DNA of 63,889 nt, counting the filler, from Conidiobolus incongruus B7586 (Eukaryota): assembly GCA_000697335.1 (NCBI GenBank). It is 3 parts of 3 records of this genome, joined end to end, with 100 filler letters (N's around TTAATTAATTAA, not from the genome) between each part and the next. Parts side by side here need not be neighbours in the genome. Positions count along the whole stretch, not along the records: positions 1 to 23,558 come from JNEM01006094.1; 2 more parts are not named here. One strand, given 5' to 3'. Within the stretch, counting starts at the first letter, position 1, and the number at the start of each line of letters is the position of its first letter. This document shows, piece after piece, positions 1 through 63,889 of this stretch. Below the pieces are notes generated by a model. That model had not been told where the DNA came from and made no database searches. It was given only the letters and a program-made list of their open reading frames with translations. The position numbers were made by a program, and so were the translations under genes.

Positions 1-962
1 GATTTGGTAACAAATTGTAATCTTAATTGGTGCATTTCTTTCTCTCTGACTTTGGAAATACGTTTATAAAAGTAAGTTTCCCAAGCGTAAAACTTAACCA
101 ATTTAATAGCTGTCAATATCTCCGAAGTTAAATGAACTCTCTCCGAAGTAATTTTGGTCTTCCTTTTAGAGATAGTCGCTGCATATTGAGCTAAAAAGTA
201 TTGAATGGGGAATAAAATTATTAGAATACCTACTAAAGGTAAAGCAGCTAATCGTAATTCAACAAATGCTAAAGCGATAACTACTAAAATTTCTACACTT
301 GTACTCCATAAAAAATGAAAATTAACAAATGCCTCAGCGATAGAATTACAATGATCTCCTACTAAAGTAACAATATCTCCCATTTCTCCAGATACAGAGT
401 GTAGCCTGAGTGATTTACGATATATCATAACCATTAAACTGGCGCGAACTTGAATACCTATCCTAGTACATTCCGCCTTCATTTGGTGACTACATAAACT
501 AGAGAGAGCACAACAAATAAGAATAGCTACAGCTGTCAAATGCGCTCCCAAAAGCGAAATACTCACGTGGAACCCTTTAAAAGTATGGTATTGAGGCGGT
601 GCTTCGGCAACATAACCAACAATTAATTTGAAAAATATATAAGCACTCAAATACATAAATATTATCCAACAAACTCTCCAAATACCCAACTTCATATAAG
701 TAGAACCGAAAGCTTCGTACAGTACCCTCTTCAAAGTGGGAGTAGAACTCTTATTCTCGTAAACTTTTTTCCAAGCACTATCTAATTTCAACCCTGTAGC
801 TTTAGCCGATTCCGACTGATCTAAATTTAACAAATCCAATTGGGGATCATTTCTCCTACGGTAAAGTCTCAATAAACCGAAAATATTTAAAAAGAAAAGT
901 TTAGCGATTGGATTCTTTGCCAATAAATCAATATTGGGAGCTCTATCTCTCGTTCTAACCAT
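1..962 (-). CDS. ABCC/MRP-family ABC transporter, N-terminal part (lasso + TMD1); runs off the window edge
   Basis: Manual translation from ATG at 962: MVRTRDRAPNIDLLAKNPIAKLFF...GIQVRASLMVMIYRKSLRL...GDIVTLV...SERVHLTSEILTAIKLVKFYAWE, which are typical ABCC TMD1 motifs. It is absent from the ORF track, presumably because no stop codon falls inside the window. Confidence 0.9.
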   Translation of the reverse strand, partial: MVRTRDRAPNIDLLAKNPIAKLFFLNIFGLLRLYRRRNDPQLDLLNLDQSESAKATGLKLDSAWKKVYENKSSTPTLKRVLYEAFGSTYMKLGIWRVCWIIFMYLSAYIFFKLIVGYVAEAPPQYHTFKGFHVSISLLGAHLTAVAILICCALSSLCSHQMKAECTRIGIQVRASLMVMIYRKSLRLHSVSGEMGDIVTLVGDHCNSIAEAFVNFHFLWSTSVEILVVIALAFVELRLAALPLVGILIILFPIQYFLAQYAATISKRKTKITSERVHLTSEILTAIKLVKFYAWETYFYKRISKVREKEMHQLRLQFVTK

Positions 963-2402
963 TTAAGTTTTTGAAATCAAGTGATAGAGGAAGTCTACAA
1001 ACTAATTATTATATTTTAATAAAATAACAATATTAATTAATAAATAAAAATTAACAAATAATTAAAAATAGTCAAAGATGATAAATAAGAATGGTGTGAA
1101 TATTGTCAAGTGGAAGTATTTGCCAAAATTCATAATGAATTATTTCATTCCTTATTCAGTGTAATTAAAGTTTTGAATATTTGTACCAATGCTATTTAAT
1201 AGATGGTGTTCAAATTTGGTTAAATCATCCAATCAACCATTTTGATTTGTCTGTTTTATTTTGAGTTGTCATGACTCTTTGGTTAGAATTTAAGGTGTCA
1301 ACATTGAATAAACTCTTGTTATTAATGCCTTTAACACTCAATAAAGCTTTGATTTTAAGTTTTTGCCAATATAGGGAAGTTTTAATTAGATTATATATGG
1401 GAAAATATTCATTGTTTTCGAAAAATATTGAAATCCTTGAACTTTGAATTTTATTGAAACTGTTAAAAAATTTTGTAAGTGAAATTACACAAATTTATTT
1501 ATTATAATATGTGGATCTTAGTGTCTAATAATTAAAAATAATTATGTTTAAATATATTATGATAGTGGATTCTAATCGATATGTTATATTTTCAAAAGCT
1601 GTAAGTAACCAACAAAACACTCAAATTTTAATAAATTTTTTACAAAATTATAAGCTACACTTATATAGCCAAGTAAAAATTGCCAACCTAATATCATTAG
1701 CCTATGTGGAATATAACTTCTAATATTTAATCAACTGAATAATTTGTAAGATATTTTCAAGAATTGTATCATTATACCTATATATTTTGGTGACACACTT
1801 GCCTTTTATAAATAATTTGGCTATCCTTTCAATTATTTAATTATTAACCAAATAAATATACTATATGAGGAATTAGTTATTGGACAATTTTGAAAATTAG
1901 TTTAATTATTATTGAATATAAAATGGAAATAATCTAAAGTAAGCTGTTATTTCATAAGTTATAATATTGATGATCTCTTATTATCGTGAATATAAGATAT
2001 AATAGATATATTATGGTTTTTTTTCAATATTACACAAATTATAATAAATTTGGCATAAAAATTTTACTCCTTTAAAGGTTTAGATTGAATGAATTTATTA
2101 AATTTGATATATATATGTTTAATGTAGGATTCGCATTAAAAAATAGAATATCTAATGCTAAATAAACATTATATAAATATTTAAACATATAAAAATATAT
2201 ATACTAATAAAATATGAAAATATTGTAAAAAGTTGTTTTGAAAATATACCATTTATGGGAGATGTATATATTAATGAAATATAGGATTTTAAGTATGATT
2301 ATTTCCTTTTATGAATATAGTGAAATAGGTATAGTATTATAATAATATAAAATATAATGACTTGGGAATTTATTAAAATAGAATGAATATTTAACAACAT
2401 GG

Positions 2403-4970
<2,568 letters not shown>

Positions 4971-5328
4971 GATATAAATTTAAAGCAAAAGATAAAAGAA
5001 TAAATTAAAACAAAAATACAATTTTTAAAGTAAATAAATTTTAATATGAGAAAAAGAAATCTGTTAACGTAATCAATTCTCATTTGGGTTTAAATACTGA
5101 ACTAGGAAATGGATTTTAATTTTACCATTAATTGATCATTTTTATTAATAGCAGTCCACTTAAGCACAACAGATTTTATCCAATTTTTTATATTCTTCCT
5201 TTTGATTTATTTTGTTAATTATCATATTTATAATAATTGTTATAAAAATATGTTTTTATTTATTAATAACTTTTTAATATTAAAGAAATAATTATAATAA
5301 TCAATCTTTTTCGACAATTTGAAATAAT

Positions 5329-5342
5329 CTAGAATATTCTAG
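5329..5342. promoter_or_regulatory. Possible heat-shock element upstream of CDC48 copy A
   Basis: Perfect palindrome CTAGAATATTCTAG (nGAAnnTTCn units) ~360 bp upstream of the ATG. A chance match is possible in AT-rich DNA. Confidence 0.3.
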
Positions 5343-6756
5343 GTAATTATGTTAACAAAAATAGTTTATAAACTTTTTCAACCCCAAAGTGGTTGTTATT
5401 AAATCACAAAATTATAATATTATAAATATAGAGTATATTTTGATAGAATAAATGTTTCCTATAATTTAACTAATAACCTTACAACTAATCATTTTTTAAT
5501 CTATAATTTTAAAATCCATTAATTTTTGATATTGTTCAAATTAACACTTTAAATTCTAGAAAAGTATTCGAATGCATAGTGAATTATTAGCTTTGATGAT
5601 GATTTTTTTTATTTTCATATAACCAATATTATCTCAAAGCACTCCAATGGATCCTTTTGACATAACATGAGAATCAACCAAACTTGATATTAGTCCAAAT
5701 AAAATTTTTGTGTTTATAATTTCATCAAAAATATTGTGTCTTAAACATTATTTGAAAAAAATCAAAAATTGAGGAAAAATAATTCGAATTATACATCATA
5801 TTTAACCAATACTATTATATTAGAATATGTATTAGAATAACTCCAAAATTATTATTAATTATTTAATCACATGGATTCAGGATATTATTAAGCTATCTAA
5901 ATAATTATTGAATCAAGATTAACAGTTTGAAAGTACTAAAATCAAATTTTATTTGTAGAATATATTCAAGTGTAATATTAGGAATAATAGTAAATTTGTT
6001 TCCAAAAGTAATATATATTGGGCCTTCTAAATATCAATTCGTTTAATCTTGTTAATATTATATAAATTAGTATAACAAATTAAAATTACTATATATAGTT
6101 TCTAATTGGATTTCAAAAAATTTAAATTAATAATGATAAGGAATTTTGATATATATTATATTTTATAATATTATATTATCAAAATTTCTTATGTAAAATA
6201 TTTAATGTAATATTTTAAAAATCAAATGATTAAGAATATAAAGATATTACAATTAAATTTTAAAAAAAACATCTCTAATATATTTAATGACTCTTACTTT
6301 GAATTAAATATCAAATCACCTATTTATAATATTCAAATATGTAAATTAAGAAAATGCAAAAATATATAAAAATTTTTTGATATTGAAAATAAATAAAGAT
6401 TATAATATAAAGTTACAAATATAAATATATAATATAAAATCAACACTCCTTTTTATTATTAATAGCTCTTTATTATAGTTTTAACAAGCTTCTAATACTT
6501 AAAAACCAATACTTTTTATCAAATACTGAAATTTGATGTTTCATAAACCAATTAAATTTTTATAAAAATTTTATTATAAGTTAATTTTTTAATTACTTAA
6601 AGCAATTATAATCATATAAGTTATGATTTAGTTATTATACTTGGTGTAGTAGTTTTTTCTAATTATTTTTAATTAAAAATTTTTTTATAGCTTTAATTTA
6701 ATATTTTACAATTATCATGTAAAATAATAAATATCTTTAATTTGTAATAAAAACAC

Positions 6757-7480
6757 TGTTAGTTATATTTTCTAATAACAGGGTCTTACTATGAATAAAT
6801 GAATAAATAGCAAAAAGAGCCTTTTTAAATATGTTTTATTTTGTTTTAATTAGCAGAGCTATTACAAATGCTCAAGCCCATTGATTCTCATCCCCGACAT
6901 GATCTGGATAATATCTTCATACTCTGTGATATTGTTGAACGTCTCTCCACACTGCACCTCTGCATCCTGCACCTCAACATCAAGTGAGTAGAACGTAGAG
7001 GTCAACGGATACATGAGCATACCATATGGGAAGCCACCATCCTGCATATACCCCTCAAGCTGCTGCCTTGCTCTACTTGGATGTGTAGTGTCTTCCTTGC
7101 ACTTGATCACCAGCACTTTGGTTTTGTTTACTAAGACCTCCACAATTATGTCTGCCTTTCTCCTGTCCCTTGCATCCAGATGGTTCTCTGATGTTATAAT
7201 GTATCCATTCTCCACATCAAGCCCCGCGTATCTAAGAAATGCAAATGCTAAGCCTGATATGTTTCCCTCCCATGTTGCATTGGCTGCTATGTTTGCTGTT
7301 CGCTGTATACATACTTTCTGCTGTTCACTGAGCTCCATTTTTTTGCTCTAGGAATAAGGATCCCCTCTATTTCATCATCAATTTATAATTAAATGGTAGA
7401 TTAATTTAAGTTAATATTTGTGGGACTAGGAAATTAAATTTTCTAATAACAATGAATTCTTGTTAGCAGTATCACTAACA
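6757..7480. mobile_element. 724-bp TGT...ACA element with imperfect ~22-bp TIRs and 5-bp TSD (AACAC), carrying one ORF
   Basis: AACAC(6752-6756)|TGTTAGTTATATTTTCTAATAA ... TTGTTAGCAGTATCACTAACA|AACAC(7481-7485). The homologous site in mariner copy B (GAGAACACCATTTAG, ~11026-11040) has a single AACAC and no insertion. Confidence 0.85.
6862..7338 (-). CDS. PD-(D/E)XK restriction-endonuclease-fold protein (HsdR N-terminal-like), 158 aa; catalytic E apparently replaced by K
   Basis: Motif layout E51...KAD63II...VLVI-K79-C-K81...ARQQLEGYM...YGML matches RADxx...VIECK...A..QL..Y. Intronless and clearly more GC-rich than its flanks, with TATAAAT upstream and AATAAA downstream. Confidence 0.7.
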   Translation of the reverse strand: MELSEQQKVCIQRTANIAANATWEGNISGLAFAFLRYAGLDVENGYIITSENHLDARDRRKADIIVEVLVNKTKVLVIKCKEDTTHPSRARQQLEGYMQDGGFPYGMLMYPLTSTFYSLDVEVQDAEVQCGETFNNITEYEDIIQIMSGMRINGLEHL

Positions 7481-8499
7481 AACACCAATTAAAAATAATT
7501 TATATTACTATAACTTATTATAATAATTAACACTTTTTTATAAATAAAATATTTATCTATTAGAATTTATAAATAAGATTATATTAACTTAACATTTTAA
7601 TTGATGTTCTAATAAAGAGTTATATAAAAAGATTTATGATTTATTAATTGTAATAATTTATTGTAAAAGCTTTAATCTTTAGTTATACCTTAATAAATCT
7701 TATTTAATTATAGTTATTCTAGCTTGTTTTTAAGCTCTAGTTAAATTATAAGGTATTAATTTTATATTCTATTAATTAATTTAAGTTTCAACTTTAAAAC
7801 ATATAATATACTTGTATAATTAATATTTAAGTGATATAATAATTTATTAACTAAAATAAAAAGGTACTTATTAGTTGATATTTTAATCTATTGATACTCA
7901 AGAGGATAATAGTTAAAATTAGTTTTTTAAAATTTAATAAGTTTTAGATAATTTTTTTTTAATTTTAAAGTAATTTACTTAACAATAAATAATTAATTTA
8001 AATAAAGCACTATCTTCAAAACTAATTGAAAAAATAAAATGATTTTAAATAGCTTATAGTTAAGTTTTATTAATAGTAAAATCAAAGGCTTATTTTGATT
8101 ATTATTTAATTTAAGTATTATTAAATTAATCAATATATTTTTAAATATTAATTTTATTAATAAAAGATTAAGTATATAATTTAAAATTGTTTATTTTTTA
8201 TTTATTTTGTATATATATTTTTTTTCTGAAACTAATAATATATTTGAAATATCCAAAATTAAAAAATTTTCTATTTTTTTAATACTGTAGTAATATTTAA
8301 TAATAATTCCAGAGAATATGATATAATAACCAATTTTAGCTATGATCCTATTCCTTGTGAGAATTGATGTAAGGTGTGGTAAAATCATTTCCTTGGGTAT
8401 TATATTGTATGAGATGTTAATTACTCACTAAACAGAATTAAATATCTTTAGTGCTATTATATTTATAAAAATTTTAGTTGAATACCCAAAGTTTAAAAA

Positions 8500-9610
8500 A
8501 TGACATACACTTCATATATATTTAACTACCTTCAAAGCAATCTTTCTGACAGCAAAAATTTCTGTGGCAAAGTATTTAACAATATAGGAGATAATTGCAG
8601 GATTTTCAGGGACTCCATTGCAAGTTGGACAAATATAATCATTGGTAATATCAAATCAATCCTCCAATTTAAATGACTAGTCGTGCAACATGTAAATAAA
8701 GGAGTGCTCGGCAACTAGATGGTAATTGTTAAGAGATTCAATTTGTTCTCTAGGGATACACCAACTGAGGATCATATTTTTGATCTTTTTACTATTGAGA
8801 GTATCTTGGCTCAGTTGATCAAAAATAATTTGAGGTGTATCAGCAAGAAGTCTAACTAATTAGATTTGTTAATGGGTTCAATGGAGATTGGAATCGGATG
8901 GCTTGCAATAATAATATAGATTTTGACAAGAAACTCACCAAAATCTTGAAAAGAGCCAAAAGGTTGGAGATACCATGTTTTTTCAGGATTAAACTTGAAC
9001 CCAGAGGGTCATAATACATATCAGCTTGAGTGATTAACTTTCAGAAATCTGTAAACTATTCAAGAGAGGATGAGGATGAAGAAATATGAAATGATTCGGC
9101 TAAGGGAAGAATATCATTATCCTTAATATATACAAGGTGGATTCCAACTATAGTCTTGTGGTTTCTAATAAAAATAACAGATGAATCCAATATAACAGTG
9201 ATCTATTACTCAGGAATAGCTAAAATAGATATATCAAGTAATATTGAAAATATTGTCCAATCATCGTAATTGCTCTGAATACCAAGTAAAGTTTTTAAAA
9301 TCAAAGTTTATTTTCAACCTGAAACCACATCGAGTTTCTATGGTTTTAACCTTTTTAGTCTTATCCCAATATTTAAGGCTGGCTAATAAGGTTTTCATAT
9401 ATCTTTTCATCTTGTAGGTAAAAATATGATCAGGATTATCTATATTTTACTTGAGATAATAGTGTTGTATTGAGTGTTATATTGCTTGAGAATAAATATT
9501 AAAGTAAAAAAACATTCAAATATTTGTGTTAAATTTGATAGTTTATCTAGGCATTTATCAAATATAGGTAGGTATACTCAGAACTAATTCGAATTTCGGG
9601 AACAACCATT
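8500..9610 (-). repeat. Decayed coding-like dispersed repeat of unknown family, homologous in part to 48780-49070
   Basis: TTATCCCAATATTTAAGGCTG (9361) vs TTATCCCAATGTTTAAGGCTG (48821), and TGATAGTTTATC (9536 vs 48992), with near-identical spacing. Stop-riddled minus-strand frames include YICPTC. Boundaries are approximate. Confidence 0.55.
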
Positions 9611-10614
9611 ATCCTTGTCTCATAATTTCTCTTTATAATATCAATTTGATAGAATTTAATATTGAATCAAAAATAACAATTATAAGAAAATCATAACAGA
9701 TTATCTGTGAATAATTCAGCATATATTCTTTATATATAAAATGAAATGAATCTATAATATTGATTAATCACTTCAACACTAATAATAATAATAATATTAA
9801 AGTTATTTGTTTGAAATATCATAGACTGTGACTGTTATTTAGTTTTTCAACAATTCTAAATCTAAAATTTTTGATTATAAAAAATTCTTAGTTAAAATCA
9901 ACTTCCAAAAAGAAAAGCATATTCTTATCAATATAGATATTAGTATTTTTATCAAATTATAAAACTTTTAATATAATAGTAAAATATTGATATTTTTATT
10001 GAACTGATATATTAAGTCAATTTTATAGTGTATTGATTGATTTTTTCTAGTTATAATTCATAATAACCTTGATTATTTTTGCCTATAGTTAAAAAAGACC
10101 ATATATTTAGAATAATATATTATTTAGTGAAACGATATATAATTACGGCAAATATTGAAAATAAGAAAAATCATTTTGAAATCAACAAACATGGAATTTG
10201 AATAAAGTAAAATTAATTAAAGATGTTAATCATTTTAATCTTGTATTCGCAAAATTAAAACCCTATTTGTTTAAATTTCAAATACTATTCATTCAAATAT
10301 CTTGAAACAAATAAAAATTAGTTTACTTTGAAGAATTCAAATATATTAATATTAGTCACTAGCTTATGATAGTTTGTAAAATAATAATAATTATATAAAA
10401 TCAACAATGTTAAATTATCTTTACTGAATAGCTTTACAAACAGTATATTTACTGTATTAACAGCAAGTTATTCAGACTATTATAAAAACATATAATTTTT
10501 AAAATATAGCTTATTAACAAAGTTTTGTTAAATAACTAGTTCCAACATTAGATTCATTTGAATTAAAATACATAATTCATTAACACTGTAAATTTGATCC
10601 AATAAAAGTTATTA

Positions 10615-11932
10615 TTAGTGTAGAAATTAAATAATGGCACAATTTTAAAATTAAAATTAAACAAATAAATTTATAAATAATATATAAAAATTAATGAATA
10701 ATATAAAATTAATAGCCTCTTTTATTATTAATAACTTTTTTCTATACCTTTAGTAAGCTTCTAATACCTAAAAAACAGTTCTTTTTATTAAAGACTGAAA
10801 TTTAATATTTCACAAACCAATTTAATTTGTTTGCAGGAATTTTTTTTCCTGCAAGCTATTTTTTTAATTGTCTAAAACAATTATAATCACATAGATTATA
10901 ATCAGGTGAATATACTGGTTATGGTAACTCCCTCCATTTTTTTTTATATAAAAAATTTTTTACAACTTTAGCTTTATGTATTTTACAATTATCATGTAAA
11001 ATAATAGGTGTCTTTAATTTATATTGAGAACACCATTTAGAAATTGTTTTATTTAATAAAGTAATATATAACTTACTATTAATTAATTTTCCTTGAGGTA
11101 TTAAATAAAAAAACCATATACCATTATAATCTATTACAACAATTAATATTCACTTATATTTAAAGTGTTTATTCATTGGAATTTGTAGAGGGGATTAATT
11201 TAGCTTAACCCAACATCTTGTTTTATTTTTAAGTAAAGGATTATATAAAAGAATCTAAGATTCATTAATTGTAAGTATTTACTATAAAAACCTTTGTTTT
11301 TGGTTATACCTTAATAAGTTTAGTTTAGCTATAGCTACTTTAGTTTTCTTTTAGGTTTCTGTTAAATTATAAGATATCTATTTTACATTTTTATTAATTA
11401 ATCCAAGTTTAAATTTAAGTAAATATAACATGTTTGTATAATTAATATTAAATTGCTTTGATAGTTCTCTAACAGAAATAAAAGGGTATTTCTTAATATA
11501 TTTTTTTACTCTATTAGTAAGTAAAAAAATAACAGTAGAAATTAGTCTTTTAGATTTTGGTAAATTTTAAATAATGTCCCTTCTAGCTTTAAAATCACAA
11601 ATCCAGCAATATATGGTAGTTTTAGATAAAGCACCATCTTCATAAGCTGTTTGTAAGTTTTAGATGATTTTAGAGGGTTTATGGTTAAGTTTTAAAGATA
11701 CAAAAATAAAAGCCTTTTGATAATCACAATCTGGTTTAAGCATGATTAAATTTAAGTGTAAATTTTAAAATCAAAATATTTTAATAAAAAAAATAATTAA
11801 AATTGAATATATATATAGTTTGAAAATATTTATTTTCCTATATATTTTATATATATATAATCTTTCAAAACATATAATATGTTTGAAAGATTGGAAATTA
11901 AAAAATTTGCCATTTCTTAATTTCTATACTAA
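10615..11932 (-). mobile_element. Full-length (1318 bp) but inactivated mariner DD34D transposon, copy B
   Basis: TA-flanked TIRs: left TTAGTGTAGAAATTAAATAATGGCACAATTTT, right (revcomp) TTAGTATAGAAATTAAGAAATGGCAAATTTTT. Contains an internal transposase pseudogene. Confidence 0.93.
10720..11743 (-). pseudogene. Mariner transposase pseudogene
   Basis: From ATG 11743: LQTAYEDGALSKTTIYCWICDFK (HTH), K*ISYNLT (~WVPHEL), ILTINES*I (~TGDESW), IILHDNCKIH, P*PVYSPDYNLCDY. Exactly 34 residues separate the 2nd and 3rd Asp. Many stop codons; 3' end approximate. Confidence 0.9.
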
Positions 11933-13398
11933 TAATATGAAGCTATAAAATCAACAATTATATTCATTAAAATGTATATATATTACATTGAATGCTAGAT
12001 ATTATCTAATATTTAAAGCATTGCATTTAATTCTTCTAATTCTGTAGTTCTTGTTGGAAGTTGTCATAAAATCTCAATATCTAATATATCAAATAAGGCC
12101 AAATCCATCATTTAATTTTCAAAAGTTATGTTATTTATTCTATTATTTAAACATTTTGTTCATATATTCAAAAATAATAATGAATGAAAAGTTGACTAAA
12201 ATTTGATTATTGATCAGATTTTATTTAATATCTGGGGATTTATTTTATAAAAATTATTTAAGATCATTAAATATATTGAATAATAACAAATTTTGTTGTA
12301 AATTTTCAGATATACAATTAATTTCAGTATTAGGTTTTTAATACAGTTCTTATAGCGTAGTTTGTAATAATATTGTAAATATAGAATTTATCACTTGAGA
12401 GTTTAATAATTCAAACAAATATAGCTTTATTTTCATAGTCGATAGGTTCAGGTATTGATATATTGAATATTTGATTTTATCAATCGCAATAGTTAATTTG
12501 AATAAAATTTTATTTAACCAATATCAAATATAGGCAGTTCCATTGATACATTAAAATTGTGATTTAAGTGAATAATACGTATAGTTATAATTTATTTTAT
12601 CTATTTATCAAATAAACCTAAGCTGATAACTTATTCCAAAAATTAAGTGATATATTTACAAATCATAAAAGAATAATTATAAAAAGTTTCCTTTTTAATT
12701 CAAATTCATTGTATTGCATGTAAATTTAAGAATAGATGTTCTATTTCATATATGTGTGTATATTCTTATTGAAGCAATTGTAATAATATATATTATACAA
12801 TATATCAAAACACAAAACCAAAACAATAAGCTATATTGATAACTGGCCCAAGTCGAAGCCAGATAATGGCATATTTAGAATCACTCATAATTTTCTTCCA
12901 TAATATAAATTTAATTCTAATGTTTAATTTCAATTCTTGGATTAAAAGATCTTATTATCGATATAAAATTCTTCTTGTCTATTTTATCACGATTTGACAT
13001 TATTGAAACATTAATTGAATATTATCCATATTTAATCGATTTTATCATTTTCACCTTGAAATATTGTTATTATATATTTTTACAATCATTGTTCAAGATG
13101 AGATTAATATTATAATTTGTATCCTATTTATAATTTAATCTTTTAACCATCATTCAGATTTAAGAGTTGCAAAAATTAAAAACAGGTACAATAATGATTT
13201 TCAAACATATATTTCGTGATATTGAATTGAAATTGAAATATGATACTTTGTTTAATATAATAAATCTTTATTTAAAAAGTTATCAAAAAATAATATACAT
13301 ACAATTTTTAAATATTTGATAATGTTTGAAATTTTCACTATATAACCAATAAAACCAATTTTCTAATATGTGAATATTAATATTTATACTTCTTATAT

Positions 13399-13729
13399 TG
13401 TCGCGGATCGGGAGATCTGCACGCTATTCAACTTAAACCACTCATCATTATTCCGAGTGTAATCCACAAGCAAGTACTATACATAATCGTCGCACAATGT
13501 GAAATTTCGGACAACAACTACAATATGTATTTCAATATATTGACTAAGGATTAATAGCACTATAAAATTTCCGCTGAGCACACATTTGCTCTGGGATCAT
13601 CTCGATCAGGGCCAAGCCCTACACCTTGATATTTAAATAATCATGTAAAATATCTCGTTAGCTATATTTGGCCGGTTTTATCCAATATAATTGACCCGTA
13701 TTACAAGATCACTTTCCAGTAGACTTGCA
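13399..13729 (+). mobile_element. Probable solo LTR (331 bp)
   Basis: GC-richer island with TG...CA ends, flanked by ATAT on both sides (13395-13398, 13730-13733). Internal TATAAAA at 13561; no ORF. Confidence 0.6.
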
Positions 13730-14759
13730 ATATATTATGGTAAGATCAACTGAAAAGCATTACAATCATTTTAATTATCTTCATTCTCTCACAATGTTGC
13801 AACAAATAATGATTAATACTGATATTATAATTCTTTGGAAGTCTTCATGATATTTGGAATTAAAGAAATTACTTTGATATCTTTAACTATATTGTATTCG
13901 AAGTAAATTTTATATGAAAAAGCAAATTTTAGAAAAACATGAATTCTTTGAATAATCTGAAAAATTTATTTTTATTTCGTAATTTACCCAGATTACTAGA
14001 ATATCAAGATATGAATAGTAACTAAAAATATTTTATATCTTGAGCGAATTTTAAATCATAAGCATATTTCAAGACATGGTATTTCATTCTTGAAAATAAG
14101 AAGCTAGGGTTTTGATCAAATCATAATAGGTTTAGTCAAAATAAAATTTATCTTAATGCAAGATAACTATAAATTAATTCAGTGAACACAAATAAAATGA
14201 TTTTAACTAACATTCTATAATTTTTTTGAACTATGCAAATTTTTGATTGCTAAGATATTATATCAGTTTTAAAATGTATAATATTAAAAGATATTATAAT
14301 AAATTGGATGAATTTTAAATCTTTCCAAATTTAAATAGAGTTATAGAAATTATGGAATTATTATAATTAGAACAGAGTAATAGTTTGAAGAATTTCATTT
14401 TGAAATATATTATATGACTGAAATTTGATAGAATATTTTGATTTAAAATGATTACTGCGCATTGTAAAATTATCAGAGAATATTATGTAAATTATTATAT
14501 TGACATTGAAAAAAATGGAAAGATAATGGCATTTCAAAAGAGTTAATTAAAATGAAAATTAAAATATAAAAAATTGTAAACAGATAAATGTTATTTGAGA
14601 ATAGGATTAATAAAAAAAATAAAAAAATATATAATGGATAAAGGATAAAGATGAAATTTATATTGAGTAATATGGTTTAATCAAAACCTGTTATGAGAAA
14701 TAAAGATTGATTGCAAATGGAGTAAATAAATATTAATGTCTATTATTCTTACTAGCGAT

Positions 14760-14842
14760 GGCAATGTGGCCGAGTTGGTCTAAGGCGCCGCACTCAAGTT
14801 GCGGTCTCGTAAGAGGCATGAGTTCGAATCTCATCGTTGTCA
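14760..14842 (+). tRNA. tRNA-Leu (CAA), intronless
   Basis: Acceptor GGCAATG/CGTTGTC+A, D-arm TGGCCGAGTTGGTCTAAGGC, anticodon arm CCGCA-CTCAAGT-TGCGG, long variable arm, T-loop TTCGAAT, followed by a TTTTT Pol III terminator. Confidence 0.97.
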
Positions 14843-16003
14843 TTTTTAGATTTTATTTTCTGTTTTTACAATAATATATTTTCATTTTTTCAAACCTTTA
14901 TGTTATATTTTATATTTTTTCAAATTATATCATTTCACATAAAATTTATTATTTTAACTCTTGAATTTGTCAACAAAAATATAGCAATCAAATAAACTAT
15001 GAATTTCATTACAGTTTACAAAATGTAACATCATTAGCCAAGTTGAATACATAATCAAACAATAAACATGCCAAGTGACAATAATAACAACCAGGTGCTT
15101 TTACTATTCTTTTCTAATTATACAATACAAATTTAATCAGGTTTATCTAAATTGGTTCAAATTCTCACTATGGCATAATTTTATTGAGAACATTTACAGA
15201 TATACAATTTGTTTTATCATTAGAATATTAGATATTTTCTATAATTACTATATTTTAACATATTTAGACTAACAATCTTTGATTTCTGATACTTTGATAA
15301 ATCATTCAACACCAAATATATCTTTGATCATTTAAATATCCCTATCGTGACTGCGAGTAAATTTTTTAAAGACAAATTATCACTAAATTTAATTACACAA
15401 TATTGCAATAGTGGATTAACAAGCAAATAGGTGATTAATAGGGGGCGCAGATATGCAACAAAATCAGACTATTAGACTAATCCCCTTATTATTCACTCCA
15501 ATCAAATAAAATTATTAGACAAAATATCCAATCAGTGAATAACAATAATTACCATTTATGAATAATTTTTCCTCAATTCACCACCAAATTAATGAATTTC
15601 AACAATAGGTTGAGCCTGTCAAATCGAATCAATTTTTTAATATTCATATAATTGATTGATATTCAAGTCTTTTAAAATATATATAAATTAATCTTACTAC
15701 AAATAATAATATACTATTATTATATTGATATATTATTCTTATAATCCTATCAGATTTCTATTCTCAATGATATAAATTATATCATATTTAATTGAAATTA
15801 AAAAATAGCCAAATCCTACAATAATTATTAGTCATATGACTTAGAAAATGAGTTCATTTGAATTAAGCAAATTGGAGAGAAGAGTGAATTTATGCAATCA
15901 TATAAATAAGAAATTATGGCAAAGAATTCACAAATTTTCTTTTATATTTTCTTTTTTCACTCTCAACTTGTATTTTATATCTATATAAAACAGTTTAAAA
16001 ATT

Positions 16004-17278
16004 ATGTTATTCAACAAATTATTCGTCGTTAGTTCTTTAGTTTACTCTGCTTATGCTTCTACCAACCTCTTCCTTGACTTGACTAAAGAAGCTTATTCTT
16101 TGCTTCACATTCCTAAAAAAGAAGTCATCCCTGGTCATTACATTGTCATGTTGAAAGAAGATACCGATTTCAGCGCCTTTAACACTCATTTCAACCAACT
16201 TTACTCCTTAACCACTCGTTTCAATAGCTTGAACGGTGACGAAAACGAAATTACTCACGTTTATAACAACACCGCTTTTAAGGGTTATGCTGGTAAGTTT
16301 GAACATAACCTCCTTAAAGAAATCTTGGCTTTAGATGATGTCGAATTGGTTGAGCAAGATTCTGTAGTTCATATTAACAATGTTGTTACTCAAAAAGGAG
16401 CTCCTTGGGGTTTAGCTCGTATTTCTCATGAAAATCAATTAAGCTTCCGCACCTTCAATAAGTATATTTATAATGATCAGGGTGGTGAAGGTGTGACCGC
16501 CTATGTCGTTGATACTGGTGTCAATATCGATCATGTTGATTTTGAAGGTCGTGCTCGCTGGGGCAAAACTATACCTCAAGGAGATAAAGATGAAGATGGC
16601 AATGGACACGGTACTCACGTTGCTGGTACCATTGCTGGTAAGCGCTATGGTGTTGCTAAGAAGGCTAATATTGTCGCCGTCAAAGTTTTACGCTCCAATG
16701 GATCTGGTTCCACTTCTGATGTTATTGGTGGCATCAACTGGACTGTTGAAGATCACCGCGAACAAGTATTGAAGGCACAAGCTAGCGGAAAAGCCTACAA
16801 AGGAAGTGTTGCCAATATGAGCTTAGGAGGTGGTTATTCTAGACAATTGAATCGTGCTGTTGATGCTGCCGTTCGTGCTGGTATTGCTTATGCCGTTGCT
16901 GCTGGTAATGATAATCAAGATGCTTGTGATTACTCTCCCGCTTCTGCTTCTGAACCTCTCACTGTTGGTGCCTCCACCATCTCTGATGAAAGAGCCTGGT
17001 TCTCTAACCATGGTCGCTGTGTTGATGTATTTGGTCCTGGTAAGGATATTACTTCCACTTGGATTGGAAGCAAATATGCTACCAATACTATTTCTGGTAC
17101 GTCTATGGCCAGTCCTCACGTCTGTGGTTTACTTGCTTACTATGCTTCCCTCTCTGACAAGCCTCTCTCACCTACTGAGCTTAAGCAAAAAGTTTTAGAT
17201 AATGCTTCAGAGGGCAAGCTTAGTGATCTTCCTGGATTAACTCCCAATTTATTAATCTACAACCACGAAGCCAAATAA
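16004..17278 (+). CDS. Subtilisin-like S8 serine protease (proteinase K family, vacuolar proteinase B/cerevisin-like) with signal peptide and I9 prodomain
   Basis: Catalytic motifs VDTG, HGTHVAG and GTSMASPH. APWGLARISH..LSF.TFNKY.Y and KGSVANMSLGGG are typical of the Prb1 type. Intronless. Confidence 0.95.
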   Translation: MLFNKLFVVSSLVYSAYASTNLFLDLTKEAYSLLHIPKKEVIPGHYIVMLKEDTDFSAFNTHFNQLYSLTTRFNSLNGDENEITHVYNNTAFKGYAGKFEHNLLKEILALDDVELVEQDSVVHINNVVTQKGAPWGLARISHENQLSFRTFNKYIYNDQGGEGVTAYVVDTGVNIDHVDFEGRARWGKTIPQGDKDEDGNGHGTHVAGTIAGKRYGVAKKANIVAVKVLRSNGSGSTSDVIGGINWTVEDHREQVLKAQASGKAYKGSVANMSLGGGYSRQLNRAVDAAVRAGIAYAVAAGNDNQDACDYSPASASEPLTVGASTISDERAWFSNHGRCVDVFGPGKDITSTWIGSKYATNTISGTSMASPHVCGLLAYYASLSDKPLSPTELKQKVLDNASEGKLSDLPGLTPNLLIYNHEAK

Positions 17279-18722
17279 TTTAATTATTCAATTTTTATTT
17301 TATCCTGTGAATTAAAACTTTATTTGAAATTAATTTTTTTATTTTTTGATTTCTATTTTTTTAGTATTTACATTTAAATTATTATAAACGATCTAACCAA
17401 GTCTTATAATGAGGGTAAATTTATCAAAAATATATTATGAAATAATAAAAGATTATCAATTTTCTATATCATAGAATATTATTTCAAAATTGATATGTTT
17501 TATTTTTATAATTTCTAGAATATATATACCAAAATATACCATCTGAACTAAAGACTTTATTATAACTATATACATTCATTGAAATTTAAATTTCAAAGTT
17601 CTAGGAAAATATTTAAAACAACCACATCAAATTATATACTTGCTATATATCTTGAGAATATTCTTGATTGAAAATAAATTTTATTCATATTGATATTAAC
17701 TTTGTTTAGTTTAAACTCTAGTTCGAAGCAATAAAACCTAATTTATTTTAATCTTGTATTATAACAAATATGGTAAATATCTTGTCCAATTTTGAATTAA
17801 AATCATTAATATTTTGACCAGATTTTGAACATTTGCTTGTAATTAAATCGAATAGATTGATTTCATTTAATAATAATTATTCTGTTGGCTCTGTAAATTA
17901 CTCAAGGAAATTATTATTATTAAATAAACCAATTAATTTTGTGTGACTTGATATATTTGTAAAAATTTTAGGCCAGAGATTTTGATTTTAAGTTGCAAGC
18001 CCAAGTTATTAACCAAAGTTTTTAATAACTTTAGTATTTGATAAATGTAAAATTAATGTAGGATAAAAGATATTTGCGATTAGTTGATAAATATGAATTA
18101 GAATATAATACAAATATAATATAGTGTCCATTCAGTGATGATTATGAGCATATTTAAACATAATTCAAATTTATCATTTTAAACGAAATAATATTTAATG
18201 AGCTAATAGTTTTTCATCAAATTCTGTAATCGTATTCATATTATCGCTATATATATCTCATTCAGAGAATTTTAAATTTAGAATGCATCATAAATATCTA
18301 ATAATTAAAATGTGCTATGTTTAATTTTGCTAGACAATATGACTATAGAATATTTAAATTTCACTCTACAATACTTATACTATTTTACAAAGAATTGATG
18401 CATTGATTTGAAATTGCAATTGGATGACTGGATGATGACGTGGATAAGGGAAGAAAGTCAAGATTGTACCAAAAAGGAAATCCAACAAGAACTAAAAGTT
18501 AATTGTAAGAAAAATAAGAGAAACAATAGATCAAACATAATGAATTAATAATCAACTAAGGTAATATTCAAGTAACAACAAACTTGGAAGAATATTATTT
18601 GTTCTCAAACTTTCTACAATAATCCTGCGAAATTTTTAAAAGTTTTTGGTATATAAATCCCCTTAGAATCAAATAACTATAAAACTTTTAAATAAAAAAG
18701 ATATTAAATTAATATTTTTGAA

Positions 18723-21335
<2,613 letters not shown>

Positions 21336-22766
21336 TGAAACAATTACTTCATGTCATATTTTGTATAACGATATTTTAGTCAATCTTCATTCCAATATAT
21401 TACTCTTTCAAAGTTAGTTTCTATTTTTTTAATTTTTTATTCTACATTAAAATGCATGCATTATTTCAATTGTAGATCTTTTTCACTATTTCAATTAGAA
21501 GTGATAATTTAAATGTTTATCCAATTCTACATGAGTTTCATAATGTTAGAAAAGTACTCGTAATATGATTTAGTAAACTATCTATTATCAGTCCTGCTCT
21601 TTAACGTATCGGGACTGTATGTATTAAAACTTACTTTTGAGACGTCGTAGCAGAATAGCCAGAAAAAACTCCCCTCTTATCTTTATCACTTTTGGGGTTT
21701 AAATAGTTGATTCAGTGAAAGATATATCTAACAAAGGGAACGAAGAGAACAAAGAATATCCTTTAATTATAGATTAACAAAGACAACTCAAAATAGAAAT
21801 TATATTAGTTTAACTATCAAATTCAGAAGGGTAGTTAATTTTGAAATACAACAGTAATTAACCTGATGTTTGATTTTATTCATATGAATGTAAATTTTGA
21901 AATAGTTAACAATATAATATGATACCAAATCATATATTACCATTTTTTATGGTAATTAAATTGTAAATATATTTGATTGCAGTTTTTCTCTATAAATTTA
22001 GATATGATATTTGATTTTATCAATTTTGCCTTTCACAATTTTTTTTCAAAAGGTGATTAACAAATTAAGGTGAAAAATATATTAAATCAAATCTATTTAC
22101 TTTTTTAATTACCTTATAATAATATGATCCAGTAATTAACAAAATAAAGTTTTGATAGTTTATTTACAACAAAATCATAAACAATTCTGTAAACTAAATT
22201 AAAGAATTATTTTTAACCTTTTATAAATAATGTTATATTGAAAAATTAACACTTTATATTAATTTTTTTACCTCAAAACAATTGATTTAAATATTAAAAG
22301 CTTTTCTTTGGAAATAGTATAATTTGGCAATTTAAATATCTTTATTATACACAATATTTTAATATTATACATATGCTATATATCAAATATTAATAATCAA
22401 TTTATATTGCTATTCAAAAAATTAAATCAATAATTTGAAATTCAATATATTGTGTATTAAGAAATATAACATATTTGAAAAAAATAAAATACTATGTTTT
22501 TCTATTTATTATTTTAATTATTTAATTGTAATCGTTTTAAGTTATAATTAATAATCAAATTAATATATTTATTATTAATTATTATCAATTAATAATAACA
22601 AATATTTTAAAGATATATATATATATATTAATTTATATAGAATTTTATATAATGCTAAAACAAAAGTATTTATATAAATTATAATATTTTTAATGAAATT
22701 TAAACTTAATATAAAAATATATTAGAGGTTTATTACAGAAATCATAATAAGTGAAACTTAATAATA

Positions 22767-23558
22767 TTACTTTAAAATTGAAAAAATGGGAAATTTTTTC
22801 ATTTCTGATTTTTCAAAAATATAATTTATTTTAAAAAAAATAAAAAAGAATTAATAAGAAAATAAATAATTTTAAATTATATATATAATCTTTTAATAAA
22901 GATTTAACCTTTAAAAACACATTGTTTAATTTAATTATATTTAAATAATCATCAATATAAGTCTTTTATTTTAATATTAGTAAAATTTAATTATAAGCTT
23001 TTTAAATCATTTAATATTTACAAACAATTTTTAAAAACGATGTATTATCTAAATTGATTATATATTATTAGGTAAATTACTTTAAAACTAAAACAAAAAT
23101 TATTTAAAACTTATTAAATTTTAAAAAGCTAATTTTAACTATTATTCTCTTGAGTATCAATTGATTTAAAAATATACTAACAAGTATTTTTTTATTTTAG
23201 TTAAAAAATTATTATATCTCTTAGATAATAATTTTTTAAGTATATTATAAGTATAAAGTTTAAATTTAAACTAATTATTGAAAATATAAAATAAATACTC
23301 AATAATCTAAATAAAGCTTAAAAAGAGTTATAGCTATAATTAAATATATTTATTGAAATAAAACTAAAAATTAAAATTTTTATAATAAATTAATATCATT
23401 ATTATATTAGTTTTTATATAGTTCTTTATTAAAATATAAATTAAAATATTAAAATTATCGTTTTAATCAATTAAATAAATAAATATTTCATTTATATATA
23501 AATCTTAATTATTTTAATAAATATAATGATATATATTATATTTATTTAATTTTTAATA
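22767..23558 (+). mobile_element. Degenerate mariner copy C (5' part), truncated by the assembly gap
   Basis: Reverse-complement similarity to copy A (AATTTTAACTATTATTCTCTTGAGTATCAA ~23131 vs TTGATACTCAAGAGGATAATAGTTAAAATT ~7891). Starts TA|TTACTTTAAAATTGAAAAAATGGGAAATTTT, like the TIR of copy A. Confidence 0.8.
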
Positions 23559-23658
23559 NNNNNNNNNNNNNNNNNNNNNNNNNNNNNNNNNNNNNNNNNN
23601 NNTTAATTAATTAANNNNNNNNNNNNNNNNNNNNNNNNNNNNNNNNNNNNNNNNNNNN
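23559..23658. other. Assembly gap with artificial TTAATTAATTAA linker
   Basis: 44 N + 12-bp all-frame-stop linker + 44 N; identical to the second gap. Confidence 0.97.
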
Positions 23659-23674
23659 TCCACCAAATTTAGAA

Positions 23675-24161
23675 ATGGCCAACTTATCACTTGAACCTCA
23701 TTTGAATCAGTTTGATTCCGTACCTCAACACCAAGGCTTTTTATTTAAAAAATGTGAAAGTTATAAGGTAAATATTTTATATTTATATTATGAATATCAA
23801 GTTATTAAATTCTTATTTTGTAGTCTTGGAGAACTAGATGGTTTGTATTAAGAGATGGAAAATTATGCTATTATAAAGATGATAAAGTAATTATTTATTA
23901 TATATATTATTTTAAAAATTTATTAAATGCGAATATAATTACTTTTAGGAGTACGAAATTCACGGAATGATACCGTTACAATCTATTTCTAAAGTAACCA
24001 AAGCTATTTCAACTGACAAGTCAAAGAGGTATTGCTTTAAAATTATTTCGCCTAAGAGGAACTTTAAACTATGTGCTAATTCTCAAGCCGATATGGAAAA
24101 ATGGATTGAAGTCATCAATAACAATAAGGCTAATACGGATGGAAGGCCTATTAGCACCTGA
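23675..24161 (+). CDS. PH-domain protein (Opy1-like), 3 exons visible; may extend 5' into the gap
   Basis: HQGFLFKK...|SWRTRWFVLRDGKLCYYKDDK|EYEIHGMIPL...CFKIISPKRNFKLCANSQADMEKWIEVI. GT-AG introns at 23768-23823 and 23887-23948. Confidence 0.85.
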
Positions 24162-26304
24162 TTGATTCATTTTTAGCTTATTACTATTATTACTCTTTTG
24201 GTTTAATGTGGTTTGTTGGTTATAAATAGTTTTCCAATATCATTTATAGGGTTATGGATATAATCAAGATTATCGAATCAATCTATAAGTCAAGGTTGCT
24301 GTGTTGCTATAGGTTCGTTTCAAATTATGAGGCAAATATACTCAAAATCAAATTTATTTTAATTTTACATGTAATGTATTTAAATTTACTTAGCGTAATT
24401 ATAATATCAATAATATTATATACTATTTTAATGTTGTTTGCTAAAATAAAATTTTATTTTAATACTTAGTATTATTTAAATAACAAATACCTTTGAATAT
24501 TTAGCTATTGATTTATATATCCATATAAATTTATATTTTAAAAATTCAACAATATCCCTTTATTTAAAATTTCAATTAAAACATATATTTCAAAAAAATT
24601 AGTACTTAAATATTATCTATTTTACAATGTCAAAATATTATTTATTAATGCTCTAGATATATTTTAAATACATATTTATTATTATATTTAACTTAATTGA
24701 TAGTGTCTTAAATTATCAAATACCAATTTAACATTAAATAAAATTAGTAAAAATATTATTTTTAATTAGACCATTTAAAAAAATTTCTTATAATAAATAA
24801 TTCGAATTTAGATCCTATTTAACATTCTTTTACATTATTATTTTATATTAAGCCACTGTAAATTTATATATTACTTTAGATAAATTTAGTATTTTTAAAA
24901 TTGTAATATTCTATGTAATAAGAGATATATCAACTAAATGATATTTTTTTAAGATTTTAAAGTATTAATTATTTAGCTTGATTTTGTGAATCATTAAATA
25001 TATATTATAGACTTTCTATCTTGGTATATAATCAAATAATTGATTTAGTTAATGCACTATTAATATTTGAATATGTCATAAATAATTTAGACTATACTTA
25101 GTTTTTATAGTTGTAATTAGTAATATTTAATAAATAGAACACTTTAGAATTTATTGTATATTCTTTTTGAATTTTCCTTTTACTTGATTTGAATATAAAT
25201 ATCCAAAACTAGAAATTTCAAATAGAATAAATATGAATTTTTGAGGTGATTATGAATTTCATAATGATGAAAAATTATTAATAATATATTTTAAATACAA
25301 TCATTTTGATACTTATTTTCTATTAAATCCTACTATCACTATTTTTAATTTTTTAATTTATATTATGATACTATTTTAAATCTACAAATTGTTTGATAAT
25401 GTTCAAAATAAAATTAATTGGAAAAATTATTTGATTGAACTTTTTGAATTGCTTCAAATACACAAAAGTCGGATTCGGAAGTTTGGCTAATGAAGTATGC
25501 GTAAGATTGGTTTATTAAATATTCGAATTCAAAACCAATTATATAATTCAAAAAGTTATTTATAGCAATTCAAGTTACCTGAATTTGGAAAATATACTTT
25601 ATTCACTTAGTTCATAGCTAACTATATCGATTGATAATATATTAATTATAATGAAATAGATCTTAAACAAAATTAATTTATTAAGTCGACATGTTTTATA
25701 ATTCTAGCCAAGCCTTTGAATCGGATTTGTGATTAAATCTATATATGTATTAATATTATAATATTTTTCAATAATGTAATAATTATATCTAAATATTTTG
25801 ATGATATTATTGTATATATATATATATTTATATTTATATTAATAATAAAATTTAAATTTGAAGTTTATTTGGTTATTAATTTATAGATGCAAAAAGAGAT
25901 AACAAAACTTGTTTTAAAAATTATAACATTTAATATTTTTGTGAGAGTCGATTGATAGTATCAGATAAGTTAATCAATTGTATTCCTTAATGACGATTGC
26001 TACCATTTTAGGGTTATATGGTTTTAGGTGATTTAATAGTGATGAATGACTTAGCGCATATTACATCTTGGATATATTGGGTATTCATTAACAACTCAGA
26101 TTACCAGAATGTCATGTCAATGATTTAAGATTCTGATTGGATAAATATGATGAAATATTGATTGTCAAAATGTTGTTTTTGACTTTTTCAATACTCTTCG
26201 TAATAATTTACTTTTATAGAATCTTGAATTTTCCAGTATATAAGGATTAATTGTCATATAACTGTTTGATTGATTAAATATCATAACTAAATCATATAGT
26301 CATT

Positions 26305-27156
26305 ATGTCCAACCAAACCAACTTATTACAACCTGGAGCTGTTTCTTTCGCTCCCATTCGTGAAGCTGAAGTCTCTCGCGAGATGACCACTCGCTACATG
26401 AACGATTTGTTGGAGTTGGCTGAATGTGACGTAGTCATTGTTGGTGCCGGTCCCTCCGGTTTAACATGTGCCTACGAACTCAGCAAACAACCCAACCTTA
26501 AGGTTGCCATCATTGAAGCCTCTGTCGCCCCTGGTGGTGGTGGTTGGGTTGGCGGTCAACTTTTTTCCGCCATGGTTGTCCGTAAACCTGCTCACCACCT
26601 CTTAGATGAACTCGAAATCCCCTACGATGAAAAGGAAAACTATGTCGTCGTCAAGCACGCTGCTCTCTTCACTTCTACCATTATCTCCAAAGTCATCAAG
26701 AACGGTGTCAAATTATACAATGCTACCTCCGTCGAAGATTTTATCATCCGTGATGGTACCGTTGGTGGTGTCGTCACAAATTGGGCTTTAGTTACCAAGG
26801 CTCATGGTACTCAATCCTGTATGGATCCCCAAGTCATTGAAGCTAAGGTTACTGTCTCCTCCTGCGGACATGATGGTCCTTTCGGAGCTACTGGTGTTCG
26901 CAGACTCGCTGAGCTTGGCCTCATCGACTCTCTTCCCGGTATGCGTGCCTTAGATATGAATGCTTCTGAAAACGCCATCGTTGAACACACTCGTGAAATT
27001 GTCCCTGGTATGATCATTACTGGTATGGAAGTTGCTGAAGCCACTGGAACTGCCAGAATGGGCCCTACTTTCGGTGCCATGATGATCTCTGGCCAAAAAG
27101 CTGCTCAACTTGCTCTCCAAAAACTCGGTCTTACTGCTCCTAAGGCCGGCCACTAA
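26305..27156 (+). CDS. THI4: Thiamine thiazole synthase (Cys-type, suicide enzyme)
   Basis: [42 protein letters not shown] active-site Cys, [17 protein letters not shown]. Intronless, with strong codon bias. Confidence 0.97.
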
Positions 27157-29846
27157 TTTTTATATCAACTCACCAAAAATAAATATGCATTTTTCTCCTG
27201 GTATGACATTTAATTTTAATTTCAATAATCTTGGATATTTTTCTTTATTTGATCATGATTAGAATTATTATTATAACCATCCCGATGTATATAATATTTT
27301 TGATCAAATTTTCGATTTCCTGTAGAATCTATTAAATGTGGATAACCAACTCCCGAGTCCTACTAACCATTAAACTGGAAACAATTTTCCTTTATATAGC
27401 TAAAATCAATATCATGTGGATATTCGGCTAAATTTACAAACCTTAATGACTAAAAGTTATCAAATTTTAATCAGTCGTAAGTGAAATTTTTCATAAAAAC
27501 TAAAAATTTTAAATATGTATTTCATCCATTCCAATACTAGATAAATTGATAATTATAAATATCTTCATCAGCAATTCATATTATTGGCATATTTTAAACC
27601 ATGATCCATCCCGGATAATCCTTCAAAAAAGTTTTTGGTTGTATAAATTGAATCTCAATTATATTCTTCAAAAAAATAGCCTATAAAATATAATATATAA
27701 ATAACATATTGTAATTTAAAAAGTAACATTATTAATGTCGTAGAACTAAATATAAACATTAAACTTATATTATGCATTAAATATAATTTATCATGTTAAG
27801 ATACACCATTGTATATAATAAAATCTATTATATTGACCATTTGATAAAGATTTCTTTTCTTATTAGGTCATTAATAATAATAATGATTTACATAATTTTA
27901 TGGATCATAGGAAATATATTAGAAATATTAATATATGTGATTCATAACATATCATTATTTATTTTATTATAAATAATATGAATGCGCTTTATTCCAACAA
28001 ATCAAACCATAAGGATACTAAATACATGGTATCTTTATGATTGAAGCAAAATAGCATTAACATTTTTATTATATTAAAACAAATCAGAGAACACAATAAT
28101 ATAACAAAATAATTATGGTATTCTTACCATATTGTTACTTATTATATCAAAGTATAATTGATAAAATTAATTAGAATCAATCACAGGAATCATATTACCG
28201 GATTCTGTTGAAATGATGAGATATTTAGGGTATTTTTAGGAATTATTAATATTTTCAAGTTGAATTTGATAAATGTTTTTAGTCAATATGTTTTAAATGA
28301 CATACAGTTAATATATAAATCAATATAAAGAATTATTCTTAATAATCTATCATATTAAAAATAATTAATTAATTATAAAAACTAAAGTTGATTATGAAAT
28401 ACTCAAAATACATAGTAATATATTTGAAAACAATATAAAGCATCATATTAATAGAAAGTTTCTATAGATTGATGTCGTATTCATTTTATCCACTCTCGAA
28501 AATAATCGAACTTAAATCAAAGTTTTCTCATTTCTATCTATTTATATATTCATTACACCGATATTTACCGATATTAACATCTATTCTCGTATTATTATTT
28601 TATCATTTCATTGATCTCAAATTATTTTTTAGTTATATATTTTTGAATATTTGATTTCCTTAATAATATATCTGATCTTGGTATTTTATATTCAATTAAT
28701 ATATAAAAACTTTATTTTAAGCTTTCTAATAATATATATCAAAGTGATTATAGCATCATATTTAAAATTATTTAAACAAATATAATTTGATGTATACTAA
28801 GTAAATTTAAAACATTTTTCAAACTAAATTTAACGACATGCTCATCTGCAGTTAGAATATTGGTTGATTTATATTTAAACCCTGTCAACCTTAGGTTTGA
28901 AAGTAGTATCAAATTATACTGAAAAATTTTTAGAAAAATCAATTTAATATTTGGTTATATTCAGTTTATGGAATTATACTTTGTAATTTTGTCATGTGAC
29001 ATGGTTTTCACAAGAATATGATAAATATTATGCAATAAATATTTTTTAAGATGAAGAATCATTATTTATCAAGTTTAATTGGTTAAAATGGTATTGACTA
29101 TCATTATATTTCAAACTTGAAAGTTTTGTTTTTGAATGGTTGTACCATTAATATAATGAATTACCGTTTCTTATGATTAAAGCTGTATTATAAAACCTAT
29201 TTTTTCTGTGAATTATATTAGTTTCTTTCAGGTAAATAAAATATTCCTAAAATTTGGTTTAATGTATTCAAATAAATTATTAATTTATCAAATATTTAAT
29301 GTGGTTAATTTCATAATTTGGTTGTTTGCTAAAAATGAGCATCAAGTATAATTATCAATAGTGTAAAGATTTGTTTATATCATAATAAATTTTTTGATTG
29401 TCTTAGTATGATATAAAGATATTTTTAAATAAAAACTTAATATAAATAATATTAGTATTTATCTATTTTTTTATAAAAATACATTATTCAACTTTCTGTA
29501 TCACAAATACTATTTTAAGTATATAAATATGCAATTCATATCTATTAATTTGCAAAATCATTAACTATGATTCATATCCATACTACTAATTTTCAATTTT
29601 GTCCATTTTTTAATACACAAAATTTTTGTTAAATATCAAACTAAAAATCAAGACTTAAAAATAATATAACTAAATCAATTGTTAAGTTGTTTAATTTAAT
29701 AATTTTATATTCATCAAAATAAGTCCATAAATATATTTTTAATATAAAAATAACGCCTGTTAATATATAACATATATATATATATATATATCAATATATG
29801 ATTTTATTTTATTATCAACTTGAATAATATTAGATAAATATATAAA

Positions 29847-32800
29847 ATGACAAGTAAAAGGAATGAAAAAAGTCATATAAGTAGTAATAGTGAAGATCTC
29901 TATACTTCAGATTCTTCACAAAAAAACTCAGGAAATAGACTCATTAGTAAATTTGCTACTTTAAAGTCCAATAGAAATTTCAAACTGAATAAAGTATCCA
30001 GAACTTCTGGTTTATCATCACAGACTTATGAAACTTTTAAAATCAACTACGAAAGTGCTTTTAGGTTAAATGATAAATCTAAATGCCCGGAAATTGAAGA
30101 ATTTAATGATATTTCAAGCAAACTCTTACTTCCAGAATTAATTGATGATAACGGTTTGATAGTGTTAAATCGTGATAAACCTGTCTTTGGAGCCAAATCT
30201 CATCTCCGATCTTCTTCCCTAAATGATAAATCATCTAGGAGTAAGAACGACTTTGGTATTGTAACACCAAAGCCGCTATCTTCTTCTATACCAACTAGTC
30301 CTAGGCTTGGAGAGACTCAATTCGGAGATAACAGTCCAGATTCCTTTCCAACTCCCACTCATACTCCCCCACAGTTTCTTGTTCAAAATGAAGACAGTAT
30401 CAATGGAATTTCTCCTCTCTCCACCAACACACCGCCCGATGAATCTTTATGTCTTAAACCCCTCAACGTAACTAGCAATTTATCACCTAGCCGATCTTCT
30501 GAAAACCTCAAAATGAGATCTGGCAAATCCTTACTCAAAATGAGGTCTGGTCCCCTTAAACCAGTAGATCCAATAGTCGAAAATGCATCGATATCTCCGG
30601 ATCAAAGGAATTATTTTTTGGATTTACATAAGAATTCAACTATTAAGAATTCTCCAAGTAAAAGTGACACCAATTCCATTCTTTCAGATTCCAGTGTAGA
30701 GTTAGGAAATGAGAGTGTCTCTCCTGTACTAAAGTCAGCTTCATTTAATCAAACCCCAAACAGCGCATCATCAACACCCAAATTAAAGGAGAGTAGTGCA
30801 GAATCTTTTAAGCATCTTCCACATTCTATCTTCTCTTCAGTATCCAAAACTATTCAAAGTGTTCCACTAATAGGAAAAACATATTCTGAGGGCCATTTTA
30901 GCCTATTGCACCATTCTAAAGAGAGCAGTTCGAAATCAAATACCTTCAGTAAATACACCATATTTCGTAATTTAATAACGACATTAATATAATATTAATT
31001 TAGATCCAAAGTCTTTTAATTCTGATGTCCCCAATAATTCCAAAAGCACGAAATTCAATATTATTTCGCAGTCCGTTATCAGCAGTCCTATTAGCATATC
31101 TAACTCAGCTCCAAATACACTCAACTCAATTATTTTACCAATTACAGAACGTGCCAAAAGATACAATTTGGTCAAATATCCATCTTTTTACTCTCATATT
31201 GCATATCACTTCTATTATTTGGTTGTCGAATCCTCTTTTTCCAATGGAACAGATTATTCTACTCACTTTACTGGAAGAGAGGCAGTCGTAAGTACTTAAT
31301 CTCACCCTCACTTAACTACACTCTAAGCCCTTTTTTTATATAGAATTATTTGTGCACTTTATTAAACACTGATGATCGTGAATTCGCACTTGAAGTTGGA
31401 CAATCTTTAGGTTCAGCAGGTTTCTTTTACCATGTTTCTCACGATCTTGCCCTGCATGATAGCTATAACGATGTTTATACTTTTTGTAAAGATTATAAAG
31501 AAGTTGAATCTTCGACATTGACGATACCTCCCGAATTACTTCCAAATGGTGTCGTACTTAAAATTGCCAAATGCTATTCTCCATCTTGTACTTCAGGTCA
31601 ACAATGTTATAGTCCTTGCTGCCCCAATAATCTAGTTCAAGTATCTTACCTATATAATATCATTACTATATTTATTAACAATTTGAATGTAGGAATCGAA
31701 CTATCCTTCCCCAACAGATGAGAAATCTGCCAAAAAGTCTAAAGAAAAGGTAAATTATTTTTCTATAGCTTTAATATAAGTTGATTAATTACTTTTATGA
31801 TGATTAGGAAGCTTTATGGGAAACTACTGTACCTCCAGAAATTCTAGAAACAATTAGTAAACAGGAGAGGAAAAGACAAGAAATTATTTTTGAACTAATC
31901 TACACCGAAAAAGACTTTGTCAATGATTTAGAAATTCTGGAAAAAGTATACTCACTATATTAATAATTAGTTTTTATTGTAAATAACATTTGATTTAGGT
32001 ATTTATTCAACCTATTCGCTCTGGAAATTTTATTCCAGAAGATCAAAAAGACTCATTTATTAAGGACGTATTCATTAATTGTCATCAATTGCTTAAAACG
32101 AGTTCCATTCTCGCCCAAGCATTATCGGTTGTTCAAGAACGTTTTTCTATTGTTCCTGAAATTGGAAATATCTTTTTGAAGCATTTGAGCGTATTTGACC
32201 CTTTTAGGGAGTTCGGCGCCAATCAAGTTTTCTCCAAAAGAAGGCTCAACAAAGAGTTGAAAACAAACGAAGAATTCGCCAAATTTGTCAAAGTAAAATT
32301 TTACAGTTAATATACATTTTTTGAATACTTAATACAGTTATAATATAGGAAAGGGAAAGATTTCCAGAATGCCGTAAACTCCCTCTCCAGAGTTTCTTAG
32401 GTAGACCTACAACTAGATTGGGAAGATATCCATTACTTTTAGAAGCTATTCTAAAATGTACTCCTGAAGGAAACTCAGATTTACAAGATATTCCAAAAGC
32501 TATTGAGAGTATTAAAAGTGTACTCTCCGACATTAACGCCAGAGCTGGTCAGGCTGATAATAAAGTCAGACTCCTTGACCTTCATGACAGTTTAGTAGGA
32601 CCCGCTGAAATTATTCAAGTACTATAACTATTGATTTCTCTTATTTAATATCTAAATATCATTATATTAGGAATTGGATTTACTTTCCGATAATCGTAGT
32701 ATTATAAGAGAAGGGGTACTAAAGAAGAAATCTGGAGTGGATACCATAGAAGTTACCATTATACTTTTAGATCACTGTATACTGTTGGCCAAGAAACGAA

Positions 32801-34355
32801 AGCATGGCAAGAATTCAGATAGCTTTGATTTAAAAATATCTAAAAGAGTAAATCTGTTTAAATATATTATTTGGAAATTTATTCACATGATTATTTTAGC
32901 CAATCCCCTTAGATCTTTTATCTGGTGATTTTGATGATGGCTCATCTGTTTTAAGGACGCCGAGTAACGGTACAATCCCAGTGATGCCTACTCAATTTGA
33001 CCCTTCGAGCAAACTCAATCTGTTCCCATTAACTCTCACACTTCTTGGAAAAAATGGATTTAGTCGAACTTTCATGTGCTCAACACAAGCGGATAAAGAA
33101 AATTGGGCTGAAGCAATTTCCTCACAAGTCGAAAAATTCTGTCAGGACAAGTTAATATTCCAGTTGAGTCCATTAGCTGAACGAGGTCTCCTACAGAATT
33201 TGACCATCAATTGCTCTGCAATCGATCCTCTAAAACAGTTTTTGGTTGTTGGTACTGAAAACGGGTTGTACATGAAGTACAATAAGGAACCCAACTTTGA
33301 AAAAATTCTCGGAATGGAAAAAATCTCTCAAATTGTGATTGTTGATGAATTTAACTTGGTACTAATGCTGAGTGAAAAGACTTTATACACATTTCCCTTA
33401 AATGCACTTCAATATAATCCTCAAGTCATCAAAAAAGTAATGAAGAAATTAAGCTCTCATGTCAGTTTCTTCGCTGTAGGTCAATGTTTGTCAAAGACTT
33501 TGATATGTGTAGTCAAATCTACCAATTTGAGCTCTACCATCAAGGTTTTTGAGCCCCAACATAACAGTCAAAAGAAGAATATGCAATTGGGGAACACTAT
33601 TACCTTATTCAATGATAAAGACAAGATCAAGGTGTTTAAGGTAGGTTTATTATTATTCATAATTTTATCTGATTATATTAAACAATTATTCTCAGGAGTT
33701 TTATATTCCTTCTGAATCATTCTCAATCAATTTTTTAAAATCTAAACTTTGCGTCGGGTGTGCTAAAGGATTTGAAATTGTGGATCTCGAAAGTTTAAAT
33801 ACTCAAGGTAAGCTTATAACTCTCATCAGTGTATAGCATAATTAACTCAATTGATATAATATAGGTCTCCTAGATCCACAAGATGAGAATCTAAACTTTG
33901 TTCTCAAAATGGACAATGTGAAGCCCATCTCCTTTTTCCGTGTTAAGGATCGATTCTTCCTTCTTTGCTACGAAACCTTTGGATTCTTCGTCGATCACAT
34001 CGGTCGTCTCACCGCCCCCGAACTGATTATGCATTGGAAGGGCAGCCCCACCGAATTCAGCTTTGTTCCACCCTATCTCCTTGCATTCGATTCCGATTTT
34101 GTAGAAATACGAAACGTTGAAAACGGTAAAATTGAGCAAATTTTGCCTCTTAACCAGTCGAAGCCATTAAAGACAGATCATCAACAAATTCACTTGGTGA
34201 TCAATAGCGCACTCTCTGATTCCAAGCAACTTGTTGAAATTCAAATTAATCCGAATCATCCTAGAAACCATAAATTTGCTGAAAGTGCTAGAGAACTTAA
34301 AAATCAAAAGAGAAGAGGTATGGTAGGTACTCAGAAACCTCATATTACATTCTAA
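29847..34355 (+). CDS. ROM2: Rho1 guanine-nucleotide exchange factor, Rom1/Rom2-like (Ser-rich N-term, DEP, RhoGEF, PH, CNH), multi-exon
   Basis: DEP (FTGREAV...DREFALEVGQSLGSAGFFYHV), CYSPSC...CYSPCCP, ERKRQEIIFELIYTEKDFV, FLGRPTTRLGRYPLLLEAILK, and CNH motifs (KLCVGCAKGFEIVDLE, PYLLAFDSDFVEIRNV). Many short GT-AG introns. Confidence 0.9.
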
Positions 34356-34780
34356 TTTTCATTTGGACTGTTTATTAAATTACCATTATATTTAAACTAT
34401 TAGTATGTAATTATGTATGTATGTTAATAAAAAATTAATACCAAACTATTTAGTCTATATTATATTATTCGAGATTTAGCTTATTTCAATTTAGTAATAT
34501 ATAAAAATTAAATATATGATTGAGGAGAGAAAATAATCAATAATTTTAATTTATTTTTAGGCAAAAATATATTTCACTAATATTCCGAAACATTATTAGA
34601 ATAGATTAATTTTTTTATTCAAATACATAATTTATGTAGAAGTAAAAGTCTATCAATATAAACAAAGTTAAATATACTGTTATTTCATACATTTTAAAAT
34701 AAACCAAGTATTTGTAATGTCAAATCGGACGTATATCATAAAATCTACTGATCGAATGAATGATTGTATTAAAAATAATA

Positions 34781-35903
34781 TTATAGATTGATCGTATTTT
34801 TCTTAGAATAAGTTGATGGTTTTTGCTGACAGTGATCCTGTAACAACTTGGTAATACGTTGATATTGAGCTTGGTACACTTCGTCCTGAACCCCCGGCGT
34901 CATATCGAGTAGGAGCATCATCTGTAGCATTCTAGCAACCGTGTCCGCTCGATTGATTCCAGTATCGCCATCTATTAATTGTTTAAATGCAACTATATTA
35001 AAATAAATTGTTAATTAATGGATTGCATTAATTTGGAGTGATTCGAATACCTTCAAGTTTTGCTAAAAGTGGTAGAATAATCTTATTTTTAAACATATTT
35101 AAAGCGATAGTCCTAACGGGATGTAAATGTTTTGCCCTCTTCACTTCTTTCAAAGCCAATTGATGCGGCAAGAACACACCTTCTAAGTATGGTAACACAA
35201 TCCCTAAGAAGAAGGACCACAATTCGACAATTCTAGTGACCAATTTCTCTTCGGTCACACCAGATAACTTTGTATTCAAATTGAACATACCCATATCAAG
35301 TAACTCGTTCTGTATACTGTCCGTAAACGATGCCAAATCCGTCTGTCGTAAGCACGTTCGGACCATTTCGTTGAGGGTTTCGATACATTCGCCGAGCCTT
35401 TCGCCGTTGAATAGAGGTAATACGTACACGACTAGCATCGGCCACATATCTTCCTGAGGGGTGACGTCGGGCAAGTGCGAAATATCCCGTGTCATCGCTT
35501 TGACATCTAAATTTGACAGAGATTTGGAAATGGAACTCGCTTGATAAGTTGTATTGGAAGTTGGCGAAGCGAGTGAAATGAGAGAAGGATTCACATAAGT
35601 CGGCGATAATAAATTATTCCCCTGATTATTTGAATACAGTAGGGAAGATGAAGAATGATTATAAGGCAGACTGGTATGGACAGTGTTTTGGGAGCGTTCT
35701 GACCTTGTAGAAGATGCTAAATTCACTATAGGGATAGGACTCTTCAAATTAGATGAATAAAAATTGGGATTTAAGTTTATAGGTGGAGAAATGATGGGAG
35801 AGCCTTGATTTTTCGAACTTGAACCGTTACCATCTTTAGCCAAATTGGTTATGGTAACATGAGATGGGATGTGATGATTTTTCTCATTACCGCTTGAATT
35901 CAT
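34781..35903 (-). CDS. HbrB-domain protein, TORC2 subunit Bit61/Protor-like (intron 35050-34972)
   Basis: W..L..YVLPLFNGE.L...IETLNEMVR and LVTRIVELWSFFLGIVLPYLEGVFLP. The spliced last exon contains VARMLQM. Confidence 0.82.
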
Positions 35904-37230
35904 TAATATTTATTGTCAATAAAAATATTAAAGTAGGATTATATTCTCTATTTGTTCATCATCGTGTGACTTGTATGACCTTTAAATTTGAATTTTATTC
36001 TAATCAGACCAATTGTTATAAATTATGGGACTATACTAATTCTATTATCACTATTTCATCATTTAAATTCAACCCAAATTAATCATGCATCAAAAGGAAA
36101 ATTTCAAATTTTCCCAAATATGATTCAAATATTGATGTTTTAAGTTTTTCAAGTTTAACAATATATATTTGATTCCAATACAATTCTATCAAATTAAGAA
36201 TTAATGAATATTACCAAATTTAGTTTTATATCATTTGATATTTTTATTTAGAATTGAGACTTACAGATACTATAAAAGTAAGAATTTTATAAGCGTTTTA
36301 AATCTCTCAAAATTTGAATTTTTTGCTTGGAATGTGTATGCAGAGATTAGATATACCATTCTAAAATATTGATTTTGATAGTTGTATTATGTGTCTTATC
36401 AGAATTTTTTTATCTTAGTTACAATTTAACCCAAATTGAATTTTGTCAAATAAACAAAAATTGAAATGATAAGAGTTTCAAAGTTTATCCTTAATACCTC
36501 AAAGATTTGAAATCAAATTCCGATTCAGGACTTTTGTAAACGTTACACAAATAGATTGTGAAGAGATAAAGATCTATGTAATTTTCAAAAATTACAAATA
36601 TTGGGTATAACAAGATTTGTAAAAAATCTTAATATACATCCTTATTAATGTAAAAAACGAGTTATCAAACTCATTGAAATCAATAAGTGATGTCATGTGT
36701 TAAAATGATTTATCCAAAATAGTTTTTATCTTTGGTTTATAGTTTGATTAATAATATATTAAACTAGTAAAGAGAGTATGGGAATATAGGAGGAGGAAGA
36801 TAAGCAATAAGTAAAACTAATAAACATAATGGTGATTATTAATTATTCAAGACAAGTGTGATTTATTTGTTATTACATTTGATTTAGTTAAATATTATTA
36901 GTAATACTATTAAATTTGAATTGGTAGTTTCATGTTAAGGATTGATTTTTGCGCATTCGTCAATTGATGTTCCTGAAATAGGAGGAAAACTCTTGCCTTG
37001 GTATCATAATCGACTGATTTATGCTCAGTGGGAATTAAATCGAATGGCCCATGAATACTGTTAATATTAGACGAAGTATCATTTGGATTAAATAATGAAG
37101 AAATGATGGTACTAAAAATAAATGAATTATATTTTACATAATTCCATGATCAAATGGAATGGATTGAAGAATAATAAGATGCGGAGCGGTGAATGCTGAT
37201 GGAAATAATATGATGGATAGAAATGAAAAC

Positions 37231-38367
37231 TTAACGACGGTCGGGAGAATCTTCAAAGTCCCAAATGACACCTGTGACAACACTGATGTCATCCATTTTG
37301 CCACCAGAGTAGTATAAACCTTCGTTGACTGCTTTGGTTTGGAAAGGAGTGTCGAGAGTGTTGGGATCTTCAGCAACCTTGCGAGCTCTAGAAACAAGGG
37401 CATCGCTAATAGCCTGAGGATTGAGCTGAACGCGAACTTGACCGTTTGGCATGGGTCGAGTAATGGTATGGTCACGAACAATTTGTAATATTTCATCATC
37501 GAATAAATTATCAAAGAGCCCATCAGTGCCCATGATGACTACATCTCCCTTTTGAACTTTAATTTGGAAGCTCTGAGCATCGGTTGGACGATCCCCTGAA
37601 ACAATTCCTAATTGATATGGAAAATTGAAAGAGTGCTGCTGTTCTTCGGTTTGGAAGATATATTCCCCATTGCGAATAATAACTAATCCACAGTCGCCGA
37701 GATTAGCAACGCGAAGTTCGTCACCTCTCAAAACAGCAATACAAACAGTGGTAGAACCCTTAACTTGTTCAATGAAGCAATCAAAATTAGTTTTATCATA
37801 ACTGGAGGCAAGTACATCCACAGGGTCAGTTAAATGGTGACGAGTGAATTCTTCAGCGTCAATATCATCGAACTTTTCAAGTTCGGTTTGAGCATAATGC
37901 ATCAACTTACGAGAATAGAAGGCGGAGTTGCCATCTTGGAAACTCCAGCCACCTACTCCGTCGGCGATTCCCATAGAATCATGACGACAGAAATAGGAGT
38001 CTTCTCCTGCTCCCATGCTAGTATAAGTATAAGAATCTAGTTTGGCATTGGGCTTTTCAGCTTTTGCTAATCCACTAAACCCGAAAGAGAAGCAGTAGGA
38101 AGCTGTAAATTGGGTAAAGACTGATGGCTTAGTAAATGTGGTAGGGATAATATCATCCTGAATAGGAAGTTCTTGAATCAAAGCTTGAGCAGCTGTAGAA
38201 GTTGAAGACTTATTAATTTGAGTGTTTAATCCATAATGTAAAGATCTGATAGAGGTGAGCTGAAGAAGAGAAGGAAGAGGTTTGGGATAATTATAAGTTT
38301 TTAGAGAATTTGTGCGTAATGTATTGACAAAGCGTTTGTGAGCAAGTCTTAGAAGCTGTTGTTGCAT
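37231..38367 (-). CDS. PTC7: Protein phosphatase 2C, Ptc7 family, with a probable mitochondrial presequence
   Basis: GEDSYF, GIADGVGGW, GSTT, ANLGDCG, EQQHSFNFPYQL, TDGLFDNL, GGKMDDISV. Basic, hydroxylated N-terminus. Confidence 0.93.
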   Translation of the reverse strand: MQQQLLRLAHKRFVNTLRTNSLKTYNYPKPLPSLLQLTSIRSLHYGLNTQINKSSTSTAAQALIQELPIQDDIIPTTFTKPSVFTQFTASYCFSFGFSGLAKAEKPNAKLDSYTYTSMGAGEDSYFCRHDSMGIADGVGGWSFQDGNSAFYSRKLMHYAQTELEKFDDIDAEEFTRHHLTDPVDVLASSYDKTNFDCFIEQVKGSTTVCIAVLRGDELRVANLGDCGLVIIRNGEYIFQTEEQQHSFNFPYQLGIVSGDRPTDAQSFQIKVQKGDVVIMGTDGLFDNLFDDEILQIVRDHTITRPMPNGQVRVQLNPQAISDALVSRARKVAEDPNTLDTPFQTKAVNEGLYYSGGKMDDISVVTGVIWDFEDSPDRR

Positions 38368-40141
38368 TGAATTAGCAAACGCAATAATTTAAGGTGAAGA
38401 TAATTTGATGGGATGGAAATAGGCTGATTATATACTTTCATCAGTTGGGGTAATCTTAAGATAAGAATATCCTAACAATTTTTAATCACAATCAGATTTC
38501 ATAGATAACAGCCGACCAATCAAATTCAAAAATGATAATCAAATTCACAAAATTTGTGAAAGCTCATGATAAAAATTTCTATAACAGATAAGGGACAAAT
38601 TTGGGATGATTATAGAACTTCAATTAAGTCAAATAAGGGAATAATTTCATTTAGTTTTAATTTGTCTTACATGAATTAAGACAGTAACCTATTTAAATTC
38701 ATATTTTCAAACTACTAATTAATAAAAATAGCACAATCAACTGATTTTGTTGATAAGTGAAAGTTCTTTTTTCAATATGATTGGCCAAATTAGCCCTTTT
38801 ATCAAAACAAATCATTCACATCAACCGCATGTAATTTATTGTAACTCAAACTTAGATTTTGAAATAAAAACAAAATTTTCCCTTTATTTACTTTATTTCT
38901 GATTAAAAGTGATCTTTTAGTTTTAGAAAAACACCAAAGCCAGTTTGCTGTTTGGTGCTAAAGACAGAATTTTATTTGAACTCAATTTGTTTTATCAGGT
39001 TATTGTCATTAAATTCAGCTCTTTTATTAAATAAATATACAATACTAAGTAATTTGTATTTAAACCATTATTTATTTATTTACTTAGTTTTAAAGATTTG
39101 TTCAAAAATATTTATAATCATACTCAGATAATATCACAAATACTTTATTTTTCCATTATTCAGTTTTTTCCCAATATATTTTGGAATTGGATTGATTATT
39201 TATAAAAGGGCCTTATACCTTGATTAGCTATAAAATAGATTATAAAAAAATATTTAAATATAAGCAATATAATTGTTGCTATTTAATAAATAATTTAAAT
39301 TATAATTATTAATTTATTTAAAGCTAGATTTAATAAAAAATTAAATATATTACCTTTTTGATTAGTTGATTAAATAATATAATGATTAATTATTTAGTTA
39401 AAAAATATTGAATAATTAGATTATAGAGATAAGCTAAGCTTATTTATAATAAGTTAAAAATACCTTATATTGACAATTAAAAAAGACTAATTATTCCTAA
39501 AATTTCCTTTGGTTCTATATATATCTATCAAAATTAAATCAAGATTTAAATAAATTACTACCTTTATTACTAATATTCAGATATTATTTTATTTTAATTT
39601 TAAGCTTCAAATAATATTAAATTAAGTATATTATTATTCTTTATCAAATATAAACTATTTTAACTATATTTTTTTTTAATTATATGATAAATTATTATTT
39701 AATTAATTAAATTTAAATATTAAAATAAAACTAAAAATATTAAAACTAATAAATATAGGAAAATTCAAACTTAGCTTTTAATATTAAATAGCTTTTTAAA
39801 AAAAAACAAAGTAATTCTTTATCTAAAAAATAAATAAAATATGTTCAAAAAATATATTTTCAAAGCATAAAAATAGAAAATTTATAAAAATAAATAAATA
39901 GCTTAAAAAATCTTTTAAATTCAATTTATGTAGGATATTAAATTAAAATTTAATTATATATAATATAATTTTGAATACTGATTAAAATGAATATATAAGA
40001 AATCTTTTATTTTATAATCACCTATAAAATTAAGTTATTCTTTATTACTCTAAGTTTTTTAAATGATTTTTGGAAAATATTTAATATAATACCTTATAAC
40101 TTATAGCTATAATATAAAATTATATATATATATTAAAAAAA

Positions 40142-40241
40142 NNNNNNNNNNNNNNNNNNNNNNNNNNNNNNNNNNNNNNNNNNNNTTAATTAATTAANNN
40201 NNNNNNNNNNNNNNNNNNNNNNNNNNNNNNNNNNNNNNNNN
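40142..40241. other. Assembly gap with artificial TTAATTAATTAA linker
   Basis: Same structure as the first gap. Confidence 0.97.
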
Positions 40242-42561
40242 TAAAATAAAAAATAAAAAAAATATTAAACTATTTTAAACAAAAATACTTTATATTTAAA
40301 TATTCAAAAAATGAGATTTCAATATAAATATAGGTTTTTCATCTTATCAATTAAGCTTTTTGATATAATTCAAAATATTATTCCTAGTATTAAATCAAGA
40401 TATATTTAAAAAGAATTAATCATAAAATAAAAAAAGATATCTTTGTAATTAGATATTCAATTCAACTGCTTTAAAATTTTATAACTAATTCTAATCAAAA
40501 TAACGCTTGAGTGTTGAATAAATAAAATATTCTAATATAACTAAACAACTGAAGTATCTTTAAATTTAAAAATCTTTGATAAATTAATAATATTTATAGA
40601 AATAAACCATTAAACATCGATATTCAAGTATTAATTAAAATTATAGACTTTTAAATTTGATTAAATTATCAATTTTTGCATAATATTATATGTATATTTA
40701 CAGTAATTGATAATATAGCAATTCTTCAATATATCTGGTTAAGTTATTAAATCCATAAATATATTTAAATATATAATATCATTATATAAATACTCAATAA
40801 TTAAGTACTAATATCAAGTTTAGTTTACAGAACATTTAAACTTATTAATTATCCCTAAAAATTCAACAAGAGCATAAAAGGATATTTGAACAAATTGGCA
40901 AAATATGCAATAGATTATTATTTGCGTTTTGGATATAAATATTTTATAATTAGAATTAAAATTTGATAAATCTAGATATATTCTAATAAGAGATTAAAAC
41001 TAGGAATAATATTATTAATTGTAAAATTATAAGTTTTGGAAAAGAATATACTATAGAGAGAAGTCAATAATAGAAATAAAAGTCAAACAGAACCATCCAA
41101 AACTATAGGTATAATTATTATAACTGTGTGCAAAATTAATTATCATTTTTAAAATATACAATGGATATTATCATGCTTATATATATTTTCACTCTGAATT
41201 AACGTTTGAGAATATTATTTGATTATTTCAAATATTGTATAAGATATTGAATATCAAATTTGAAAGTTATTTGAAAATGTATATAAACATTTAATATGAT
41301 TTTAATAATAAAAATATATAGGAAGAAATAAATTTGGTATACAAATTTAAAACCATTGATATCTATTAATGGTATTAATAATATTTAATATCTTCAAAAT
41401 CATTTTGGAATAAATATAATAATTTTAGGTATGCCAATATTTTATAAAGATATTATTACATATATTATATAGAATTTTTTTAATAAATATTAATTATTTT
41501 AATTAAAAGAAATAATTCTATTAGATAACCGTGATATATATTATATTAAATCAAATAAACTAGAAAGATTAATATATATTTCTTGAAATTATTTTTTTAT
41601 AAATTTATAATAATTTGTTATTAAAAATATCAATTAAAATATTTTACCAATTTTTTATATATTATATATATATTAATTTATATATATAAATTCTTAGTAA
41701 AATATATTTAATATTAGATTTGTAAAGTCTAATCAAATGTTCATATTTATTCTAACTCACAAAGAAAATTTAAACACCATAACTTGCTGAAATATATATC
41801 TATGCAATACTTTTCAAGGATAAGTTTTAAATTAAAAATATACAGAATATTAACAATGATAATATATTATTCATGAAATTAAAATAATTTTTGAAAAATA
41901 TAACTTTTATGAATTAAAAATAAATAAAAATTGGAATTGAATTTATTAAATTAATTATATTATAAAATTAACATTAAAAATATTTGAATCAAATAAATAA
42001 TTAAAATGGTATTAAGTGATTTCAATCATTTTAAAAATATGTCAACTCAATGATAAAATTATTGATATTGTTATATAGTTATATAGATTTGATTAAATTA
42101 TAAATATGAAATTTCCAAATTAGACGCAATCAAATATTATAATGATATTGATAGTATCATGCTAAGTTCAAATAATCAAATTGACTATGGAGATAATAAA
42201 TACAATGCTAATAATGTATAAAGATTAGAAATAATATTTATATTTGTTTAAAATATCATAATATTATAAATTTCGTTGATATTAATATATTTGAATTTGA
42301 AGATAAATGGAAAATCCAATATGCTAGTTTAAATTACATCATATTATTTGACGAGTTAGGTAGTCGGGAAATTATGAATCAATTAACTGTTAATTTTGTG
42401 GTCAAAAATCAATCCCATAATAATTGAAAATGTGAAATAGTTTTATTAATATGGAATTTAAAGCAAGGACGAAAATCACTTTTTTCTCTAAAGAATAGAA
42501 AAAGGTTTAGAAACCAATATCTAAAATCATTTGAAAATTTTCCCGATTATAATTTTGAAAA

Positions 42562-45500
42562 ATGGATTCTTCCGACGATGAAATTTACCAGGCTGGGTCC
42601 TCCAGAAGAAGAAGAGCCGTCTTAGAAGATTCTGACGAAGAGGATCGAAAGAGAATTGATGACAGCTCCGAAGAGGAAGAAGAAGATGACCCCGAAGAAC
42701 TTAGAAAGATTCATGAGGGTTTTATCGTTTCTGATGATGAAGAAGAAGAACAAGAATATCGTCGCTCTCGTAAACATAAAAAGAAGAGAAAGAAATATTC
42801 AGGTAATTCAAAATTTCAATAACATTCATTGTTGTTCTAATTATATTTTTAGAATCAGAAGAAGAATTGGATGATGATGAAATTGGTTTATTAGAAGAAA
42901 ACACCGGTGGTCAGTTTGGTGGTGCAAAAGTAAGATATACTATTCATCATTATATCTTATTTTACTTATTTTTTTAGTTACAACGATTGCATAAAAGATC
43001 TTATGAAGAAGACGATTATAGAAAATCTCAAAAAACAAGTCGCGATGAGGATTTGGATCATATCTTTGATGATGACGAAGAAGAGCAATATCCTGCTGGA
43101 GATGACTATGATGGACTTGACGATTTTATTGACGATGACGAAGGCTCTGAAGAAGATGAACTTGAAAGACCTATTTCGAGGTCTCGACCTGCACCTCAAC
43201 AGAGAGAACAGAAAATCCACTCTGCCGCTATCAAAGGAGCAACTGGTGATCAAACTAAAAAACTCTTTGATTTATTTCATGACATCACTGATTACCTTCA
43301 CGCTTTGCACGATAAACCAGTTGAAGAAAGAGTACGCGAGAAACAAGCCGATCAAATCATCAAGGCAAGTTTGAAAAAGTCTTCCAACTCCACTGCTACC
43401 ATACTGAAGGATGTCATTGAACCTGAAGAGCTGAAGAAGAAATTCATGACCGATTCTGATGAAAACATTAAAATTCGAGATATCCCAGAACGACTTCAAC
43501 TTTTATTTGGTGATTTTCTTGAAACAAAGTATGACGAAGCGTTCCTCAAAGCTGAAACCGCATGGATCTTCAGACATATTGTTCCTTACAAACGTGCCAA
43601 AAGCTCTGCTACAGAAGGATTAGAATTAGAGCCCAAGCATGTAGCAACATTTTTGAAATTTTTGAATCTGGAGCATCTAGAAGTTCCTACTATTTGGGCT
43701 CATCGGAAGGATTACTTTGTCAGAATTTCCCTTTCATCACGTTCTTCAGTTTATATTCTAGATTTAGAAGATTTATGGTATTTGTTTGATCTTGATATTA
43801 AATATAAAAATTTGAGTCGTAGACAGAGACTCCTCGAAGAATTAACTGCCAAAGTCAAGGAATCAGCCCCACATGATGATGAAGTTTTAAAGAAGTTACC
43901 TTCAGAGTTTACTACCATTGATGAAATCAATGACCGAATCGACTATATTGGGTTTTACTATCCATCCATTTTAGCTGCTAACAAACCAAAGTCTACATCT
44001 AGCATTAAACGTCCAGTTAAGCAAACTTTATATCAAATTTCCAAGGCTAATGGTGTTGATGCATTTATCAATGTAATTAATATGTCTAACTTTTCAATAC
44101 AATACTAATCTAAATTCTTTAGGCTGTATCTATTAGCTGTAGTGAAATTGAAAGAAATCTGAACCAGAGACGTAGACCTGATGGGTCAAAAGATCCTTTG
44201 GAGTCAAAACAAGCAATTGCTAGCAAGTACATCACTCGATCATTCAGTGATGTGAACGTGTTTTTCCAAGGTAATCTTACATTTGCCATCATTATGATAT
44301 CATTCTGATAATTATTGATAGCGGCAATTGCATATATGGCCCAAAAAATTGGCGTTCATTTTGCTATTAGACAGTATATTAGATCTTTATTCTTGAATGA
44401 ATCATGCATCACTACTAGCCCTACCGCTAAAGGAGCCAGTGTTATTGATATATCTCACCCATATTTTATTTTTAAGCATATCAACAACAAACCATTATCC
44501 CGTTTCGAAACTACCCAATTTTTACAACTTGCTGATGCAGAGCAAAATGGACTTATCAATATTAAATTCACCTTTAAGACTGAGAATTTCGTATTCGATC
44601 GTTTTTGCGATGCATATTGCAGCGATAGCAGAAGCAGCCTTGCAAATGAATGGAATGATTTCAGAAAATCTATCCTGAAAAAGGCTTTAAATGATCATCT
44701 TATTCCCTATGCCTCTAAATGGATGATTCAGAAGTTGCGCACAGATGGTGAAGAGGTTGTTCTCAAGCAAATTGAAGAGAAGTTTTACCATAAAGCCAAC
44801 ATGGCCCCTTTCCGTCCTCCTAACGACCCTCTTTCAACCCCAAATGTACTTGCATTAACCTGTGGTCGAGATATCCGTGATTCGCCTAATGTTGCAGTGT
44901 TTGTCAATTCTTCTTCTCAGGTTGCCAACACTCTGACATTTGGTGATTTAAGGAATGACCAAAGCAAACAAGATTTATATAACTTTATTAGTAAATGTAA
45001 CCCCGATGCTGCTGTCATCTCTGGCCTTCATTACTGCACCAAACGATTTTACAATGAAGTATCCAAAATCATCGACGATTACAATCAAAATAACTCTACT
45101 CAATTGCCTCTATTTTGGCAAACAGATGAAACAGCTCGTTTATACCAGAACTCTAAAGAAGCTGTTGCTGACTACCCTAACTCCTCATCTTATATTAGAT
45201 ACTGTATCTCATTAGCGCGCTATTGCCAAAACCCAGTCAACGAATATGCCGCTCTTGGATCAGATTTAACTAGGGTTCACCTCCATCCTCTTCAGAAACT
45301 TGTAAATCCCAATAGATTATATACTATTATGGAACGAGTATTAATCAACGTTGTCAACGAAACAGGTGTCGTAGTCGATCAATCTCTAACAACCCCTTAT
45401 AAGTCAGTTCTGCTTAATTATGTCAGTGGTCTTGGTCCTCGCAAGGCACAACATATTATTAAAAAGCTGACTACTACCACAGAAACTCCAAACTCTAGAA

Positions 45501-46897
45501 TCTGGTTCTTGAGTAACAAAGCTCTTACAAAGAGTGTTTTCTTCAGCTGTGCTAGTGTCTTGAAGATTGAAAACCCTGAAGATGTTCTTGATGGCACAAG
45601 AATCCACCCTGAAGATTATGCTTTAGCGCGTAAAATGGCTGCTGATGCTCTGGAAATCGATGAAGAAGAATCGAATGATATTGAAAATCCATCCTATTAT
45701 GTCGAGCAACTTATGAATACTCGAAACAACAATTTGTCTGAACTCAATTTGGATGAATTTTCCAAAATCTTAGAAAGCTACAATCAGGTTCGTAAAAAGT
45801 GCACCTTGTCCATGATTTGTGATGAGATTCAGAATCCTTATTATGATCATCGTTCTCCTTATATCTCTGCTTCTCCCCACGAACTTTTTGCCCAGCTCAC
45901 AGGAGAAACTCCCTCAACCCTTCACGAAGATATGAAATTACCTGTTGAAGTTGTCCGCCAAACTCCCAAATTCTTCATTTGCCGCACAGATAGTGGCTTG
46001 GACGGATTCCTATCACTCGCCCGAATTCCTCATGGAACTGCCACACCATATGAGGGCCAAGTTATTACTTGCGTTGTTACTCGTGTGGATCTCAACCGCT
46101 TTTCTCTCGAGCTTTCTTTACTTCCAGAAGATTTTGCCAGAGCCAAAGAAGCGACCTGGTTGGTGTTCCACTCTTTCGATACTACTAATACCATTCCCAT
46201 TAAGGACGAATACTTTAAAGAGCCCGATACATCCAAACCAGTCCGCTCTCAGACATATGACTCTGGCTATTCTAATTCTGACTCCAGATCCAGAAACAAT
46301 GGTATCAATGACCAGATCTCCAACCACCCACTCTTCAAACAATTTAATTTCCAAGAAGCCGAGCAATACCTATCAACTAAATCTATTGGTGACTTAGTTA
46401 TTCGTCCCTCATCATCGGGTAACAATCATCTCTCTATCAGTTGGAAGATGCATGATGGTATATACCAACACTTGAATGTTTCTGAAACTAATGAACCTGC
46501 AAGTACCAATATTAACAGATCCATCACAATTGCTGGTCAAAGATATGAAAACATTGAAGATATGATTACTTCATACATCAATCCTTGCTTGATGATTATT
46601 CGCCAGGTTACAAGTCATCCCAAGTATCGCGAAGGTGGAGTATCCAAGTTGAAAGAGCATCTCCAGAACATTGCTTTACAACATCCTTCTCAATCGGTAT
46701 ATGGTTTATGTCTCAGCAATGAACGTCCTGGTTATGTTGTATTAGCTTATAAAATCAATGCCTCATCACCAGTGCAAGACATTCTTGTTAAAATTACACC
46801 TGGGCAATTTAGACTTAATGATAATACTTATTCTGATATCACCAAATTGATCAATGGATTCAAAGTCATGGTATCACAAAGAAATCGCCGTAATTAG
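42562..46897 (+). CDS. SPT6: Transcription elongation factor / histone chaperone Spt6 (5 exons)
   Basis: Acidic N-terminus, DIPERLQ, GLGPRKA, LDGTRIHPEDY.LARKMAADAL, S1 domain and tandem SH2 (HPLFK.FNF.EAE.YL...IRPSS). Introns at ~42803-42852, 42930-42977, 44073-44122 and 44271-44321. Confidence 0.95.
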
Positions 46898-47759
46898 TCT
46901 TCATCATCATAAACTATATTTTAACAATTTTTTATCTATTGTTTCAATTAATAAGAAAACCATCGAAATATTATAATGTATTATTTTATTAGCATATTCA
47001 TTTTTCATTAATAAATTTATAAGATTTAACTTTTTTTATTTACCACTTAATGCCAATTACAAAATTAAATTTTGTTGATTGTTTACTATTTGTTATAAGA
47101 TAATTAGAATTTTTCCATCTAGTATTTTCATAGTGTCAATTTTTAATATCTTGTTTTATACCTTAATTGTCTACCAATGTGACTTTAAATCCGCAATCCA
47201 TGATGGGAAATTGTTTAGTGCAATTGAGTGAACAATGTGAAAATTTAAAAATATGAAATAATAAAATAATACCATTTTATTAAATTATAAATGTATATAT
47301 TGATATTATAATACCATCCATTAACAATATTTAAATATTGAACTGTAAATTTTTTTACAATCATTACATAATTACTGTTAATTTAGCAGATATTAGTAAA
47401 TAATTTCATTTTCCAGCCCTTTTGATATTTATAAATATCAAGTGCTTGTCAAAGTATAAATATGAAATATTTATATTAACTTAATCATAATGATTTTTTT
47501 AAATTATGTTTTTAAAATCATGTAAAAATTAAAATAGTTTAAATAATTATTCAGCATGATATTGAATCAAATATAATTTATGGAAATAGTAAAGTATGAT
47601 CAAGATATTGTCTTTGAAATTATATTCCAACTTATTAGAAATGTTCAGTGTCATATGACTTAAATCTATTGATGTAGTGAAAGTATATTTCATTATGATC
47701 AATTTATTTTATAAGTAATAATAAGCATATATTTGTATTTTTTGGGACGTTAATTTATG

Positions 47760-49070
47760 GATTCATAACCCCGATCATCAATTTCTTGGGAATACCGAGT
47801 TCTTGTTCAGAGTCAATATCAACGTTGCCCATAATCTCTCTATCAGAGCTACTTTCATCCCAGATAATTGGAGCATCGGATTCCTCAATAGTAGAAATAC
47901 AATCGGAGAGAATCAGAATCCATTTACTGATATTCGATCTTCCAGGTTCTTCCTCATCAAATTTTTCATCATTAATCCCAGCTCCTGTCAGCTTGTTTTC
48001 ATTGATGAACGAATTAAGTTGGGCGAGAGGATTAGGTATTACACTCTCATCTTAGCTTTCATGAGACCCTTTTCTTGAAAGCCATGCAGAGCCTCCTAAA
48101 GATGGAATTAATGATTAAGCATTAACTTTTTACAATTTAAGTGCAGGAAGATTAATGACACATCTATATAGGATCATATTGCCAAACACCTCGCCAATAG
48201 AAATTAAATCAATTATTGCTATTATGTAGCCTGTACATTTTTCGCTAAAACAATAGTAACGCTTCTATTATTGAATGGAATTTATTGAAATTAAAAGCAT
48301 TTGAACGATAATCAGTAAGCTGATGAAACTGTATATGAATTCTCGTGAGAAAAAACTGTACACTTATTTCGAAGTAGATAGCTTGGACTGAAAACTCTGG
48401 ATGATTTCTCAGCAAGCAATGGCAGAGGCTATTTACTCGATATGGTATGTTATATTCTGCTATTTTAAGATAAATTCAAAAAATTTCAACTCTACAATGA
48501 CCAAACTAGTTTTTGTAGGTAATTATAATTTTAAAGATAAATATTTTGTATAATTGTTAAATAAAGCTTATAAACTATATTGCTTTTAAGCTTAAATCTA
48601 ATATCCCACATTATTTTATATTCAGGGAACTTTTATTTATGGTATTAAACTTGTATAAGACTTTTGCTTTTGGTGTTTTGAAATAACTTTTGGGTTATGT
48701 ATTTTGTTTTTTTCTTGAGTTTGATATTGTGTTCACCCTTATTAAAGAGTTGTTTGATTATTGGGGACTGTGTGGAGCTGGAATCAACCTGATGATTATA
48801 TGGTTCTGACTTTTCCAGCTTTATCCCAATGTTTAAGGCTGCTTAATTATATTCCAATGTATTCTTATATTTTGGAGGCGATAACATAAAAATTGTTTAT
48901 ATTTAACTGAGGATACCAATAATGCATTTAGTGCTGCATTATTTAAAATTTAATACTATTAAAGGTAATATCCAAGTATCTGTGTTGCAAGTGATAGTTT
49001 ATCAAAGCCTTGATTATTTATTGATAAGTGTGCACAGAACCAGTGGAAATTCTGGGAAGTGTTAAAATTA
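47760..49070 (-). repeat. Decayed coding-like region; 48780-49070 is homologous to 9330-9610
   Basis: Shared anchors with 9361/9536. The minus frame at 47760-48100 is acidic and open apart from one stop. Identity unknown. Confidence 0.45.
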
Positions 49071-49451
49071 TACATTAAAAAAGCAAACTTAGATTATTTT
49101 ACAATCAATTTATGAAGACTTTGGTTTGTAATAGATATTGTATTACTAATACTAATTTCATCATATCACAACCTATATATATACTATATGCTAATTAGTT
49201 GAACAGTGAATTAAAATCAATTCAACTTTAGTTATATCAAACCGCATTTAATAAATGAAAAATAAGTATATATATCAAACCAATCTATGTAGAAATAAAC
49301 TTCATACAACAGTATCGGAAAAGATTCGGCACTTGAATAATTAGCAATATATTCATTAATTGAATCATTGGTAAGTTTTAAACTATACAATTTAATCACG
49401 GTGCTATGCTTATCGTTATACAACAATATTCAATAGTAACCTATTATTAAA

Positions 49452-50052
49452 ATGTCTAACAAGTTATTTGTTGGTAACCTGGACTGGAACACTGAAGAAG
49501 AGGAGCTTCGTTCTTATTTCAGTCAATATGGCCAAGTTAGCAATGTTTCTATTGCTGTTAACAAAGAAAATGGTACATGATTATTATATTATATATGCTA
49601 ATTATCAGATAATATATTTTCAACCATCATCAATATTTTCTATAGCAATATTAGTCATTGTTTCATTCTTAGATATATTTTCAAATATACTAATTGCTTA
49701 AAATTTTAATTTTCTAATCAATTTTATCAATTTATGCAATACTTCAGGTCGTAGTCGAGGATTTGGCTTTGTCACTTACTTGACTGACGAATCTGTCAAT
49801 ACTGCTATTAAAAATTTAGACAATACTGGTTTCCGTGGTAGAACAATTAATGTCAAAATTGCAGAATCCAATCGTGAGCGTACACTCCGCCACCGTAATG
49901 GATATAATAATGGCGGAAATAATAATGGAGGATTCAACAAAAACTTTCAAAATCATCGTTCCAACTATGCAAATCGTGGAGGTTCACGCTTTAATTCATT
50001 CAGAGGTAGAGGAGGCAATAGCCGTAGAATCCAAGAACGAGTTCCTTCTTAG
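49452..50052 (+). CDS. Single-RRM, Gly/Arg/Asn-rich RNA-binding protein (GRP/CIRBP-like), intron 49573-49747
   Basis: RNP2 KLFVGNL and RNP1 RSRGFGFVTY are joined by splicing; RGG-type tail. Confidence 0.9.
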
Positions 50053-51711
50053 AAATTATCTACTGCAAAATCCTAAATTCAAAATTGCTTAAATTTGTTA
50101 ATTTGATATAATATTTAGCTTGATTATATATTTATATATTAAATTACTCATTGCTAAGGTAAATTGCTAATAATACACTTGCATTTAGTTTTATTTAAAT
50201 CTAATAAATACAATTTTCAAATTATTAAGTTTGACAATGTTTCCAGTTACCATATATCAAATTACTGTATTACGGAATTTAGCTTATATTATGATTTTAT
50301 ATAACTATTTTCAATTCAATAAACATGTAATTTCTTTAGTTGTTTGTTTGTGGTTCTATTAAATACGATTCAGGTGAGCAGTGTCAACTTAATTTTACAC
50401 TCGGTTCAAATTTTCAGTTTATAAATATTTTCATGTTGATAATTAAATATCAGAACATTTTATCTGAATAGGTTTTAAATTACAATATCTTATGTATAAT
50501 CTGATTTCTTTGATATTTTGAATTTAAATCATATAAATAATTAAATCACACTCAAAATATTGGTTTTTGATCAATTATATAATATATATTATATATTATA
50601 TATTTTCAAGCATTTTAACTTTTATAACTGGGAAGAGATACTGTCTTCTTTATTAAAGTGAATACATTTAAAATTTGACAATACTTAATTTAAAATAAAA
50701 AAGTTTTTATAATAATGAATTATTATACTAGGTCGAACGAGTTGGAATGAAAATAATTATATTGTACAATGGAACAAATATAATATGCGAAATAAGCAAT
50801 CTCAATATATACTTAAATTGGTATTGTTCAAATTTAAGTTTAGATTATTAATCTTTGGAGATCTAAGTATAAAAAGTTTGAATTTAATTGTTATTTGAAT
50901 AAATTATAATATATAATCCTCTTTAACTTATGAAAATGATATTTGTTTATATTCACCATTAATATCATAGAAAAATATATCTCTTATTTAATAAAAATTT
51001 AACATTTATGAATAATATTAAAGTTGATTTTACAATATTTTCATATTATCAAATTAAACATCAAACGGTAAGAATATTGCATTTCAAAATAATATATATT
51101 ATTGAGAGATATATAATAAATTGATGTAAATAATGTCCTAGATACTCATAAGAATTATCAAATAAACGTGATCAATAAATATTATAAATATATAAAATCT
51201 AATGAATAAATTAATTAAAGAATAATTATCATTTTTATTAATTTATATTTACAAATTAATATAAAATATTTAATATAAATGTAAGTGGTAAAAGAGAAAA
51301 AACTATTCTAAAAACAAGCTATATTATAATATAATAAGTTTTAAAATAATAGCCTAATTTTAAATATTTTCTAATATGAATTAAATATTTAAAAATAAAA
51401 TATAAAGTATACGAAATATAGTTATTATAGACATATTTTATATTTAAAATGATCAAAATAGATTGAATTTTAAGGTGGGATATATGTATATATCTGTTAA
51501 ATATAAAAATTATTATTTATATATATAATTGCTTAGTTTTCACTACTAAAAGTTCACATTTATCTATTAAAAATCATCACGATTAATATACAAAATGTTT
51601 TTGATAAAACTTTACTTTTTTTAGTCTATTTTATAAAAATATTTATATTAATAATTATATTTTAATATAAATTTTTAAACTTGAAAATCATTTTGATGAA
51701 TCAAATTATAT

Positions 51712-52023
51712 TGTGGTTACCTAGATGCTAACCTCCCCGAGCGTCTGTGCCTCACTATCTATTTCCTTATGGAGATATTACCATGGAAGGTACATCACTC
51801 TACTCTAAATATCTCATCCTCTAAACTCTATCTTTAGCTGATAACTATACTATAAAAGAACCAATGTCATAAGTCTAACCATAGGAGGTTAGTGGACCCC
51901 TTACAAGATAAAAATATCCTTTCATCTTCTCAATAAAGTCTTTAAATTAGTACTGTCACTCACTAACAGTAGCTTACCCGCCTCAGTTGCTTATTTTATA
52001 CATTTCCAGCAACTGGCATTGCA
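51712..52023 (+). mobile_element. Solo-LTR-like island (~312 bp)
   Basis: GC-richer TG...CA segment with TATAAAAG and AATAAA in LTR order. The 3' end TTTCCAG...TTGCA resembles that of 13399-13729. TSD is not clean. Confidence 0.45.
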
Positions 52024-54158
52024 AAGATATTTATAATTTAAAATATTTTATATTTACAAGTTTTTATCAATCAAATGAAATTAATGAATTAATAGTTTTA
52101 AAAGTTAAATATAATTTAATTGAATATCTATTTAGGAAAATATATTAAAATTAGTTAATGATAGGAATTATAATACTATAAATAGCTTAAAATCCATATA
52201 ACCTCTTATACTAATTAGAAAAAATATCATCTTATTAAAATGGATATAAAAAATTGGCTTATATTTTTTTTCAATATATTCAATTAATCTGCACCAGTAT
52301 TAAAAATGTATTTTATAAATGTAAATCTATAGTAAAATATGAAATTTGTTTGATAAATTATATAAATATGACATCAATCTACCTAGAGAATTTATATCGA
52401 ATTGATTTTCTTTAATCTTTGATATAGAGTACTAAAATTAACAATGCAGTATTAGTTCATTAAAGTTCTCCTTTTTGGCTGAAGAATAGTTCTGAAATTG
52501 AATATAAGTTTAACAAATTAAGTACAAAACATTAATTTTTTATCAAATAAATTATGTATTAATTGATATCTTCAGAGTTTTTCAAATTATATTCTCATAA
52601 AATTTTATGTTTAAATATTAAAATTTTATAATATGATCATCTAATAATAAATAATAACTCAATTAAGGAATTGATTACCATACTAATTCATTTATATTTA
52701 GAATAAATTAAATATAAAGAAAAAATTTGTATAAACTGAATATAATATTGATTGATTTTATAAGCATTAGATACCAAGTAAAATTAGCTCAAATGTCAAT
52801 CATTAGTAATCTTAAAACATCAATTCAAAATTGATCTCTAATGAAATATATTATGTTTCTAAATTCAATAATAGTTATAAATTAATATGAAAAGTTATAA
52901 TTATATTCAATCTTTGGTCATTTTAAAGATTTAACATATTTTTTAGTATGGAATTTGATTGAATAAATTTATCTTACTAAAAATCGGAATTCTGAGTTAA
53001 AATCTTGGTAATAAGATAATAAGTATTAATTTAAAATTTAGCGAAAACATTGGAAAACAATTAGATGTGTAATATTAGTGATATTGCATTGCATTCATAT
53101 ATGATTTATGCTTTATGGTGCTAGTATTTATGCAAGTTATTAATGATTTTTTCAAATAGGATGATACACTATCAACTATTTTGAATTCAATATTAAATAT
53201 AAAAAACCTGAGTAAAATAGCAAAAATGATAAAAATATATATAATATAATTCCAAATCACAATGTGATAAAAATAAATATACTATAGTTGATTAATCAAA
53301 TTTTCATTATTTTATTTTTAGCAACTTAGGCTAAGATTTTTTGGTTATAGTTTAGAATGTTAATTTTTATAGATAGATTTAAAAATATATTATTTATAAT
53401 TAACTATAGTATTTTTTATGAAATTTTTAAATCATATCAAATTAACGTGATATCATAATACTTTAGTGAATATAGCTTATGAATATAATATTAACTGTAA
53501 ACTATATGAATATTAGAGTAAAATGAACAAAATACATTTTTTAGCTAATCAAAATCTGGTGATTTCATCAAAATTCTAATTTAGTTCCTAAATGTCAATA
53601 ATACTAAAAATTTAAATGAAAAATATAGACAAATGGATATAAAGCATGGATTTGACATATATACTATGTATAATTTCCTTTATGTAATTAGTTAATCTTT
53701 CATTAATTTATATTCGTTGAATTTTTTAAGTGTTCAATTTGTAATTATTTCTTAGAAATAATTTCCGAAAGATAAGTTCAATCAAGATATTGAAATTACT
53801 TAACCGTTAAATATTATATTGAATTAAGCAAACTTGAATGGTTTGATATATGTCAAATAATTGGTGTATTACTTTCTAAAAAATCGATTTTTATTCACAG
53901 CTAAAATAAGAAAGCTTTGAACTTTACCATATTTAATAACTGATCGAATTAATATTATTTGCTCTATTAATTTATCAACAAACACTAACTAAATATCAAC
54001 TCAAGTAATATGGATAATCATTTACATTTGAAATTAATAGGGTGGGTAGTGAAAATAAATATCCTAATATCCGATTTCAATAAAATTTATATTCCTTACC
54101 TACAATGATTTAGTTTAAATATACCCGGTATTCCATTCTTTGGACTTTATTTCAAACA

Positions 54159-55505
54159 ATGAAGTGGTTCAATAGTTTTGGGTTGATAGGCTTACTTATC
54201 TTTGGGTCATCCACAGTCATCTCAACAGAGCTTGGTACTAATTATGCTTTTCTTCAAAGAAGAGCCGAATTGGCCAAAGCAGCAACCACGAAAACCACTG
54301 CTGAGAATGCGACTGCAGCTGGTTGCACACCTATTGTCAGAAAAGAGATTCATCAACTATCCGATGATGAGTTGGAGAAATTCCACAAAGCATTTGAGCA
54401 GGTGAGAGATTCGGGTATGTATGCTGAGTTATGTAGAATCCATTTGGATAGTGTCGATTTCGCGCACGGTACACCGTATTTCTTGCCATGGCATAGAGAG
54501 ATCATCTTCAGGTTGGAAAAAGCGCTCAGAGAAGTAGACTCAAGCATCGCTTTACCTTATTGGGACTGGTCTCTGGAGTCTCAAAGTCCAGAATCCAGTG
54601 TTGTTTTCACTAGCAAATACTTTGGAGGGAATGGCCATGGAGACTGCATCGGTGGCAGGTACGCAAACTCCGGAATGGGATGCGTGATACGTGATTTTGA
54701 TCAGGGGAATAGCATGGGAGCATTTGCTGCTCCTGAGCTACTTAACAACATCCTTCGCGCTCGCAGTTTCGAAGAGTTCTGGAATCGTATTGAATCCTCA
54801 CCTCATGGTAACGTCCACAATAACATCGGAGGAGATATGGCCACAATGAGAAGCTGTAAAGATATTTTTTTCTACTTGCATCATGCTTTTATCGATAAAT
54901 TGTGGTGGCTTTGGCAGAGTAGTAACTCGGATAACCTTATGGATTTTTCAGGAAGTTTAGGCTCAAATCTCCAACCTTTTGGAAAGAGTGTTAGAGCAGT
55001 CATGGATATCAACAACGACTCCTATTGCTACTCATATTCGAGCTATGGTCTTGTTCGTGCTGCTTCAAGAATCAATAGAAGAGGTGACGATGGATCTGAA
55101 CAGAGCTCAGATATCCAAGCTGCATCTGTTTCTGAAGCTGATGCATCCGCAGATACTGGTCTTGTAAATGCTGAAAGTGAAGAAAATACTTCTAAGCCAG
55201 AGCTTCAATCTTCAAGTGTTACTGAGAATAACGAAGCAAGTGAATATTTGGTTGATCCGTACGATCGTGAGAATGAATATAAGCTTAGAGCTCCTAACCC
55301 TCTACCCGATAGCTACTTGAATATGGCCAAGCTTGACATTCCCAAAGTTCGTACTTATGAAGCAGAAAATCGTCAGACTATTATTGATTTGAATAAGAAG
55401 GAAGACTACGTTTCACCAGTTGCTTTATCTCGCAAAGAGTCCACCATTAAGAATTTAGTGAAAGGTATCTATACTCCACTTCACAACGTATTGGGTCTAT
55501 TTTAA
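54159..55505 (+). CDS. Secreted tyrosinase-family (type-3 di-copper) protein
   Basis: Signal peptide; RKEIHQLS, H...AHG..FLPWHR (CuA), LPYWDWS, PHGNVHNNIGG.M...D..F.LHHAFIDKLW (CuB). Intronless. Confidence 0.93.
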   Translation: MKWFNSFGLIGLLIFGSSTVISTELGTNYAFLQRRAELAKAATTKTTAENATAAGCTPIVRKEIHQLSDDELEKFHKAFEQVRDSGMYAELCRIHLDSVDFAHGTPYFLPWHREIIFRLEKALREVDSSIALPYWDWSLESQSPESSVVFTSKYFGGNGHGDCIGGRYANSGMGCVIRDFDQGNSMGAFAAPELLNNILRARSFEEFWNRIESSPHGNVHNNIGGDMATMRSCKDIFFYLHHAFIDKLWWLWQSSNSDNLMDFSGSLGSNLQPFGKSVRAVMDINNDSYCYSYSSYGLVRAASRINRRGDDGSEQSSDIQAASVSEADASADTGLVNAESEENTSKPELQSSSVTENNEASEYLVDPYDRENEYKLRAPNPLPDSYLNMAKLDIPKVRTYEAENRQTIIDLNKKEDYVSPVALSRKESTIKNLVKGIYTPLHNVLGLF

Positions 55506-55734
55506 TAATTATTTATTGGATAGAAAAGAATTTTTTAATATGAAGATTACAAAATTAATTGAAACTTTAATACTAGCACACATAATATTTAATGATCTAC
55601 ACTATTTAATGATACATTTATTAAAATAAACATGATTTCACATTAACATTCAATTATTTTATTACTCATTATTAATACTAAAGTAAATCATAGGAAAAAT
55701 TTAAGAATAGAGAATTATCAGTAAAAATGAAAAA

Positions 55735-58611
55735 TTATCTAAATTCATTATGAATCATCGCACTGGATGCATTATGACGGAATCCTACTATTTTGGCAAT
55801 GTTAGCAGATCGATAATCTTCTCTGCATGCTAAGTATGGATACAATAATTGAGGATCAATTTTACCAAGGATACCATCTCTGAGCACTGAGGGCAATGCT
55901 TCAGGAACCTGAATAAACAAATTAGAGAGTGCTCTCAACATTTCAAACCTTTCTGTAAGTTGGGGAATTTTAAGCTCATTAATTACAGTTTGAAATTTGG
56001 AAATGTCGTTGGATAATAATATCCCACCACTAATACTAACAGTGTATCTCTTGTAATGATCAAGGAGGATTTCGTGGAGGATAACACCCAGTTCGAGTAG
56101 AAAAGTTCTCAAATTTTCACCTTCAAGGTACTGCTGAGCACTACCACACATTTTAATTAATACATCAACAGATCGCAAACAGGGTTCAGTTGCAGGTGTC
56201 AAGAAATCAAAATCTTGATCATTAGGCTTAAAATCGTTGGGCTTCTGGTGCTGTAAAATGATTGGAATCCATCCAGAGAAACTGCTCAATTCAGACTGCA
56301 ATAGGAAATTAATCTTTTCTTCAACTTTAGATATGAATTCATTTTTGTAAATGACTATCATTCGATAAGCAGGAGGTGAATGGATCATAAGTGGAAGAAC
56401 ACAATTTTGGAAATGTTTTTGTACTAATTGGACGATATGCGATGAAAAAGCTACAATCTCGAAGGTTTTGGCAAATTCAGGTTCAACTCTAAGATCTCTT
56501 AATTTCAACTCATGTTCATATGAATGGTAGATAGAATGTAAAAATTCATTGCTTAATGATCAGTTAAACTCTTGAACAATTCGATAGTAAATCGTGGCAA
56601 ATCCGATGGTGAACATAATTCTGCGCACCTTCCCAGTGCTTCAGCATGAATTTCAAGGAGTTTTGATACAAGTTGGATTTGAGGTGACATATGGAGCTCA
56701 TTTCCATTGTCGTCATATTCAGAAGAAAGCCTAGTTCCGAAGTAACTACGGCGCTTAGTTGGAGTTCCAGGATTCGAGGGGACAGTAGGAGAAGCAGGAG
56801 TAGAATCCGGAGTCGTATTTCCTTGATTCAGTAAGTTGGTATTGATTAAATTGGTATTGATTTTTTCGGCAACTCGAGAAAACATATTTTGCTTATTATT
56901 ACTCTTTTTACTCAATTTTTGGGATTGTGTGATAAATGGCTCAGTAATACTAGTGAAGGTATTTTTAACAAAATCAGTTTCTAGATTCATGTACATTGAA
57001 TTGTCCAAATAAGGTACAAATAAATCTTCCATACATTGGTCTAAAGTGATTGATACAGAGGTGTGGGTGTCGTGGACTTGATTGGCGACTACTGAAGTAG
57101 TTTGATTAGCCATCTGCCTCTTAATTGTAGGGAATATTGTTTCCTGGTCGAATTGTTTTAGATCATGAACCAAACTTGAGACACATGAGTGAGCAGTTGA
57201 CAAAGTACGGAGATAATTCAAGCTTGATAATTCTCTTGCTTGGTCAAGTAAACCTTCTAAATAAGTTTGAATTGATTGAGCAAACATTCTTTCTAAGAAT
57301 AACTGCAAAACGAAAAGTGAATTGGGAAATACTTGAGAAATGACTTCCCATTCCTTGGCAACTACTGAACGGATTTCATCACAGAGCTTTACCATATAAG
57401 GATCAGGACCAGAGGGGTGAGACAAAGGGTCTGATTTAGATGTAGAATCGCTCGACATACTGAAATCCATACTATATGTCGATTCCTTCATCTTTCTCTT
57501 AGAATAGAAGAATTCATGTTGATTTACATAAGTTTGAACACATGAGTTACCACCATTGAAATCAAGTAAAGTTTTTGAGCATCTCTAAATATTAGAATTA
57601 GAAATTAATTTGTTTAATAAGTTCCTATATATTTACCGCCATTGTAGCAATATCTCCATTTTTATACGCTTGATCAAATGTTTCTAATAAATCAGTTTCA
57701 AGTTTTTCGCTGTACTTTTCAATATTAGCTTGAATCTAAAAGGAAAATAATATGTTAAAATAAGGAAAAATTTCGAATGAAATTAATTATCTTACTGTGC
57801 TAGCATTAGGAACATCAAGCTCTTTAGCAATACTAGTAAGTCTTCTTGTAATAATAGCAGCCTTGAAATTGATTCAATTATTATCAATGCACGAATATAT
57901 AATAAAAATTTAATATACTTGATATTGGCCCTCTGCACCTCTTTGAAGTCTCATTTCTTCCAATTGAGCGCATTGACCAGAACCAAATTCGTTAAAATAT
58001 TTGAATAAATCTCGAGTTTGAGCAGCTCTAGAACGTTGTTTATGAATAGTTTCCAACTGTTCACCAATTCTCACAGCCGCGGGTCCTACTTTATTAATAC
58101 CGTTTTCTAATTGGTTGGAAGTATCTTGAACTTGCTAATGCTAAGATTAACGATTAATTTGAAGATGAACATTTATAAAAATTACTTGAAAGCCAATTTC
58201 TAATTTTTTAATATTTTGTTTTTGAGCTTGTTCAGCTTGTTGAGAAGCAACTTCTAACTCATTGATTCTTTGGTGAACTTTAGATTTTAAATTTAATAGA
58301 CTTTCTAAAGCGTATTCAAAAGAATGAATAAAAGGCCTGGCAACAAATTCTATATTTGAAATAAATTAATACGTGTTGAAATATTGACAAAATGATAGAT
58401 ATTTTATACCAGATAAATCATTTCTTGCTTCTTCTACAATTGTGCTAGATAAACCATCAATAAACGAACGAGAGTCAAAATCATTCTAAATAAAATTAAA
58501 TGTAAATAATTATTAAGATGTGTTAAAATTAGTATAACATACATAAAAATGATTTAAAGTTAATTGATCGGATAAAGTTTTATCACTTGTATAAAGTTTT
58601 TTATCTTCCAT
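55735..58611 (-). CDS. SEC10: Exocyst subunit Sec10 (multi-exon), with an apparent 1-bp frameshift near 56555
   Basis: AVRIGEQLETIHKQRSRA, IEKYSEKLETDLL..FD.AY, LLDFNGGNSCVQTYVNQH.FF, QKPNDFKP, LLDHYKRYTVSISGGILLSNDI. ATG at 58611. Confidence 0.92.
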
Positions 58612-58650
58612 TATTATATAATATTAGCATTAATTATTGATAGAGCATTT

Positions 58651-59108
58651 TTTTTTTTTTATGAGGAAAGGATTTATTCGACAACTTATGGGATGACATA
58701 ATAAAACCGCCGTATCACTTAGTAATTACCAAGTATACGTAATAGTTACAAAGCATATAGTATATTTCCAATTCATCCAAGTGGATAACCGTAGTAATTC
58801 CTGGGACAGGACCCAATTCACTTAATTTCTCGCTAAAGGAGTATATAAAACAGATGTAGGCAAAAGTAAACAGACATGAGATGGTGATCTTAAAACGAGA
58901 AAGAACCAGAGGACACAGGTATACAAAGTGTGGGCAGCCACTATGTAAGAAAAGTGACTTGGAGGTTAATAGATCTTCACAGAGCAGTCAAGCTTAGCAC
59001 ATACAATGAAACTCGAGATAGAGGACAAATAACAATCCGGGACATGTCATAGATAGACAAGCCTTTGAGGTGCCATTATTCGTCGAGTGAGGGTTATAAG
59101 AAACCCCT
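58651..59108 (-). mobile_element. Polyadenylated non-LTR retroposon insertion (5'-truncated LINE 3' end or non-tRNA SINE)
   Basis: 14-bp TSD TTGATAGAGCATTT (58637-58650 and 59109-59122). On the minus strand it ends AATAAATCCTTTCCTCAT followed by A13. GC-richer than its flanks. Confidence 0.88.
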
Positions 59109-59590
59109 TTGATAGAGCATTTATGATTGTTCCACTTTATAAGTTACGAATTTTAGATAAATTCAATTTTTAAAATAATGGGATTAAATGTTATTTGTGA
59201 CAGTCTTCTAAATATGATATATTTATCATCGTCTAAATTGTATGATAAAATATAATTAATTTAATAAATTATTAAAATAATATATAATATTGATTCTAAA
59301 TTATAATCTATTTTTCATTTAGTATTATTAATGATATATTGAGTTATAATAAAAGTTGAACATGTTTTTTGAACAAAATTAAATAATATTCACATGTTTT
59401 ATTTAATAACAGTTCACAAAATATAATCATTATCTGAATTGACATATTAAAAATTAAAACAATAAAAACATTATTAACATTGAATTATATTAAAATATTC
59501 GTTAATAAAAATGATTATAATGAAGTTTATTCTATTTCTATAAAACAATAATTTTGATTAAAGTGGGTCATTGTTTACATATGATCCATT

Positions 59591-61524
59591 TTAATTTGAA
59601 GTTTCGGATTTCTTTTTATCGGACTTGTTTTTAGAGTGTCTGATTAAAGCTCTATAATAAAATAGGTTAATATAATGAGAAAAACCATAAAATATTGAAT
59701 TACTTTTTCTTATTAATTTGTTTTTTAACAAATTTGGGTAGTGTTGAAATGGTTTTACGTTCAACTGGTTTTTTCTTTAATTGTTTTTTGAGTTTGGCAC
59801 TAAAATAGAAATGTATTAATAACCAAAAATAATCTGTGATGTAAATAAACCTTACCTTGGTTTCTTGAGTTCTAGCATCCATTCTGGAACTTCACATCCA
59901 GATTGTCTCATAACGTTGACAATTGCTCTCAAAAAGTCAGCATCTTGATCTGTGAAGAAGGTCACAGCTTCACCTTTTCTACCAGCACGACCTGTACGAC
60001 CGATACGATGGACATAAGATTGGATGGTTTGAGGGAAATCGTAGTTGATGACTAAATTGACGCCTTTAAAATCAATACCACGAGCCATTAACTCGGTACA
60101 AATAAGAACCCAAATTTTTCCTTGTTTGAAATTTGTAATAATTTGACCTCTTTGAGCTTGTGTTCTTTCTGAGTGAATTACATCAACATTAATCTGATCA
60201 TAAACCAATTCATGGAATAGTTCTTTTGCTCTTTCGATAGATTGAACGAAAACTAATACTGGAGGTTGAATTCCTTTACTAATCATTTGTCTCATAGCAA
60301 CTAATTTGCCTGATTCTTGACCTACATAAACCAGTTCCTGCTTAATTAATTGTGTGACAGAGTTTTTGTTTCCGATAACAATTCTCGCAGGGTCATGTAG
60401 AATTGAATTGGCCAATTGTTCAACAACATCTGGGAGAGTAGCGCTAAAGAGCCCCTTCTTGAGTTTAGAGTGAGAACAAGCAGAGATGATATCGTCAATT
60501 TGTTCAACAAAACCAGGTTCAAAAAGTTTATCGGCTTCATCAAATATTAAATATTGTACATTGCTTAAATCGATCAATTCGCCTTGAATAGCTTGAACGA
60601 GACGTAAAGGAGTAGTCACTAATACGTCGAATTTGGGACGGTTGGTTGGATCCTGTTTCAAAGCAGCAGAAGTTGCTTTATTCAAGAAGTGAACTTTGAA
60701 CTTAGTAAATTTGGTAATTTTTTCAAATTGATCGTGAATTTGTTGAGCCAATTCTCTGGTTGGAGACACAATTAAAGCACGATAACCGACTTTAGAAGGT
60801 TTTTGAAGTTTTGCAATGATGGGAATGGCAAATGACAGCGTTTTACCAGTACCTGTAGGTGCGCAGGCCATAATATCGCGATCAGCGAGGATAGTCGGGA
60901 TAGATTGCATCTGAATTGGAGTTAAATTGTTAAAGTTTAATTGAGGGAGATTCTTTTTTAAGAAATCCGGTATATCATCTCTAGCAAATATCATTAATAT
61001 GTAAAAAAAAGAATATTATTAATATATACCTTTGGAGCAATACATCGATATGATTAATAGGGAATGGAATATCATTGCCATATACGTGAATCTTTTTCTT
61101 TTTTCTAAAATTTTTAGCTCTATTTTCGGTTTCAATAGGTGCTATTTCCTCTATTCAAATATTTAATATATTGCATATTAAATGTATCATTGCATAAGTA
61201 CCTTGCTGGTTATCTTCATTATCGTCCTCTTCAACCTCTTCATTATCATTAACCTCATCCTCTTCAACCTCTTTTTCAATTTTAGCCTTTTTATTGGAAT
61301 GTTTGTGAGTGTTGAAAAAGTCTAAGCCTTTAGGTAATTCTTGGTTTAACAAATCTTCACCGACTAACGTCTTATTGTTTTTATTGGGCTAAAAATATTA
61401 TTATTCAATAATTTGATTAAAATTTCCTAATTTATTCAAAATTTACCACAAATTTATCAATATCTTTTTTAAATTTTTGTTTATTGAAACTAGCTCCGGA
61501 ACCCAAAGCGTAAAATAGATCCAT
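59591..61524 (-). CDS. ROK1: DEAD-box RNA helicase Rok1/DDX52 (multi-exon)
   Basis: TPIQMQSIP, APTGTGKT, PTRELA.Q, DEADKLF, SAT, PPVLVFVQSIERAKELFHEL, HRIGRTGRAG. N-terminus MDLFYALGSGASF. Confidence 0.95.
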
Positions 61525-62025
61525 TATAAAATATATTTATGTTATAGACTAATGTTTGATGAAATTATTATTGATTAATTTAAAAATTTAGAAATTAATA
61601 TAAAATGATTGAATTTATTAAATTAGATAGGGACAAAATTTCTTGATAGTGAATTTATACTCTATTCAATTGTAAGTGATTATTATGGGATTTTCCACAT
61701 TTTTATGATTTATTTTTATCAAATCAATTATGGTAAAATATATTCATTATAATATTACTTATATTTTCATTAATGTATTATTTTAAAAATTAAGCTAGTT
61801 AAATATTATATCAAAATCAATTATTTTTATGAGAAATTTAGTTTTCATTGTGAGAAAAATTCATTCATATACGTATTACCATATTATTTTGTTTCATTTG
61901 TATACAAATATTTTATATTCATCATATATAAAAAATATGTATAAAATAATTGCAATCAATCAAATTAGATAATTATTCTAAATATAAACCTTTATTAACA
62001 TTGTTCTATAAATGTATCGAATAGA

Positions 62026-63889
<1,864 letters not shown>

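Follow-up and report, generated by a model that had tools for sequence, protein, structure and literature searches.

A 724-bp segment in the genome of Conidiobolus incongruus B7586 is an insertion that has TGT...ACA termini, is flanked by a 5-bp target duplication, and holds a single gene, predicted to encode a nuclease of the restriction-endonuclease type. This miniature unit is real and mobile, and it is apparently undescribed so far. The explanation that we favor, tentatively and at somewhat less than an even chance, is a non-autonomous DNA element that would be moved in trans by a DDE integrase of the retroviral type (rve), with the nuclease as its selfish payload.

Boundaries, empty site, and host mariner

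In the window, i.e., the whole stretch of 63,889 nucleotides that was analyzed, the element occupies positions 6757–7480 (no strand assigned), begins with TGTTAGT, ends with ACTAACA, and lies between exact copies of AACAC at 6752–6756 and 7481–7485 (both on the plus strand), as the first-pass annotation of this DNA had described. Its host, mariner copy A (6375–8297, minus strand, 13% GC), is interrupted just upstream of the codons for the LHDN motif. Once the element and one AACAC are excised by script, copy A aligns through the junction with mariner copy B (10613–11934, minus strand) at 576 of 835 columns (69%; copy B window 10683–11515), and the single AACAC of copy B at 11029–11033 is the empty site that the annotation had recognized. 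The combination of ends and duplication is in itself not rare in an AT-rich window (28% GC overall), where a 7-bp TGT inverted repeat with a 5-bp flanking repeat within 10 kb occurs 4 times, against a mean of 3.3 in 100 shuffles; thus, it is the empty site that provides real evidence. We regard the element as real because the empty site sets the same boundaries independently and because the matches of other contigs, which have other flanks, stop at the same right end.

The claimed nesting within a mariner also holds. Judging from sequence, the host is a decayed Tc1/mariner: the TIRs of copy B match at 21 of 24 positions, and weak Pfam matches that do not reach the curated cut-offs (DDE_3, E 5.6e-4; Transposase_1, E 6.4e-3) come from one of the three open stretches of this copy that were scanned. 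Mariner copies and fragments (three copies) are found at 6375–8297, 10613–11934, 22757–23550, and 41536–41973 and are 67–79% alike. Copies A and B, at 13–19% GC and with no CpG left, display a RIP-like or methylation-driven pattern of decay, and the first of two N-runs (N44, 12 bases, N44; 23559–23658 and 40142–40241) ends copy C slightly before the position that corresponds to the insertion point. Elsewhere in the window, a pair of genes that we take to be cdc48-like lies in inverted orientation at 2404–4970 and 18723–21294 with 98.9% identity, the frame of the second copy shifting near the C-terminus; the pair is either a recent duplication or an assembly artifact. A decayed repeat is 66% identical between 9336–9602 and 48796–49058, and the frames across 8500–9600 are riddled with stops.

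Integrase-type ends

An imperfect TIR of about 22 bp had been claimed, which overstates the likeness of the two ends: in register, their inverted match is 7/7 and 10/11 but only 13/22, and 20/45 over the longer span. Both ends instead carry ATTTTCTAATAACA in the same orientation. The left-end unit (6757–6780, plus strand) starts with TGTTAG, ends with TAACA, and holds the first copy of this 14-bp direct repeat (6767–6780); the second copy lies at 7438–7451 (plus strand), and the right-end unit (7461–7480, plus strand) is a short palindrome, TGTTAG-N8-CTAACA, at which four other contigs match. When the two 60-bp ends were shuffled 20,000 times, a direct repeat of at least 14 bp appeared twice. 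Of the 6 TGTTA/TAACA words that the element contains, 5 fall within 35 bp of an end. Reiterated sites or repeats at the termini are a feature of multi-site transposase ends. The ends fold no better than their shuffles (z of 0.10, −0.05, and −0.89), and an HUH-type mechanism with hairpin ends was dropped on this account. Also dropped was the reading of the 20–24 bp end units as miniature LTRs (TRIM), with no TGG primer site or purine tract seen by eye to adjoin them.

TG...CA ends together with a 5-bp TSD are described as the signature of integrase-type DDE enzymes (PMC2836005, PMC3601003), and from these two features of the element, we infer that it was inserted by a retroviral-type integrase. 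The unit itself encodes none and, hence, would be either moved in trans or the remnant of a larger element. An ORF survey of the window, whose genes point to a fungus, found neither an autonomous partner nor an integrase. With the nuclease as the sole ORF within the ends, the element might in principle be autonomous and the nuclease its own transposase, which we consider extremely improbable: the ends and TSD bear the integrase-type signature, and a single domain of 158 aa would have no evident means of pairing ends or transferring strands.

A remnant, in turn, might be what recombination spared of a larger element that had the nuclease ORF inside its repeat, namely, a solo LTR or a KolobokP-like long terminal direct repeat. 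TG...CA ends, a 5-bp TSD, an inverted repeat of 7–11 bp, and a length of 724 bp are all LTR features, as is a TATA box followed by an AATAAA about 80 bp from the element end. The termini TGTTAG...CTAACA fit the Sire pattern TGTTRR...CYAACA and match the general LTR pattern TGTTRNR...YNYAACA at 6 of 7 letters at each end (PMC3601003). Furthermore, one protein of Smittium simulii occurs under three accessions on a single 82-kb contig, as an LTR multimer would give. Several observations tell mildly against this reading: the ORF would fill the space from the TATA box to the poly(A) signal; the 14-bp repeat is common to both ends; no contig other than the window's own is 80% alike across the interior, which decay could hide; and none of 4 other right ends has a flank resembling a PBS or PPT, although solo LTRs themselves lack such flanks. 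No second full copy of the element is paired around gag-pol in the window. The inverted repeat of 10/11, which is LTR-like and far shorter than the TIRs of Ginger elements, counts against a DNA element, and since it fits LTRs better than Ginger elements, the solo LTR, albeit doubtful, retains a substantial minority share of our confidence. Three points nevertheless lead us to favor a non-autonomous DNA element: the end sites are reiterated, the ORF takes up the whole interior, and PBS- or PPT-like flanks are absent.

Sister copies in the same sample

Other copies sharing the termini, which the first-pass annotation had suggested looking for, were found among sequencing contigs. The element's words are present in four runs of one sample and next to absent from three other runs; 4 of these 7 runs were compared at the contig level, among them X1 and X4, which are from the same sample and not independent, and X5 and X7, which are from other samples. 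In X1, 4 other contigs match the right end over 63–83 bp with 6–12 differences (from 7400 or 7406 to 7468–7482) and then continue into four different flanks, and 1 other contig matches the left end (6768–6816, 3 differences). X4 contains 3 of the same right ends, the left-end contig, whose loose letters start a TGTTAA terminus, and one contig matching 7386–7432 only. Four other right ends with different flanks and another left end in contigs of the same sample indicate that the element is a mobile family. In all 4 right flanks (30 letters each, by eye), there is no TGG or pyrimidine-run start and no likeness to a PBS or PPT. No contig of X5 or X7 matched the element, which does not prove its absence from those samples, and no RNA dataset is among the listed holders of the element's words. 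In X1, the 30 letters of a loose end behind position 7475 (record 5) resemble by eye the mariner B sequence beside the empty site; if real, this would place a sister at roughly the corresponding position in a further mariner copy, through shared ancestry or target preference, but the likeness is weak and may be due to chance in AT-rich sequence. In both runs, the contig with the window's copy has a word depth about 2 to 3 times as high as the sister contigs at the right end, depth not being copy number.

The ORF is covered at 80% identity or more by 1 contig per run only, the source-like one, and none but the window's own contig in X1 and X4 joins both ends across the ORF at 80% identity; thus, the sisters would have either other contents or an ORF in more advanced decay. 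This raises the alternative that the element belongs to an ordinary non-autonomous family that captured a small fungal nuclease gene once, the relatives of the protein being host genes or genes mobile by other means. The rarity of the ORF relative to the 4 other right ends in X1 and its GC content (45%, against 23–26% for the element ends) are as expected from such a passenger. Yet the loose ends of the sisters are similar to the element up to about 7371, which leaves 33 bp to the ATG, and also across the left poly(A) signal, with differences of the C>T type; the sister copies, compared by eye, would therefore share the expression signals. The nuclease family, moreover, is small, stand-alone, and often multi-copy. 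Together with the sister evidence, this renders a one-off capture distinctly unlikely.

A predicted HsdR-type nuclease as the only gene

All the expression features listed by the first-pass annotation are present on the minus strand: an intronless ORF of 158 aa (6862–7338) whose ATG follows a run of A, a TATAAAT box (7381–7387), at which the sisters' loose ends read differently by eye, and a polyadenylation-like AATAAA (6835–6840), identified by motif only. The structure model of the ORF protein is confident (pLDDT 90.7). Its top match in VIA-align is BpuSI (Z 9.5, rmsd 3.7, 134 residues aligned), followed by DrdV (Z 8.9), a putative restriction endonuclease (Z 8.7), and, in fifth and sixth places, the HsdR subunits of EcoR124I (Z 8.5) and Vibrio vulnificus (Z 8.1); the Z-scores are modest overall, and the fourth match is a mitoribosomal protein, not a nuclease (Z 8.5). 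Structural neighbors in the Atlas include HSDR_N, one of them being a Mucoromycota cluster with 17% Crinkler members. Foldseek also placed DrdV first. Of the structure searches, VIA-align and the Atlas yield restriction-type nucleases, whereas Foldseek, which the annotation had proposed, returned nothing under E 0.001. Pfam HSDR_N_2 or PDDEXK was detected in 16 of 20 relatives, in every case under the curated cut-off, and there was no PDB sequence match.

Collectively, the ORF is predicted to encode an HsdR-type PD-(D/E)XK nuclease with a QxxxY motif, in agreement with the HsdR-N-like layout first proposed for it. The motif residues are E24, D63, K79 (E in relatives), K81, and Q93xxxY97. Close relatives, with the partial protein P0017 left out, keep E24, D63, and K81 in 18 of 18 cases and E79 in 17 of 18; in a wide alignment, the Q and Y of QxxxY are found in 24 and 25 of 30 sequences, respectively. 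The model has no separate DNA-recognition domain by which the nuclease would choose a site, which tells against the favored reading. The window protein has a lysine in place of the catalytic glutamate at position 79 and differs at 10 conserved columns, 5 of which can be attributed to C>T or G>A substitutions, the same bias that cut the mariner copies to 13–19% GC. This lysine and the further changes of the C>T/G>A type make it likely that the copy in the window is inactive, with its reading frame still open.

A small and patchily distributed protein family

Homologs of the ORF protein, 56–72% identical, comprise 17 close matches among 26 candidates and 19 among 1,379 by profile; they include proteins of Umbelopsis isabellina, Umbelopsis sp. 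WA50703, and Conidiobolus coronatus. An exhaustive profile search produced 49 clusters, 45 of them under 200 aa. Among the 19 of 48 new representatives that were looked up, none is bacterial and 7 have an organism name: Neoconidiobolus, Smittium (4), Coemansia, and Dimargaris; Furculomyces is present as a cluster member. The named relatives come from Zoopagomycota and Umbelopsis only. Judged by these sequences, the family is one of small stand-alone proteins with a single domain of about 140–175 aa. A longer match, P0040, was rejected as a real fusion, its first 67 residues being identical to P0008 and followed by LysM repeats, which points to a fused gene model; P0065 was rejected as a repetitive chance match. 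For each of two distant members, P0093 and P0052, the longest contig on record has 22,315 bases, so they may lie on one contig.

In S. simulii, S. angustum, Coemansia sp. RSA 2049, and F. boomerangus, proteins that are identical or >90% identical are encoded by two or more loci; mobility may explain this, as may haplotypes, genome duplications, or duplicated assemblies. Identities to the window protein of 63% in Umbelopsis and 60% in C. coronatus, i.e., across two phyla, suggest horizontal movement. The homolog phylogeny that the first-pass annotation had called for was built, but support in the close clade is weak; hence, the tree does not demonstrate transfer. The retention of catalytic residues in a small, patchy, and often multi-copy family further suggests selection at the level of the element. 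Searches for related loci confirmed none of the candidates, of which 96 were pattern matches in metagenome contigs, 10 were in prokaryote genomes, and 63, 12, 14, and 8 were in viral contigs. Metagenome and viral contigs also gave no exact match to the DNA pattern of the right end, and tblastn against phages and plasmids found nothing. An association of the ORF with TGT...ACA ends is seen at one locus only.

Comparison with known systems

Among described elements, the Ginger2/TDD group has TGTNR termini, with 5-bp TSDs in TDD-4 and TDD-5, and includes non-autonomous copies (Bao et al. 2010, PMC2836005). This superfamily is listed as ubiquitous in fungi (PMC5751038). The element resembles it in having TGTTA at both ends, and AACAC, from one insertion, fits a TSD of 4 or 5 bp; unlike Ginger2/TDD elements, whose TIRs span 45–297 bp (PMC2836005), it shows an inverted match of 10/11, 13/22, and 20/45 and has no integrase. 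Membership in Ginger2 was rejected on TIR length, and the word "nuclease" is absent from the main text of the Ginger paper (PMC2836005). Solo LTRs of the Ty1/copia and Ty3/gypsy types share with it the short TGTT...AACA inverted repeat, the 5-bp TSD, and the order of TATA and AATAAA (Benachenhou et al. 2013, PMC3601003), whereas the interior of the element is filled by a conserved nuclease ORF, the 14-bp direct repeat stands at both ends, and no internal domain was seen. IS481EU elements, as described from parabasalid hosts, have an IS481-like transposase, TIRs that are in most cases shorter than 50 bp, and TSDs close to 4, 15, or 25 bp in length; the TGT...ACA ends and short TIR of the element fit this description, but it has one 5-bp TSD, a fungal host, and no transposase.

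Selfish nucleases of the PD-(D/E)XK fold are also known from fungal SPOK proteins, SPOK3 being similar to HsdR and having QxxxY (PMC6660238, PMC9972908), and the restriction-endonuclease-like domain of Crinklers is a PD-(D/E)XK effector domain (review, PMC5289972). These proteins are multidomain, with kinase, NTPase, or header domains, whereas the element's protein has one domain. Membership in Spok was rejected for this single 158-aa domain without fused N-terminal or kinase-like domains, the only longer close match being the LysM gene model, and membership in Crinklers was rejected for the missing header domain, the nuclease domain spanning the whole protein; no Crinkler Pfam match was found in the window protein or 20 relatives. 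The element might still act as a Spok-like toxin that lacks resistance, spreading by the killing of nuclei or spores without an antidote encoded elsewhere. The killing domain of SPOK3 is likewise PD-(D/E)XK with QxxxY and has V. vulnificus HsdR as its best match, a structure that the ORF model also matches; against this, SPOK killing needs a fused kinase-like resistance domain, and in an element with no room for more than its single-domain protein, such a toxin is very improbable.

The literature searched, with most subscription papers outside it, contained no published description of this layout, and the family may stand unnamed in Repbase or in the TE libraries of supplements.

A possible mode of spread

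If the element is indeed non-autonomous and integrase-moved, the integrase of its partner would bind the reiterated TGTTA/TAACA sites in the terminal 25–50 bp and join the CA-3' ends to target strands cut with a 5-nt offset, from which the duplication would arise. The ORF would be transcribed from the promoter at the right end of the element, with transcription ending at the left-end AATAAA. An intact copy could then make DNA breaks that favor the element, and we infer that the nuclease likely has such a role in the element's own spread. It may do so by cutting the 5' strand at the element ends, in the way that TnsA cuts the 5' strand at the ends of Tn7. The simplest possibility would be cutting at or near vacated or empty sites, upon which repair would copy the element back, following the logic of TnpB. 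For TnpB, break-induced retention or spread has been shown, and for KolobokP, nuclease-aided retention or spread has been proposed. The element would share with these nuclease-carrying mobile elements a non-DDE nuclease thought or shown to aid persistence or multiplication, but theirs is found beside a transposase or is RNA-guided, whereas here an HsdR-type domain is the only gene between integrase-type ends.

Discussion

To our knowledge, few eukaryotic elements carry a second nuclease, and in those described it either accompanies a transposase or is guided by RNA. A wider reading, which we consider unlikely in its entirety but by no means far-fetched, is that the element represents an undescribed class of sub-kilobase integrase-type elements, spread in part horizontally across Zoopagomycota and Umbelopsis, in which a nuclease of the HsdR/SPOK type would be the standard and only payload, would drive retention or spread, and would constitute a free-moving source of killing domains for spore killers and effectors. 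If the element should prove to be a solo LTR, a nuclease ORF within an LTR would be likewise unusual. If the integrase-moved reading is true, the union of integrase-type ends with one restriction-type nuclease would represent, in early-diverging fungi, a new selfish design that is simple to test. A family of small genes annotated as "hypothetical" in Conidiobolus, Smittium, Coemansia, Dimargaris, and Umbelopsis would thereby be accounted for, and the finding would bear on the origin of the nuclease domains of the SPOK and Crinkler types.
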